NCBI GenBank assembly: GCA_963707915.1
Contig: OY970178.1
Coordinates: 2,656,001-2,720,000, forward strand
From: Candidatus Eiseniibacteriota bacterium
GTDB lineage: Bacteria; Eisenbacteria; RBG-16-71-46
Length of the DNA stretch: 64,000 nucleotides
Reading direction: 5' to 3'
Below, one piece after another: positions 1 through 64,000 of this stretch. The position numbers and the translations under genes are program-made. Numbering within the stretch: the first letter of the stretch is position 1; each line of letters starts with the position of its first letter. The notes below the pieces were generated by a model. That model saw only the letters and a program-made list of their open reading frames with translations. It was not told the DNA's origin and did not search any database.

Positions 1-1898
1 CAGGTGACCCCGTGGTCGTCCGAGCGCGCCAGGTTGAGGTTCGAGCCGCCGCCGCAGATCGAGGCCGATTCGCGCCAGTCGTACCACGTGCAGTAGGGCT
101 TGCCCTCACCCACCCGGGCGTCGGCGTGATTCCCGCCCACGGCCACCTCGGGGAGCCAGTCGTCGTACCCGGCGGGGCTGTCGCTCGCCCGCGCGGGCGT
201 GGACCAGGTCGCGCCGCCGTCCGACCAGGTCACGAACACGTCGCGGTGGTCGCGCGCGCGCTCCCCCGGCGTGGGGGTGTCGAGACCCGTGGAGATCCGG
301 TAGGAGCCGGTGCTGTTGTCCCACGACGCGCAGCGCAAATAGTAGGTGCCGGTCACGGGCAGGGAGAAGCAGATGAAGTTGGTCAGCCCCTTGCCGGGCG
401 CGGAGAGGGCGAGACGGGTCACGCCGTCGCTGCAGAAGAGCCGCAGCGACATGCTGAGGTTGGTGCTGATCGAGTCGGCGAAGAAGATCAGCGTCTGGCC
501 CGCGGTGCCGCTGAAGCTGAAGAAATCGAGATCCGAGGGTGACAACAGGGTGCCCCGCAGGACCTTGCCGGGGGTGAACGCGTTGGCGTTGGCGGGCGTG
601 CCGTTGGCCTCCGTCTCGGAGACGGATCCGGTCGTGCCCAGGGCATCGTCGTAGAAGTCGACGGACTCGTTCCACGCCAGGTAGACGCGGCCGCGATCCG
701 CCCCGGCCGAGCGGTCCACCGCGATCGCGGGGTAGGTGATGCCCGTGCCGCGGTTGAACCCCGGCGCGCCGCTGCCGAAGTTCGAGTAGATCGATGCCGC
801 GGTGACGGCCGGGGCGAAACCGGCGCCCTGGTCGACCGACTTGCGGATCATCAGGTGGTCCGCGTAGGGGCTCGTCGTGTCCATCGAGTGCCAGACCACG
901 TAGACCTCGCCGTCGGGTCCCACCGCCGGGCGGGAGCCCTGCACGTACCCGGCCTCCGTGTTCGAGGAAAGGCGCTGGGGCGAGTCCCAGGCCGTGCCGC
1001 CCACCGAGGAGCGCTGGAAGACGATGGTGTCCGCCGAGACGGCGAAGACCGTGTAGGACAGGTAGAGCCGGCCGCTGAGCGAGTCCGCCACCAGCCAGGG
1101 CTTGTCGAAGAGCACCGAGGCGATGGCACCCGAGCGCACCAGCGTGGGCGTGCTCCACTGCACCGCGCCGGCGTTGAAGCGCGCCCGGGCGACGGCGATG
1201 CCATTCCGCGTGGAGTTGTCGTCCACCATGGCGCAGAACCAGAAATCGTCCGTCTTCTCGTCGACGGTGACGAGCGGGTCGCTGGCCCACCGCCAGCCCG
1301 CCGGCGCCGGAGGAGCGCCGCCGTCGGTGAAGGTGACCCCGCCGTCCACCGAGTAGCCGTAGCCCTGCGTGCTGGTGTACGGGGAGGTCGTGAATCCCAG
1401 CCCGTCGTTCCAGGCGACCAGGACGTTCGAGCCGTGGGCGGCGATCATCTGTTCGGCCTGCCCCACGTCGGTGGAGCCGGCGTCCTGCGCGCGGTCGTTG
1501 ACGAGCACGTCGGGGACCAGCGCCGCCGGGGCCTGCGCGGCAGAAGTCGCCAGGGGCGCGGCGGCGGGCGCGCCCGGGCCCTGCGTGCCGCCGGCCTCGT
1601 TCCAGTCGGCCGGTCGCCGGACGCGGGCGCCGGTCCGGGTCTGCCCGGGGTGCTTGCGGAGCGAGTGCGCGAGCGCCTTCGCGCGCGCCATCTTCGCGCG
1701 CGCCCCCTGCATGAGGAGCCGCTGCTGCAGGAGTTTGAGCGCGGGCGCGTAAGTGGAGACCTTCACCCCGTCCGCCGGCCGGGTCGCGTCGGCCCGCGCG
1801 AAGGACTGCCCGACGGCGGCCGGCGAGGTCGTGGCGACGAAGACCGCCAGCGCGAGCGCTGCGCGGAGCGTGGCGGTGTGCTGGATGCGCGACGGCAT
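1..1898 (-). CDS. Secreted sialidase-like/BNR (Asp-box) beta-propeller protein with an inserted PPC-like domain; runs off the window's left edge
   Basis: Manually translated (absent from ORF track): MPSRIQHTATLRAALALAVF signal peptide; Asp-boxes YSVDGGVTF, KSVDQGAGF, WSDGGATW; DKPWLVAD; ETEANGTPANA...DLDFFSF PPC-like segment; AGGA upstream of ATG. Confidence 0.75.
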   Translation of the reverse strand, partial: MPSRIQHTATLRAALALAVFVATTSPAAVGQSFARADATRPADGVKVSTYAPALKLLQQRLLMQGARAKMARAKALAHSLRKHPGQTRTGARVRRPADWNEAGGTQGPGAPAAAPLATSAAQAPAALVPDVLVNDRAQDAGSTDVGQAEQMIAAHGSNVLVAWNDGLGFTTSPYTSTQGYGYSVDGGVTFTDGGAPPAPAGWRWASDPLVTVDEKTDDFWFCAMVDDNSTRNGIAVARARFNAGAVQWSTPTLVRSGAIASVLFDKPWLVADSLSGRLYLSYTVFAVSADTIVFQRSSVGGTAWDSPQRLSSNTEAGYVQGSRPAVGPDGEVYVVWHSMDTTSPYADHLMIRKSVDQGAGFAPAVTAASIYSNFGSGAPGFNRGTGITYPAIAVDRSAGADRGRVYLAWNESVDFYDDALGTTGSVSETEANGTPANANAFTPGKVLRGTLLSPSDLDFFSFSGTAGQTLIFFADSISTNLSMSLRLFCSDGVTRLALSAPGKGLTNFICFSLPVTGTYYLRCASWDNSTGSYRISTGLDTPTPGERARDHRDVFVTWSDGGATWSTPARASDSPAGYDDWLPEVAVGGNHADARVGEGKPYCTWYDWRESASICGGGSNLNLARSDDHGVT

Positions 1899-2097
1899 GT
1901 CGGATGTCCTTCTCAGGGTTGGGGGTCCGGACCCCGCGCACGTCCCTGTCCCGGGAGAACCGGCCCGGGCTCCACGGCGCCCGGCACCGCTGGACGCGGG
2001 GCGCTCCTGCGGTTCCCGCCGGGCAATCTTCGCACCCCCCGCGGTCGGGAGTCCACCCGGTTGCGGGTCCCGTTTCCTGGCGGGATCCGGCGCCGGC

Positions 2098-3969
2098 TCA
2101 GGGCGCCGGCGTGACGCCGAGGATCCGCGCCACGCGCAGGGCGTTCGCGTCCATCGGGTCGAGCGCGAGGCACTTGCCCAGGGCGTCCAGGGCGCCCGCA
2201 CGGTCACCGCGCTTCTGCGCGAGTATCGCCTTCAGCAGCCAGTAGCTGGGATTCAGCTCGTGGAGGCGGCCGCCGGCCAGGAGAAGCAGCGAGTCGGCGC
2301 GCGCGAGGTTCCCGGTGGTCAGGGCGATCTGGGCCTGGGCCAGGTTGACCAGGCCGTGGAAGGCGAGGCCCTCCCCCGGCTGGGCCCGCTGCGCCTCGAC
2401 CAGGAGCGATTCGCTCGCCTGCCAGGAACGCTGGAACATCCGATCGTAGCCGGCCTGGAAGAGCGCGAGCGCCCGGGGCTCGATGATCGTGGCCGGCCAG
2501 GGCCGGCCGGAGTCGTACTCGACCAGCGCGGCCCGCGGCGCGGTCCACCCGCCCATGCCGCCGAAGGGGGCCCAGGCCAGGGTGCTGTCCCGGTACCACA
2601 CCTGCAGCGCGGTCCCGGTGTCGAAGCCGATCTCGGCGAACTGCGGGAGGTTCCAGTAGCGCACGATCGAGCCGGGTTCCAGGCGTGGGTAGCGGTCGAG
2701 CAGGGCCGTTCGCGAGGAGCCCACGATGCGTTGCAGGCGCACGATGCGCGCCAGGCAGAGGTCGGAACCCGGTGGCGGCTCGCCCGTGACGAGGGCGGGC
2801 GCCGGGCTCGCGAGGAGCAGTGCCGCCAGCCGCAGCGCCACCAGCAGGCCCGCCAGCCACGGGGAGACCAGCGCGAGCCAGCCGGTCAGCGCGAAGGCGA
2901 GGCCGAGGGCGGCGACCGTGGTGCGCCAGGCGTTCCAGTCGGGGAAGATCATCGCCAGCGGCACCGCGCCGGCCACGAACCAGGCGAGGCCGCCCAGCAG
3001 CACGGGCGCCGCGTCCGCGATCCGCTTCCGGGCCGCGCGGGAGAAGGACCCGGCGAGCGCCACCGCCACCAGTAGCCCGCAGAGCGCGAGGTGCGGCCCG
3101 GACAGCGCCGGAGGGAGACCCTCGCCCCCCGTTTGCGCGACGAACGTCCGGACCACGACGCTCCAGAGCGCCTCCGCCGGCAGACCGGCCCCGGCCCCCG
3201 GTGGCAGGCCGACGCCGTGGGCCCGCGCGACCGCGTAGCCCGCCCCCCACAGCGCGGCGACCGCCGTCGTCCCCGCGCCCCAGCGCGCGGTCTCCCTCCA
3301 CGATCGGGTGCGGAACCACGCCACCAGCGGGAGCGTGGGCAGCACGACGATGGCCGCCTCGTTGCTGAGCAGCGCCAGCAGCGAAGCCGCGGCCGCGAAG
3401 GTCAGACGTCCGGCCGCAGCGCGCTCGACCGCGAGGGCGGCGAAGACCGTGGGGAGCAGGTGCTGGGCGGCGCTCGGCCAGGCCAGGAAGATGCGTGCGG
3501 GCTCGGCCAGGAGCGGGAAGCAGGCGATGGCGGCCGAGACCGGAGCGTCGAAGCGGCGACGCGCGAGCCGGTAGAGCACGGCATAGAGCGCGAGGAGCAG
3601 GAGCGCCGCCAGCAGGGGGGCGAGCCAGGGCGCGCTCATCAGCCACGGCCCCGCGAGCAGGAAGTAGAGCTGGCGGCTCACCGGGCGCCAGTAGTAGGGC
3701 GCGCCCATCGAGCCGAGGGGATCGAGCGTCGGGTCGAAGACGAGATGCCAGAGGAAGAAGTAGTCGTCGGCCACCGGCGTGCCCAGCGTCGGACCGCGAC
3801 TGGCCCAGAACAGCGGCAGGATGGCCAGTGCGCCCGCGAGCGCCCAGAGCATGGGGGCACCGGCACGGCCTGCCGCCGTCCGGTCCCCGTCCCGCCGTGC
3901 GGCACCGCCCGGCGCGTCATGCGCCCGGGCGAGCGGCTCGTGACGGCGCGCTCCGCGGCCCGGCGTCAC
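2098..3969 (-). CDS. Multi-pass membrane protein (GT-C-like) with C-terminal TPR
   Basis: ADDY.FL and YWRPVSRQLYF motifs, many TM helices, TPR-like C-terminus; GTG start overlaps upstream stop (GTGA); alternative ATG at 3852. Confidence 0.65.
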   Translation of the reverse strand: MTPGRGARRHEPLARAHDAPGGAARRDGDRTAAGRAGAPMLWALAGALAILPLFWASRGPTLGTPVADDYFFLWHLVFDPTLDPLGSMGAPYYWRPVSRQLYFLLAGPWLMSAPWLAPLLAALLLLALYAVLYRLARRRFDAPVSAAIACFPLLAEPARIFLAWPSAAQHLLPTVFAALAVERAAAGRLTFAAAASLLALLSNEAAIVVLPTLPLVAWFRTRSWRETARWGAGTTAVAALWGAGYAVARAHGVGLPPGAGAGLPAEALWSVVVRTFVAQTGGEGLPPALSGPHLALCGLLVAVALAGSFSRAARKRIADAAPVLLGGLAWFVAGAVPLAMIFPDWNAWRTTVAALGLAFALTGWLALVSPWLAGLLVALRLAALLLASPAPALVTGEPPPGSDLCLARIVRLQRIVGSSRTALLDRYPRLEPGSIVRYWNLPQFAEIGFDTGTALQVWYRDSTLAWAPFGGMGGWTAPRAALVEYDSGRPWPATIIEPRALALFQAGYDRMFQRSWQASESLLVEAQRAQPGEGLAFHGLVNLAQAQIALTTGNLARADSLLLLAGGRLHELNPSYWLLKAILAQKRGDRAGALDALGKCLALDPMDANALRVARILGVTPAP

Positions 3970-5783
3970 GGTCCGGTGGCCCCGTCCCGGGCGGGGTCGG
4001 GTGCCGCGCTGCGGTCCGGGCTCGCGCCGTCCACGGGGAACAGCGCTTCGCGCGCCGGCCCGCGCAGCGTGACGTCCAGCGAGTCGGCCGGCGGCAGGAG
4101 CGCCGGGTCGAGCCAGCCCTTGGCGATCATGGCCCGGCCGATGAAGTGCATCTGCGCGCGCTCGAAGGGCCGCAGCGCGCCGTCGGGGGCGAAGCGGTAG
4201 CGCCACCGGGTGGGCGCCGGCACCACCGTGGCGAGGAAGAGCGCCTCGGCCACCGTGACCCGCGCCGGGTCCTTGTCGAAGTAGTAACGCGTGGCCTCGG
4301 CCGCGCCGTGGACGTCGGGGCCCCATTCGATGATGTTGAGGTAGAGCTCGAGCAGGCGGTGCTTCGGGGCGACCGTCAGGTGCTCGAGCACCCAGGCCAG
4401 CACGACCTCCTGCGCCTTGCGGGAGAGCGTGCGCTCGTGGCCGAGCCACAGGTTGCGCACCAGCTGCATGGTGACGGTGCCCGCGCCGCGGCGCCAGGCG
4501 CCGGCCTTCACGTTGAAGGCGATGGCGAGCTGGATGGCGTCGGTGTTGAAGCCGCGGTGGCGGAAGAAACCGCCGTCCTCGTTGGTGAGCACGGCGTGGA
4601 CCAGGTTCGAGTCGACGGCCTCGAGCGGGCGGAAGAAGGGGTTCTGCGACGACATCTCGCGGGTGACCAGGCGCCCGTGCGGCAAGTGGATGGTGGCCAG
4701 GAAGGGCTGCTCGAGCCGGAACAGGTCGAGCGTGGTGCGCGCCGAGTCGAGGAAGAGCCCGTGCGGGACGACGTCGGCCTCGAAGCGGACGCTGTCGGGT
4801 CGCGCCAGGTCGAGGTCGAGCGCGAGCCGGTAGTCGAACGACCCGCGCACGGTGAGCCCGGTGAGGGGGCCCAGCACTTCGCGCGGCACGCTGGCCAGGA
4901 CCCGGCGCTCGGTGATGCCGTCGGCGGCGAGGCGGAAGGCGAGCCGGGGGCCGCGCCGCGCGAGCGAGCCGCCGAGCGTGATCGGCAGCTCGCCGAAGGA
5001 GACGCGCGTCGAGTCGGCGAGCCGCAGCACGCCCGCCCGCCGGTCCTGGGTGAGCGCACCGTCCACCGTGACGCGCAAGGGCCCGGCCGGTCCGCCCGCG
5101 GGCCCGTCGATCCGCAGCAGGGCGGCGCCCCGGAGGCGGTCGTCGTGCCCGTAGGAGAGCGCCACGTCGAAGGGGACCTCGTGCTCGAGGGCGAGCGTCC
5201 CCGCGGCGCGCAGGCGCATGCCGCCGGGGGCATGGTCGAGCGCGAGCCAGGCGAGCCGTCCACCGCGCAACGGCGTGTCCCCGCCGGCCGGCGCGGCGAC
5301 CACCAGGTCGCGCACCTCGAGGCGCGGCAGCCGCCGCGCGGGCGCCAGCAGCAGGCCGGTGAGCGACTCGGCCGCGCGGCGCAGCTTCGCGGCGCGCGGG
5401 CTGACGGCGGCGGGCAGGTCCTCCGGGGGGCCGAGCGTGTCGGGCAGGCTCGCCGGGCGCGTCACCAGGCGCAGGCGCGCGTGGGAGATCGCGAGGTCGG
5501 TGGCGCGGGGGCGCAGCACCAGCAGCGACCAGGGATCCATCGCGATCCCGAGCGAATCCGCGGTGATCAGCGTGTCGCCCCGGGCGCGTTCGCAGACCAC
5601 GATGCCACGCAGCCCGGCGCGCAGCGGGAAACGCACGCCCAGGTGGTCCCAGTGGACGGTGAGCCCGCGTTCGCGGGCGACGTGCCGGAGCCCCCAGGAG
5701 AGCGCCGCGGGTGCCAGCAGGCGCGTCGCGCCCAGCAGGGCGAGCAGCGCGGCAGCGGCGATCCAGAGACGTCGCGTGGACAT
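3966..5783 (-). CDS. Peptidoglycan transglycosylase (GT51) domain protein with long N-terminal extension
   Basis: EDGGFFRHRG, GAGTVTMQLVRNL, RKAQE and LELYLNIIEWG motifs; N-terminal TM anchor. Confidence 0.85.
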   Translation of the reverse strand: MSTRRLWIAAAALLALLGATRLLAPAALSWGLRHVARERGLTVHWDHLGVRFPLRAGLRGIVVCERARGDTLITADSLGIAMDPWSLLVLRPRATDLAISHARLRLVTRPASLPDTLGPPEDLPAAVSPRAAKLRRAAESLTGLLLAPARRLPRLEVRDLVVAAPAGGDTPLRGGRLAWLALDHAPGGMRLRAAGTLALEHEVPFDVALSYGHDDRLRGAALLRIDGPAGGPAGPLRVTVDGALTQDRRAGVLRLADSTRVSFGELPITLGGSLARRGPRLAFRLAADGITERRVLASVPREVLGPLTGLTVRGSFDYRLALDLDLARPDSVRFEADVVPHGLFLDSARTTLDLFRLEQPFLATIHLPHGRLVTREMSSQNPFFRPLEAVDSNLVHAVLTNEDGGFFRHRGFNTDAIQLAIAFNVKAGAWRRGAGTVTMQLVRNLWLGHERTLSRKAQEVVLAWVLEHLTVAPKHRLLELYLNIIEWGPDVHGAAEATRYYFDKDPARVTVAEALFLATVVPAPTRWRYRFAPDGALRPFERAQMHFIGRAMIAKGWLDPALLPPADSLDVTLRGPAREALFPVDGASPDRSAAPDPARDGATGP

Positions 5784-5855
5784 GGCGCGCGGCACTCTAC
5801 CCGCCCGGAGAGGACCGGGCCAACCGGGCGGGGGTCGCACCCATCCGGGCCCCGC

Positions 5856-6221
5856 TCAGTCTCCGCGGTAGGTGCAGCGTGCCGTGCAGGTCTCGTGCAC
5901 GGTGATGGCCGTGAGCCCGGGGAGGCCGGGTGCGAGCCGGCGCCACAGCCAGCCGCACAGCACCTCGGAGGTGGCGTTCTCGAGCCCGGGCACGTCGTTC
6001 AGCGTCCGGTGGTCCAGCTCGCGCCTGAGCACGGGCTCGACCACCGCCGTGATGCCGGCATAGTCCACCAGCCAGCCGGTCCCCGGGTCCACCTCGCCGG
6101 CCAGCGCGATCTCGATGCGGAACGAGTGGCCGTGCAGGCGGTGGCACTTGTGCTCGGGCGGCACCATGGGCAGGCGGTGCGCCGCCTCGAAGCGGAACTC
6201 CTTGGTCAGTTCGACTCGCAT
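5856..6221 (-). CDS. queD: 6-carboxy-5,6,7,8-tetrahydropterin synthase
   Basis: FEAAHRLP...CHRLHGHSF...LDHRTLN...ENATSE...ET motifs. Confidence 0.95.
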
Positions 6222-6943
6222 GGTCCGCTCCGGGAAGTGGGCTCGGGGCCCCGGTCGTTCGTCGCATAGCGCACGGGGTCGGGCAGGCCGGCCTCGCGGA
6301 AGCCCTTCAGGCGCAGCCGGCAGGCATCGCAACGTCCGCAGGCGGCACCGTCGGGGGCCGGATCGTAGCAGGTGTGGGTGAGCGAGTAGTCGAGCCCGAG
6401 CGAGAGCCCGAGCCGGATCACCCCGGCCTTGTCGAGGGTCATGAGCGGCGTGTGCACGGTGAAGACCCGGCCCTCCGCGCCGGCGCGGGTGGCGACGTTC
6501 GCGAGCGCCTCGAAGGCGCGCACGAACTCCGGACGGCAGTCCGGGTAGCCCGAGTAGTCGAGCGCGTTCATGCCGGCCACGAGATCGTGCGCACCGAGCG
6601 TCTCCGCCAGGGCGAGAGCGAGGCCCAGCAGCACGGTGTTGCGCGCGGGCACGTAGGTGACGGGGATGTCCGAGCCCATCGCGTGCTCGTCGCGATCGCG
6701 CGGGACCTCGAGGTCGGCGGTCAGGGCCGAGCCCCCGATGGCGCGCAGGTCCAGCCGGAGCTCGCGGTGCCCGGCCGACCCGAGGGCCTGCGCCACGCGC
6801 CGCGCCGCCGCGAGCTCCACGCGGTGACGCTGGCCGTAGTCCACCGCGAGCGTCCAGCACTCGAAGCCCCGGTCGCGCGCCCAGGCGAGGCAGGTCGAGG
6901 AATCGAGCCCGCCCGAGAGCAGCACGACCGCGGGGGCGCTCAC
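6206..6943 (-). CDS. queC: 7-cyano-7-deazaguanine synthase
   Basis: [33 protein letters not shown]. Confidence 0.97.
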
Positions 6944-6953
6944 GCCGGGGCCC

Positions 6954-7625
6954 TCACACGCCCCGCCGCGCGCCCCACAGCCACACGTGGAGGCGCGGCG
7001 AGAGCCGGAAGCCGTGGCGCTTGCAGAGCTCGGCGAGCGCCACCGCGCGGTCGCGCAGCCCGTCGTCGGTGTAGCCCTCGGGCATGAGCATGACGCGCCC
7101 CGCCGGGATGGCGTTCTCCTCGATCAGGCGCAGTGCGTCCGCCGGGTCGGGGTCCTCGCCCACGACGATCTTGAACGCGGCGTTGGGCTCGGCGAGCCAG
7201 GCGGGGACATGGCTCCAGGTCCGCTCCCAGCGCGCGGTGGCGCGAGGCAGCTTGGGCGAGACGGTCCAGTGGAGCTGCTCGTGCGACAGCGGCGGCGGCA
7301 GCACGCCGGCGGTCTCGACCTCGACCCGCTCCCAGCGGTCGAGCGCGCGCTCGAGCAGCGCGCCCAGGGCCGGTGTCTCGAGCGGCTCGCCGCCGGTCAC
7401 CACCAGCAACGGGGCGGGACCGAGGGCGCGCAACTCGTCGAGCAGCAGTTCGGGCTCGCACTCGCGCCCGCCGCCGGCGTCCCAGGAGTACTTCGTGTCG
7501 CACCAGCCGCAGCCGACGGAGCAGCCCTGCAGCCGCAGGAAGTGCGCGGGCATGCCCGCCGAAGGGCCTTCGCCCTGCAGCGAGAGGAAGGTCTCGCTCA
7601 CGCGCACCGTGCGGGCGGCGGACAT
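6954..7625 (-). CDS. queE: 7-carboxy-7-deazaguanine synthase (radical SAM)
   Basis: [25 protein letters not shown]; adjacent to queC/queD. Confidence 0.93.
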
Positions 7626-7627
7626 GA

Positions 7628-7810
7628 TCAGTGTCCGTCCCTGCGGCCGAGGTCGAACTCCTTGCTGCAGTTGAAGCACTTCCAGTGGAAGGTCGCCTGC
7701 GTGGCGGGCCACGCGACGTAGTCGTTGCGGCCGCAGCCGGGGCACGAGATGCGCGTGCGCTCGGTCTTGCCGTGGGCGGCGAGGGAGTCCTTCGAGATCT
7801 CCTGCATCAT
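7628..7810 (-). CDS. Small Zn-ribbon protein
   Basis: 60 aa with CPGC...CFNC; stop lies 2 nt before the queE start. Confidence 0.7.
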   Translation of the reverse strand: MMQEISKDSLAAHGKTERTRISCPGCGRNDYVAWPATQATFHWKCFNCSKEFDLGRRDGH

Positions 7811-7898
7811 GGCTCGTCCCGGATCGGGGTGGGACCGCGTGGTGGAAGCGAACGGCGGAGTATAGGCGCGGGGAGCGAGGGGCGGAAATGGCGGACCC

Positions 7899-9266
7899 CT
7901 AGCCGCCTCCGCCGGGGCGGTCCACGTCGCTCCAGCCGTCCACGGCGGGCGCCCGGCCCCCGGCCGGGAGGCCGCGCGAGTCGCGCAGCTTCCAGGCCGC
8001 GCGCACGCCCACGAGGCCGGCGGCCGAGCACAGCGCGAACAGCACCGGGGCGTTGAGCCAGTCCACCAGCGCGCCGCCGAGCATGGGTAGCAGCATGGTG
8101 GGGCCGAGGAAGGTGTTGATGAGTCCGACGAAGGCCTGGCGGCGGCCGGGCGGAGCGAGCAGCAGCATGAGGCTCGAATACCCCACGCCGATCGCGCTCT
8201 GCGCGGCGCCGCCCAGGCCGATCACGGCCTCGAGGGCGAGCACCGCCGCGCCGGCGGGGAGCCAGTCCAGTCCCCAGGGCGAGGCGACGGCGATCGCGGC
8301 CGCGGCCAGCGGCAACGCGCTGCAGGCCGCCGCCCCGATGCGCAGCAGCACGCGGTCGCCGTGGCGGACCGAGAGCCGGTGCCAGAGCAGGTTCGAGAGC
8401 ACGAAGCCGGTCATGCGCACCAGCAGGAACGTGCCGGCGGTGCGTGCGCTGCCGCCCAGCTGGTGCACGGCGAACAACACGATGAAGGGCGCCGCCGCGA
8501 ACCACACCGAGAGCGTGGCGCGCGCGATCAGCAGGCGGCGGAAGTGCGCGTCGTGCGCCAGCATCGACAGCCCTTCGCGCAGCATGCCGAGCGGGCCGCC
8601 GGGCTCGGGGGACGGCGCGGCGGCAGGCTCGCGGATGACCGAGAAGCACCCGTACCCGAGCGAGACCAGCACGGCGGCGATGGCGAAGAGCATCGCGAAG
8701 CGCGGAGCGTCGGTCCCGCCCTGGAACAGCTGGCGCACGAACAGCCCGGCGGCGCCGGCGAACAGCCCGCCCCAGAACAGGCGCAATGCCCAGTAGGCCC
8801 CGAGTCGCTCGCGCGGCACGGTCTTGCCGACCACCTCCATGAAGGGGACTGCGGCCAGCCCCGAGCCGAACGCGTAGGCGCCGTAGCAGGACAGGAACGT
8901 GGCGAGCAGCGCGGTCGGGTGGGCCGCGAGCGGCACGATGAGCAGCGCGAGCAGCGTGAAGGCGAGCCCGCGCACCACGGCGGCGAAACGGTAGAGCCCG
9001 AGCGAACGGGGCCGGCGCGAGAGGAAGGGCACGGTGGCGAACTGCGGCAGGAACCAGCCGAGGTCCGGAAGCGCGGCGCTGAAGCCGATGAGCGCGTTCG
9101 AGGTGGTGAGCTTCGAGAGGAACACCGGGATGACGGTGTTCGCGTCGACGAAGCCCTCGCCGCCCTGGTAGAGCGCGCCGTTCCAGACCCCGAGCCGGAA
9201 GGAGCGGCGTTGCTGGGGGCCGGAGGTGCCGGCGACGGGGTCGGGCCTGGCGGTGGTGGGATCCAT
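7899..9266 (-). CDS. MFS transporter
   Basis: About 12 hydrophobic helices, 455 aa. Confidence 0.85.
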   Translation of the reverse strand: MDPTTARPDPVAGTSGPQQRRSFRLGVWNGALYQGGEGFVDANTVIPVFLSKLTTSNALIGFSAALPDLGWFLPQFATVPFLSRRPRSLGLYRFAAVVRGLAFTLLALLIVPLAAHPTALLATFLSCYGAYAFGSGLAAVPFMEVVGKTVPRERLGAYWALRLFWGGLFAGAAGLFVRQLFQGGTDAPRFAMLFAIAAVLVSLGYGCFSVIREPAAAPSPEPGGPLGMLREGLSMLAHDAHFRRLLIARATLSVWFAAAPFIVLFAVHQLGGSARTAGTFLLVRMTGFVLSNLLWHRLSVRHGDRVLLRIGAAACSALPLAAAAIAVASPWGLDWLPAGAAVLALEAVIGLGGAAQSAIGVGYSSLMLLLAPPGRRQAFVGLINTFLGPTMLLPMLGGALVDWLNAPVLFALCSAAGLVGVRAAWKLRDSRGLPAGGRAPAVDGWSDVDRPGGGG

Positions 9267-9308
9267 CGGACCGGGGAGGATGGCTCCGGGGGCGGGCGCC
9301 GCGCAAAC

Positions 9309-9344
9309 GGAACCGGCGCCCGGGTTGGACCGGGCGCCGGTTCC
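9309..9344 (-). terminator. Rho-independent terminator-like hairpin
   Basis: Perfect 15-bp stem GGAACCGGCGCCCGG/CCGGGCGCCGGTTCC, 6-nt loop, just after the stop at 9358, followed by GTTT on the minus strand. Confidence 0.75.
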
Positions 9345-9357
9345 AATCGATCGAGGG

Positions 9358-10113
9358 TCAGCGATACAGGGTCTTGATCTTGCCCCACGTGGAGGACTGC
9401 GCCGGCACGATCGCGGGCGGGTCCCACTTGCCGTTCGGGTGGGCGCTCCAGCCGGTCGGCAGCGGACAGGTGCCGACCGGGGAACCGGCCGGCGGCACCG
9501 GGCACCAGAGGCCGTCCATCAGGTTGACGGAGTTGTCGACCCGGCCGAAGAGCGTCCCGCCGGTGCACTGGTAGTTCGCCCTGAAACTGCTGGTGTACGA
9601 CCCGAGGCTGCTCCGCGTGATGATCACGTTCAGCGAATCCGGGAACACCCCGCTCAGGATCAGGGTGCCGTCCACGAAAGCATCGGGGACGACCCCGGCC
9701 GCGGGAAGTGCCGGCAGCGTGGCCGTGGTCGGCGCGTTGCGCGGGGAGCCCGCGTAGATGCGGAAGCCGCCGCCCAAGTACTTCGTCGTGTACCTCGTGC
9801 TCGAGCCGAGGGCCCGGGTGACCGTCCCCTGCGAGACCAGGCCGTCCCAGACGAAGGTGTACTCGGTGTTGGGATCCAGCGGGTTGAGGTCGGTGAACGG
9901 ACTGCAGAACAGCGACACGATGCCCACCACCGTGAGCTGGCTGCCCGCCGCGGACGTCAGCGTCCCGGGCGTGTAGTTCGTCTCGTAGGCGAAGGCGTCG
10001 GCGTCGAACTTGATCATCGGCGGCGCGGAGCCGCACTGGGCGAGCGCCAGCGTCGCGGACAGCGCCGTGGCCGCCAACCCGACGACCACCGCCACCCCGA
10101 ACTTGCTCTTCAT
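9358..10113 (-). CDS. Secreted protein with C-terminal TWGKIKTLYR motif
   Basis: Signal peptide MKSKFGVAVVVGLAATALSATLALAQ; GGAGG RBS; C-terminus VPAQSSTWGKIKTLYR. Confidence 0.85.
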   Translation of the reverse strand: MKSKFGVAVVVGLAATALSATLALAQCGSAPPMIKFDADAFAYETNYTPGTLTSAAGSQLTVVGIVSLFCSPFTDLNPLDPNTEYTFVWDGLVSQGTVTRALGSSTRYTTKYLGGGFRIYAGSPRNAPTTATLPALPAAGVVPDAFVDGTLILSGVFPDSLNVIITRSSLGSYTSSFRANYQCTGGTLFGRVDNSVNLMDGLWCPVPPAGSPVGTCPLPTGWSAHPNGKWDPPAIVPAQSSTWGKIKTLYR

Positions 10114-10166
10114 AAGGATACCTCCATCACGAAGTCGCCCGGACATTGCCGGAAGCGGAGTCGAGG

Positions 10167-10847
10167 TTAGCGGTAGAGGGCCTTGATGGCGCCCCAGGTC
10201 TTGTGAGCAGCCGGCACCGGTCCGGGGATGCGGCACTCGCCGGAGATCTGGTGGTCGTAGCCATCGGGGATCGACGGGTTGGGCCGCCCGGCGAGACCGG
10301 AGAGCGTCCAGCCGTCGCGCTGCGCCGGGGGGATCTGGGCGAGCAGCGTGCCCTCGTCGAAGTGGATGTTCCCGGTGAATCCGCCCTGCTGGGCCACGTC
10401 GTCATAGCTCAGCACCATGGACTCGATATGCCCGCCGAGGATCACCGTGCCGTCGATGAACGACGACGGCGCCGTCGCGTTGGGCGGGATGACGCCGTAG
10501 GTGGCCGGCGTCACGTCGTCCTCGTAGAAGCGGCCGCGTCCCGGGTTCGCGAACACGACCTCGGTGTAGCCGCCTTCGTAGAAGTAGTCCTGCACGGTGA
10601 GGTCGTAGTAGAAGTACGTGTACTGCTTCGTGGCGGGGGACACGTACGGCGCGAGGTACGCGCCGAAGGAGCTCACGAAACCGAGCGCCTTGTAGCCTTC
10701 GCCGACCGCCAGGTAGGTGCCGGGGACGGTGTTCGGAGACTGGTAGTCGTAACCCGCGAATCCCAGCAGGAAGACGTCGGTCTGGGCGAACGCGGGCACT
10801 GCAAGCACGCTCAGGGCCAGAAAGAGCAGCAGCGTAGTACGCTTCAT
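10167..10847 (-). CDS. Secreted protein with C-terminal TWGAIKALYR motif (paralog of the neighbour)
   Basis: Signal peptide MKRTTLLLFLALSVLAVPAFAQ; GAGGAGG RBS; shared F.DGT.IL.G motif and C-terminal tail. Confidence 0.85.
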   Translation of the reverse strand: MKRTTLLLFLALSVLAVPAFAQTDVFLLGFAGYDYQSPNTVPGTYLAVGEGYKALGFVSSFGAYLAPYVSPATKQYTYFYYDLTVQDYFYEGGYTEVVFANPGRGRFYEDDVTPATYGVIPPNATAPSSFIDGTVILGGHIESMVLSYDDVAQQGGFTGNIHFDEGTLLAQIPPAQRDGWTLSGLAGRPNPSIPDGYDHQISGECRIPGPVPAAHKTWGAIKALYR

Positions 10848-11310
10848 CAGCCACCTCCTCGAGGAGTCGGAGTCAGGAGCCTTGATCGGAAGGAAAGAGC
10901 CGGATGGTGCGACCATAAGAAGTAGCTGCGGAGTAGTGAGATGCGCTCCAGTCCGCCTTTCCGGGTCCATACCGCCGAGGCCAGCAGACCCACTGAAGGC
11001 ACGAAACGTCCCCCGCGTCGCGGGGAACCCGAGGGGGATGTGAGCGAACCGCCGCGCGAGGACTTCCCGCCCGCGTGCAGTGGCTCGGCCAACCTGCTGC
11101 GAGTATACGTCGGCGTCGAGAGGATGCAAGACCTGAGAAGGCGCGCGGCGGATGAAGCCGCGGGCGGTCCGGCGAGCCGCGAGGGACCGTCTCCATCGGG
11201 AGACGTGGCCCGCGTCGGACGGTCGGCGGCCGCGCATCGCGCGGCGCCGGCGGGGGTTGCCCGCAGGTCCCTCGCCCCCGGGCCGCGGGGAGACGGTGCC
11301 CGGGCCCGGG

Positions 11311-12318
11311 CTAGGGCCGGGCGCCCAGCGCCAGCGCCAGCCTGGGGAGGCTCCGGTCGTACCGGTACGAGGTGTTCGTGTGCCCGTCGTCGAACTCCTC
11401 GTACTCGTGCGCGACGTCCAGTTCCCGCAGCCGCCGGCTGAAGAGCCGGGCCCCGTGCAGCAGGTTGAACTCGTCCCGCGTTCCGCAGTCGACGTGGAGC
11501 AGCCGCAGGGTTCGCAGCGCCGCGGCGCGCGACTCGAGCATGCGAAGCGGGTCGTGCTCGAGCCAGCGCTTCCAGACCTCCTCGCGGAACGCGCCGGTCT
11601 CGAGGTCGCAGGGCAGGTCGATGCCGAAGGGCGCCGAGCCCGGGTTCGGCGAGTAGGCCGCGGCCATGCCGAGGATGTTGAGCGCGAGCATGTCGTCATG
11701 GCCCTTCTGGCGGCGGGCGTGGAAGCGCGCGAACCAGGCCGCGAGGCCGCCGGCCTGCTGGACCTGGGTGCAGAACTTCGGGACGTCGCCCCGGTAGCAG
11801 TAGTCGAAGTACAGGTCGCCGCTGTGGCAGGCCACCGCGCCGAAGACCTCCGGATGCTTCATGCCGAGGGTGAGCGCCCCGTACCCTCCGGAGGACTTGC
11901 CCGCCACGCCGCGGTGGTCACGCGAGGCGAGCGTGCGGAAGCGCGCGTCGACCCAGGCGACGAGTTCTGCGGCCACGTGCGTCTCGTACCGGCCGGTGGC
12001 GCTCGAGTCCAGGTACTGCGAGCCGCCGAAGCGCGTGAGGCAATCCGGCATGACCAGGATCGCCTCCCCGCAGCCCGCGGCGATGAGGCCGTCCATGCGG
12101 TCGTCGAGCGCCGGCGACCAGGGATTGTCGTTGAGCAGCATGCGCCCGCGCCCGCTGAAGCCGGCGAGCACGAAGATCACCGGGAAGCGCCGCTCGGGAT
12201 CGGTCGCGTAGGACGGCGGCAGGTAGACCGGCACCGTGCGCGCGTGCGGGTCACCGGCGGGGTTGCCCAGCAGGACGGTGCTCTCGAAGCGTTCCATCAG
12301 GACGACGCCGCGCTTCAT
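11311..12318 (-). CDS. Putative esterase (alpha/beta hydrolase, Fes-like)
   Basis: VYLPPSY, GKSSGGYGA nucleophile elbow, DCGTRDE, GH; GGAG RBS. Confidence 0.88.
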   Translation of the reverse strand: MKRGVVLMERFESTVLLGNPAGDPHARTVPVYLPPSYATDPERRFPVIFVLAGFSGRGRMLLNDNPWSPALDDRMDGLIAAGCGEAILVMPDCLTRFGGSQYLDSSATGRYETHVAAELVAWVDARFRTLASRDHRGVAGKSSGGYGALTLGMKHPEVFGAVACHSGDLYFDYCYRGDVPKFCTQVQQAGGLAAWFARFHARRQKGHDDMLALNILGMAAAYSPNPGSAPFGIDLPCDLETGAFREEVWKRWLEHDPLRMLESRAAALRTLRLLHVDCGTRDEFNLLHGARLFSRRLRELDVAHEYEEFDDGHTNTSYRYDRSLPRLALALGARP

Positions 12319-12474
12319 CGGTTCTCCTCCGGCAGGTGTCCCCCGGTCCCGGGGGAGCCCGGAAGATAGTCGCCCCGGGGTCCGAATCCCAATCCGGCGC
12401 GACCTAATCCCCGCGGAGGACCTGCCGATAACCTCCCGGGGCCCGCGACCGGGCACCTCCGCGGGACTCTCGCC

Positions 12475-14067
12475 ATGGAGCGCCTCCCGATGACGTCGCA
12501 ATCCGCATCCGGACTCGCCAGGCTCGATCGCCGAGCGTGGTCGCTGCTGCTGCTGACCTTCGTCGTGGTCATCGCCCTCGCGGCGGCGGTGCCGTTGCTC
12601 TACCTGCCCCAGGCCGGCCTGCTGCGCGAGGTCCCGGGCGGCGGGTTCACGCAGGAGCAGCTCCTGCCGATCGTGGCCCTGTTCGGCATGGTGATCGTCT
12701 TCTGCCTCTACACCGCGCTCAAGCAGCGCGAGCTCGACGCCATGCGCCGCCGCCTCGAGCAGGAGGAGCGCGAGAAGGCGAACGTCGGCACCCGTCTCTC
12801 GGAGCTGTCGGCCCTCTTCCAGCTCTCGACCACCCTGAACCTGCAGCTCCAGCTGGAGGACATCCTCGAGATCGTGGTGCGCCGCGTGGTCGCCACGCTC
12901 CAGGCCCAGCAGGCCTCGGTCATGATCCTCGATCCCGAGACCGGCCTGCTGGAGACCCGCGCCTCCTACGGTCTCGAGTCGGAATTCGCGCGCCACGCGC
13001 GCCGGAAGCTGGGAGAGGGCATCTCGGGCTGGGTGGCGGAGCGCCGCGAGGCGCTCCAGCTGGACTCGGGCGCCGGCATGGGCGCCTTCCAGGGCGAGCA
13101 CAAGGACAACCGGAACATCACCTCGGCGCTCTCGCTTCCGCTCCTGGTCGGCAAGCGCTGCGTGGGCGTGCTCAACGTCAACCGGATCAACCACCCCGAG
13201 AACTTCCAGGACCACCATCGCGAGGTGCTCCAGCTCTTCGCCGAGCACGTCGGCTCGGTCATCGAGCGCGCCGGGGCCATGGAGCGCCTCGGGAGCCGGA
13301 CCCGCGAGCTGGAGACCGCGAACCGGAAGCTGCTGGAGGTGAACCACCTCAAGGACGTCTTCCTCTCCACCGCCAGTCACGAGCTCAAGACCCCGCTCAC
13401 GTCGGTCATCGGTTACGCCGAGCTGCTCGACGACAACGACGAGCGCATGACCCACCAGCAGCGCGGCGAGTTCCTGCGGCGCCTGCGCGCCGAAGCGGGC
13501 CGCCTGCTGGGGCTGATCGACGACATCCTCGACCTGGCCCGGATCGAGGGCGGCAAGCTCGCGCTGCGCTGCGTCTCGATGTCCGTCAACGAGGTGGCGC
13601 ACTCGGCCGTGGAGACCACGCGCGTGCTCGCCCGGAAGCACGGGGTCGAACTGGTCGAGCGGCTCGATCCCCTCCTCCCGCACCTGGCGCTGGACGAAGT
13701 CAAGATGCGGCAGGCGGTGGTGAACCTGCTGGTGAACGCCGTGAAGTTCAGCCCGGAGGGCGGGGAGGTGGTGCTCGAGACCCTGCGGGACGGCGACTTC
13801 CTGCGGATCCAGGTGGTCGACCGGGGCGCGGGTATCCCGCCCGGGGAGTCGGCGCACATCTTCGAGCTGTTCGGCCAGGGCGAGCGTGGCGCGCGGGCGG
13901 GCGGGCTCGGCATCGGGCTCCACCTGGTCAAGCGCCTCACCGAGCTGCACGGCGGCCACGTGGGCGTGAACAGCAGCGTCGGCCAGGGCAGCACGTTCTG
14001 GCTGCGCCTGCCGCTGGAAGCGGTCGAACCCGCGGAGGCGGGCGAAGTCCAGCGCCAGGCGGCCTGA
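12475..14067 (+). CDS. Membrane GAF-domain sensor histidine kinase
   Basis: Two TM helices, GAF, SHELKTPL H-box, NLLVNAVKFS, DRGAGI, GLGIGL. Confidence 0.92.
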   Translation: MERLPMTSQSASGLARLDRRAWSLLLLTFVVVIALAAAVPLLYLPQAGLLREVPGGGFTQEQLLPIVALFGMVIVFCLYTALKQRELDAMRRRLEQEEREKANVGTRLSELSALFQLSTTLNLQLQLEDILEIVVRRVVATLQAQQASVMILDPETGLLETRASYGLESEFARHARRKLGEGISGWVAERREALQLDSGAGMGAFQGEHKDNRNITSALSLPLLVGKRCVGVLNVNRINHPENFQDHHREVLQLFAEHVGSVIERAGAMERLGSRTRELETANRKLLEVNHLKDVFLSTASHELKTPLTSVIGYAELLDDNDERMTHQQRGEFLRRLRAEAGRLLGLIDDILDLARIEGGKLALRCVSMSVNEVAHSAVETTRVLARKHGVELVERLDPLLPHLALDEVKMRQAVVNLLVNAVKFSPEGGEVVLETLRDGDFLRIQVVDRGAGIPPGESAHIFELFGQGERGARAGGLGIGLHLVKRLTELHGGHVGVNSSVGQGSTFWLRLPLEAVEPAEAGEVQRQAA

Positions 14068-14080
14068 CCGCCGCCCACCG

Positions 14081-15640
14081 CTAGGCGGCCAGCGGCATCC
14101 CGGGATACTCGTCCGCCGCGAGCGCGCGGGTCACGCCCAGCTCCGCCGGCAGCGGACGCAGCTCCTTCGCCTCGATCGCGGAGAATGGCACCCCGCACTC
14201 GTCCATGATCACCCGCACGTGGGGCCGCGAGAGGTCCTGCCGGTTCGGCGCGAGCACCACCGCGGTCCGGCCGTCGCCGAGCTCCACCAGCTGGCCCGGG
14301 GGGAAGAAGCCCACCGATCGCACCAGCGCCCACAGCGCGACCGGGTCGAAACGGTCCGCGAGAGGCCCGATCGTCGCGCCCAGCGCCTGGTAGGGGGTGA
14401 CGCTCCCGCCCCGCCCGCCGTGGTGGGTCTGCAGGCTCACGAAGCAGTCGGCGACCGCGACGACCGCGGAGAGCCGGCTGGTGCGCCAGCCCTCCGGAAG
14501 TCGCGGATACCCGGCGACCTCCGCCGGGGTGCCCGGCGCTCCGCCGTCCTGCGCGGCGCGTGCGGCGTGGTGTTCGAGCGCCACGCGCATGCAGCGCAGG
14601 GTGGAGGAGTTGAGCGCGGTCGAACGCGCGATGAGCTTCGCGCCCTCCAGCGGGTGGCTGTCGGCCAGCCTCCGCTCCTCCCCGGTCCGCTCCTCCAGCG
14701 GGTGGCGGATCCGATCGTAGACCGCCGACTTCCCCACGTCGTGGAGCAGGGCGGCGACCCCGAGGTCGGCGAGCGCCCGGCGGTCGAGCCCGAGGAGGTG
14801 CCCCATGGTCACGGCCACGACGCAGACGTTGACCGCGTGAACGTACGTCGGCTCGTCGTGGTGGCTCAGGCTCGAGAGCCCGACCACGACGGGCTCGTCC
14901 GCGAACGCCCCGTCGACGAGCGGCTGCACCACGCGCTTGGCGTGGTGCAGCTCCAGGCCGCCCTGCAGGGCGGTCGTGGTGAGCAGCGAGCGCGCACCGA
15001 GGATGGCCAGCGAGTAGCTCTTGCCCATGGTGGGCCGCACGTCGGCGGCGCCGCCGCCCCGGGCAAGGCCGGGCCCGCCGCCCGGTCCGGGCCTGCCGCC
15101 CGCGGCGGTCGCGTCCCCGTGGGACGCGGTCGCGAAGCCGTCCAGGACGACCGGGTCGGCCGGGTCGCTGGTCCGGGTCGAGGCGTGCACGACGGGCACG
15201 GCGTGGCCCAGGCCCTCGGCGGCGCAGGCCTCGAGGAGCGCGGTGCCGTGGTAGGTGTCGGGTTGCAGGAAGTAGCGGAAGAAGCCCTCGAGCTGGGGCT
15301 CCGTGACGCTCTCCAGGACGCGCACCCCCGCGATGCCGCGGCGCGAGAACTCCTGCATGAGCGCCTGGTGGAAGCGCAGGGTCGCGGCCTTGACCGGCAG
15401 CCTCACCCCGTTCAGGTACAGGTCGCTGTCGAGCGAGATGAGCACGGCTTCGGGCGCCTCGGCGAAGACCGGACCGAGCGATTCGAAGAAGGTGACCAGT
15501 TGCTGGCGGAAGACCTGGTTGTCGACCTGGTAGGAACGGCCGATGCGCACCAGCGCGAGGAAGCGCATGGTGATGGCGAGGCCCTGTTCGCGCAGCCGCT
15601 CGTCGCGGGGGCGGCTCGTGGGCGGAAGGCCGTCGCTCAT
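14081..15640 (-). CDS. HD-GYP domain protein
   Basis: HAVNV...LLHDVGK...HPLEGA...EHH...GYP...VADCF; ATGA overlap with the HEAT gene. Confidence 0.85.
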   Translation of the reverse strand: MSDGLPPTSRPRDERLREQGLAITMRFLALVRIGRSYQVDNQVFRQQLVTFFESLGPVFAEAPEAVLISLDSDLYLNGVRLPVKAATLRFHQALMQEFSRRGIAGVRVLESVTEPQLEGFFRYFLQPDTYHGTALLEACAAEGLGHAVPVVHASTRTSDPADPVVLDGFATASHGDATAAGGRPGPGGGPGLARGGGAADVRPTMGKSYSLAILGARSLLTTTALQGGLELHHAKRVVQPLVDGAFADEPVVVGLSSLSHHDEPTYVHAVNVCVVAVTMGHLLGLDRRALADLGVAALLHDVGKSAVYDRIRHPLEERTGEERRLADSHPLEGAKLIARSTALNSSTLRCMRVALEHHAARAAQDGGAPGTPAEVAGYPRLPEGWRTSRLSAVVAVADCFVSLQTHHGGRGGSVTPYQALGATIGPLADRFDPVALWALVRSVGFFPPGQLVELGDGRTAVVLAPNRQDLSRPHVRVIMDECGVPFSAIEAKELRPLPAELGVTRALAADEYPGMPLAA

Positions 15641-17394
15641 GGCCGGTTCCGCGCGCCGAGGGCTTCGAGGCACACCGCGCGCACTTCCTGGCTGCGGGCG
15701 TTCAGGCCGGCTTCGAGTGCGGACATCGCGGCGGGGGTGCCGATCTGGCGCAGGGTGCGGGCGACCGCCACGCGCTGGAAGGTGCGGCGCGCGAACCAGC
15801 CCCCCTTGTGCAGCAGCGCCTCGAGTGCCGGTACCGCGGGGTCGCCGGCGACGTCGCCCAGCGCGCCGAACAGCGTGCGCTGGTTGCCCTCGTCGCGCGA
15901 TTCGAAGTCGGGAGACTCGATGAGGGCCAGGATGGCGCGTGCGGCCCGCGGGCTCTTCTCCCGGGTCAGCATGTTGAGCGTGGCGGCCAGCAGCCTCTGG
16001 TCGCGCGTGTCGAGCTGCTCGAGGAGCAGCGGATGGCGCTCCTCGGGCGGGACCGAACCGAGCGCCTGGACCAGCTGGCGGCGCACGCGCGGCTCGGGAT
16101 GCCGGGCGACGGAGCGCAGCATCGGCACGATCGCCGGACCGCCGATCTGGCCGAGCACGAAGACGACGTTGCGCACCAGGTGCCAGCGCGAGTCGGCGAT
16201 CCAGGGCGCGAGCAGTTGCGGATCGTCGGCGCAGAGGTAGCACAAGGCGGTCGCGGTGGCGGCCCGCGTCCGCGCCTTGTCGGCCCGCGCCATGATGTCC
16301 ACGCAGAGGCCGACGGCCGGCGCGCCGAGCGCCACGATGAACGCGGCGAAGAGCCCCTGGTCGGAGGCCTCGCCTTCGTCGAAGCGGTCGGCGATGGCCC
16401 CGGTGTCGAGCCCCGCGAGCGCGGCGGCCAGCTCGTCGCCGACCAAGCCGCGGTCCGGATCGAGCTCGTTGAGCAGGTCGAGCGCGGACCGCGCCTCGCT
16501 CCAGGCCATCTGCTGGAGCGCCGAGGCGAGCCAGGTGATGACCGAGCGTCCGAGTGCCCGGCGCATGTCCTCCGACGGGTCGAGGGCCTGGAGGCCGCGC
16601 AGCAGGACCGGCGCCTGCTCGGTCCACGCGGCGGAGTCCTCGCGGTCCCAGTCCGCGAGGAAGGCGGAGCGGGTCGCCTCGGCCGTCGGGCCGAAGCGGG
16701 CGAAGGCGCCGGGCACGTCCACCGTCTCGTCGGGCAGGGGCCAGTCGTCGAAGGTGTCGCGATGGAGACCCGGCGCGCCCGCGGCCTGGCCCAGGTCGGC
16801 GCGGATCTCCGTCCCGGCGGGTGACCAGGCGAAGACCTGGCCCCGCCCGTCGGCATCGGCCCCTTCCGGGCCGCCGCCGGCCCGCGAGACGTAGATGGTC
16901 TGCTCGAGCGGTACCGCGTCGATCCGGACGTGCGGGAGGTTGGCCTGCCACAGGAGGGTGACGAGGTCGTCCTGCCGGCTGGTCTCGCAGGCGACGTCGC
17001 GAATGATCTGGAGGAACGTGTCCACCTCGCCGCGCGTGACGTCCGCGCCGATCGTGAGCCCGCGGATGCCGTCGCGGTAGAAGAGGAACGGCAACTGGTC
17101 CGTTACGCTGATGACGCGCTCGGCGTCATGGGTCGGCGGGGTGACGCGGACGATGGACTCGCCGTCGAGGAAGATCTGGGTGGCCGAGAAGCGGAGCTGC
17201 CAGTCACCATGGGCCGACACCAGGCCGGCCAGCGTCGCCGCGGCGGCGGCCTGGGCTTCCAAGGCGTTGGGATTGACCCAGTTATATAGTCGGAACAGGC
17301 GCAGCGAGCGTGCCAGCTGCCGGAACCAGGCGGTGGCCGCCTGGGCTTCCGGAGAGAGATCCCTCGGCGATTGCGTGCTGGGAACGGATGTCAT
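15637..17394 (-). CDS. HEAT-repeat protein
   Basis: [18 protein letters not shown] and [15 protein letters not shown] repeats; start uncertain (17394 or 17433). Confidence 0.8.
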
Positions 17395-17694
17395 GACGCT
17401 CCAGGACCTGGCCGACGGGGTGGATTCGACCATTTCGGGGGTCCGCACCCGGGCCGGGAGAGGGGGAGCCCTGGGCCCTCGAACAGTTCATCGGCAGCAC
17501 CCGGCCGGGTATTGAGGGGCGCAACCGGGGGGGCCAGGGCCGCGCTTTCCCGCGGGATCGGGGACCGTGGCCTCCCCCAGGGCCGTTCGCCGCCCCCGGC
17601 CGCGCGCCGCCTTGACTCGAGATGGGGCTCTCCCTTAACCTCCGACGCTCCTCAAGTCATCGCAATCCACTGTGCAATCGAGGTATCCCTACCC

Positions 17695-17844
17695 ATGCAG
17701 CGCACCTACCGCCCCCGCAATCGCCACCGGAAGAAGACCCACGGTTTCCGGCAGCGCATGAAGACCAAGGGCGGCCGCAAGGTACTTGCAGCCCGGCGCA
17801 AGACGGGTCGCAAGCGCTTGACCGTCTCGAAGCCGAAGTCCTAG
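17695..17844 (+). CDS. rpmH: 50S ribosomal protein L34
   Basis: [35 protein letters not shown]. Confidence 0.97.
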
Positions 17845-17997
17845 CGCGCGGCTCGTCATCCTTTGCGGTCCTTCCTTCTGGGTCACCAGCCCGTCATGGG
17901 CTGTGGGCTGGCACCTTTCGCATGTCTGGCCGTGGTCGCGCCGGGTCCCGATGACGGCGCGCCCGCGTTCCGGAGCCGGAGCACCGGACCGACCTTG

Positions 17998-18396
17998 ATG
18001 ACCGTGGAACGCCGCGAGCGGCTGACTCCCGAGCACCGGCTGACTTCGTCGCTGCACCACGCGGCGGTCAAGGAGTCGGGCGTCGCGTTCCGAGGCCGCT
18101 ACTGCCTGATGGTGGTGCTGCCGCGCCCCGGTGAGCCGACCCGTTTCGGCTTCGTCGCCAGCCGCAAGTCGGTGGGCGGGGCGGTCCAGCGCAACCGGGC
18201 CCGTCGCCGGCTGCGGGAACTGGTGCGTCGTCGCTGGCCGCGCCTGAGCGAGCACGGCTACTGGATCGAGTTCATCGCCTTCCGCGGAGTGCTCGCCGCG
18301 CCCCACCAGGAGCTGGCCACCGAAGTCGAGCACCTGCTGGCGCGTGCCGGCGCGCTCGCGCCCGCGCGCGTCCCGGGAGCCCTGGGCCATGCGTAG
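17998..18396 (+). CDS. rnpA: Ribonuclease P protein component
   Basis: [26 protein letters not shown] (RNR motif); synteny. Confidence 0.93.
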
Positions 18397-18598
18397 CCCG
18401 GCGCTCCTGCTGCTCCGCCTCTACCAGGTTCTGCTCTCGCCGGTCTTCCGCGGCTCCTGCCGGCACTTGCCCTCGTGCTCGGAGTACGCGCGCGAGGCCG
18501 TCGAACGCCACGGCGCGACTCGCGGACTGTGGCTTGCCCTGCGGCGCCTCACGCGCTGCCACCCGCTCGGTTCGAGCGGATACGACCCGGTGCCCTGA
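18389..18598 (+). CDS. yidD: Membrane protein insertion efficiency factor
   Basis: YQ..LSP....[11 protein letters not shown]...RCHP...GYDPVP. Confidence 0.95.
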
Positions 18599-18600
18599 CC

Positions 18601-20433
18601 ATGGATCGTCGCACGCTCGTCGTCGTCGTCCTGCTGATGCTGGTGTTCCTCTTCTACCAGCCGTTGCTGAAGCTGGCCGGGCTGGGCCAGTACCTCGAGC
18701 CGCCGCGGCGGCCCGTCCCCGCCGCGGTGGACACCACGGGCCCGGACCGCGCCGCCGTGCCCGTCCCGGCGCCGCCGCCCGCGCGGAACGCCGCCACCGA
18801 CGCCGCGCCACCGGTGCCCCCGCAGCTGGCCCCGCTCCCGATCGCGGCCACGACCGGGGTCATCGAGAAGCGCTGGACGATCGAGACGCCCCTGTACCGC
18901 GCCGAGTTCACGAACCGCGGCGCACGGCTCCTCACGATGGAGCTCAAGCGCTACGTCGCGGCCCACGGGGTCTCCGCGAAGGACGGCAGGCCGCTGCGCG
19001 TCCCGGCGGGGCGCGAGGTGCCGGCGGGCGACCGCGTGGTGCTGGCCGGCGGGCCGCTCTTCGGCATGGACCTCGGCTCGGGGGCGGGCCTCCGCTCGCT
19101 GGCGGACCTGGTCTACGCCGTCGAGGAGAGCACCGACGCCTCGGGCGCGACGCGGGCCCTCACCTTCACCGCGGGCGACAGCGCGGGGCTCGTCATCCGT
19201 CAGACCTGGCGCGTGCGGCCCGAGACCTACGCTCTCGACCTCGAGGTCGAGACGCGCGGGATCCCCGACGCCTGGCGGATGAACGAGTACTCGCTGACCA
19301 TGCGCTCGTGGCCGGCCTTCACCGAGACGGACCGCAAGACGGACATGAACGACGTGCGGGTCACGAGCCTCGTGGGCCGCAACCTCCACCGCGATCCCCC
19401 GCAGGGCCTGGTGAAGGGCCCGAAGTCGTACGACGGGATGGTCGAGTGGGCCGGCGTGCAGAGCCGCTACTTCCTCTGCGCCGCCGTCGTCGAGCAGGCC
19501 ATCCCGCGCAGCGCGGCGGCACGGGGCGAGGAGCAGCCGCTGACCGACGCCGAGACCCGCCTGCTCGCGGCCAACGAGAAGCCCGTGCGTCCCGTGGGAA
19601 TCGGCAGCCTGGTCGTGGGACTGCCGTCCTCGGCGCGGCCGGTCCAGCGCTTCGTCGTCTACGTGGGCCCGAGCGACCTGCGCGTGCTGTCGCGCCTGGG
19701 GCACGACCTGACGCGGGCGGTGGACCTGGGCTGGAACTGGATGCGGCCGATCAGCGAGCTGCTGCTGAAGCTGCTCGACTGGATCTTCGTCGTGGTGCGC
19801 AACTACGGGCTGGCGATCTTCTTCCTGGCGGTCCTGGTGCGCGTCGTGCTGCACCCGCTCAACACCTCGAGCCTGAAGAGCATGCGGGCCATGCAGCAGC
19901 TGCAGCCCGAGATCGAACGGCTGAAGGTGAAGTACAAGAACGACGCGCAGGCGATGAACACGGCGATGATGGCGCTGTACAAGGAGAACAAGGTGAACCC
20001 GGCGGGCGGCTGTCTGCCGATCCTGCTGCAGATGCCGCTCCTGATGGCGCTCTACCAGGTGCTGCTGAAGTCCATCGAGCTGCGGCAGGCGCCCTTCATC
20101 GGCTGGATCCACGATCTCTCGGCGCCCGACGTGCTGTTCAGCGTGAACTACGGCTCGGGGCTCTTCCCGATCCGCCTGTTGCCGGTGCTGATGGCGGGCT
20201 CGGGGTTCCTGCTGCAGAAGTTCACGCCGACGAACCCGCAGCAGGCGCCGACGCAGTACCTCATGAACGCCTTCATGCTGGTGCTGTTCTACAACCTGCC
20301 GTCGGGCCTGGTCTTCTACTGGACGGTGATGAACCTGGCCAGCGCGTTCCAGCAGTGGATGGTGCTGCGGCAGGACAGTTCCGCGGTGGTGGTTCCCGAG
20401 CCCGCGGGGGGCAGGAAGAAGAAGACCGCGTGA
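18601..20433 (+). CDS. yidC: Membrane protein insertase
   Basis: NYGLAI, LQPEIERLK, NPAGGCLPILLQMP, WIHDLSAPD, LPSGLVFYW. Confidence 0.97.
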   Translation: MDRRTLVVVVLLMLVFLFYQPLLKLAGLGQYLEPPRRPVPAAVDTTGPDRAAVPVPAPPPARNAATDAAPPVPPQLAPLPIAATTGVIEKRWTIETPLYRAEFTNRGARLLTMELKRYVAAHGVSAKDGRPLRVPAGREVPAGDRVVLAGGPLFGMDLGSGAGLRSLADLVYAVEESTDASGATRALTFTAGDSAGLVIRQTWRVRPETYALDLEVETRGIPDAWRMNEYSLTMRSWPAFTETDRKTDMNDVRVTSLVGRNLHRDPPQGLVKGPKSYDGMVEWAGVQSRYFLCAAVVEQAIPRSAAARGEEQPLTDAETRLLAANEKPVRPVGIGSLVVGLPSSARPVQRFVVYVGPSDLRVLSRLGHDLTRAVDLGWNWMRPISELLLKLLDWIFVVVRNYGLAIFFLAVLVRVVLHPLNTSSLKSMRAMQQLQPEIERLKVKYKNDAQAMNTAMMALYKENKVNPAGGCLPILLQMPLLMALYQVLLKSIELRQAPFIGWIHDLSAPDVLFSVNYGSGLFPIRLLPVLMAGSGFLLQKFTPTNPQQAPTQYLMNAFMLVLFYNLPSGLVFYWTVMNLASAFQQWMVLRQDSSAVVVPEPAGGRKKKTA

Positions 20434-20826
20434 TGCCGCGCCGGGTCGCGCGACAGCGGCGCCAGCGATGGCGCCCGACGTCGCGGGACCGCGCTCCCGG
20501 TCCGGCTCGCAACGCCGTAGTCAGGGAGGTCGTACAGGACTAGTCTGGAAGCACCCGAACGCGGTCGGTCCGGACCCGCCACGCTGGCACCTCGTGCCCG
20601 CCACGGTCACCCGGTCCGATTCCACCTCCGCCGCGCGGGCGTCTTGCGGTCCCTTCACGGGCACCTGGCGAGCGCTCCGGCGAGGCTGCGAGAGGGAACA
20701 CCCGCCGGCCAGGGGCCGGTGGGTCGGGGTCCGCCCCACCATTCGAAGGTTCGCTTGCAGCGCGAGGGCAGGCATTCCAGGGTTCGTCTTGCCGCCCGGA
20801 CGCGATGCGCAGGACTGAGGTGACCG

Positions 20827-22252
20827 ATGGCCCACAAGGGCGACGTTTTCGAAGGCAAGACACTGGATGCGGCGGTGACGAAGGGCCTGGAAGCACTGGG
20901 TCTCTCCCGTGCCGAAGTGATGATCACCATCCTCGAAGAGGGTTCGGGCGGCTTCCTCGGTCTCGGGGCGCGGCCCTACAAGGTGCGGATGATGCGGCGT
21001 CCCGGCGGCGCCCCGCTGGCCGACACCGACGACCGGGGCGGCCGTGGGCCGGGGCGTGGCCGTCGCGATCGCGAGCGCGGAGCAGGCGGCTCGCGGCCGG
21101 GCGAGGCGGGGCGTGGCCAGGGGGAGCGGCGCGATCGGCCGCGTGACCGGGGCGACGAGCGCAAGCGCGGCGAGCAGCGGCCGGAGCGTCCCGCCGGGCG
21201 CGACGAGCGCCGTCCGGAGCGTCCTGCCGGGCGCGGCGAGCAGCGGCCGGAGCGTCCCGCCGAGCGCGAGGAGCGTCGTCCGGAGCGTCCTGCCGGGCGC
21301 GGCGAGCAGCGGGCGGAGCGTCCGGTCGAGCGCGAGGAGCGCCGTCCGGAACGTGCCGCCGAGCGCCCGGCCCCGCCCGAGGCCCAGCGTCCCCGGACCG
21401 AGGCCGGAGGCGACGGGGAGCCGGGCGGTGGCGAGGGTCGTGGTCGTCGCCGTCGCGGCCGCCGCGGTGGCCGGCGGCGTCATGGTGAGCCGGGCGAGGG
21501 AGGCAGCGAGGCGGTCTTCCAGCCGCGCGAATCTGCCGCGGAGCGCGGGCCCGAGCGCGCGGAGCGGTCGCCCGAGCGCGCACCGATCCACGCCGAACCG
21601 CCGGTGGAGCGCGAGTTCCGCGCGGAGCCGCCGGCGACGCCCGCCGTGACCGCCGTGATTCCCGAGCGTTTCGAGGCGCCGGTGCGCCACGAGCCGCGAG
21701 AGCGTCCCGTCGGCGACTACCCCCGCGAGCCGCGACGCGAGGAGTTCGATGGGCCGGGGCTCTCGGCCGACGAGTTGATCGCCCAGAGCACGCGCCTGAC
21801 CGGGGACTTCCTCAAGGCCATGGGCTTCGAGGCCAAGGATCAGCGCCACGGTCGACGGCAACCACGTGGACGTCACGGCCGAGGTCGCGACGGACGAGGA
21901 ACTGCTCACCGGTCGCAAGGGCGAGGTCCGGCAGGCCCTCCAGCACCTGCTCAACCGCATCCTCAACCGGGGCGAAATCAGCCGCTACCACCTGCAGCTC
22001 GAGATCAACGATTTCTGGAAGCGGCGCGAGGAGGAGCTGCGCGGCATGGCCCGCTCGCTGGCCGACGAAGCGGTCGCCGCCGGCGGCGAGGTGATGACGG
22101 AGTACCTGAACGCGCAGGAGCGCCGCATCGTCCACGTCACGCTTCGCGAGGACCCCCGCGTGAAGACCTATGCCCTGGGCACGGACATGATCAAACGCGT
22201 GGCCATCGCGCCCGCCGATTTCGACGGCGGCACGAGAGAAGAGCGCGACTAG
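20827..22252 (+). CDS. jag: Jag/EloR (KhpB) RNA-binding protein (Jag_N, long disordered linker, KH, R3H); apparent frameshift at ~21838
   Basis: [10 protein letters not shown]...GFLGLG N-terminus; [13 protein letters not shown] (KH) and ERRIVH (R3H) in the shifted frame (ORF 21866..22252). Confidence 0.88.
21169..21366 (+). repeat. Six tandem 33-bp units (alternating types) in the jag linker
   Basis: [22 protein letters not shown] units; 6x33=198 bp. Confidence 0.9.
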
Positions 22253-22270
22253 CCCGGGACGAACGGATTC

Positions 22271-22307
22271 GGCGCCGGGCTCCCTCCAGGGCCCGGCGCC
22301 TTCCTTT
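22271..22307 (+). terminator. Terminator-like hairpin between jag and mnmE
   Basis: GGCGCCGGGC/GCCCGGCGCC 10-bp stem followed by TTCCTTT. Confidence 0.6.
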
Positions 22308-22319
22308 GGAGCGGTCACC

Positions 22320-23778
22320 TTGCTCGATCTCGACGACACCATCGCGGCCATCGCCACGGCCACCGGGGCCGCCGGCCTCGCCGTGGTGCGCGTGAGCGGA
22401 CCCTCGGCGCTCGCCGTGGCGCAGGCGGTGTTCGAAGGCCCGCGGCTGTCCCAGGTGCCCGGCGACACGCTCCACCACGGCTGGGCCGCGTGGCCGCAGC
22501 CGGCGGGCGAGCCGGGGGCCGACGGGCCCCCCGCCGCGGGCGACCCGGCACCGGACGTGCCGGCCGGGCCCGCGCCGGCGCCGCGCGCGCGACTCGACGA
22601 GGTGGTCGCCGCCGTCTTCCGTGCGCCGCGCTCCTACACGCGCCAGGACGTGGTCGAGTTCTCCTGCCACGGCGGGGGGATCTCCGCGGGCCGCGTGCTG
22701 GCGGCGTTGCTGGCGGCCGGCGCGCGCCTGGCGGGTCCGGGGGAGTTCACGCTGCGCGCCTTCCTCGGTGGGCGGCTCGACCTGGCGCAGGCCGAGGCGG
22801 TGGCCGACCTGATCCACGCCGAGACCGAGGGGGCGCACGCGCTCGCGCTGGGCCAGTTGCACGGGGAGCTCTCGCGCCGCCTCGCCGCGATCTGCGAGGC
22901 CCTGCGTGACGCCGCGGCCGAGGTCGAGGCGCGGGTGGACTTCGTCGAGGAGGTGGGCGGGGTCGAGGTGCCCGGGCACGTCCTCGACCGGATCGCCGGG
23001 GCCGCCGCCGCGCTCGCGGCGCTGCTCGAGGGCGCGGCCTACGGGCGCGCGCTGCGCGAGGGCGCAAGGGTCGCCCTGGTCGGCCGGCCCAACGTGGGCA
23101 AGTCCTCGCTGTTCAACGCGCTGGTGGGCGAGCGGCGCGCCATCGTCACGCCGGACGCCGGCACGACGCGCGACCTGGTGAGCGAGGCGATCGAGGTGGC
23201 CGGCGTGCGGGTGACGCTCGTCGACACCGCGGGCCTGCGCGACGACGGCGATCCCGCCGAGCGCGAGGGCGTGCTCCGCGCGCGCGCCGCGCTCGAGGGG
23301 AGCGCGGTCGTGCGTCTGGGTGGTGGACGCCTCGGCGCCGCCGGACGCGGAGGATCGCCGGATCGCCGCGCGGCTCGCGGACCGCCGCGCCATCCTGGCG
23401 CTGAACAAGTCCGACCTGCCCCGCGCCGCGGAGGCCGGGGTGCTGGAAGCGGCGCTCGGCGCCCCGCCCTTCGCCACCGTCGCGACCTGCGCGGTCCGTG
23501 GTGACGGCGTCGCGGAACTGCGCTCCGCGCTGGGACGGCTGCTCGCGGGCCCGGGCGGGTTCGCCGGCGCGGTCGCCAACCCGCGCCACGCCGAGGCGCT
23601 CGGTCGCGCGCGCGCGGCGCTCGGTCGCGCGCACGCGGCGGCCGTGGCCGGTGCGGCCGGTGAAGTCGTCTCGCTCGAATTGCACGAGGCGCTCCGGGCC
23701 GTCGGCGAAGTGACGGGCGAGACCGCGGACGAGGGGCTGCTCGAGCGCATCTTCAGCCGCTTCTGCATCGGAAAATGA
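22320..23778 (+). CDS. mnmE: tRNA modification GTPase; apparent frameshift at ~23313
   Basis: [41 protein letters not shown] and FSRFCIGK in the shifted frame. Confidence 0.93.
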
Positions 23779-25772
23779 GCGCGTACGACGTCGTGGTGGT
23801 GGGCGCCGGGCACGCCGGCTGCGAGGCCGCCGCCGCCTGCGCGCGGCTCGGGTTGCGCACCGCGCTGGTCAGCGCCGACCCCGACGGCACCGCGCGCATG
23901 TCGTGCAACCCGGCCGTCGGCGGCATCGCCAAGGGCCACATGGTCCGGGAGCTCGACGCGCTCGGCGGCCTGATGGGGCTCGTGACCGACCGCGCGGGCA
24001 TCCAGTTCCGCATCCTCAACCGCGGTCGCGGTCCCGCCGTCTGGTCGCCGCGCGCCCAGTGCGACAAGGCGCGATACTCGCTCGAGATGGCGCGCGCGCT
24101 CGGGCGCATCGCCGGCCTCGAGCGCGTGACGGGCGTGGCCGAGCGGGTGCAGCTCGAGCGCGGGGCGGTCGCGGCGGTCGGGCTGGCGGACGGCCGGGAG
24201 CTGCGCTGCCGCGCGGCGATCGTCACGCCGGGGACGTTCCTCAACGCGCTCATCCACGTCGGTCCGCGCAGGTCCGAGGGCGGGCGGGTCGGGGAGCACT
24301 CGTCGCGGGCGCTGAGCGAATCGCTCGCCGCGCTCGGGCTCGAGCGCGGGCGCCTCAAGACCGGAACGCCTCCGCGCCTGCACCGTGACTCGATCGACTG
24401 GGACGCGCTCACGCCCCAGTACGGCGACGAGCCGCCCGTGCCGTTCTCGCACTGGACCGACGCCCTGGAGGTCGAGCAGGTCCCCTGCTGGCTGACCCGC
24501 ACCAGCGCCCGCACGCACGAGGTGATCCGCGCCAACCTGCACCACTCGCCGCTGTTCTCGGGCGCGATCCGCGGACGCGGACCCCGCTACTGCCCGTCGA
24601 TCGAGGACAAGGTGGTGCGCTTCCCCGGGAACGCCTCCCACCCGGTCTTCCTCGAGCCCGAGGGCCGGGACGTGCCCGAGATCTACGTGAACGGGATGTC
24701 CTCGAGCATGCCCGAGGAGGTGCAGCTCGAGTTCGTCCGCAGCGTGCCCGGCCTCGAGCGCGCCGAGATGCTGCGGCCGGGCTACGCCGTGGAGTACGAC
24801 TTCGTGCTGCCGCACCAGCTCGCGCCGACGCTCGAGGCGCTGCGCGTCCCCGGCCTGTTTCTCGCGGGGCAGATCTGCGGAAGCTCGGGCTACGAGGAGG
24901 CTGCGGCCCAGGGTCTCGTGGCGGGGGTGAACGCCGCGCACCGGCTGCTGGGACGCGAGCCCTTCGTGCTGCGGCGCGACCAGGCCTACGCGGGCGTGCT
25001 GGTGGACGACCTCGTCACCCGCGAGCACGTCGAGCCGTATCGCATGTTCACCTCGGCCGCCGAGTACCGGCTGCTGCTGCGCGCCGACAACGCCGACGAG
25101 CGGCTGGCCGCGATCGGCCACCGGCTCGGCCTGCTGACGGCCGAACAGCTGGAGCGCGTGCGCGGGAAGTACGACGCGATCGAGGCGGAGGAACGCCGCC
25201 TGGCGCGCGTGACGGTCCGCGCGCCGGCCCCCGCGATCGCGGCCACGGTGCCCGGCGTGCCGGTGAACGGCGGCGGGGCCGGCGCGCCGTCCGGGACCGC
25301 ATCCGCGGCGGGAGCCATGGCCGCCGCGGATGGGGCGGCGCCGCGCGAGCCGGCGGAGGCGGTCGCCGTCCCGGCGTGGCCGACCGAACCGCGCGCCGGG
25401 ATGCGCGTCCCGGTCCGCGCCATCGAGTTCCTCGCGCGCCCGGGAGCCGCGTATCACGCGCTGCGATCGCTCGGCGTGGCCACGACCCTGCCCGCGGCCT
25501 GGGGCGAGTGCCTCGAGGTGCGCGTGCGCTACCGCGGCTACATCGAGCGCCAGCGTCGCGTCGCGGCGCAGTCGGCGCGGCTCGAACACCAGGCGCTGCC
25601 TGCGGCGCTGTGGGCCGCCGAGCTGAACGGCCTCTCCCGCGAGGCCCGCGAGAAGCTGGCGCACCGGCGACCCGCGACGGTCGGACAGGCGGCACGGATC
25701 GCGGGCGTGTCGCCGGCGGACGTCGCCGTGCTCCTGGTGCACGCGCGAAGGTTCGCGGACCGGTCCACCTAG
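23775..25772 (+). CDS. mnmG: tRNA uridine 5-carboxymethylaminomethyl modification enzyme (GidA)
   Basis: [47 protein letters not shown]. Confidence 0.97.
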
Positions 25773-25963
25773 TCCGGGTCGATCGGGTCTCCCGGGCCCG
25801 GCCGCCCTCGCGACGCATCCGGGGGGCCGCGCCGGGCCGCGTTCGTCGATCCTGGGGCATCCTCGAGAGCCGCCATCCGGAGACGCGCCGTCGACGCGCA
25901 CGGCCTCCGACGTCCGATCCGCCACGATGTCGCGTGGCCCGGCGCGTGCTAGAGTGCGCGGTC

Positions 25964-27253
25964 ATGAGAGAGCGCCGTCCGAGACCCGCATCGTCGAAGG
26001 GATCACGTCCGCCTGCGCGGAGCGCTGCCACCGGGCGCACCGCCGGCCCGGGCACTGGCAGGCCGCCCCGCGCGGGCGAGCGTCCCGCGCGTCCGGGCAC
26101 CGGCAGGCCGCCGCGCGCGGGCGAGCGTCCCGCGCGTGCGGGCGCAGGCAGGCCGCCGCGCGCGGGCGAGCGTCCCGCGCGTGCGGGCACCGGCAGGCCG
26201 CCGCGCGCGGGCGAGCGTCCCGCGCGTGCGGGCGCAGGCAGGCCGCCGCGCGCGGGGGAGCGTCCCGCGCGTCCGGAAGCCGGCAGGCCGCCGCGCCCTG
26301 GCGAACGTCCCGCGCGTCCGGAAGCCGGCAGGCCGCCGCGCGCTGGCGAACGTCCCGCGCGTCCCGGTGTGAGCAAGCCGTTCCGCGCGGGTGCTCGTCC
26401 TGCGAGGAGGAGCGATTCATCGCGCAAGACCTTCGGCTCGAGGCCGGAGGGCGGCTCGTGGGTCCCGGACCTGCGCCCGTCGCAAGGGGAGCGCCGCTCC
26501 GCGGCGAGGTCATATAAAGCCAATATTGGTAATGGGTTGAACAGGCCGACATCGACCCGTCCCCCCCGGCGGGAGCTGCCGCGCGATATCGAGAAGGTGC
26601 TCAATCGACAGCCCTGGGACCTGCTCACGCCGCACCTGCTTCGCGCGGGGGCCGACATCGTCGAGGTGTTGCCGCGCATCCGGCGCTTCGCCGAACTCAT
26701 GCTGGAATGGAACCGTGGGTTCTCGAACCTGATCTCCACCAGCGACGAGAACCGGCTGGTGCAGAGACACATCCTCGAATCGCTCGAGCCGGCTCACTGG
26801 ATCAAGTCGAGCGGCGCCAGGCGCTGGATGGACTTCGGGTCGGGCGGTGGGGTGCCGGCGGTTCCGCTCGCGCTCGCGGGTATCGGTGAGAGCTGGACCC
26901 TGGTCGAGTCTCGCAGGAACAAGACGCTGTTCTTGCGTAAGGTGATTCAAGAGTTTGAATTGAAGAACATATCCGTGGAGCTGGCGCGGCTCGAGTCCCT
27001 CCCGGACGAGGCGGAGAGGCTGGGCCGGTTCGATGGTTTTACCTCGCGCGCGACATTGCGGCTCGGTCCCACGCTGGCGCTTGCCGCGGATTGGGTGACG
27101 CCCGGCGGCGTCGCGTACCTGTGGAAGGGCAGCCGGATGGCAGAGGAGATGGCCGAGGACCGCCGATGGAAGGCCTTCTGGGACCCGGACGGTTCATTCG
27201 CCATCGGCAACGGACCGACAGTTGTCGCTAGATTCATAAGGAATAAAGATTGA
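25964..27253 (+). CDS. rsmG: 16S rRNA m7G527 methyltransferase with long repetitive N-terminal extension
   Basis: WNRGFSNL, RHILES, DFGSGGGVP, LVESRRNK, TSRA; between mnmG and parA; start uncertain. Confidence 0.88.
   Translation: MRERRPRPASSKGSRPPARSAATGRTAGPGTGRPPRAGERPARPGTGRPPRAGERPARAGAGRPPRAGERPARAGTGRPPRAGERPARAGAGRPPRAGERPARPEAGRPPRPGERPARPEAGRPPRAGERPARPGVSKPFRAGARPARRSDSSRKTFGSRPEGGSWVPDLRPSQGERRSAARSYKANIGNGLNRPTSTRPPRRELPRDIEKVLNRQPWDLLTPHLLRAGADIVEVLPRIRRFAELMLEWNRGFSNLISTSDENRLVQRHILESLEPAHWIKSSGARRWMDFGSGGGVPAVPLALAGIGESWTLVESRRNKTLFLRKVIQEFELKNISVELARLESLPDEAERLGRFDGFTSRATLRLGPTLALAADWVTPGGVAYLWKGSRMAEEMAEDRRWKAFWDPDGSFAIGNGPTVVARFIRNKD
26051..26365 (+). repeat. Seven tandem 45-bp repeats (plus one degenerate copy) encoding GRPPRAGERPAR units
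   Basis: Near-identical core GGCAGGCCGCCGCGCGCGGGCGAGCGTCCCGCGCGT at a 45-bp period. Confidence 0.92.
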
Positions 27254-27273
27254 TGCAGTGATTCGTTTCGCAG

Positions 27274-27289
27274 AGTTTCACGTGGAACA
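27274..27289. promoter_or_regulatory. parS site
   Basis: AGTTTCACGTGGAACA vs consensus TGTTTCACGTGAAACA; upstream of parA. Confidence 0.88.
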
Positions 27290-27390
27290 ATCCCCTTGTT
27301 CCGCGCCGTTGCCTGCTGCTATCTTGCCCCGGCACCTCCCGCTCTGACCCAAGCCAGGTGGGCGGATGATCCGCCCCCGCACTCAAGGGA

Positions 27391-28152
27391 ATGGGACGAA
27401 TAATCTCGATTGCCAGCCAGAAGGGCGGCGTCGGCAAGACCACGACGGCGATCAACCTTGGCGCGTGCCTGGCGCAGGAGAGCCGGCGTGTGCTCATCAT
27501 CGACGTTGACCCGCAGGCGAACGCGACGAGTGGGCTTGGAATCAACGGCAACGATCAGAAGAACACGATCTACGAGGTCCTCATCGGCCATGCGGAACTG
27601 GCCGATTCGGTCCTCCCGACGGCGCTGGCGAACCTGGACGTGGCGGTCTCCGGGCAGCGGCTCTCCGGGGCAGAGGTCGAGCTGGTTGGGATGATGGCCC
27701 GCGAGACCAAGCTCAAGCACGCGGTCTCGAAGGTGCGCGACCGGTACGACTACATCCTGGTGGACAGTCCCCCTTCGCTCGGGCTGCTCACGGTCAACGC
27801 GCTCACCGCCTCCGATTCGGTGTTGATTCCACTGCAGTGCGAGTACCTGGCGCTCGAGGGGTTGACGCAGTTGATCGGGGCCATCCGGCTGGTCCAGGAC
27901 CACCTGAATCCAGGGCTCAGGATCGAGGGTGTCCTGTTGACCATGTACGACTCTAGGCTCAACCTCTCCCAGCAGGTCGCGGAGGAAGCGCGGAAGTTCT
28001 TCTCCGAGCGCGTCTATCGCACCGCGATCCCCAGGAACGTGAGACTGAGCGAAGCACCTTCCTTCGGCAAGCCGATAGTCCTGTACGATCCACACAGCAC
28101 GGGTGCCGAGAGTTACCGGGACCTGGCGCGGGAGGTCCTTGACCATGCATAG
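27391..28152 (+). CDS. parA: Chromosome partitioning ATPase ParA/Soj
   Basis: QKGGVGKTTT, DPQANATSG, DSPPSLG, PLQCEYLALEG, PRNVRLSEAPSFG. Confidence 0.97.
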   Translation: MGRIISIASQKGGVGKTTTAINLGACLAQESRRVLIIDVDPQANATSGLGINGNDQKNTIYEVLIGHAELADSVLPTALANLDVAVSGQRLSGAEVELVGMMARETKLKHAVSKVRDRYDYILVDSPPSLGLLTVNALTASDSVLIPLQCEYLALEGLTQLIGAIRLVQDHLNPGLRIEGVLLTMYDSRLNLSQQVAEEARKFFSERVYRTAIPRNVRLSEAPSFGKPIVLYDPHSTGAESYRDLAREVLDHA

Positions 28153-29008
28153 GAAAGTACTGGGGCGTGGACTCGAGGCGTTGATCCCGCCATCCGACAG
28201 CGTTGCCGTGGCGCCAGAAGCTGCCCGCAGCGCGACGTTGGAGTTGCGGGTCGATGAGATCGTCGCGAACCCCTACCAGCCGCGGGTCAACTTCGACGAT
28301 GAGGCCATCCAGGAACTGGCAGCTTCCATCAAGGCCACGGGTGTTCTCCAGCCTGTCCTGGTTCGCCGCAAGCCTGGTGGCGGTGGGTACCAACTGGTGG
28401 CCGGGGAGCGTCGCCTCAGGGCGACCGTCGTGGCCGGGATCAAGCTGATTCCTGCGATCGTCAAGGAGGTCGCGGACCGGGAAATGATGGAGCTCTCGCT
28501 GGTCGAGAACATCCAGCGCGAGAACCTCAACCCGATCGAAGAGGCCAAGGCCTACCAGACCCTGGCCAAGGAGCTTGGACTGACCCACGACCAGATTTCC
28601 GAACGCGTTGGGAAACAACGTGTTTCTGTAACAAATTCGTTGAGATTGCTGGGCCTTCCTCCGGAGGTCCAGGAGATGGTTTCACGTGAAACGTTGAGCG
28701 CCGGGCACGCCCGGGCCCTCCTCGCCATCGACAAGGCCGCCGACCAACTGGCCGCGGCCCGCTACGTTCAGAGCAAGGGATTCTCGGTCCGCCGTACCGA
28801 GGCATTCGTGAGGCGCAAGCTGCGGCGGCTGCACTCGCGCCCCCGCGCCCAGAAGCTCGACGGGCTGCGTGAGTGGGAGATCCGCCTCCAGCAGAAGTTC
28901 GCCACGCACGTTGCGATCACGCCTGGGAGAAAGGGCGGCAAGGTCGAGTTCGAGTACTACGGGCAGGAGGACTTGGAACGCCTCTTCGAAATCTGGGGAG
29001 TGCTCTAG
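28145..29008 (+). CDS. parB: Chromosome partitioning protein ParB/Spo0J
   Basis: LGRGLEALI, NPYQPR, AGERRLRA, ENIQRENLNPIEEA. Confidence 0.97.
   Translation: MHRKVLGRGLEALIPPSDSVAVAPEAARSATLELRVDEIVANPYQPRVNFDDEAIQELAASIKATGVLQPVLVRRKPGGGGYQLVAGERRLRATVVAGIKLIPAIVKEVADREMMELSLVENIQRENLNPIEEAKAYQTLAKELGLTHDQISERVGKQRVSVTNSLRLLGLPPEVQEMVSRETLSAGHARALLAIDKAADQLAAARYVQSKGFSVRRTEAFVRRKLRRLHSRPRAQKLDGLREWEIRLQQKFATHVAITPGRKGGKVEFEYYGQEDLERLFEIWGVL
28678..28693. promoter_or_regulatory. parS site within parB
   Basis: GGTTTCACGTGAAACG; perfect 14-bp core palindrome encoding VSRET. Confidence 0.88.
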
Positions 29009-29068
29009 CCAGGACGTGGGCGGCACACGCGGCCCCGCAGGTCGGCCGCATCGCGAGGAGAGGGCGGC

Positions 29069-29470
29069 ATGTTCCGTTCGCGAGCATCCAAGGTCGAGAC
29101 TCCGGCGCCCAGCGCGCTGGTCGGCGTTGGGGCGAGTTTCCACGGCACCTTGATGGTTCACGGCACGCTCCGCATCGACGGCGAATTCGAGGGCGACATC
29201 CTGGACTGTGACCGACTCGAGATCGGCGAGCACGGCATGATGAGGGCCGACGTCGAGGTGAAGGAGGCGGTGATTCGCGGCCGCGTCCACGGCAACATCC
29301 GAGCGCTGGGAGCGGTCGAGATGAAGCAGGGCGCCCACATCGAAGGCGACGTCGCGGCCGTCAACGTGGTGATGGAGTCCGGCGTCTACTTCACGGGTCG
29401 TTGCACGATGCTGGACACGGGGACCGAAGGCGTCCAGATCCAGACCGAGAACCCACGCTCCCGTAGTTGA
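29069..29470 (+). CDS. Bactofilin (polymer-forming cytoskeletal protein)
   Basis: GTLRIDGEFEGDI...LEIGEHG...IRGRVHGNI...IEGDV beta-helix repeats. Confidence 0.92.
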   Translation: MFRSRASKVETPAPSALVGVGASFHGTLMVHGTLRIDGEFEGDILDCDRLEIGEHGMMRADVEVKEAVIRGRVHGNIRALGAVEMKQGAHIEGDVAAVNVVMESGVYFTGRCTMLDTGTEGVQIQTENPRSRS

Positions 29471-29608
29471 CGTTCGGGGCGCTGTGTCGAGTTCGCCTGC
29501 GGAGCGAATGGTGTCCCTGACATCCGACCGGATTCCAGCCTCCAGGCACGGGACAATCCCGGTTCCGAACCCGGCAGCTCCGCGTCGAATCGTCTCGCGG
29601 GGTGGCTG

Positions 29609-31084
29609 GTGCCGGTGAGATCCGGCCGCTGTTCGTCCCTGGATCCCGGGGCTGTCCTGCGCTCAGGCCCGGGAGCGCCGCCCGACTTCGAGCGCCCGTC
29701 CAAGCCGGTATCGCGATGGCCTCTGCGTCTCGTTTCAGCTACTGTTATATGTTGTAATATATTCAGTTATGGCATTTCGTCAGGACACGACTCGGCCCCG
29801 GCGCGCACCTCCGCCCCGGTCGTGGCGTCCGGGTGCGCGCCGGGTGGCTCGTTCGGCGGCGAGCTCACTTCCCCGTCGCCGCCGCTCGCCTCGCTGTCGT
29901 GGCCCGAGGGGACGCAGGTGCTCCCCTTCGAGGACCTCGAGGGGGCGATCCTCGTGCGTGCGAAGCTCGCCCCGGGTTCCGGGCGCGACACGAGCGGGGT
30001 CTTCGTGTTCGACACCGGCGCCGGATTCCTCGCCCTGGACCTGCCCCTCGCCCGCCTGATCGGCATCGCCGACGACGGCGCGAACCCGGCGGCGGTGGAC
30101 ATCGCTGCCCGCCCCCTCGCGCGCCTCGAGCTGGGTGGGCTCCAGATGGACCAGGTCTCGCCCGTCCTCACCGTGGACGCAGGGGTGATCCGGCGGGTCA
30201 CCGGCCGTCCCGTTCTGGGTCTGCTCGGGCAGTCGCTGTTCCGCGACCGGGTGGTGGTGCTGGACTACCTCGAGGAGGCCATGGCGGTCCTCCCTCCCGA
30301 GCACGACCCGGCCACCTCGACCCCTGCCTCGAGGCTGGCCCTGTCCACCGACGCCCGGGCGGTCCCCTTCCGCCTGGTCGGTGACGGGAAGGTGCTGGTC
30401 TCCGCCTGGATCACCGTCCGGGTCGGATCACCGGCCGAGCGGGTCACGCTGATCGTGGACACCGGCGCGACCAAGAGCGTCCTGTTCCGCTCGGCGCTCG
30501 ACCGGCGGCTCCCCGGTTGGAAGGACTGGCCGGCGCTCCGGGGACTCGGGGCCCCGACCCTCATCGGGGAGGCGAGCGCCGAGCTGGTCCGGGTCCCCGG
30601 GACCGAGCTCCGGGGGGATGGCGGGAGCGTCGGTCGCCCCGGGATGGACGCCGCCGTGCTCGACGGCGGACTGGCCAGGGTGCTCGAGGAAGACGTCGGG
30701 GAGCCGGTGGCCGGCCTGCTCGGGTACTCGTTCCTCAAGCACTACCGGATCGTCGTGGACTTCCCCCGCGGCGTGCTCTGGCTCGACTCCTCCCGGGGCG
30801 ATGTGGTGGACCGTCAGGACGAGTACTCCCACCCCGGTCTCCAGCTCGAGAGCGTGGGCGAAGCGATCCGGATCGTCGCCGTCGCGGACGGCTCGCCAGC
30901 CTCGCGTGCCGGCCTCCGCGCGAGCGACGAGCTGGTGGCGATCGACGGCGAATCGGTCTCCGGTCTCGACGTCGTCACCGTCGCGCGGAAGCTCGAAGGC
31001 ACGCCCGGAACCGGGCTCTCGCTGAGCGTGAAACGAGGCTCGCGCGAGTGGATCTGCCGGCTCGTGCGCAAGCGGCTGCTCTAG
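29609..31084 (+). CDS. Aspartyl protease (two retropepsin-like domains) with C-terminal PDZ
   Basis: FVFDTGAG and LIVDTGAT motifs, GLLG, SPASRAGLRASDELVAIDG; start uncertain. Confidence 0.85.
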   Translation: MPVRSGRCSSLDPGAVLRSGPGAPPDFERPSKPVSRWPLRLVSATVICCNIFSYGISSGHDSAPARTSAPVVASGCAPGGSFGGELTSPSPPLASLSWPEGTQVLPFEDLEGAILVRAKLAPGSGRDTSGVFVFDTGAGFLALDLPLARLIGIADDGANPAAVDIAARPLARLELGGLQMDQVSPVLTVDAGVIRRVTGRPVLGLLGQSLFRDRVVVLDYLEEAMAVLPPEHDPATSTPASRLALSTDARAVPFRLVGDGKVLVSAWITVRVGSPAERVTLIVDTGATKSVLFRSALDRRLPGWKDWPALRGLGAPTLIGEASAELVRVPGTELRGDGGSVGRPGMDAAVLDGGLARVLEEDVGEPVAGLLGYSFLKHYRIVVDFPRGVLWLDSSRGDVVDRQDEYSHPGLQLESVGEAIRIVAVADGSPASRAGLRASDELVAIDGESVSGLDVVTVARKLEGTPGTGLSLSVKRGSREWICRLVRKRLL

Positions 31085-31377
31085 CCCGGAATCGCTTCGA
31101 AACGCGCCCGAAATCATGTCACGATATTTCGTGAATACGCCGCTATTGCGCCGCGAAGAAACCGTGCAATTGGCTGTCGTCCAACGCGATCTCACGTTCA
31201 CATGGAATCACGGCATATCGTGATTATCGCGGGCGACGGGACAACGACCGGCTCCGACTTGCCAGCGCCGAGGAAGCCCGAAATGGCCGGGTCCGGAGCG
31301 TCCCGTGGAGGGCTCTCCGGACCCGTGACAAGCGTCGTACTCGAACGTCCGCGATCGCGCCGCGGCGCGCGCCGCGA

Positions 31378-31836
31378 TCAACTCGCGGCAGCGAGATCCT
31401 CGTCCAGGGTATGCAGCGCGCGGAGTCTTCCACGCACCTTTTCGACCCTCGCCCCGCTCACCGTTTCCACCGAGTACGGCTCGTCCCAGATCAGGTTCCC
31501 CCGCAGCCAGACCCTCAGCTCCGGGTAGGCCTGGAGGAGGGCGAGGCCGGTCCGTCCCTTGAGCTGGCGGACCGCGCTCGCGACACTCTGGGTGGGGCTC
31601 AGCCCGAGCATCAGGTGGACGTGCTGAGGCGCCGCCGCGAACTCCACCAGGGCGAAGTCGAGGTCGTCGCAGGACCGCTGGATCAGGTCGCGCAGGGTCC
31701 GGGCGTGGCGCTCCCTCAGCACCGGCCGGCGGCTCCGCGTACTCCAGGTGATCACGTAGTGGAGCTGGCTCCGGTAGACCGGCTCCCAGCGTCCGCGCAA
31801 CGCTTCATCGACCTCGGGGGCGAACTGGCTGTCCAT
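31378..31836 (-). CDS. IS200/IS605-family TnpA (Y1 HUH) homolog lacking the catalytic Tyr
   Basis: HYVITWSTRSRRPVL, HVH, VRQLKG, W...YSVETV; KVRGRLRAL where YIxxQ is expected; AGGAGG RBS at 31844-31849. Confidence 0.85.
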   Translation of the reverse strand: MDSQFAPEVDEALRGRWEPVYRSQLHYVITWSTRSRRPVLRERHARTLRDLIQRSCDDLDFALVEFAAAPQHVHLMLGLSPTQSVASAVRQLKGRTGLALLQAYPELRVWLRGNLIWDEPYSVETVSGARVEKVRGRLRALHTLDEDLAAAS

Positions 31837-31852
31837 GTTCCTGCCTCCTGTC

Positions 31853-31872
31853 TACTGAACATGCGTGCAGTA
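31853..31872. promoter_or_regulatory. Putative LexA (SOS) box upstream of the tnpA-like gene
   Basis: TACTGAACATGCGTGCAGTA palindrome; 18/20 identical to the lexA-upstream copy. Confidence 0.8.
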
Positions 31873-31972
31873 TGCCGTCACAGTTATTGATGCCCTTCGA
31901 TGCTTGGGGGTTCACCCGATCGCGCGCGCCAGCGGTTCCCGGACGACGGGAGCCGGGGCCGGCCGCGGCCTC

Positions 31973-32572
31973 CTAGCCGCCCACCGTCCGCAGCACGCCG
32001 GTGACCACGCCGAGGATGCGGAAGTCCTGGTCGCCGGTCACCTGGATGGGCTGGTACTTCTCGTTCGCCGGCACCAGCTCGATCCTGCCATTCCGAGGCT
32101 GGTAGTACTTGACCGTGGCCTCGTCGCCGATCAGGGCCACGACCATCGCGCCGGGCTTCGCCTGGTCCCGCTGCCGCACGATGACCACGTCGCCCTCGAG
32201 GATGCCGGCGTCCACCATGCTGTCTCCCCGCACCCGCAGGGCGAACAAGTCGCCGGAGTCGCCGAACACCTGGCCCAGCTCGAGGCGGTCCTCGATGCAC
32301 TCCTCGGCCAGGATGGGCTGGCCCGCGGCGACGCGGCCGAGCAGCGGGATGCCGGCGGCCTGCCCGACCGAGGCCAGGCTGCAGCCGCGCGAGACTCCGC
32401 CGCGGTGCTTCAGGTAGCCGGCCTTCTCGAGCATGCTCAGGTAGTAACGGACCCCGTTGGTCGAAGAGATGCCGAAGGCCTTCCCGATCTCGCGGATCGT
32501 GGGGGGCATGTCGTGCTTGTGCTGGAAGCTCCGGATGTAGGACAGGATCTCTCGCGCTCGGTCGTTCAACAT
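31973..32572 (-). CDS. lexA: SOS transcriptional repressor LexA
   Basis: PPTIREIG HTH, RVAAG cleavage site, GDSM (Ser) and ATVK (Lys). Confidence 0.96.
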   Translation of the reverse strand: MLNDRAREILSYIRSFQHKHDMPPTIREIGKAFGISSTNGVRYYLSMLEKAGYLKHRGGVSRGCSLASVGQAAGIPLLGRVAAGQPILAEECIEDRLELGQVFGDSGDLFALRVRGDSMVDAGILEGDVVIVRQRDQAKPGAMVVALIGDEATVKYYQPRNGRIELVPANEKYQPIQVTGDQDFRILGVVTGVLRTVGG

Positions 32573-32621
32573 GACTCGCGCCTCCGGTTGGCCTCGTCCA
32601 CCATGGACGTCGACGCACGGC

Positions 32622-32651
32622 AACGTACTGCACAAGCGTGCAGTATGTCAA
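32622..32651 (-). promoter_or_regulatory. lexA sigma70 promoter with embedded LexA box (32626-32645)
   Basis: Minus strand TTGACA-N18-TACGTT; spacer occupied by TACTGCACGCTTGTGCAGTA. Confidence 0.82.
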
Positions 32652-33271
32652 GGGTCGAATTTCCGCCCGGAATCAGCGGGAAAGTCGGCGATCCCGTGCA
32701 CGGTGGCGACGCCCCGTGCCTCCCGGCGACGGCACGCCGAAGCGCAGCGCGCACCGGGCCGGGGACGTCCATCGGCGGACGCGAGGTGGCACGGCGTGGA
32801 CGGTCGCCCTCGGTGGACGTCCGCGCACCGGACGCTGCCATGGCGTCCGCACCCGCGAAAGACGCGGGTTCGCGCATCCTCCCCGCCCGGTCCGCGTGTT
32901 GGTCCGCGCCTTGCGATGCGTCGAGGCCGAGGTCGCAAGACCTCTGCAAGAGAAGCGGGGAGCGGGGGCCGGACCCGTGGAGGTTGGCCGCAATCGGGGG
33001 CCGGTCGGCTGAAGCGGTCCGCCCCGCCACCTCGTGGATCGAGCAGGACGCGCCGGCCCGGCACCACCTGACCGTGGAGCCGGGCTCCGTCCTTTCCTGG
33101 TGACGGCCCGGACCACCCGGAACTCGTTGGTGCCGTGACGGATGGCCCGGCCGTCCAACCGCTCGAGCCTCAAGTCGCCAGAGCGCCTACCGACACTACT
33201 ACGAGCAGGATTCGCGATCGCGCACCTCAGGCGATCCCGGGCAGGGGGACGGTCCCCAGTTGGAGGGCACG

Positions 33272-33805
33272 ATGAACAGGTACAAGAGCTTCGTCATTCC
33301 CGTGCTGGGCGCGTTGCTCGCCCTGCTCGTGACGTCCACGGTGGCGATGGCCCAGCAGGACAACGCCACCGCGTCGGCGACGCCCGCCGGCGCGACGATC
33401 GCCGCCGCGATCACCATCGTACACACCGCCCACCTGCACTTCGGGCAGATCGTCGCCGGGGTGGGCGCGGGCACCGTGGAGCAGACGGCGGCCGCCAGCC
33501 CCACGCGCACCGCGACGGGCTGCACGCTCGGCAACACGACGGGCATGTCCCCCGCGACGTTCACCGTCGGGGGCGAGCCCAGCGCCACCTACGCCATCAC
33601 GCTGCCCGGCGACAGCGACGTGACGCTCACCGGGCCCGGCGATCCGATGGCCATCACCGCCTTCACCAGCAGTCCCAGTGGCACCGGTACGCTGAGTGGC
33701 GGAGGTACGCAGACGCTCTACGTGGGCGGCACGCTGAACGTGGGTGCGGCCCAGGTGGCGGGCGCGTACACCGGCACGTTCGATGTGACCGTGACGTACA
33801 ACTAG
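33272..33805 (+). CDS. DUF4402-like secreted pilin-type subunit
   Basis: Signal peptide; LHFG, LYVGGTLNV...GAYTGTFDVTVTYN C-terminal strand. Confidence 0.8.
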   Translation: MNRYKSFVIPVLGALLALLVTSTVAMAQQDNATASATPAGATIAAAITIVHTAHLHFGQIVAGVGAGTVEQTAAASPTRTATGCTLGNTTGMSPATFTVGGEPSATYAITLPGDSDVTLTGPGDPMAITAFTSSPSGTGTLSGGGTQTLYVGGTLNVGAAQVAGAYTGTFDVTVTYN

Positions 33806-33819
33806 CAGAGGAGACCGCC

Positions 33820-33845
33820 GCGCGGCCGCTCTCGGGCGGCTGCGC
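33820..33845 (+). terminator. Hairpin after the pilin gene (partial terminator or mRNA stabiliser)
   Basis: GCGCGGCCGCT/GGCGGCTGCGC stem (with G-U pairs), CTCG loop. Confidence 0.45.
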
Positions 33846-33867
33846 GCAACGGCCGTCTGGGCTTGAC

Positions 33868-34833
33868 ATGATGTCAGCCAGCAGCACGAGGCCCGGCCGG
33901 TACGCTGCAGCGATCCTGACGTGCATCGTGGGGATCGCGATGGCGACCGGCGCCTCGGGCGGATCCCAGGACGGGACGGAGGACGCCGCGGCAAGGACAG
34001 CCGCGGCCTTCTCCGATTCGGCGTTGTCCGTCGAACCGGCCACGCCCGCCGCCCCTGTGGTCCCCACGCTCGGCGGCCTGCTCGTGGCCCCGACGCGGCT
34101 GGTGTTCGAGGGCCGCCAGCGGACCGGCCAGCTGACGCTGGTCAACACCGGCACCCGGGACGCCACCTACCGCATCAGCCTCATCCGTCTTCGCATGACG
34201 GACGCCGGGGCCTTCCGCGAGGTGCAGGAGCCCGACAGCGCCGAGCAGTTCGCCGACACCCTGGTCCGCTTCTCGCCGCGCCGCGTCGAGTTGCCGCCCG
34301 GGACGCCGCAGACCGTGCGCCTGCAACTCCGCCTGCCGGCCGACCTGCCGCCGGGCGAGTACCGCTCGCACCTGCTCTTCCGCGCCGTCCCGGTCGACGC
34401 CCCGGAGGACTCGGTGAGCCCCGAGCCGGTCAAGGACCTGCAGTTGACGCTGCGCGCGGTGTACGGAGTGTCCATCCCCATCATCGTGCGTCACGGCGAG
34501 CTGACGGCGGGGGTGAGCCTCTCCGATGCGCGGGTCGAGTCGGTGCCGGGCGCGGAGCCGCCGACGCGGCTGGCGGTGACGCTCCACCGCAGCGGCGACC
34601 GCTCGGTGTACGGCGACCTCACCGCCGTGCTGGTGCGCGACGGCCAGCCCGACGTGGTGGTCGGCGTGGCCCGGGGGCTCGCGGTGTACACGCCGAACTC
34701 CCTGCGGACCTGCCTGCTGCCGCTGCGGCTGCCACCTTCCCTCGATCCGCGCGCGCGGCTGCGCGTGCGCTTCGATTCGGCGCCCGGGACCGGCGAGATC
34801 CCGCCCGCCGAGGCCAGTGTTGCCTTGCGCTGA
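33868..34833 (+). CDS. PapD-like pilus assembly chaperone
   Basis: LLVAPTRLVF, LVNTG, FSPRRVELPPG..QTVRL, GEYRSHLLF, SIPIIVR. Confidence 0.8.
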   Translation: MMSASSTRPGRYAAAILTCIVGIAMATGASGGSQDGTEDAAARTAAAFSDSALSVEPATPAAPVVPTLGGLLVAPTRLVFEGRQRTGQLTLVNTGTRDATYRISLIRLRMTDAGAFREVQEPDSAEQFADTLVRFSPRRVELPPGTPQTVRLQLRLPADLPPGEYRSHLLFRAVPVDAPEDSVSPEPVKDLQLTLRAVYGVSIPIIVRHGELTAGVSLSDARVESVPGAEPPTRLAVTLHRSGDRSVYGDLTAVLVRDGQPDVVVGVARGLAVYTPNSLRTCLLPLRLPPSLDPRARLRVRFDSAPGTGEIPPAEASVALR

Positions 34834-37800
34834 GTCCGCGACCGGGGCCGACCGCGGGCCCGGGCGCGCGACGCGTGCCCGCGACCGGTCCGGGCCGCCC
34901 CTCCTCCGCCAGGTCCTCGGGGTGTGCCTGGCCGCGGCGACGCTGTTCGCGGCGCCGTCCGGGCCGCGGGCCGCCGAGAGCGAGCTCGCCTTCGACGACG
35001 CGCGGGGCGTGGAGTTCACGCTGCTCGGGGTGCGGTTGGGCGGCATGGTGCTGAGCGAGGCCATGCCCTGCTACCAGACCGACGAAGGCACGCTCGTGCC
35101 GCTCGGCGCCCTCTCCGAGTTGCTCGGCCTGGCGATCGAGGTGGACCCGGCGCGCGGCGTGGCCGAGGGCTTCTTCATCCGCGAGGGCCGGCGTTTCGTG
35201 CTCGACACGCGCGCGCGGAGCGTGCGCGTCGAAGGCCGCGAACTGACCTACGACCCGCTGCGGATCCGGCCGGCGCGGCAGGACATCCTGGTGGAGACCG
35301 GGCTGCTGGCGACGTGGCTGCCGCTCGACCTGGCCGTGGAGCCCTACGACGGGATGCTGCGCGTGCGCCCACGCGAGACGCTGCCGCTGCAGCAGCGCTG
35401 GGAGCGGCAGCAGCGCCTCGGGCAGGGCCGGGAGCGCGTCGGCGCGTGGGCCCCGGCCGGGCCGCTCGCGCCGACCCCGCGCACCCTGTGGGACATGCCG
35501 TTCACCGACCAGACGCTCACCATCGGCAGCTCGCCGTCGGGCGCGCCCGCCGACCGGCTCTCGGTGCGGCACACCGCCTACCTGGTGACCGAGTTGCTCT
35601 ACAACGAGGTCGCGGCGCGGATGACCCAGGGCACCGGCACCGAGGGCATGGACCTGCACGCGCGCGCCGCACGCCGCGACCCGGACGGCGTCCTGCTCGG
35701 CCCGCTGCACGCGCGCGAGGTCGCCGGCGGCGAGATCGTCTTCCCGGGGCAGGACCTGGTGGCGCGGCCGGTCACCGGCGACGGCGTGATCGTCAGCAAC
35801 TTCCCGCTCTCGCAGCCGACCCAGTTCGACCAGCACACCTTCCAGGGCAGCCTGCCGCCCGGGTGGGAAGTGGAGCTCTATCGCAACGGCGCCATCATCG
35901 CCTACCAGCCGGCCGACGCCCGCGGCACCTACGCGTTCGAGAACGTCCCCCTGCTCTACGGGCGGAACGCGTTCCGGCGCGTGTTCTACGGCCCGCAGGG
36001 ACAGCGGCGCACCGAGAACGACGTGTTCGAGGTCGGCCGCGACCTCACGCCGCCGGGCCAGTCCCGGTACCGCATCGCCGCGTCGGGTGCCGGGAGCGAG
36101 CGGGAGCGCTCGATCGTCGAGTGGAGCCGCGGCCTCTCGAACCGGGTGTCGACCGGGGTGAACCTGGCGTCCCTCCGGCTCGGCGGCGCGACGCACCGCT
36201 ACGGAATGGCGGGGCTGAGCCTGCTCACCGGGCGCGTGCTCGGGCGCCTGTCGCTCGGTGGCGACGCCTCCGGCGGCCGCGTCGCCAGCGGCGACGTGCA
36301 GACGCGGCGCGCGGGGGTCGGGGTCCGCCTGCGGCACACGCGGGCCGACGGGTTCCACAGCGAGACGCTCAACGACGTCGCCCGCCGGCGCGAGATCAGC
36401 GCGTTGCGCGTGGACGCGGTGCTGCACCCGCCGCTGCTGCCGCGGCTCCCGCTGGTCGTGGAGTTCACGCACGACCGCGCGGACCGCACCGACGTCGCGG
36501 ACCAGGTGGTGGGACGGCTGGCCGGCTCGACCCGCGGGCTGTCGGTCTCGAACCAGGCCACCTGGATGCGCACGCGGAGCGCGGCGCAGCCGATGCGCGA
36601 GCGGGCCTCGGGCCAGCTGCTGGTCAACCGCCGCATGCGGCACCTCTCGCTCCGCGGCGAGCTGGAGTACCGCCTGGTCGGCCTGGATGACCCGGGCGCG
36701 GCGGCGCTGGTCGCCGACGTGCCCACCGGTCGCAACGCCCTGCTGAGCGCCAGCGTGCGGCGCGAGCTCGACTCGCGCCGGCTGTGCTACCAGGCCGGCT
36801 ACCAGCGCTCGGAGGGCCGGCTCGGCGTCGGCGTGCAGGGCAGCTTCATCCCGGGCGTCGGCCTCGCGTGCAACGTGCAGTTCACGCTCGGGCTCAACCG
36901 CGAACCGCGGGCGGGGACGTGGGCGCCGCACGCGCGGCCGGTCGCGGACGCCGGCGCGGTGTCGGCGGGCGTGTTCCTCGACCTGAACGGCAACGGCATC
37001 ATGGACGCGGGCGAGACCCCGATCGCGGACGCGGACCTGCTGCTGGAGAACGCCTCGGACCTGGGGCGCACCGACAGCGCCGGCGTGGCGTTCGTGAGCA
37101 ACCTGGCCGGGGACCGGCCCATGAACCTGAACGTCGCCGCGGCGTCGCTCGCGGACCCGCAGTGGATCCTCGAGCCCGCGGCGGTGCAGATCGTGCCGCG
37201 CGCCGGCAAGGTGTCGCGGGTGGACTTCGCCGTGCTGCTCTCGGGCGAGGTGGCGGGCACTGTGCGCGCCCACAGCGCCGCCGGCGTGCTCCCGGCCGGG
37301 GGCGTCACCGTCGAGCTGGTGCCGGTGGACGCCACGCGCGCGGCCCGCGTCACGCGCAGCGACTACGACGGCTTCTACAACTTCGCCGAGCTGCGGCCCG
37401 GGTCCTACACGCTGCGCATCCCCGAGGCGGTGACGCAGCACCGCGGCCTCGCACGGGTGCGCGAGATCCCGGTGGTCATCGACCACAGCGGCCCCGTGCT
37501 GGACGGCGTGGACTTCCTGCTGGAGGCGCCGACCGCGGTGGCGGCCGCCGCTCCGGCGGACCTGTCCGCCGGGCCCGTCGCGATGTCCGCCGGGGCGGCG
37601 CCGGTCGCCACCGCGGCGCGAAGCGCCGGGCCGGTCACGATCGCGGCCGCGCCGGGCGCGACGCCCGCCGCCCCGGCCGCCGCCGCGCGGGCGGTGGCCC
37701 CCGCGCCCGCTCGCGAGCCGCGTCACGCCGGGCCCCCGCCCGCCGGGACGCGCCGCCAGGTGACGCTTGCGTCCGCGGCCGCGCACCCGCCGGCCGCGCG

Positions 37801-37969
37801 GCCGGCCATGGTCGCTCCGCGGCCCGGCAGGTCCGGGGCGAAGGCCGTCCTCGCGCCGGTCGCGCGCCCGGTCCCCGCGGCCCCGCCGGCGCGCCGCGAG
37901 GGCCTGCTCGAGATGCTCTTGCGCATCGTCAGGACCGCCGTGAAGCGCGTCTTCCACGCCGGCGGTTAG
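34817..37969 (+). CDS. Usher-like outer-membrane protein with SdrD/carboxypeptidase-regulatory-like domains and Ala/Pro tail
   Basis: GWEVELYRNG, YGPQGQ, FLDLNGNGIMDAGE, SDYDGFYNF; start uncertain. Confidence 0.7.
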   Translation: MLPCAESATGADRGPGRATRARDRSGPPLLRQVLGVCLAAATLFAAPSGPRAAESELAFDDARGVEFTLLGVRLGGMVLSEAMPCYQTDEGTLVPLGALSELLGLAIEVDPARGVAEGFFIREGRRFVLDTRARSVRVEGRELTYDPLRIRPARQDILVETGLLATWLPLDLAVEPYDGMLRVRPRETLPLQQRWERQQRLGQGRERVGAWAPAGPLAPTPRTLWDMPFTDQTLTIGSSPSGAPADRLSVRHTAYLVTELLYNEVAARMTQGTGTEGMDLHARAARRDPDGVLLGPLHAREVAGGEIVFPGQDLVARPVTGDGVIVSNFPLSQPTQFDQHTFQGSLPPGWEVELYRNGAIIAYQPADARGTYAFENVPLLYGRNAFRRVFYGPQGQRRTENDVFEVGRDLTPPGQSRYRIAASGAGSERERSIVEWSRGLSNRVSTGVNLASLRLGGATHRYGMAGLSLLTGRVLGRLSLGGDASGGRVASGDVQTRRAGVGVRLRHTRADGFHSETLNDVARRREISALRVDAVLHPPLLPRLPLVVEFTHDRADRTDVADQVVGRLAGSTRGLSVSNQATWMRTRSAAQPMRERASGQLLVNRRMRHLSLRGELEYRLVGLDDPGAAALVADVPTGRNALLSASVRRELDSRRLCYQAGYQRSEGRLGVGVQGSFIPGVGLACNVQFTLGLNREPRAGTWAPHARPVADAGAVSAGVFLDLNGNGIMDAGETPIADADLLLENASDLGRTDSAGVAFVSNLAGDRPMNLNVAAASLADPQWILEPAAVQIVPRAGKVSRVDFAVLLSGEVAGTVRAHSAAGVLPAGGVTVELVPVDATRAARVTRSDYDGFYNFAELRPGSYTLRIPEAVTQHRGLARVREIPVVIDHSGPVLDGVDFLLEAPTAVAAAAPADLSAGPVAMSAGAAPVATAARSAGPVTIAAAPGATPAAPAAAARAVAPAPAREPRHAGPPPAGTRRQVTLASAAAHPPAARPAMVAPRPGRSGAKAVLAPVARPVPAAPPARREGLLEMLLRIVRTAVKRVFHAGG

Positions 37970-38008
37970 CGGCTGGGGGCCGGGCTCGGCTACTCTGCGG
38001 CCAGCGCC

Positions 38009-38929
38009 ATGAGCTCCGCCACCCCCTCCATCCGCCCGCTGGCCCGGCTGCGCACCTACGCCTCGTTCGTGCGCTTCGAGCACACGCTCTTCACCCTGCC
38101 GCTCATCCTGGCGGGCATCTTCAGCGCGCCCCGGCCGGCGATGGGCGCCGGGCGGTGGCTGCTGATCGCGCTCGCCGCGGTCGGGGCGCGCACCACCGCG
38201 ATGTCGCTCAACCGGCTCATCGACCGGCGGCTGGACGCGCTCAACCCGCGCACCCGGGTGCGCGAGCTGCCGAGCGGGAAGATGAAGCCGGCCGAGGCCT
38301 GGGGACTGCTGGCCGCGGCGCTGGCCGCGTACGCCGTGGCCTGCTGGGCGCTCGACCCGGCCGGGTTCCTCTACCTGAAGCTGGCGGCGATCCCCATCGT
38401 GGTCTTCACGCTCTACCCCTACGCGAAACGCTTCACGCCCTTCTGCCATCTCGGGGTCGGCGCCGGGATGGGGCTGGCCCCGGTCGCGGGCTACGTCGCG
38501 GCGCACCCGGACCTGGCGCACCCGTTCGCCGCGCTCTGGCTGGGCGCCTTCACGCTCGCGTGGGGGAGCGGCTTCGACATCATCTACTCGACCCTCGACG
38601 AGGAGTCCGACCGCGCGAACCGGGTGCGCTCGATGGTGGTGTGGCTCGGGCGCAGGCGTGCGCTCGAGGTCTCCGCGTGGCTGCACCGCGCCGCCCAGCT
38701 CTGCCTGGTGCCGATGATCGCGCAGGTGATGATCGCCGCCGGACAGCCCTTGTCGTCCTTCGCGGCGTTCCCGGCGTTCTTCGTCTGGGCGGGCGTCGGT
38801 GTGCTGCTGTACCTCGAGCAGAAGTGGGCGGAGGACGTGAACCTCGCCTTCTTCCAGGTGAACGTCTGGGTGAGCGCGGTGGTGCTCGCCCTGGTGCTGG
38901 TGACCCGCGCGACGGGCGGAGGCTTCTGA
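38009..38929 (+). CDS. UbiA-family prenyltransferase (MqnP-like)
   Basis: FEHTLFTLP, NRLIDRRLDALNPRT, YPYAKRFT, GFDIIYS. Confidence 0.9.
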   Translation: MSSATPSIRPLARLRTYASFVRFEHTLFTLPLILAGIFSAPRPAMGAGRWLLIALAAVGARTTAMSLNRLIDRRLDALNPRTRVRELPSGKMKPAEAWGLLAAALAAYAVACWALDPAGFLYLKLAAIPIVVFTLYPYAKRFTPFCHLGVGAGMGLAPVAGYVAAHPDLAHPFAALWLGAFTLAWGSGFDIIYSTLDEESDRANRVRSMVVWLGRRRALEVSAWLHRAAQLCLVPMIAQVMIAAGQPLSSFAAFPAFFVWAGVGVLLYLEQKWAEDVNLAFFQVNVWVSAVVLALVLVTRATGGGF

Positions 38930-38930
38930 G

Positions 38931-39485
38931 ATGGCGCGTTACCTGATCGGCATGACCGGCGCCTCGGGCATCGTCCACGGCGTGGACTTCGTGCGCCGCT
39001 GCCCGGGCGAGAAGTTCCTGGTGCTCTCGGACTGGGCGAAGCACGTGCTGCGCGACGAGACCGGGCTCGCGCCCGCGGACCTCGCGCCGCACGTGAAGGG
39101 GACGTTCGCGGACACCGACCTGGCCGCGCCCTTCTCCTCGGGCAGCAACCGCTACGACGCCTTCGTCATCCTGCCCTGCACCGTCTCGACCATGTCGAAG
39201 ATCGCCGCCGGCATCGCCGACTCGCTCATCACCCGTGCGGCCGCCGTGGCGCTCAAGGAGCGCATGCGGCTGGTCGTCTGCGTGCGCGAGACGCCGCTCT
39301 CGGGCATCGCGCTCGAGAACCTGCTCAAGCTCTCGCGCGAGGGCGTCGTCGTGATGCCGGTCTCGCCGCCCTGGTACGGGCGGCCGCAGCAGCTGGACGA
39401 ACTGGTGAGCGGCTTCACCGACAAGCTGCTGGCCCTGCTGGGCGAGGCGGCCGGGTCCGCGTGGCGCGAGGAGGAGCTGGAGTGA
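38931..39485 (+). CDS. ubiX: Flavin prenyltransferase
   Basis: GMTGASG, SSGS, PCTVSTMSKIA, RAAAVALKE, RETPL. Confidence 0.93.
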   Translation: MARYLIGMTGASGIVHGVDFVRRCPGEKFLVLSDWAKHVLRDETGLAPADLAPHVKGTFADTDLAAPFSSGSNRYDAFVILPCTVSTMSKIAAGIADSLITRAAAVALKERMRLVVCVRETPLSGIALENLLKLSREGVVVMPVSPPWYGRPQQLDELVSGFTDKLLALLGEAAGSAWREEELE

Positions 39486-39531
39486 GCCGGCCGCCCTGCG
39501 ACGCCGGCCGGCCCGCGCGCGGGCGGGCCGC

Positions 39532-41400
39532 GTGAGCGGCTTCCGCACGCTGGGCGGGTTCCTCGCGGAGCTCGAGCGCCGCGGCGACCTGCGGCGCGTG
39601 ACGCGCGAGGTGGACCCGGTGTGCGAGGTCGCCGAGATCGCCGGGCGCGAGGCGAAGGCGGGCGGCCCGGCGTTGCTGTTCGAGCGCGTGCGCGGCGCGC
39701 GCTTCCCGCTGGCGGTGAACGTGCTGGCCGCCGAGCGCCGCATCGAGTGGGCGCTGGGGCGCACCGCGGCGAGCGTCGGCGACGAGCTGGAGGCGATCCT
39801 CCACGCGCTGCCGCCGCGGCGGCTCGCCGACCTCTGGGGGCTGCGCGGCAGCGCGGCGCGCGCGCTGGCGATGCGGCCGGCGCGCGTGGCGCACGGCGCG
39901 GCCCAGGAGCGCGCGCTCGGCGCCGACCTCGCGGCGCTGCCCAACCTGCAGCTCTGGCCGAAGGACGGCGGGCGCTTCGTCACCTTCCCGCTGGTGCTCA
40001 CCGAGCACCCCCAGACGAAGGTGCGCAACCTCGGCGTCTACCGCATGCAGGTCTACGACGCGAAGACCACGGGGATGCACTGGCAGATCGGCAAGGGCGG
40101 CGGGTTCCACTACCGCGCGGCCGAGGCGCTGGGCCGCGACCTCGAGGTCGCGGTGGCGGTGGGCGCCGACCCGGCGACGCTGCTGGCCGGCGTGGCGCCG
40201 CTGCCCGAGGGCATGGACGAGCTGGCCTTCGCGGGCTTCCTGCGCGGCCGCCCGACGCGCTTCGGTCCGGCCACGCGACTGACGATGGAAGTGCCGGCGG
40301 ACGCCGAGTTCGTGATCGAGGGCGTGGTGCCGCGCGGCGAGCGCCGGCGCGAGGGGCCGCTCGGCGACCACTTCGGGCACTACTCGCGCGTCGCCGACTA
40401 CCCGGTCTTCCACGTGCTGAACGTGACGCACCGCGCGGGCGCGGTCTTCCAGGCCAGCGTGGTGGGCAAGCCGCCGCAGGAGGACACCTTCATGGGCGAG
40501 GCGGTGCAGCGCATGTTCACCGGCGCGCTGCGCGTGCTGCACCCCGAGATCCGCGACCTGTGGGCCTACCAGGAGGCCGGCTTCCACAACCTGCTGGCGG
40601 TGGCGGTCGAGAACCGCTTCGCGAAGGAGGCGAAGAAGACCGCGCTCGCGCTGATGGGCACCGGCCAGCTCTCGCTCACCAAGGTCATCGTGCTGGTGGA
40701 CGCCGACGTCGACCCGCGCGACCGCCCCGCCGTGTTCGGCGCGATCGCGCGGAACTTCGACCCGGCCGAGGACTTCCTGCTGATGCCGGGCGTGCCGCTC
40801 GACACGCTCGACTTCACCTCCTACACCATGAACCTCGGCAGCAAGATGATGCTGGACGCGCAGGCCAAGCCCGGCCGCGCGCCCGCGACCCCGCCGGCCA
40901 CGGTGCCCGACCCGCGCGCGTTCGACGAGCGCATCGGCGACTGGCGCCTGGCGTGGGGCGCGCTGCTGGTGGTGCGCATGAAGGACGCGGTGCCGGGCGC
41001 CGTGGCCGGGCCGGGCGCGGGGCCGGCCTGGGGCCTGGCGGCGGACGCACTACCGCCGCCGGTGGGGACGACGCCGGGGCGCGAGGTGGTCGAGGCGCTG
41101 CTGCGGCGCCCCGAGTACGCCGGTGTACGGCTGATCGTCGCGGTGAGCTCGGACATCCCGCTCGGCGACGACGTGCTGCTGCTGTGGGGGATCTTCACGC
41201 GCTTCGACTGTGCGCGCGACGTGATCCCCGCGTGGGCCGAGGCGCGCGGCGCCTGGCTCGCCTGCCGTGGCCCGCTCGGCATCGACGCCACCTGGAAGCC
41301 CGGCTACCCCGAGCCGGTGGCGCACACGCCGGAGCTGCTGGCGCGCGTGGACGGGTGGTGGGGGCGCGCCGGGGTCGCAGCAGCCGGGGACCAGCCGTAG
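39532..41400 (+). CDS. ubiD: UbiD-family decarboxylase (MqnL-like, menaquinone futalosine route)
   Basis: WPKDGGRF, NLGVYRMQ, EGPLGDHFGHY, GKPPQED, IDATWK. Confidence 0.9.
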   Translation: MSGFRTLGGFLAELERRGDLRRVTREVDPVCEVAEIAGREAKAGGPALLFERVRGARFPLAVNVLAAERRIEWALGRTAASVGDELEAILHALPPRRLADLWGLRGSAARALAMRPARVAHGAAQERALGADLAALPNLQLWPKDGGRFVTFPLVLTEHPQTKVRNLGVYRMQVYDAKTTGMHWQIGKGGGFHYRAAEALGRDLEVAVAVGADPATLLAGVAPLPEGMDELAFAGFLRGRPTRFGPATRLTMEVPADAEFVIEGVVPRGERRREGPLGDHFGHYSRVADYPVFHVLNVTHRAGAVFQASVVGKPPQEDTFMGEAVQRMFTGALRVLHPEIRDLWAYQEAGFHNLLAVAVENRFAKEAKKTALALMGTGQLSLTKVIVLVDADVDPRDRPAVFGAIARNFDPAEDFLLMPGVPLDTLDFTSYTMNLGSKMMLDAQAKPGRAPATPPATVPDPRAFDERIGDWRLAWGALLVVRMKDAVPGAVAGPGAGPAWGLAADALPPPVGTTPGREVVEALLRRPEYAGVRLIVAVSSDIPLGDDVLLLWGIFTRFDCARDVIPAWAEARGAWLACRGPLGIDATWKPGYPEPVAHTPELLARVDGWWGRAGVAAAGDQP

Positions 41401-41452
41401 CGCGTGTTCTGCGCGCCGGCGGCACCGTCGCCTGCGCGCGAGTTCCCGTGCT

Positions 41453-44272
41453 TCATCGAAGCACGCAGATTCGGCGACCCAATGTTCGTCCATCTGCCTG
41501 CAGGCGCACGAAGTAGACTCCCGCCGGCACCATCCGGCCCGCCGCGTCTCGTCCCTCCCAGACGCGCTGGTGCTGCCCGGCGGGGCACGCCCGTTCCCGC
41601 AAGCCCCAGACCCTCGATCCGTCGATGGCGAAGACATCGAGGCGGACGTCCGCCTGCCGCGGCAAGCCCCACGCGATGACGGTCCGGCCATCGGTCGGAT
41701 TCGGCCGCGGCGGGGAGAGCCGGAAGTGCACGAATCCCCCGGCCTGGACCGCGGTGACCCCGAACGGCTCGGCGCTGGTCCCGACCCCGTAGACGTTCTG
41801 CACCGTCACCGGCCCGTTGCCCGCCCCGGGCGGGACGGTCGCGGCAATCAGCGTCGGCCCCTGCAGGCTGAATTGCGCCTCGCTCCCATCGAAGAAGACA
41901 CGCAACGGGCTCCCCATGCCGTATGGATCGTCACTGGCGAAGCGCGCCCCGTGGATCCGCACGACGCTGTCGGCCGCGCTCCATCGAGGCACGATGGAGT
42001 CCACGCGCGGCGCGAACCACGCAGGTGAACACGGGGCACCTTGCCATCCGACGATCCTCGTGCCGATCGAATCGGTCAGCGTGACTTCAGTCGAGGCGGT
42101 TCGAAGCTTGACCTGTTGCAGGCGAACGCAGACGGGCACGTCGCATCCCGCGCACGCACCCGCGCCCACGGTGTGGCGATTGGCCAACCGCAAGCGGCAT
42201 ACGTAGTACTCGCGCCCCGCTTGAAGCGCGACGCCCGTCGGGGGGTCGCTGGCGACAGCGACCGTGATGCGCTCGCGATTCGCGACGTCGTCCGGGTAGG
42301 CGGTGGCGAAGTGGCCGCCGACCGCCGGGACGCCCGCCCACGGGTCTGCGCAGGTGGCGGACCCGTGAGAGAAGTCGACGATGCTGGTCAAGGCGTCGGC
42401 ACGACACCCGGACTCCCACAGGCGCCACCAGGGCGGTAGGGAGTCGCTCTCGGACTGGACCATCAGGCTGGTCTCGATGCCCAGCAGGTCCGTGATGCCG
42501 CCCGGCGCGCGAAACGTCACGACCAGGTCCTGGTAGCCCGTGTCCGCGCCGCAGGCAGACGTCAGGCTCTCCGTGCCCAGCGAACCGCCGTCGTTCCAGG
42601 AGAGGTTCATGCCCGGCGCGCTCGGCGCCGTGAAGTCCTGGGCTGACGCGTCGACCTTGAGGCGGCCATAGTTCCTGGACGGCGGAACGAACCGGTACCC
42701 GGACAACGTCGGAGTCACCGTCCCGGACCAGGTGTAGCCAACGTCGAGCGCGTAGTCGCCGGAGGCGTCCGTTTCCTGGACGGGGACGGTCCCGGACATC
42801 CGGACACCGGAAAGCGGTTGTCCGCCGTCGTCAACGACCCTCCCCGTGATCCGAGGGGAGCAGGGTTGGCGTTGCCAGCCGATCTGGCCCTCGGTCCACA
42901 AGCAGACGTTGTCCGAGTTGTAGCGCATCATGCACGCCACCGAGGAGGGATTGCAGTACTCGCAGTTCCCGTTCTCGACACCGGCACTGCTGCAGATCTG
43001 ACAACTCGTGCAGCCGCCGTAGCCGGCCTGGTAGTACTCATCGCACGCGTAGAAGATGTGGCCCGTTTCGTGGCTGACCACCAGGGGCAGGGGCCAGGAG
43101 AAGGTCCGCTGCAACATCATGGCATAGGGGCCGCCGAGGTAGGCCCAGGCGGCGTAGCCGTCCGTGAATTGGGCCGGGGCTGGCCACGGATTCGCGGCCA
43201 TGAAGACACTGTAGGCCCACTGTGTCCCCTCGGCCGCGCGCAGGGCCAGGTTGAACGCCTCGCAACGTTCGAGGTGGTTGCCGATGGCGTAGCCGAACTT
43301 CCCGAGGACGTCGGTGATCGCGAGGTAGAACGCAGTGCTCGCATGCAACAGCGGTTCCCGCCACTGCGAACACTGCGGATTCGTCGTGGCCCGGCTGGTC
43401 GAGAGGACGAAGTACAGAGCGCACTGGCGGCCCTGTGCCTGGGTCGCCCACCACAGCAACCCCGTCGTGACGTCCGATATCGCCTGTTGCTCGTCTTGCG
43501 ATGTCCAGCTGTAGAGGTCGGGATCCGTTGCCGTCCCGTCGCTTTCCACACAGAAGAGCCGCACGGCCACGGATCCGCTCATGTACGTGGACGTTCCTTG
43601 AGCGACATCGGCCGTCTCGACCTTCGTCAGCGCGAGCGGGGCGGCCGCTCTGAGGTTGGCGATCACGTTCGGGATGGTCAATGCCGGTCGTTCGAGTGCG
43701 TCGCCGCTGAGAGGCGGTGGCTGACTTGCGTCGGCTGATACCGTTGCCGGGTTCGGCGTCGTGACCGACCGGAAGGCAGCGAGCGCGGCCCGGACGTTAG
43801 GCGACGAATCGTCCGGGAGCGCGTCCACGCCCGGGCGCGCAAGCACGGCGGTTCCGACGACCTGTCCGGCGGTGCTCTCCGGCAGGAACGCGATCGCCAC
43901 GTCGGGAGGGATGACAACGGCGAGCGCTCCGCCGCGCCGGGCGATCTCCTCGGCCAGGAGAGCGTGCGGCGCCGCACCGAGCGTCCGGAGGACGGTGAGC
44001 TGTCCGAACGGGCCGTCGGATGGGATGGCGGTTCCCCGGCCCGGCGAGTGGGGGGCGGGTGGCAGGGCGGGGGCCGCGCCCGCCACGCGTGGACCAGGCC
44101 CGAGGATCACCGCGCAAACGAAGAGAAGCGTCCTGGCAAGGTGCAAAGCGGTCTCCAACTCATGGGGCCGCGAGCCGGTGGGCGCTCGGGGCTCCGACGG
44201 GGACGGGGCGATTCCGCCTACCGCAAAGCCTACACCACCGCCCGCGACCGGGGAACGACCCATTGAGGTCAC
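41453..44272 (-). CDS. Secreted Zn metalloprotease with IPT/TIG and C-terminal FlgD-Ig domains
   Basis: HETGHIFYACDEY, CMM Met-turn, PRPNP...WEGRDAAG...GVYFVRL C-terminus; start uncertain (possibly TTG near 44144). Confidence 0.78.
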   Translation of the reverse strand: MTSMGRSPVAGGGVGFAVGGIAPSPSEPRAPTGSRPHELETALHLARTLLFVCAVILGPGPRVAGAAPALPPAPHSPGRGTAIPSDGPFGQLTVLRTLGAAPHALLAEEIARRGGALAVVIPPDVAIAFLPESTAGQVVGTAVLARPGVDALPDDSSPNVRAALAAFRSVTTPNPATVSADASQPPPLSGDALERPALTIPNVIANLRAAAPLALTKVETADVAQGTSTYMSGSVAVRLFCVESDGTATDPDLYSWTSQDEQQAISDVTTGLLWWATQAQGRQCALYFVLSTSRATTNPQCSQWREPLLHASTAFYLAITDVLGKFGYAIGNHLERCEAFNLALRAAEGTQWAYSVFMAANPWPAPAQFTDGYAAWAYLGGPYAMMLQRTFSWPLPLVVSHETGHIFYACDEYYQAGYGGCTSCQICSSAGVENGNCEYCNPSSVACMMRYNSDNVCLWTEGQIGWQRQPCSPRITGRVVDDGGQPLSGVRMSGTVPVQETDASGDYALDVGYTWSGTVTPTLSGYRFVPPSRNYGRLKVDASAQDFTAPSAPGMNLSWNDGGSLGTESLTSACGADTGYQDLVVTFRAPGGITDLLGIETSLMVQSESDSLPPWWRLWESGCRADALTSIVDFSHGSATCADPWAGVPAVGGHFATAYPDDVANRERITVAVASDPPTGVALQAGREYYVCRLRLANRHTVGAGACAGCDVPVCVRLQQVKLRTASTEVTLTDSIGTRIVGWQGAPCSPAWFAPRVDSIVPRWSAADSVVRIHGARFASDDPYGMGSPLRVFFDGSEAQFSLQGPTLIAATVPPGAGNGPVTVQNVYGVGTSAEPFGVTAVQAGGFVHFRLSPPRPNPTDGRTVIAWGLPRQADVRLDVFAIDGSRVWGLRERACPAGQHQRVWEGRDAAGRMVPAGVYFVRLQADGRTLGRRICVLR

Positions 44273-44448
44273 GATCGTCCCGGCCCCGCGGTATCTGCCG
44301 GGCCGCTACCGGTGGACGCCGGGCCGGAATGCGACGGCCATCCCCGAGCGAGGGGGGCCGTCGTGCTGCCGTCGCCCGGGTGGATGCCGAACCGCGCGCG
44401 GTCGGCTATGCTGCCGTCCGGACGCAAGTCCGTCCTCGGAGGACTGGC

Positions 44449-47292
44449 ATGATCGGTCGCACGATCCTGCACTACGCGGTGACCGCGGAGCTCGGCGCGG
44501 GCGCGATGGGGCGCGTCTACCTCGCGCGCGACGAGCGCACCGGACGGCGCGTCGCGCTCAAGTTCCTGCCGCCGGAGACCGCGGGCAACGCGGAGATGCG
44601 CACCCGCCTGCAGCGCGAGGCCACGGCGGTGGCGCGGCTCTCCCACCCGGCGATCGTTACCCTGCTCGCCGCCGAGGACGCGGACGGCGAGCTGTTCCTG
44701 GTCCAGGAGTACGTCGAGGGCGAGTCGCTCGACCGCCGCCTCGCGCGCGGCCCGCTGGGGCCCGCGGAGTTGCCTCGCCTCGCCCGCGCGCTGACCGGGG
44801 CGCTGGCCCACGCCCACGCGCACGGCGTCCTGCACCGCGACCTCAAGCCGGCCAACGTGCTGATCGGCACGGACGGGTCGTACAAGGTCGCCGACTTCGG
44901 CGTCGCCCGCGTCGAGGGCGAGGGCACGCTGACCGGCACCGGCGACGTGGTCGGCACCCTGGCCTACCTCGCGCCCGAGCGCGCGAGCGGCAACCGCGGC
45001 GACGCGCGCGCCGACCTGTTCGCGCTGGGCGCGGTGCTCTACGAGGCGATGTGCGGCCGCCGCGCCTTCCCGGGCGGTTCCGAGGCCGAGGTGCTCCACG
45101 CGGTGATGAACGTGGAGCCGCGGCCGCCCGAGGTGGTCACGGCCTCGCTGCTGCCGCTGGCCGGCCTGGTCATGCGCCTGCTCGCCAAGGACCCCGCCCA
45201 GCGTCCGCCGAGCGCCGAGGCGGTGCTCGAGGCGCTGGCGACCATGGGCCCCGACGCGCCCCGGGTCGCCGCGGCCCGCCGCGGCTGGCTCGTGCCCGCG
45301 CTGGCGATGCTCGCGGTGGCCGTCGTGGTCGGCGCGGGGGCGTGGCTCCTGCGCGACCGTCTCGCGCCCGCGTCTGCGGCCGACGCGCCCGTGGCGGTGC
45401 TCTACTTCGACAATATCGCCGACCCCCGCGACCCCGACCGCATCGGCTCGATCACCTCGAACCTGCTCATCGTCTCGCTCGCCCAGGCGAGCGACCTCGA
45501 CGTGCTCAGCACCCAGCGCGTGCTCGACGCCATGCGCCAGCTCGGTCACGGCGCGGGCGCGGTGGACCGTGGCGCCGCGCTGCTCGTGGCCCGGCGGACC
45601 CACGCCGGGCGCATCGTCACCGGCAGCATCCTCCAGGTGAGCCCGAGCCTGGTCATGACGGCCGAGGTCTCGGACGTGCGCAGCGGCAAGGTGCTCTACG
45701 CCGAGCGCATCGACGGCGAGCCGGGGCAGACCGTCTACCAGCTGGTGGACGCGCTCGGCGCGCGGCTGGTCGGCCGCATGGTGAGGCGCGCGGACGCCGC
45801 GCGGCTCGCACCGGTGGCGCAGCGCACCAGCACCGACCTCGCGGCGCAGCGCGAGTACCTCGCCGGCGTCGAGCGCTTCTCGATCGGTGACCTCCCCGGC
45901 GCCGACAGCGCGTTCACGCGCGCGGTGGCGCGCGACCCGGGCTTCGCGCAGGCGCTCTACCAGCTGGCGATCACGCGCTGGTGGGGCGGCGAGCCGGAGA
46001 GCGCGATGGAGGACATCCGGCGGGCGCAGGCGAACGAGGTGCGCCTGTCCCCCGGCGAGCGGGCGTTCATCGGCGGGCTCGACCTGTTGATCCGGCACGA
46101 CAGCACGGGGGTGGCGGTGTTCGAGCGGCTCGCCGCCAACGCGCCCGAGGACAAGCTGGTCCTGTACGGCCTGGAGGAGGCCCAGTTCCACGCCAGGCAG
46201 AACGAGGCGGCGATTGCCACGGCGCGCCGCATCCTCGCCATCGACCCGGGCTTCACGCTGGCCGGGCGGCACCTGGTGGACGCGCTGCTGCGCCTCGACC
46301 GCCAGGCCGAGGCCCAGCAGGTGGCCGAGGACCTCCTGCGGCGGGACCCGGGCTCGCAGTTGCTCTGGTTCTCCGCGACCAACACGGCAGCGAATCGGGA
46401 GGACCGCGCCACCGTGCTGCGGCTGCGGGCCCTCTACGAGCAGGGCGGAAGAGCTGCCCAGGTCCCGACGCTCGCGTTGCTGGCGGCCGCGCAGGGTGCG
46501 GACGCCGATTCCGTTTGCCGTCTGTTGGCCGGGGCAAATCCCGGCGCGACCCTGCTGGCCTACAGCCGGGACGGTGCGGCCTACTGGGTCGCGCTGCATC
46601 GCGGCCGCTTCCGCGAAGCGGAGGGCGTCGCCCGCAGGGCCTGGGCTGCCCCGCACAACTTGCTCCCGTGGGCCGAGGGGTTCTGGGCCGCGACGAAGAC
46701 GGGGAACACCACCTTCGGCCTGGCCTGCGTGGACAGCATCGCCAGGTTCGCGGTCCGCACCGGGATGGGTCGCGGTCTTGACGACTACCGGTTGCCGACG
46801 CGAGCGCAGTTCTGGATCATGACGGGGCGCCCCGATCGAGCCCGGGTGGAATACCGGAGGAGTGCCGGCCAGGCCCCGCCCGGAAGCATCTCCGAGGGGA
46901 TCTGGAACGGAGTGAGGGCCCACCTCCTCGACGCGGAGGGCCGCCCCGGCGAGGGGCTGGAGTGGCTCGCGCGGTCCCGCTGGCTGGGCTGGCCGATCAT
47001 GACCTCGCAACGCAGCCTCTTCCGCGCCCGTCTGCTGGCCCATTGCGGCCGCCACGCCGAGGCGCTGGCGACCCTGGATTCGCTCGCGGGCTGTCCACTG
47101 CTCTATCCCGACGAGGCCGTGCGGCTGCGCCTCGAGCGCGGCCGCTCGCTCCAGGCGCTGGGCCGCGGACCCGAGGCCGCCGCGGCGTATCGCGAGTTCC
47201 TGCGCCTCTGGAGGGACGCGGACCCCGGCCGGCCCGAGGTGGCCGAGGCGAAGCGCGCGCTGGCGCGGCTCGGAGGCGGTCCGCGCAGGTAG
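44449..47292 (+). CDS. Ser/Thr protein kinase with TM, TolB-like and TPR regions
   Basis: LGAGAMGRVY, VALK, HRDLKPAN, DFG, YLAPE; GGAGGA RBS. Confidence 0.93.
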   Translation: MIGRTILHYAVTAELGAGAMGRVYLARDERTGRRVALKFLPPETAGNAEMRTRLQREATAVARLSHPAIVTLLAAEDADGELFLVQEYVEGESLDRRLARGPLGPAELPRLARALTGALAHAHAHGVLHRDLKPANVLIGTDGSYKVADFGVARVEGEGTLTGTGDVVGTLAYLAPERASGNRGDARADLFALGAVLYEAMCGRRAFPGGSEAEVLHAVMNVEPRPPEVVTASLLPLAGLVMRLLAKDPAQRPPSAEAVLEALATMGPDAPRVAAARRGWLVPALAMLAVAVVVGAGAWLLRDRLAPASAADAPVAVLYFDNIADPRDPDRIGSITSNLLIVSLAQASDLDVLSTQRVLDAMRQLGHGAGAVDRGAALLVARRTHAGRIVTGSILQVSPSLVMTAEVSDVRSGKVLYAERIDGEPGQTVYQLVDALGARLVGRMVRRADAARLAPVAQRTSTDLAAQREYLAGVERFSIGDLPGADSAFTRAVARDPGFAQALYQLAITRWWGGEPESAMEDIRRAQANEVRLSPGERAFIGGLDLLIRHDSTGVAVFERLAANAPEDKLVLYGLEEAQFHARQNEAAIATARRILAIDPGFTLAGRHLVDALLRLDRQAEAQQVAEDLLRRDPGSQLLWFSATNTAANREDRATVLRLRALYEQGGRAAQVPTLALLAAAQGADADSVCRLLAGANPGATLLAYSRDGAAYWVALHRGRFREAEGVARRAWAAPHNLLPWAEGFWAATKTGNTTFGLACVDSIARFAVRTGMGRGLDDYRLPTRAQFWIMTGRPDRARVEYRRSAGQAPPGSISEGIWNGVRAHLLDAEGRPGEGLEWLARSRWLGWPIMTSQRSLFRARLLAHCGRHAEALATLDSLAGCPLLYPDEAVRLRLERGRSLQALGRGPEAAAAYREFLRLWRDADPGRPEVAEAKRALARLGGGPRR

Positions 47293-47294
47293 CG

Positions 47295-47329
47295 GATCGC
47301 CCCGGGAGCGCGGGGCCCCCGGGGCGATC
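47295..47329. terminator. Hairpin between the convergent kinase and pntB genes
   Basis: GATCGCCCCGGG/CCCGGGGCGATC 12-bp stem. Confidence 0.6.
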
Positions 47330-47360
47330 GTACGCTGCCGCCGCGATGCGTCGAGGCTCG

Positions 47361-48785
47361 TCAGCCCTTCAGCGCGGTCAGCACCTCGTCGAGCATCTTC
47401 TTGGCGTCGCCGAACAGCATCCGGTTGTTGTCCTTGTAGAACAGCGGGTTGTCCACTCCCGCGTAGCCCGACGCCATGCTGCGCTTCATCACGATCGAGG
47501 TCTTCGCCTTCCACACCTGCAGCACCGGCATGCCGGCGATGGGGCTGGTCGGGTCGTCCTCGGCACCGGGGTTCACGATGTCGTTCGCGCCGATCACCAT
47601 CGCCACGTCGGTGTCCGGGAAGTCGCCGTTCAGCTCGTCCATCTCGAGCACGATGTCGTAGGGCACCTTGGCCTCGGCCAGCAGCACGTTCATGTGGCCG
47701 GGCATGCGGCCGGCGACCGGGTGGATGCCGAAGCGCACGTTGACGCCCTTCTCGCGCAGGAACTTGGTGATCTCGTAGACGGTGTGCTGCGCCTGCGCCA
47801 CCGCCATGCCGTAACCCGGCACGATGATGACGTTCTTGGACTCGCGCAGCAGCTCGGCGGTCTCGGGCGCGGTGATGGGGGTGACCTCGCCGGCCGGCTG
47901 CGCGCCGCCCTTCGCGGCGGGGGCGCCGCCCTCGGTGCCGAAACCGCCGGAGATCACCGCCAGGAACTTGCGGTTCATGGCGCGGCACATGATGTAGGAG
48001 AGGATGGCGCCGCTCGAGCCCACCAGCGCGCCGGTGACGATCAGCAGGTCGTTGTTGAGCATGAAGCCGGTCGCCGCCGCCGCCCACCCGGAGTAGCTGT
48101 TGAGCATGGACACGACGACCGGCATGTCCGCGCCGCCGATCGCCATCACCATGTGGACGCCGAACAGCAGCGCGACCCCGGTCATGACGTACAGCGCGAC
48201 CATGCCCTGGTTCGTGCCCTCGACCGCGTGGATGAAGCTGGTGCCGAACCAGAGCACCGCCAGCAGTCCGGCCAGGTTGAGGAAGTGGCGGCCGGGGATG
48301 ATGACCGGCTTGCCGCTGATCTTCCCGGCGAGCTTGCCGAAGGCGATGACCGAGCCCGAGAACGTCACCGCGCCGATCAGGATGCCGATGTAGACCTCGA
48401 CCTCGTGGATGGTCTTCTCCGCGCCGGTGAACTGCGCGCTGGCCGCGGGGTCGATGTAGTTGGCGAAGCCGACGAGCACGGCGGCGAGGCCCACCAGGCT
48501 GTGCATGATGGCCACCAGCTCGGGCATCTGCGTCATCTTCACGGTGCGCGCGGCCCACAGCCCGATCGCGCCGCCGAGCGCCATGGCGGCGATGATCCAG
48601 GTGAGGCCGCCGGTGGTGACGCGCGGCCCGAAGACGGTGGCGAACACGGCGATCGCCATGCCGATGATGCCGTACACGTTGCCGCGCCTCGACGTCTCGG
48701 GATGCGAGAGCCCGCCGAGGCTGAGGATGAACAGGATGATCGCCCCGATGTAGGCGACGGTCGCGAGACTCGGAGTCATGAGCAT
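47361..48785 (-). CDS. pntB: NAD(P) transhydrogenase subunit beta
   Basis: [39 protein letters not shown]. Confidence 0.97.
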
Positions 48786-48798
48786 GGGCGGCCTCCCC

Positions 48799-50397
48799 CT
48801 ACTTCCGGAACATGTCCAGCATGCGACGCGTCACCGCGAAGCCGCCGAACATGTTGATGGACACCATCACGATGCTGGCCACCGCGAGGCCGAGGATCCA
48901 GCCCGTGGGCCGGGCCAGGCCCTCCATGCCGAGCAGCGGCGGCGCGACCTGCACCAGGGCGCCGATGGCGATGATGCTGGAGATGGCGTTGGTCACGCTC
49001 ATCAGCGGCGTGTGCAGCGCGGCGGTCACGTTCCAGACCACCATGTAGCCGACGAAGCAGGCCAGCACGAACACGGTGAAGTGCGCGAGGAAGGCCGCCG
49101 GGGCGCCGGCGCCGATCAGGAAGAAGACCAGGCCCGCGACCAGGAACATCACCGTGGTGCGCAGCGCCGAGGGGGGTGCGTCGGGTGCGCCGTGCCCGTG
49201 CCCGCCCTTCTTCTCGGCCGGCTTGGCCGCGGCGGCCGCCTTGGGCGGCGGCGGGGCCGGCAGATGGAGCGGCGGCGCCGGCCAGGTGATCGCGCCGTCC
49301 TTGATCACCGTCAGGCCGCGGATGGCGTCGTCGTCCATGTTGACGTTGAGCACGCCGTCCTTGGTCTTGCACAGCTCCTCGGTCAGGCGGAACAGGTTCG
49401 AGGCGTAGAGCGTCGACGCCTGCTTGGCCAGGCGGCTGGTCAGGTCGGTGTAGCCGATGAGGGTCACGCCGTGCTTGACGACCGCCTTGCCGGGCTCGGT
49501 CAGCTCGCAGTTGCCGCCCTGCTCGGCGGCCATGTCGACGATGACGCTCCCCGGCTTCATGCTCCGCACCATCTCGGCGGTGATCAACCGCGGCGCGGGC
49601 TTGCCGGGGATGAGCGCGGTCGTGATGATGATGTCCACGTCCTTCGCCTGTTTGGCGTACATCTCGCGCTGGGCCTGCTGGAAGCCCTCGCTCATCACCT
49701 TGGCGTAGCCGCCGCCGCCGGAACCTTCCTCCTCGTAGTCCACCTTGACGAACTCGCCGCCCAGCGACACGACCTGGTCGGCCACTTCGGCCCGCGTGTC
49801 GTTGGCGCGCACGATGGCGCCCAGGTTGGCGGCGGTGCCGATCGCCGCCAGGCCGGCGACGCCGGCGCCGGCGATGAAGACCTTGGCCGGCGGGACCTTG
49901 CCGGCGGCCGTCACCTGGCCGTTGAAGAAGCGGCCGAAGGCGTTGGCGGCCTCGATGACGGCGCGGTAGCCGCTGATCCCGGCCATGGAGGTCAGGGCGT
50001 CCATCTTCTGGGCCCGGCTGAGCTGCCGCGGCAGCGCGTCCATGGCCAGCACGGTGGCCTTGCGGGCGGCCAGCTGCTTCATCAGCTCGGGGTTCTGCGC
50101 CGGCCAGATGAAGGTGACCAGGACTTGGCCCTCGCGCAGCAGGCCGACCTCCTCGGTCGACGGCGGGCGCACCTTGAAGACCACGTCGGACTTCGACCAG
50201 AGCGCCGCCGCCCCGTCGACGACCTCGGCGCCGGCGGCGCGGTAGGCGTCGTCGGGGAAGTTGGCCGCCGCACCCGCGCCGCTCTGCACCGCCACCGAGA
50301 AGCCCAGCTTGATCAGCTTCTCGACGACCTCGGGCACGGTGGCGACGCGCTTCTCAGCCGCCGCCGATTCCGTCGGGATTCCGATCACACACGCCAT
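48799..50397 (-). CDS. pntA: NAD(P) transhydrogenase subunit alpha (single chain)
   Basis: [38 protein letters not shown]. Confidence 0.97.
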
Positions 50398-50578
50398 GCA
50401 GGTCCCCCATGCTGAGTGATGCCGACCAGGCCCGAAGCCCGTGCACCGGCTGCGCGCCGACAGGGCACACGACTCCAACCTCCGCATGGTGACGGACGAT
50501 TCCAGGTGAGTCAACCGGGAGGCGACGTCTCCGGACACGCTCGTTCGCGGGCCGTCGCCGCGGCGGATTCCCGGATCG

Positions 50579-53038
50579 CTACGCCCCCGACGTGGGCGCG
50601 CCCGCGGCCCCGCGGCGGGTGGAACGCCGCGCCAGCGCCCAGCCGAGTCCGCCGAGCGCGAGCAGCGCCCAGGCGCCCAGCGCCGCGCGGGTCACGGGCA
50701 CGGCCACGCCCATGCCCGGAGACGCGTAGCGCATCTCGACGCGGTGCCGCCCCGCCGGGACGGGCAGGCCGCGGACCAGCAGGTTCGTGGGTGAGATCGG
50801 GACCGGGCGGCCGTCCACCCACGCGCTCCATCCCGGGTGGTGGCTGTCGGCCACGACGAGGAACGCCCGGTCGGGGGCCGAGGTCTCCAGCTCGAGCCGC
50901 TGCGGGTCGTCGCGGAGCCAGCGGATGGCGCACGCGCGCGAGCCGGGGTACGAGCCGGCGACGGTGCCGTCCCAGGTCACCGCGACCGCGGTGGGGTCGA
51001 AGCCGGGGTGCGCCATCGCCCGGGCGGCGGCGTCCGGGTCGGGCAGGGCCACCACCAGCGGCACGGCGTAGGCGCGGCCGAGCGCACCCGGGAGCGCGTA
51101 GACGTCCTCGTGCGCGTCGCCCGCGACGCGGGTGAACCCGGGCGCGGGCGTGCCGCGGTCGACGTCGATCCAGCTCACGCCCCAGGCCCGCAGCGCGGTC
51201 TGGTAGCGCGTGAGCTGGTTCGCCATCACCGGGCCCCACGCGGCCGGGAACGCGCCGAGGTTGCCGGTCAGGCAGCGCGTCCGCCAGCTCACCCAGAAGT
51301 TGGTGTAGGCCTCGGCGTAGTTGAGCCCCACGTAGCGCGGGTCCACCACCGGCCGCGTGGCCCCGGCGTAGACGCGCTCGCCGCGCGGCCCGGCGACGCG
51401 CGCCAGCGCGGGCGGCGCGGGCGGCTGCACGGCGTGCGCGGGCGCGGTGGCGCGGTACAGGCCGGGCACGCCGACCCAGGCCAGGTCGAGCGCCAGCAGC
51501 GCCAGCAGCGCCGGCCGCGCCCAGCGGCGGGCGGCCCGCGCGGCCGGGAGCAGCGCGAGCGCCAGGGCCACCCACGCGGCCTGCAGCGCGAGGTCGAGCC
51601 CCGCCCAGCGCGCGGCGAGCCGCGCGGCCGCCGGGTCGAGGCCCTCGCGCGTCACGACCGCGAGGTCCGCGTAGGCGCCCGCGAGCGGGAACGCGATCGC
51701 CAGGCCGAGGAGCCCCGCGACCCCGCAGGCGAGGAGCGCCGCGCGCGCGGCCCGCCCGGGCCCGGCCGGCCGCGGCGCCGTGGCGCGCGCGAAGCCCCGG
51801 GCGGCGAGCAGCGCGAGCGCCAGGACCGCGACGAAGACCACGTACGAGGGCGAGCGGAACCTGCTCCAGAACGGCATGTGCTCGTGCAGCAGCCGGAACA
51901 CCGGCCCGAGCCGCGCGCCCAGGGTCAGGGCCAGCGCGGCGGCGAGCACGCCCCACCAGAAGAGCGGCTGCGCCGCCCTCCGCCCGGGCTCGCGCCGCAG
52001 CCCGAGCAGCGCGAGCAGCACCGCGACGGCGCCGAGGTAGGGCGCGTAGGCCGCCACCTGGATGCCGCCCCAGTAGGTCGCGCCGCCGAAGCCCACCGCC
52101 TGCGGCCACACCAACGAGAGCAGGTCGCGCCACGCCAGGCTGTAGCGCGCGACCACCCCGGGCGCCACGCCCGAGGCCGCGCTGGCGCCGCGCGACGAGA
52201 GCCCGCTGTAGAGCAGCGCGGGCCACCAGGTCGCGGTGCCGATGGCCGCGCCCAGCGCCGCCGCGCCGGCCCAGGGCAGCAGCCGCGCCCAGCGCCGCCG
52301 TGACCAGGCCTGCTGCAGCGCGAAGACCACCAGCAGGTCGGCGGTGTAGACCAGCGCCTGCGGGTGCCCGTGCAGCGCCTCGATGCCGAGCGTGATCGCG
52401 AGCCCCGCCGCGCCCGCGACCACCACGCCCGCGCCCTCGCCCGCGACGATCGCCCAGGTGGCGAGCACCGCCACGGGCAGCAGCGCGTTGGTCACGACCT
52501 GGGCGTCGAAGCCGAGGGTCCAGGGGAACAGCAGTGGCGAGGCGAGCAGCCAGACCAGGCCGGCCGCGAGCGCGCTCCAGGGGTCGAGGCGCCACAGCGC
52601 GCAGGCCAGCGTCGCCACCGCGAGCGTGCCGGCCAGCAGCGCGAGCAGCATCCACAACTGGGGCGAGGCGGCCGGCTCGTGCAGGCGCTCGGCCAGGTCG
52701 AGCAGCGGGTCGGGCAGGTACTGCGGCCGCGGGTCGGCGAAGCTGGCCACCGACTCGAAGCCCAGGAAGACGTAGGGGTTCCAGTAGGTGCGCTCGTGTG
52801 CCTCGTGCCAGCGCGCGCGCGAGAACTCCGCGAACGGCCGGAAGAAGGCAGCGTCGCCCTGGGCGAAGCGCTGGCCGAGGAAGAGCTGCGGGAAGAAGAG
52901 CAGCGCCCATGCGAGCGTGAGCGCGAGCGCGGCGGCCGCCCAGGCCCGCGGGGGATGCCGCGGCGGCGGGGGGGCAGGGAGCGGGTCGTGATGCTGCGCC
53001 CGGGCCCCGTGGTCGCGCGTCCGGCGTGTTCGTGCCAT
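50579..53038 (-). CDS. YfhO-family membrane protein
   Basis: [27 protein letters not shown]...[12 protein letters not shown]; many TMs. Confidence 0.82.
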
Positions 53039-53338
53039 GTGTCCTCGCCCCCGCTGGGTGTGCCGCTGCTCCTCCGTCCGCCCGCATGGGCGGGTGACTC
53101 GAGGGCCGCAGGTTGCCACGCGGGGCACGCGCTCGCCAAGGGCGAATGCGCCCGGGGCGAGTGCGCCCCCGCGGGCGCCGCGGCGTGGACGCTGACAGCC
53201 GGACCGGATAAGGTGCCGGTTCGTCGTGGCGGCCCCACGGGGCCGTCCCGTCGCGGCGCGCCGCAGCGCGTCCGCGAGCGTCACGGACGCTCCGCGCGGG
53301 ACCCGGGAGGCCGGGTCCGCCGGAGCCGCGGAGGTCGG

Positions 53339-54826
53339 ATGAAGGTCAGCATCACGCGGGACTTCCCGCGCACGTTCTGGACCGCGAACGTGATGGAGCT
53401 GTTCGAGCGTGCGGCGTACTACGGCCTCATGTCCGTGCTGGCCATCTACCTGACCGGCAGCAAGTCGAGCGGCGGGCTGGGGTTCACCGAGTCGGCGGTC
53501 GGCTTCCTGCAGAGCATCGTCTACGCCGCGACCTACATCATCCCGATCCTCGGCGGCGCGCTGGCCGACTGCTACGGCTACCGGCGCATGCTGCTGTTCG
53601 CCTTCTCCCTGCTGGCCACCGGCTACTTCGCGGCGGGGCACATGTCGGCCTACGCGCCCGTGTTCCTGGCGCTGCTGCTGATGGCCACCGGCGCGGGGCT
53701 CTTCAAGCCCATCATCTCCGGGACCATCGCGCGCACCACCGACGAGCGCACGTCGGCCATCGGCTTCGGCATCTACTACTGGATGATCAACCTGGGCGCG
53801 TTCCTGGCGCCGCTGGTGGTGAGCATCCTGAAGGGCTTCTCCTGGCAGGCGGTGTTCACCGCCTCGGCGGCCTACACCGCCGCCATGCTGATCCCGGCCA
53901 TCTTCTTCTTCCGCGACCCGCCGCTGCCCGAGAACCGCAAGACCTTCAAGGAGATCCTGGGCGGGGCGGCCGAGGTGCTGAGCGACTCGCGCTTCGTGCT
54001 GATGATCGTCGTCTACTCCGGCTTCTGGGTGCTCTACTTCCAGAACTTCGGCTCGGTGCTCTGGTACCTGCGGGACTTCGTGGACCGGGAGCCGGTCAGC
54101 CGGGTGGTCACGGCGTGGTTCGCGGCGGCCGGCCTGCCCTGGAAGTTCGTCTTCGACGCCGAGCATGTCACCGTCATCAACGCCGGCATGATCATCCTGC
54201 TCCAGGTGCTGGTCAGCCGCATCGTGCGCGACCGGCCGGCGCTGCCCACGATGGTGGCGGGCATGGTGCTCGGCGGCCTGGGGTTCGTCTGCCTCGCCAT
54301 CTCGCAGAGCCCGTGGATCCTGATCCTCGGCATCGCGATCTTCTCGATCGGCGAGATGACGGCCCACCCCAAGTACTACTCGTTCGTCGGGCTGGTCGCG
54401 CCGCAGGACCGCAAGGCCGTCTACATGGGCTACTCGTTCCTCTACGGGATCCTGGGCTCGCTGCTGGGCTCCAACATCGGCGCCTTCATGTACGAGCGCA
54501 TCCTCAAGCCGGCGATCGGCATGCCCGAGGCCGGCGCGCGCGCCCGCCTGTTCTGGCTGATCTTCGCCGCCCTCGACGTGGTCGCGATGTTCGGTCTCGT
54601 CGCGTTCAACCGCGCCTTCGGCCGGGACACGCCCGAGACGCGGCGCGGCGCGACGAAGGTGATGGTCGGGGTCTACGCCGGCATCCTGCTGCTGGGCGTG
54701 ATGTTCCTGGTCTACGCCTTCGGCTCGCGGCCGCCGCAGTACCGGACCGCGGTGCAGTCGGTCATCTTCCTGGCGCTGGGCGGCGGTGGGTTGGTGATGA
54801 ATCGCAGGAGGAAGGCGGCGGCGTGA
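53339..54826 (+). CDS. MFS transporter (POT/PTR-like)
   Basis: ELFERAAYYG, GLFKPIISG, YWMINLGA, GEM. Confidence 0.88.
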   Translation: MKVSITRDFPRTFWTANVMELFERAAYYGLMSVLAIYLTGSKSSGGLGFTESAVGFLQSIVYAATYIIPILGGALADCYGYRRMLLFAFSLLATGYFAAGHMSAYAPVFLALLLMATGAGLFKPIISGTIARTTDERTSAIGFGIYYWMINLGAFLAPLVVSILKGFSWQAVFTASAAYTAAMLIPAIFFFRDPPLPENRKTFKEILGGAAEVLSDSRFVLMIVVYSGFWVLYFQNFGSVLWYLRDFVDREPVSRVVTAWFAAAGLPWKFVFDAEHVTVINAGMIILLQVLVSRIVRDRPALPTMVAGMVLGGLGFVCLAISQSPWILILGIAIFSIGEMTAHPKYYSFVGLVAPQDRKAVYMGYSFLYGILGSLLGSNIGAFMYERILKPAIGMPEAGARARLFWLIFAALDVVAMFGLVAFNRAFGRDTPETRRGATKVMVGVYAGILLLGVMFLVYAFGSRPPQYRTAVQSVIFLALGGGGLVMNRRRKAAA

Positions 54827-55089
54827 TCGAGGTCCGACCCGGGACGGCGGCCGAGGAGGCCGCCGTCCCGGGGCGGACGGCCTGCGCGGCGCTGGGCGAG
54901 ACGGTGGTCGTGGTGCTGGGCCACCCGCGCTACGACCCGCGCTTCGGCTTCGTGCCGGCCGCGACGAAGGGGCTGCGTTGCGGGTATCCTGTGCCCGACG
55001 ACGTCTTCATGGTCACCGAGCTGGTCCCGGGCGGCCTCGCCGGGCGCACCGGCCTGGTGCGGTATCGCCCGGAGTTCGCGCGGGCCTGA
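54823..55089 (+). pseudogene. Internally deleted YhbS-like GNAT acetyltransferase remnant
   Basis: IEVRPGTAAEEAAV N-terminus joined almost directly to VVVVLGHPRYDPRFGF...FM..EL...G.VRY..EF; acetyl-CoA motif A missing; 88 aa. Confidence 0.65.
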
Positions 55090-55118
55090 GCGGCGCGGCC
55101 CCGGGCGGGAGAGGGACG

Positions 55119-55931
55119 ATGGACCGACACGACACCATGACGCGCCTGTTTGGCGCGCGCCGCGCGCTGATCGGCATGATCCACGTGGGCGCGTTGCCGG
55201 GCACGCCGCTGGCCGGAGCGCCGCTCGAGCGCGTGGTCGAGACCGCGGTCGCCGAGGCGCGGGCCTACCGCGACTGCGGCTACACCGCGCTGATGATCGA
55301 GAACATGCACGACCGGCCCTACCTCAAGGGTGCGGTTGGTCCCGAGATCGTGGCGGCGATGACGGCGGTGGGACGCGAGGTCCGCCGCGAGGCGGCGCTG
55401 CCGCTGGGCGTGCAGGTGCTGGCGGGGGCCAACCGCGAGGCCGTCGCCGTGGCGCTGTCGTGCGGCGCGACGTTCGTGCGGGCCGAGGGCCTGGTCTTCG
55501 CGCACGTCGCCGACGAGGGCCTGATCGAGGCGTCCGCCGGCGAGTTGATGCGTTACCGGCGCTCGCTGGGCGCCGAGCCGGTGCGCGTCTTCGCCGACGT
55601 CAAGAAGAAACACTCCGCGCACGCGCTCACCGCCGACGTGGACATCGTCGAGACCGCCCGGGCGGCGGAGTTCTTCCTCGCCGACGGCGTGGTCGTGACC
55701 GGGCCGGTCACCGCGCGCGCGGCCGACACGGCCGAGGTCGAGGCGGTGGCGGCCGGCGTGGGCATCCCGACCTTCGTGGGCTCCGGGCTCACGCCGGCCA
55801 ACCTCGCGGCCTACCCGTTGGCCGACGGCTTGATCGTGGGCTCCTTCGTCAAGCGGGACGGGCTCTGGTCGAACCCGCTCGACGGCGAGCGCGCCCAGGC
55901 GGTGGCCGCCGCGTTCCACGCGCTCCGGTGA
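55119..55931 (+). CDS. BtpA/SgcQ family TIM-barrel protein
   Basis: IGMIHVGALPGTP, IENMHDRPY, ADVKKKHS, ADGVVVTG, VGSG, IVGS..K..G. Confidence 0.92.
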   Translation: MDRHDTMTRLFGARRALIGMIHVGALPGTPLAGAPLERVVETAVAEARAYRDCGYTALMIENMHDRPYLKGAVGPEIVAAMTAVGREVRREAALPLGVQVLAGANREAVAVALSCGATFVRAEGLVFAHVADEGLIEASAGELMRYRRSLGAEPVRVFADVKKKHSAHALTADVDIVETARAAEFFLADGVVVTGPVTARAADTAEVEAVAAGVGIPTFVGSGLTPANLAAYPLADGLIVGSFVKRDGLWSNPLDGERAQAVAAAFHALR

Positions 55932-56842
55932 GCGCCGACCTCGTCTGCCTCGGCAACCTGGTCGTGGACGACGTCGTGTTCCTCGACGGCGCGACGCGCA
56001 TGGGCGAGCCGGGCGGGGCGATGCTCTACGCGGCGCTGGGCGCGGTGGTGTGGGAGACGGAGGTGGCGGTGGTGGCGCCGCTGGGCGACGATTACCCGGC
56101 CCGCGCGCTGCACGCACTCGAGCACCGCGGCGTGGACCTCGGCGGACTGCGCCCGCTTGGACGCCCGGGGCTGCGCGCGTGGCTGCTCTACGAGCCGCAG
56201 GCGCGCCGCATCGTGCACCGGCTGGGCTCGGCGAACCACGTGGAGGCCTCGCCCGCGCCGGGCGACGTCGAGGACCGCTACGCCGGCGCGCGCGCCTTCC
56301 ACCTCTCGCCCACCCCGCTGGTCTGCCAGCGGCCGCTGATCGAGACGCTCGCGTCGCGCGCGGGGGCGCTGCTCTCGCTCGACCCGCACGACCCGGTGCG
56401 CGAGGACAGCCTCGGGCGCTGGCGCGAGGCGCTGGCGCTGCTGGACGTGTTCTTCGTGAGCGAGGAGGAGCTGCAGTTGGACGGCGTGGCGGCCGACCCG
56501 CGGGGCGCGATGGCGCGGCTCGCCGGCGGGCGGCTGCGCCACGTGCTGCTGAAGCGCGGCGCGACCGGCGGGCTGCTGTACGATGCCCACACGCAGGAGA
56601 CGCGCGCCTGGGAGGCGCGCGCGACCCGGGTGGTGGACCCGACCGGTGCCGGCGACGCGTTCGCGGGCGGGTTCCTCTCGGCGCTGCTCGCGGGCGAGGA
56701 CGCGGCGGGCGCGCTCGAACGGGGCGTGGTGTCGGCGTCGTTCGCGATCGAGACGTGGGGGGCCGCGGGGCTGATCGCGGCCACGGCGGCGGACGCCCGG
56801 CGGCGCCGCGCGGAGTGGTACGGCACGAAGGGGGAGGCATGA
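55928..56842 (+). CDS. PfkB-family carbohydrate/nucleoside kinase
   Basis: PGGAMLYAA, VVDPTGAGDAFAGG; GTGA/ATGA overlaps with both neighbours. Confidence 0.9.
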   Translation: MSADLVCLGNLVVDDVVFLDGATRMGEPGGAMLYAALGAVVWETEVAVVAPLGDDYPARALHALEHRGVDLGGLRPLGRPGLRAWLLYEPQARRIVHRLGSANHVEASPAPGDVEDRYAGARAFHLSPTPLVCQRPLIETLASRAGALLSLDPHDPVREDSLGRWREALALLDVFFVSEEELQLDGVAADPRGAMARLAGGRLRHVLLKRGATGGLLYDAHTQETRAWEARATRVVDPTGAGDAFAGGFLSALLAGEDAAGALERGVVSASFAIETWGAAGLIAATAADARRRRAEWYGTKGEA

Positions 56843-57753
56843 ACGATCGGCTCACGCTCTCGGACGAGGTCGCGCAGGCGCTGCGCCGCCTCCGGCCGGT
56901 GGTCGCGCTCGAGACCACGCTGGTCACGCACGGCCTGCCGCACCCGCAGGGGCTCGAAGCCGCGCTGGAGCTGGAGGACGTGGTGCGCGCGGGCGGTGCG
57001 GTGCCGGCCACCATCGGTATCCTCGACGGCACGGTACGCGTGGGGCTGGCGCGCGCGGAGCTGGAGCGCCTCGCCACGACGCCGGGGGTGGCCAAGGTGA
57101 ACCCCGGCAACCTCGCGGCGGTGGTCGCCGCGGGCGCGCTCGGCTCGACCACCGTGGCCGCCACGATGTTCGTCGCGGCCGAGGCCGGGATCCGCGTGTT
57201 CGCGACCGGGGGCATTGGCGGCGTGCACCGCGACGCCTCGACGAGCGGCGACGTCTCGGCCGACCTCGTCGCGCTGGGACGCTTCCCGGTGGCGGTGGTG
57301 TGCGCGGGCGCCAAGGCGATCCTCGACCTGCCGCGCACGGTCGAGATGCTCGAGACGCTGGGCGTGCCGGTGCTGGGCTTCGGCACCGACGAGTTCCCGG
57401 CCTTCTACCGGCGCGGCAGCGGCCAGCGCGTGGACCGGCGCTGCGACACGGTGGACGAGCTGGCGGGGGTGGCGCGCGCGCACTGGGAGCTGGGCCTGGG
57501 CACCGGCGTGCTGGTCGGCAACCCCATCCCCGAGGCCGACGAGCTGCCGCGCGAGGCCTACGAGCGCGCGCTCGAGGGCGCGCTGGCCGAGGCCGCGCAG
57601 CGTGGCGTGCACGGCCGCGAGGTGACGCCGTTCCTGCTCGACCGCCTGCGCGAGCTGAGCGGCGGCGCGACGGTGAAGGCGAACCTCGCCCTGCTGCGCG
57701 ACAACGCGCGCGTGGCCGCCGGGCTGGCCCGGGCGCTGGCGCGCGAGGGGTGA
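56839..57753 (+). CDS. psuG: Pseudouridine-5'-phosphate glycosidase
   Basis: VALETTLVTHGLP, STTVAATM, FATGGIGGVHR, DVSADL, GAKAILD, VTPFLL. Confidence 0.95.
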   Translation: MNDRLTLSDEVAQALRRLRPVVALETTLVTHGLPHPQGLEAALELEDVVRAGGAVPATIGILDGTVRVGLARAELERLATTPGVAKVNPGNLAAVVAAGALGSTTVAATMFVAAEAGIRVFATGGIGGVHRDASTSGDVSADLVALGRFPVAVVCAGAKAILDLPRTVEMLETLGVPVLGFGTDEFPAFYRRGSGQRVDRRCDTVDELAGVARAHWELGLGTGVLVGNPIPEADELPREAYERALEGALAEAAQRGVHGREVTPFLLDRLRELSGGATVKANLALLRDNARVAAGLARALAREG

Positions 57754-57783
57754 GCGCCGCCCGCGCCCGCAGCGGGCGTTGAC

Positions 57784-58639
57784 GTGGCCCTCGCGCCCGC
57801 CCTGCACGTCGCGCTGCGCTACCTCGGCGCCGCCGCGGCCGCGACCGCGGTGCAGCTCGGGCTGCTGCTCGGGCCGGGGCTCCTGCTCGCCGCGCTGATG
57901 CACGCGCTCTCGGCGTTCCTCGAGCGCCGCACCGGGCGGCTGATGGGGCGCGCGGCCTACATGATCGTTCGGCTGGCTCGGGACCGTGGTGCACGAGAGC
58001 GGACACGCCGTGCTCTGCCTGGTGTTCGGGCACCACATCACCGGCGTCAAGCTGTTCGACTTCGCCCCGACCGACGGCACGCGCGGCCACGTGAAGCACA
58101 CCTTCGACCCCGCGAACCCGTGGCAGCAGGTCGGCAACTTCTTCATCGGCATCGCGCCGATCCTGTCCGGCACGCTGGCGATCGTGCTGGCGGCGCGCTG
58201 GTTGCTGGGCGCCGAGGCGCTGGCGCGGCTGGCGGAGCCGCTGCCTGGCGACGGGCCGTTGCGCTCCGCGGGCGACTGGCTGGGGCTGGCGTGGCACGTC
58301 GCGTACGGCGCCGGGGCGGCGCTCGCGGCCCTGTTCGAGCCGCAGCGGCTGATGGGCTGGCGTCCGTGGCTGCTGCTCTACCTGACGCTCGCGGTCGGCA
58401 GCTCGATCTCGCTGAGCGGCTCCGATCTCAAGGGCGCGCTCGCGGGCTTCGCCACGCTGGTGCTGCTGGTGCTGGTCGCCAACCTCGCCACCCTCTGGCT
58501 GGGCGACGTACTCGGCTCCGGTGCGGCCTGGCTCGCGCGCTGGCAGGCGGTCGGCTACGCCGCGATGCTGTTCGCGCTGGCGGTGAACGGGATCCTGGCG
58601 CTGGTCGTGGCGCTGATCCCCGCTCGTCGCGCCGCCTGA
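57784..58639 (+). CDS. M50-like membrane metalloprotease (HExGH); apparent frameshift at ~57967
   Basis: FGWLGTVVHESGH...GHV.H...IGIAP...SGSD when the two frames are joined. Confidence 0.7.
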
Positions 58640-58777
58640 GGGCCGCGCTCGCGTCCGCTTCGGCCGCGCCGGTGGGATTCCGCGCGCGATCGGGCGGCCC
58701 TTCACAACTCCCTGCGCTCCCCGAGTGTCTCATCGGGCGTCGATCCCATCCGTTCAACGCTCCCCGGGGGTGAAGCC

Positions 58778-61429
58778 ATGCGTCGCGTCCTGTTCCTGAC
58801 GTTCTTGCTCCTGCTGGGCCTGCCCGGCGCCGCCTTCGCCGGCATCCGGCCCAACACCGGCGACTCGCTGCCGCCCATCCACGCCGTGCGGCTCACCGCG
58901 CCGGTGACCATCGACGGCGCGCTGACCGAGCCCGACTGGCAGCGCGCGCCCGCCTCGAACCAGCTCGTGCAGGGCGATCCCATCGAGGGCATCGCGGCCA
59001 GCGAGAGCACCTGGGTGTGGCTGGCCTTCGACGAGCAGGCGCTCTACGTGGCCGCGCGGATGTGGGACTCGCGTCCCGACTCGATCATCGCGAACCTGGT
59101 GCGGCGCGACGGGCTGGTGCCCTCGGATCGTTTCCTGATCCTGCTCGACCCCTACCACGACCACCGCGGCGGCTACTACTTCAGCGTCAATGCCGCAGGC
59201 GTGCTGCGCGACGGCACGCTGGAGAACGACGTCTGGAACAACGAGGCCTGGGACGGCGTCTGGGAGGGACGCGCGCGGCGTGACGCGCAGGGCTGGACCT
59301 GCGAGCTGCGCGTCCCGTTCTCGCAGCTGCGCTACCGCGCGGGGGCGGAGCAGGTCTGGGGCGTGAACCTGCGGCGCCGCATCGAGCGGCGCAGCGAGGA
59401 GGACTACACGGTCTACTCGCCGAAGAACGGCAGCGGCTACGTCTCGCGCTTCGCACACCTGGTGGGGCTCGAGCCCGGGACGCGCTCGCGCTCGCTCGAG
59501 CTGGTGCCCTATTCGACCGGGAAGGCGGAGTACCTGGCGCACGCCGCCGGCGACCCGTTCCGCGACGGCGGCCGCTACACGCCCACGGCGGGCGTCGACC
59601 TGCGCACCGGCGTCGGCAACAACCTGACGCTCAACGCCACCGTGAACCCGGACTTCGGCCAGGTCGAGGTGGACCCGGCGGTGGTGAACCTCTCCGACGT
59701 CGAGTCCTACTTCAGCGAGAAGCGCCCGTTCTTCACCGAGAACTCCAGCATCTTCTCGAACTTCGGCCAGGAGGGCGCCTCGAGCTATTGGAACTTCAAC
59801 TGGTCCAACCCGTCGTTCTTCTACACCCGCCGCATCGGCCGCGGCCCGCAGGGCCCGGTGCCCGCCGGCGCGGAGTTCAGCGACGTGCCGATGGCGACGC
59901 ACATCCTCGGCGCGGCGAAACTGACCGGGAAGCTGGCGCCGGAGCTGAGCTTCGGCATGATGAACGCCGTCACCTCGCGCGAGGACGCGCGCTACGCGCG
60001 GGGCGGGCTCGAGTCGCGGGCGCAGGTCGAGCCGCTCACCTACTACGGGGTCACGCGCGGGCTCAAGGAGTTCAAGGGTGGCGCGAACGGCCTGGGCGCG
60101 ATGCTCACGCTGGCGCAGCGCCGCCTCGACGACGGCGGCCTCGCGGACCGGCTGAACCGCCAGTCGTTCGCGGGCGGCCTCGACGGCTGGCACTTCCTCG
60201 ACAAGGACCGCGTGTGGGTGCTCTCGGGCTGGGCGGCGCTGACGCGGGTGGCGGGCACCCCGGCACGGATGATCGCGGTGCAGCGCAACTCGCAGCACTA
60301 CCTGCAGCGGCCGGACGTGGACTACCTCGGCGTGGACAGCAACGCCACCTCGCTCACGGGCTGGGGCGGGCGGCTGGTGCTGAACAAGGAGAAGGGCAAC
60401 GTGATCTCCAACGCCTCGATCGGCGCGCTGAGCCCGAAGTTCGACGTGGCCGACGTCGGGTTCCTCTCCCGCACCGATGTGATCAACACGCACGCCGGCC
60501 TGGGCTACAAGTGGACGAAGCCCAACGGCTGGCGCCGGTACGCCGACGTGCTCGGTTCCGTGTTCCAGACCTACGACTTCGGCGGGGTCATCGTCTGCCA
60601 GGGCGCCTGGGGCAACGGCGAGGCCACCTTCGCCAACAACTGGTACGCGAGCCTGAGCGGCGCCTGGAACCCGCCCATGACGCTCGACCGGTGGTCGCGC
60701 GGCGGTCCGCGGATGCGCACCCCGCACCAGTTCGAATCGAACTTCTTCCTCAACACCGACAGCAGGAACCGGTTCTACTACGAGCTGGGCGCCTACGCCA
60801 GCGGCTCCTCCGACGGCGGCTCGCAGAGCGCGTCGCTCAACCCGTACGTGGTGTGGAAGCCGGCCTCGAACTTCACGCTCTCGGCCGGGCCGGGCTACGA
60901 CCACGCCATCGCGGATGCCCAGTTCGTGGCGCAGGTCGCGGCGCCGGGCGAGGTGCCCGAGGGGTTCGGCGGGCTGCGCTACGTCTTCGCGCGGCTCGAC
61001 CAGCGGACGGTGTCGGCGAACCTCCGCCTCGACCTGTCGTTCACGCCGAATCTCTCGCTGCAGGCCTACCTGCAGCCGCTCATCTCGGCGGGCGCCTACG
61101 GCGACTTCAAGGAGCTGGCGCGGGCCGCCTCGTACGAGTTCATCCACTACGGCGCCGCCTACGATCCCGCGACCGGCACCGTGTCGCCCGCCGGCGGCAC
61201 GCCGTTCGGGCTGAGCGACCCGTCGTTCAACGTCAAGTCGCTCCGCGGGAACGCGGTGCTGCGCTGGGAGTACCGGCCGGGCTCGGTGCTGTACGTGGTG
61301 TGGACGCAGGAGCGCAGCGACTACGAGCCCGACGGCGGGCTGCGCTTCGGCCCGTCCACGCGGCGGCTGTTCGACGCGCAGGCGAACGACATCTTCATGG
61401 TGAAGGCCACCTACCACCTGAACCTGTAG
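58778..61429 (+). CDS. DUF5916 / CBM9-like outer-membrane protein
   Basis: IDGALTEPDW, GWTCELRVPFSQLRY, NPDFGQVEVD, EKRPFFTE, FYTRRIGR. Confidence 0.88.
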   Translation: MRRVLFLTFLLLLGLPGAAFAGIRPNTGDSLPPIHAVRLTAPVTIDGALTEPDWQRAPASNQLVQGDPIEGIAASESTWVWLAFDEQALYVAARMWDSRPDSIIANLVRRDGLVPSDRFLILLDPYHDHRGGYYFSVNAAGVLRDGTLENDVWNNEAWDGVWEGRARRDAQGWTCELRVPFSQLRYRAGAEQVWGVNLRRRIERRSEEDYTVYSPKNGSGYVSRFAHLVGLEPGTRSRSLELVPYSTGKAEYLAHAAGDPFRDGGRYTPTAGVDLRTGVGNNLTLNATVNPDFGQVEVDPAVVNLSDVESYFSEKRPFFTENSSIFSNFGQEGASSYWNFNWSNPSFFYTRRIGRGPQGPVPAGAEFSDVPMATHILGAAKLTGKLAPELSFGMMNAVTSREDARYARGGLESRAQVEPLTYYGVTRGLKEFKGGANGLGAMLTLAQRRLDDGGLADRLNRQSFAGGLDGWHFLDKDRVWVLSGWAALTRVAGTPARMIAVQRNSQHYLQRPDVDYLGVDSNATSLTGWGGRLVLNKEKGNVISNASIGALSPKFDVADVGFLSRTDVINTHAGLGYKWTKPNGWRRYADVLGSVFQTYDFGGVIVCQGAWGNGEATFANNWYASLSGAWNPPMTLDRWSRGGPRMRTPHQFESNFFLNTDSRNRFYYELGAYASGSSDGGSQSASLNPYVVWKPASNFTLSAGPGYDHAIADAQFVAQVAAPGEVPEGFGGLRYVFARLDQRTVSANLRLDLSFTPNLSLQAYLQPLISAGAYGDFKELARAASYEFIHYGAAYDPATGTVSPAGGTPFGLSDPSFNVKSLRGNAVLRWEYRPGSVLYVVWTQERSDYEPDGGLRFGPSTRRLFDAQANDIFMVKATYHLNL

Positions 61430-61668
61430 GCCCCGCCCCGGGGGCGGCAGCGGAGCCCGGCCGCCGGGGGGCGATGTCTTCCCGGCGCCCCGGCCGTTCG
61501 GAGCCCGGCGTGCCCGCCGCGCTCGTCCCCCGGGAGGCCGGGTTCGTCGGCCGCTTCCGGCGGTGGGCGGAGTCCCGGGCGCCGGGAGCCCGGCGTTTCG
61601 CCTATCCTCTGGTCCGGTCGCGGCCCGCGGGGAGCGACGGCCATCGTCCCGTTCGAGGATCCTTCGAC

Positions 61669-64000
61669 ATGCGCACCTCCCGGAAGACCCTGACGTCCCT
61701 GCTGCTGGTCGCGGCGATCGCCGCGCTGCTCGCCGCCCCGGCCCGGGCGGTCCCCACGCACGCCGACTCGGTGCCGCCGCTGCGGGCGCAGCGGCTCACC
61801 GCCCCCGTGGTCATCGACGGCGTGCTGGACGACGCGGCCTGGCAGGCGCCGCCCACGCTGCGGACCCTGACGCAGGGCGGCGCGTTCGAGGGCCAGACGC
61901 CGCGCGAGAGCACCTGGGTGTGGCTGGCCTACGACGACGACGCGCTGGTGGTCGCCGCGCGCTGCTGGGACGCACACCCCGACTCGATGGTGGTGCGCCT
62001 GGTGCGGCGCGACACCGACACGATGGTGGACTACTTCGAGATCCTGCTCGACCCGTTCCACGACCACCGCAGCGGCTACTACTTCGCCATCAGCGCGATG
62101 GGCGTGCTCTACGACGCCATCGGCTTCAACGACGGCTGGTGGGACAACACCTGGGACGGCGTCTGGTCGGGGCGCTCGCGGCGCCAGAGGGTGCCGGCCG
62201 ACGGGGCCGGGATGGCGGGCGGCGAGGGCACCGGCTGGACCACGGAGATGCGCATCCCGTTCTCACAGCTCCGCTACCGCGCCGGCGCCGAGCAGGTCTG
62301 GGGCGTGAACCCCCACCGCTTCATCGCGCGGCACAACGAGGACGACTCCTACGTCTACACGCCGCGCGGGCAGAGCGGCACCATGTCGCGCTGGGCCCAC
62401 CTGGTCGGGCTGCAGAACGGCCACCGCGCCCGCGCCATCGAGCTGTCGCCCTACGTCACGGGCAAGGGCGAGTACCTGGCGCACCAGCCCGGCGATCCGT
62501 TCAACGACGGCTCGCGCGAGACCCCGGGCGTGGGCGCCGACCTGCGCATGGCGGTGGGCAACAACCTGACGCTCAACGCCACCGCGAACCCGGACTTCGG
62601 ACAGGTCGAGGTGGACCCCGCGGTGGTGAACCTCACCGACGTGGAGTCGTACTTCGCGGAGAAGCGGCCGTTCTTCACCGAGAACTCCCGCGTCTTCGGC
62701 TTCGGCAACGAGGGGGCGAACGACTACTGGGGCTTCAACTGGCCCGAGCCGCAGTTCTTCTACCCGCGGCGCGTCGGGCGTGCGCCGCAGGGGACGCCCC
62801 CGTCCGGGGCGGCGTACGCGGACGTGCCGTTCGCGACCCGCATTCTCGGCGCGGCGAAGCTCACCGGCAAGCCGTGGCCGAGCCTGAACTTCGGCACCAT
62901 GCACGCGGTCACCGCGCGCGAGCAGGCCGACTTCGCCACCGGCGGGCTCGAGTCGCGCGCCGACGTCGAGCCGCTGACCTACTACGGCGTGATGCGCAGC
63001 CTGAAGGAGTTCTCCGAGCGGCGCAACGGCCTGGGCGCGATGGTCACGCTGGCCCAGCGGCGCTTCGACGGCGGGCGCCTCGAGGGGTTGCTGAACCGGC
63101 AATCGCTGTTCACCGGCGTGGACGGCTGGCACTTCCTCGACCGGAGGAGGGTCTGGGTGCTCTCCGGCTACACGGGGCTGTCGCGCGTGGCGGGCACGCG
63201 GGAGCGGATGACCGCCCTGCAGCGCGACCCACGCCACTACCTGCAGCGCCCGGACGTGAGCCACCTCGGCGTGGACACCAGCGCCACCTCGCTGACCGGC
63301 GCCGTGGCCCGGGTCTGGCTGCACAAGCAGGAGGGCAGCGTCCTGTTCAACTCGGCGCTGGGCGTCATCAGCCCGCGCTTCGACGTGAACGACATGGGCT
63401 ACCAGTCGCGCGCCGACATCGTGAACGGTCACGTGGGCGTGGGCTACGCGTGGAACCGCCCGAACCGGTGGCGCCGCGCGGCGTGGGCGATCGGGTCGCT
63501 CTACGACAGTCACGATCTCGGCGGCAACCGCATCTCGACCGGCTTCTACGGCTCCGTGGAGACGCGCCTCACCAACAACGCCCTCATCCACGTCAACGTC
63601 AATCCCGTCTTCGAGGCGTTCGACAACCGCCGGACCCGCGGCGGCCCGCTGGTGCGTTTGCCGGGCGCGCTCCAGAGCGACCTGACCGTCAACACGGACG
63701 CCACGCGCCGGCTCGCCTGGGGGCTCGCGGTCGCCGGCTTCCGCCGCCCGCAGGCGGGCTCCTCCAACTGGAGCGTCGAGCCCAGCGTGACCTGGAAGCC
63801 CGTCTCGAGCCTGGCGCTGAGCGCGGGCCCGGGCTACGAGCGCGTGGTCGAGGACGCCCAGTACGTGACCACCGCGCGCGCGAGTGCGGGTGCGCCGGCG
63901 GACTTCGGCGGCCTGCGCTACGTTTTCGCCCGGATCGACCAGCGGACGGTCTCCGCGAGCATCCGCTTCAACGTCTCGTTCACGCCGAACCTGTCGCTGG
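61669..64000 (+). CDS. DUF5916 paralog; runs off the window's right edge
   Basis: Manually translated MRTSRKTLTSLLLVAAIAALLAAPARA...; same motifs (NPDFGQVEVD, EKRPFFTE). Confidence 0.88.
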   Translation, partial: MRTSRKTLTSLLLVAAIAALLAAPARAVPTHADSVPPLRAQRLTAPVVIDGVLDDAAWQAPPTLRTLTQGGAFEGQTPRESTWVWLAYDDDALVVAARCWDAHPDSMVVRLVRRDTDTMVDYFEILLDPFHDHRSGYYFAISAMGVLYDAIGFNDGWWDNTWDGVWSGRSRRQRVPADGAGMAGGEGTGWTTEMRIPFSQLRYRAGAEQVWGVNPHRFIARHNEDDSYVYTPRGQSGTMSRWAHLVGLQNGHRARAIELSPYVTGKGEYLAHQPGDPFNDGSRETPGVGADLRMAVGNNLTLNATANPDFGQVEVDPAVVNLTDVESYFAEKRPFFTENSRVFGFGNEGANDYWGFNWPEPQFFYPRRVGRAPQGTPPSGAAYADVPFATRILGAAKLTGKPWPSLNFGTMHAVTAREQADFATGGLESRADVEPLTYYGVMRSLKEFSERRNGLGAMVTLAQRRFDGGRLEGLLNRQSLFTGVDGWHFLDRRRVWVLSGYTGLSRVAGTRERMTALQRDPRHYLQRPDVSHLGVDTSATSLTGAVARVWLHKQEGSVLFNSALGVISPRFDVNDMGYQSRADIVNGHVGVGYAWNRPNRWRRAAWAIGSLYDSHDLGGNRISTGFYGSVETRLTNNALIHVNVNPVFEAFDNRRTRGGPLVRLPGALQSDLTVNTDATRRLAWGLAVAGFRRPQAGSSNWSVEPSVTWKPVSSLALSAGPGYERVVEDAQYVTTARASAGAPADFGGLRYVFARIDQRTVSASIRFNVSFTPNLSL

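Follow-up and report, generated by a model that had tools for sequence, protein, structure and literature searches.

A tyrosine-less IS200/IS605 TnpA homolog fixed beside lexA in Candidatus Eisenbacteria and its probable place in the DNA-damage response

The gene tnpX, lying directly downstream of lexA in a closed 3.62-Mb genome of Candidatus Eisenbacteria, is a fixed host gene and not an insertion sequence. Its product is a homolog of the IS200/IS605 transposase TnpA that has lost the catalytic tyrosine, and it is best read as a domesticated TnpA from which transposition has gone. The gene probably belongs to the bacterial DNA-damage response, as a component not yet described. On balance, the analysis leans towards a protein without catalytic activity that is made in the SOS response, dimerises, binds structured single-stranded DNA (ssDNA) and works with translesion synthesis, its gene having originated by capture of an IS200-type gene. 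A search of the literature found no paper describing a Tyr-less, lexA-adjacent TnpA family. The window referred to below is the whole stretch of DNA that was analysed, 64,000 nucleotides in length. The restriction of the family to one order, the decay of the HUH motif in two sister families, the polymerase operon and the lexA-polymerase junction are new here.

Results

Organisation of the locus

The open reading frame of tnpX (31378..31836, minus strand) encodes 152 amino acids and was identified through Pfam, NCBIfam and alignment. The ribosome-binding site AGGAGG is present at 31844..31849 (minus strand), 7 nt 5' of the ATG, and GGAGG is kept upstream of the start across related loci. Both results are in accordance with the initial annotation, which had placed a Y1-transposase homolog of this length just 3' of lexA on the same strand, with AGGAGG before it. 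A putative LexA-type operator, TACTGCACGCATGTTCAGTA (31853..31872, minus strand), ends 16 nt before the ATG; its core TGCAC-N4-GTTCA is a palindrome with one mismatch. The lexA gene (31973..32572, minus strand) starts with ATG at 32572, with GGAGG upstream, and lies 136 nt from tnpX on the same strand. It encodes 199 amino acids with the DNA-binding and S24 peptidase domains of LexA (Pfam LexA_DNA_bind and Peptidase_S24; NCBIfam TIGR00498 lexA, 186 bits) and is preceded by its own putative operator TACTGCACAAGCGTGCAGTA (32626..32645), a perfect palindrome of the form TACTGCAC-AAGC-GTGCAGTA. About 55 nt past the tnpX stop, between convergent genes, a GC-rich inverted repeat (31288..31325; 16-nt arms, 88% complementary, 6-nt loop, no T run) may act as a transcription stop. 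A scan of 31000-32800 for consensus promoters and terminators, canonical terminators included, gave none.

Loss of the catalytic residues

The tnpX protein matched Pfam Y1_Tnp (PF01797) with 79.8 bits against a cut-off of 23, and the NCBIfam IS200/IS605 transposase model NF033573 with 82.1 bits against a cut-off of 55. The matches in the ESM Atlas were its own cluster and ordinary IS200 clusters only, and the PADLOC anti-phage defence library gave no match for tnpX or DUF6504. The motifs APQHVHL, QLKGRT, WDEPYSVETV and KVRGRLRAL are present, so that all the motifs quoted earlier (HVH, LKG, W...Y.VETV, PQH and KVRGRLRAL) were found; the HUH motif of the window protein is HVH, residues 72-74.

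Compared with the IS200/IS605 TnpA reference, Arg137 occupies the position of the catalytic Tyr and Leu141 that of the metal-binding Gln. By phmmer (E 4e-14), residues 21-135 align gap-free to residues 16-130 of ISDra2 TnpA (2xm3), thus Arg137 falls on residue 132, the position named in the title of PDB entry 2xo6 by the mutant 'Y132F'. In alignment A1 the Tyr column is R in the window protein, P0001 and P0006, and the YxxxQ of the window protein reads RLRAL; Y and the YxxxQ pattern are carried by 18 of 18 homologs outside the lexA-linked clade. In a larger alignment of 134 rows, the 35 rows of the clade carry R in 28, K in 2, V in 1, a gap in 4 and Y in none, whereas 78 of the 99 remaining rows have Y there. 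The statement on Gln rests on alignment A1, this column being too gappy in the larger one. The Tyr substitution claimed initially is found in every ortholog. The accompanying claim, that the other frames hold no Tyr codon there and that an indel does not explain the loss, stood in its second part: a TAC codon does occur in another frame 4-5 codons 3' of the Tyr position, and an indel is ruled out by the frame RLxxLH, which is kept in all orthologs.

The first and second histidines of the HUH motif are kept in 26 (H72) and 30 (H74) of the 35 clade rows. The motif is degenerate in several orthologs, reading RVH in locus L004, QIR, RVH or QVR in sister family f3 and RLD or HVN in sister family f2. 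Arg137 is nearly invariant among orthologs, and W31, R34, R90, R108, W117, Y121 and T125-S127 are invariant. Residues 142-152 form a disordered C-terminal tail with LAAAS at its end; in the family of the window genome (f1) this end is conserved as [LFW]-A-x-A-[SGC].

Predicted fold and dimer

The AlphaFold model of the protein has a pLDDT of 83.8, and its best PDB matches by Foldseek were the TnpA proteins of ISDra2 and IS608 (E 2e-11, TM 0.73-0.79, target-normalised). The homodimer prediction gave an ipSAE of 0.76 against 0.32 for the best control, with at least 63% of contacts agreeing between runs and pLDDT of at least 78; among solved homo-pairs 20 of 30 attain the ipSAE mark, and among single chains 1 of 23. 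The protein is thus predicted to form a TnpA-like dimer through a merged sheet, a pass that may reflect model memory since TnpA dimers are already solved.

LexA-type operators

A box is present 5' of tnpX in all 77 public loci and 5' of lexA in 76, the exception (L051) being cut off before the site. This upheld the earlier claim that tnpX has its own copy of the lexA-promoter palindrome. The sequence TGCAC-N4-GTTCA occurs once in the genome, as the tnpX box, and its asymmetry is conserved, with GTTCA in 70 of the 77 loci. The exact extended palindrome has four genome copies, located before lexA, two error-prone polymerase cassettes (DUF6504-polY-DUF72 and DUF6504-like-ImuB-like-DnaE2-like) and mraZ. 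Because its copies precede these genes, the palindrome is taken as a LexA operator and would be expected to behave as one. The motif resembles the Fibrobacter-type LexA box, TGCNC-N4-GTGCA, a sequence that PMC3091678 does not state. With a putative operator in its promoter region that is conserved across relatives, tnpX is a candidate member of the SOS (LexA) regulon; as judged from sequence, LexA would bind the box and DNA damage would induce the gene. In 46 of the 77 loci a hairpin with a T-run terminator separates lexA from the tnpX box, which makes tnpX its own transcription unit. A soil metatranscriptome run (X1; 5% of sampled words) contained partial lexA of relatives only, at 90-95% identity, and nothing of tnpX; it is uninformative on expression. 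The source organism is uncultured.

Copy number, synteny and selection

The tnpX gene is the sole Y1_Tnp match in the closed genome, no tnpB-type match (PF07282) was found there, and blastn showed tnpX with its flanks to be single copy, with no repeated flanking sequence. Assemblies G000, G020 and G004, which are closed or nearly so, have a single copy each. Matches were found in 23 of 24 genomes of the same family and in 10 of 10 f3 genomes (G026 included in this tally), with identity declining from 89% to about 40% in more distant genomes. The survey of family f1 revealed a Y1_Tnp match in 81 of 89 genomes, with copies beyond the lexA-linked one in only about 6; the 8 genomes with no match are all fragmented assemblies. 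Two extra copies in genome G119 (L121 and L122) accompany frameshifted lexA-like genes, look like strain or assembly duplicates and were left out as paralogs.

Immediately upstream of tnpX, and on its strand, lexA is present in 30 of 30 loci and again in all 77 public loci; the other conserved neighbours among the 77 are a PDZ-aspartyl protease (39), bactofilin (32) and parB (21). Of 30 relatives, 29 have an uninterrupted reading frame, the exception being an f1 genome (G023, locus L025) with a frameshift and no box. The NG86 dN/dS of tnpX is 0.13-0.20 for close pairs (lexA 0.13-0.23) with a median of 0.27 over 253 pairs (lexA 0.32), values that are crude here, at 72% G+C and with dS near saturation. 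The gene is under purifying selection. The initial annotation had regarded it as host-retained, without tnpB or clear IS ends, and had named copy number, lexA synteny and dN/dS below 1 as the points to check; all of these agree with retention, the dN/dS of 0.13-0.27 being similar to that of lexA.

The clade is confined, as sampled, to one order of the phylum, and its monophyly has an SH-aLRT of 93 in an unfinished quick tree, under the 95 mark of the tool. The f2 form ends after 'RLWD' and is very divergent (31-35% identity); it may be decaying, in which case the argument for an essential shared function would weaken.

Link to Y-family polymerase genes

In the sister families f3 and f2, tnpX heads an operon with the order box-tnpX-(DUF6504)-Y-family polymerase-DUF72. 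The polymerase follows tnpX on the same strand with no further box in all 9 genomes analysed from the two families, and DUF6504 and DUF72 are in the operon in some of them. In other families, 6 of 8 lexA loci (5 genomes) run from lexA directly to the (DUF6504-)polymerase genes with no tnpX between; the tnpX profile had no match in 4 of these genomes and a weak one in 1. This junction fits the capture of an IS200-type gene there. The flanks of the f1 tnpX loci gave no polymerase match in any locus. In f1 the polymerase module occupies a separate genomic location, under a box of its own, so the operon link is indirect for the window gene.

Discussion

The tnpX protein shares with the TnpA proteins of IS200/IS605 elements (ISDra2, 2xm3/2xma; IS608, 2vjv/2vju; IS200, 2f4f) the Pfam domain, fold and size, the LKG and W...Y.V.TV motifs, the HUH motif in the window protein and, as predicted, the merged-sheet dimer. 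It differs from them in having neither the catalytic Tyr (Arg137) nor the Gln ligand (Leu141), in its N- and C-terminal extensions, and in being fixed beside lexA with a LexA-type operator; unlike the elements, it has no IS ends, tnpB or extra copies. Domesticated transposases are rare in bacteria, and the known case among Y1 proteins is RAYT, which keeps the chemistry. RAYT (TnpA-REP, e.g. 4er8) is likewise a Y1 relative turned single-copy host gene; its fold match to tnpX was weak (Foldseek E 5e-5), and the RAYT model NF047646 scored 35 bits on the tnpX protein against a cut-off of 80. According to PMC8266576 and PMC6006769, RAYTs retain both HUH and Tyr and have REP arrays on either side, whereas tnpX has neither the Tyr nor repeated flanks.

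LexA-regulated mutagenesis cassettes are the third point of comparison. They include imuA-imuB-dnaE2, and dinB next to lexA. The operator type is common to them and tnpX, in f3 and f2 tnpX shares an operon with Y-family polymerase genes, and the window genome also has the boxed DUF6504-like/ImuB-like/DnaE2-like cluster. A transposase-derived protein was found in none of the described cassettes by literature search, and no paper on DUF6504 was found in the library searched.

The following scheme is proposed. LexA would repress tnpX via the gene's own operator, and DNA damage, through LexA cleavage, would allow the protein to be made. The protein would then bind structured ssDNA such as hairpins, gaps and stalled-fork-like DNA, with no cutting, and contribute to damage tolerance beside the DUF6504/Y-family-polymerase module that LexA controls. 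The likeliest origin is the capture of an IS200-type gene at the junction of lexA with the polymerase operon, in the ancestor of one Candidatus Eisenbacteria order. We infer the ssDNA binding, the joint action with the polymerase and the direction in which evolution proceeded. According to PMC5027513, canonical IS608 TnpA has affinity for fork-like DNA and for DnaN, and it co-localises with forks that have stalled. A more specific proposal, offered tentatively, is that tnpX is a new translesion-synthesis accessory factor, a nuclease-dead HUH dimer on hairpin or gapped ssDNA at stalled forks that brings or holds the DUF6504/Y-family-polymerase module, with the C-terminal tail as a docking or turnover signal.

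Among the other readings, the strongest, though improbable, is a regulator of the LexA circuit, in which the protein would bind LexA, RecA filaments or the palindromic operators (as duplex or extruded hairpins) and tune SOS timing rather than act at lesions. The linkage to lexA is the only unvarying one and persists where the polymerase genes moved away, the asymmetry of the tnpX box is kept, and the operators are short perfect hairpin-formers, hairpins being what IS608 and ISDra2 TnpA recognise by their PDB titles. However, adjacency to lexA could be ancestral gene order, and the f3/f2 operon layout points to the polymerase module. Rather less probable is an SOS effector that does not act on DNA, e.g. 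a division or growth checkpoint in which the old fold serves as a protein-binding scaffold. The checkpoint genes sulA and yneA adjoin lexA in other bacteria, as tnpX does here; a LexA-type box precedes mraZ-rsmH, the first genes of the division cluster, in the window genome, and the conserved flexible f1 tail resembles a docking or degradation motif. Against such a role stand the strong conservation of the TnpA fold core, including the strand and helix elements for DNA contact, and the fact that tnpX shares its operon with DNA polymerase genes in the sister families.

It is unlikely that the protein is still an enzyme, acting as a metal-dependent ssDNA nuclease in which the nucleophile would be water or a residue other than Tyr, with no covalent Tyr intermediate. 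The mostly kept HUH histidines in f1 and the near invariance of Arg137 would suit this, but the Gln that is the third metal ligand is gone in all orthologs, and intact genes have both histidines replaced in several f3/f2 orthologs and one in L004. No precedent was found in the literature, and we know of no Tyr-independent TnpA-type nuclease.

The initial annotation had suggested an ssDNA/hairpin-binding brake on IS200/IS605 elements or an SOS accessory. The accessory idea fits better, given the f3/f2 polymerase operon. The brake, a dominant-negative protein poisoning active transposase dimers or occupying IS ends during SOS, is rejected as highly improbable. TnpA is active in dimeric form, the prediction has the dead protein pairing over that surface too, and ISDra2 transposition is triggered by irradiation (PMC2806898), yet there is nothing to inhibit in the closed genome, and another Y1_Tnp sequence is present in only about 6 of 89 f1 genomes. 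MAGs can lose repeats, yet the closed and near-closed assemblies are also single copy. A functionless protein retained for its promoter/operator DNA or as a spacer, to which the truncated f2 copies and the frameshifted L025 would lend themselves, is equally improbable and is rejected on the selection data, with dN/dS no higher than that of lexA across the 253 pairs, the intact frames, and the retention in f1, where the next gene is convergent and no downstream gene depends on tnpX.

Conclusion

The preferred reading of tnpX is one in which a transposase gave up its chemistry and retained its DNA-recognition scaffold, its gene being integrated in the SOS regulon and operon-linked to error-prone polymerases. 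If this mechanism is true, a systematic mis-annotation, founded on the NCBIfam transposase model scoring above cut-off and on an Atlas cluster named 'putative IS200/IS605 family transposase', would be corrected. The locus would offer a clean natural case of a host gene arising by insertion at a regulated promoter, and its product would represent a new protein class in damage tolerance.

Architecture of the lexA-tnpX locus

The lexA gene (31973-32572, minus strand) encodes a full LexA protein (NCBIfam TIGR00498, 186 bits), and the 152-aa ORF of tnpX (31378-31836, minus strand) lies 136 nt 3' of it. The tnpX product matched Pfam Y1_Tnp with 79.8 bits and, at 82.1 bits, exceeded the cut-off (55) of the NCBIfam IS200/IS605 transposase model; the NCBIfam REP-associated model gave 35 bits, below its cut-off of 80. 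The lexA operator, a perfect palindrome TACTGCAC-AAGC-GTGCAGTA, is found upstream of lexA at 32626-32645, and its near copy TACTGCAC-GCAT-GTTCAGTA is read on the minus strand at 31853-31872, 16 nt 5' of the tnpX ATG, with AGGAGG in between. The initial annotation had described this order of genes, ribosome-binding site and palindromes. The wider neighbourhood comprises parB (28103-29008), a bactofilin-like gene (29069-29470) and a gene for a PDZ and aspartyl-protease protein convergent with tnpX (29609-31084). Among 77 public loci the convergent protease was conserved in 39, the bactofilin in 32 and parB in 21; as this neighbourhood is kept in many Eisenbacteria, the lexA-tnpX pair sits in a stable region, which is probably origin-proximal.

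Loss of the catalytic residues, fold and dimer

Residues 21-135 of the tnpX protein were aligned gap-free by phmmer to residues 16-130 of ISDra2 TnpA, so that Arg137 corresponds to ISDra2 residue 132, to which the PDB title 'Y132F mutant' refers. Alignment A1 revealed Tyr and the YxxxQ pattern in 18/18 homologs outside the lexA-linked clade and RLRAL in the window protein. The Tyr column of a 134-row alignment held R in 28, K in 2, V in 1 and a gap in 4 of the 35 rows of the clade, and Y in none; Y was present in 78 of the 99 remaining rows, and of the other 21 most were fragments and a few had F or W in place of Y. The loss of the catalytic Tyr, claimed from the sequence alone, is thereby borne out. 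The HUH histidines are intact in the window protein and substituted in locus L004 (RVH), in sister family f3 (QIR, RVH, QVR) and in sister family f2 (RLD, HVN). According to a published survey, the HuH and Y motifs are retained in every class of the superfamily (PMC6006769), whereas the tnpX clade is without the Tyr and its HUH has decayed in f3 and f2. In four scattered IS200-like metagenome proteins (P0088, P0113, P0125, P0093) the Tyr is replaced by Phe or Trp, in some of them with the Gln still in place; these are isolated inactive variants and form no clade in this sample.

The AlphaFold model (pLDDT 83.8) showed a confident TnpA-like core (21-141) and a disordered tail (142-152), and its closest PDB structures were ISDra2 TnpA and IS608 TnpA. 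A homodimer was predicted through residues 20-27, 80-87, 89 and 120-130 with an ipSAE of 0.76 against 0.32 for the best control, a mark reached by 20/30 solved homo-pairs and 1/23 single chains; at least 63% of contacts agreed between runs, with pLDDT of at least 78. Because TnpA dimers are already solved, the prediction shows likeness to them and is not proof. In the window's family (f1) the disordered tail is acidic and conserved, with [LFW]-A-x-A-[SGC] at its end; this tail may serve for docking or mark the protein for degradation, and may be comparable to ClpX-type tags.

LexA-type boxes and SOS cassettes

The box was present before tnpX in 77/77 public loci and before lexA in 76/77, the remaining locus ending before the site. 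In a set of 30 relatives' loci, which shares genomes with the 77, the tnpX box was found by pattern in 28, L010 having one mismatch and L025 no box. A perfect hairpin and T run stand between lexA and the tnpX box in 46/77 loci, so tnpX is usually its own transcription unit; this terminator is absent in the window's genus. The right arm of the tnpX box has T (70), G (5) or A (2) at its third base among the 77 loci, and its spacer begins with a conserved A-T, while the lexA box is symmetric.

In the window genome TGCAC-N4-GTGCA occurs 5 times against about 3 expected by composition, and TGCAC-N4-GTTCA once, in front of tnpX. Four of the five copies extend to CTGCAC-N4-GTGCAG, all intergenic: before lexA, before two SOS cassettes and before mraZ-rsmH. 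From its placement the palindrome behaves as a putative LexA operator, which we take to resemble the Fibrobacter-type box. The first cassette (loci L126 and L032, G000:C1:380886-383325) holds DUF6504, a DinB-like Y-family polymerase and DUF72; the second (L034 and L125, G000:C1:2263001-2269011) holds a DUF6504-like gene, an ImuB-like Y-family polymerase, a 293-aa ORF without Pfam match and a DnaE2-like Pol III alpha of 1147 aa. The copy CTGCAC-GATT-GTGCAG (L033:2069-2082; G000:C1:1221469) lies about 100 nt 5' of mraZ-rsmH, the start of the cell-division cluster, which suggests that division genes may be under SOS control. A second LexA-like paralog, also located outside the window (G000:C1:3347537-3348136), has 35% identity over about 200 aa.

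Copy number, synteny and selection

In the window genome, one contig of 3.62 Mb, a single match to Y1_Tnp was found and none to PF07282 (tnpB-type), and tnpX with its flanks is unique by blastn. A tnpX match was obtained in 37/41 relatives, nearly all with one each (23/24 same-family genomes and 10/10 of f3, including unpublished G026), with identity declining smoothly from 89% to about 40%. Same-strand lexA was directly upstream in 30/30 relatives' loci and 77/77 public loci. Nei-Gojobori dN/dS for 23 f1 orthologs (frameshifted L025 dropped, f3 and f2 omitted as too divergent) was 0.13-0.20 for tnpX against 0.13-0.23 for lexA in close pairs, with medians over 253 pairs of 0.27 and 0.32. Single copy, lexA-adjacent synteny, dN/dS below 1 and conserved boxes, which the initial annotation had proposed to check, were all observed, and tnpX is very probably a domesticated, non-transposing host gene bearing a LexA box.

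Two exceptions were noted. L025:1416-1836 (genome G023) is the sole relative with a tnpX frameshift and absent box; either the gene has truly been lost there or the contig may be faulty. In the 5.2-Mb MAG G119 the box-lexA-like-box-tnpX unit occurs twice more, on short contigs (L121:3468-4691 and L122:1419-2641), with frame breaks in the lexA-like genes; strain variation or misassembly, rather than true paralogy, probably accounts for these copies.

Range of the clade

The clade profile A2 matched 100/206 genomes of the phylum in this sample. Strong matches were confined to one order (f1 80/88 and f3 10/10), within which f2 gave weak ones (3/3); remaining families gave none or weak matches to ordinary transposases (0/41 in family f18). 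The Pfam Y1_Tnp model matched 81/89 f1 genomes, of which about six (G107, G136, G117, G023, G147, G007) had such a sequence besides the lexA-linked copy; the extra copies of G119 are dead-type duplicates. Only 47 proteins among 1.84 billion representatives reached E 1e-10, and the clade formed one group in a quick tree (SH-aLRT 93). In the part of the literature searched, no paper was found on a lexA-linked Tyr-less TnpA homolog, Eisenbacteria LexA, a Y1 transposase with LexA, or DUF6504; the nearest works concern RAYTs, IS200 regulation and a superfamily survey, and by their titles the papers on LexA, IS200, the SOS regulon and transposases do not treat such a gene.

Link to error-prone polymerases and proposed role

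In 9/9 f3 and f2 genomes examined (6 of 10 f3, 3 f2), tnpX is followed by a same-strand Y-family polymerase, in some with DUF6504 between, and then by DUF72. No second box was found downstream of tnpX in these nine, so the box before tnpX heads the operon. The f2 orthologs (L118, L119:2572-2970, L120) end early, after 'RLWD', losing the last strand and the helix formerly bearing the Tyr, with the HUH also gone; they still lie between lexA and DUF6504-polymerase, with a degenerate box in front. No f1 tnpX locus has a polymerase in its flank, and the orthologous DUF6504-polymerase-DUF72 cluster of the window genome lies 2.3 Mb off with its own box. In five genomes from other families of the class (tnpX-profile match none in four, weak in one), polymerase or DUF6504 plus polymerase directly follows lexA at 6/8 loci; two lexA genes were seen in each, most followed by a polymerase cassette (L127-L134).

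In the simplest history, lexA-(DUF6504)-polymerase would be the ancestral order, and an IS200-type gene would have entered between lexA and the polymerase module in an ancestor common to one order, lost its chemistry and been retained as an SOS gene; the f1 polymerase module would have relocated later, with tnpX staying under selection. Canonical TnpA binds single-stranded DNA at hairpins. IS608 TnpA is reported to bind the beta clamp as well as DNA of fork-like structure, and to be found at the same sites as stalled forks (PMC5027513); ISDra2 is reported to move after irradiation (PMC2806898). Together with the superfamily survey, these properties lead us to read tnpX as a non-cutting, SOS-made DNA-binding scaffold, in which DNA recognition and dimerisation would be kept and cutting lost. 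A specific polymerase-accessory role is a tentative and rather doubtful proposal. The whole reading, a domesticated host gene whose product would bind DNA and take part in damage tolerance, is slightly favoured: on LexA cleavage the tnpX protein would be made and would act at structured single-stranded DNA alongside translesion synthesis.
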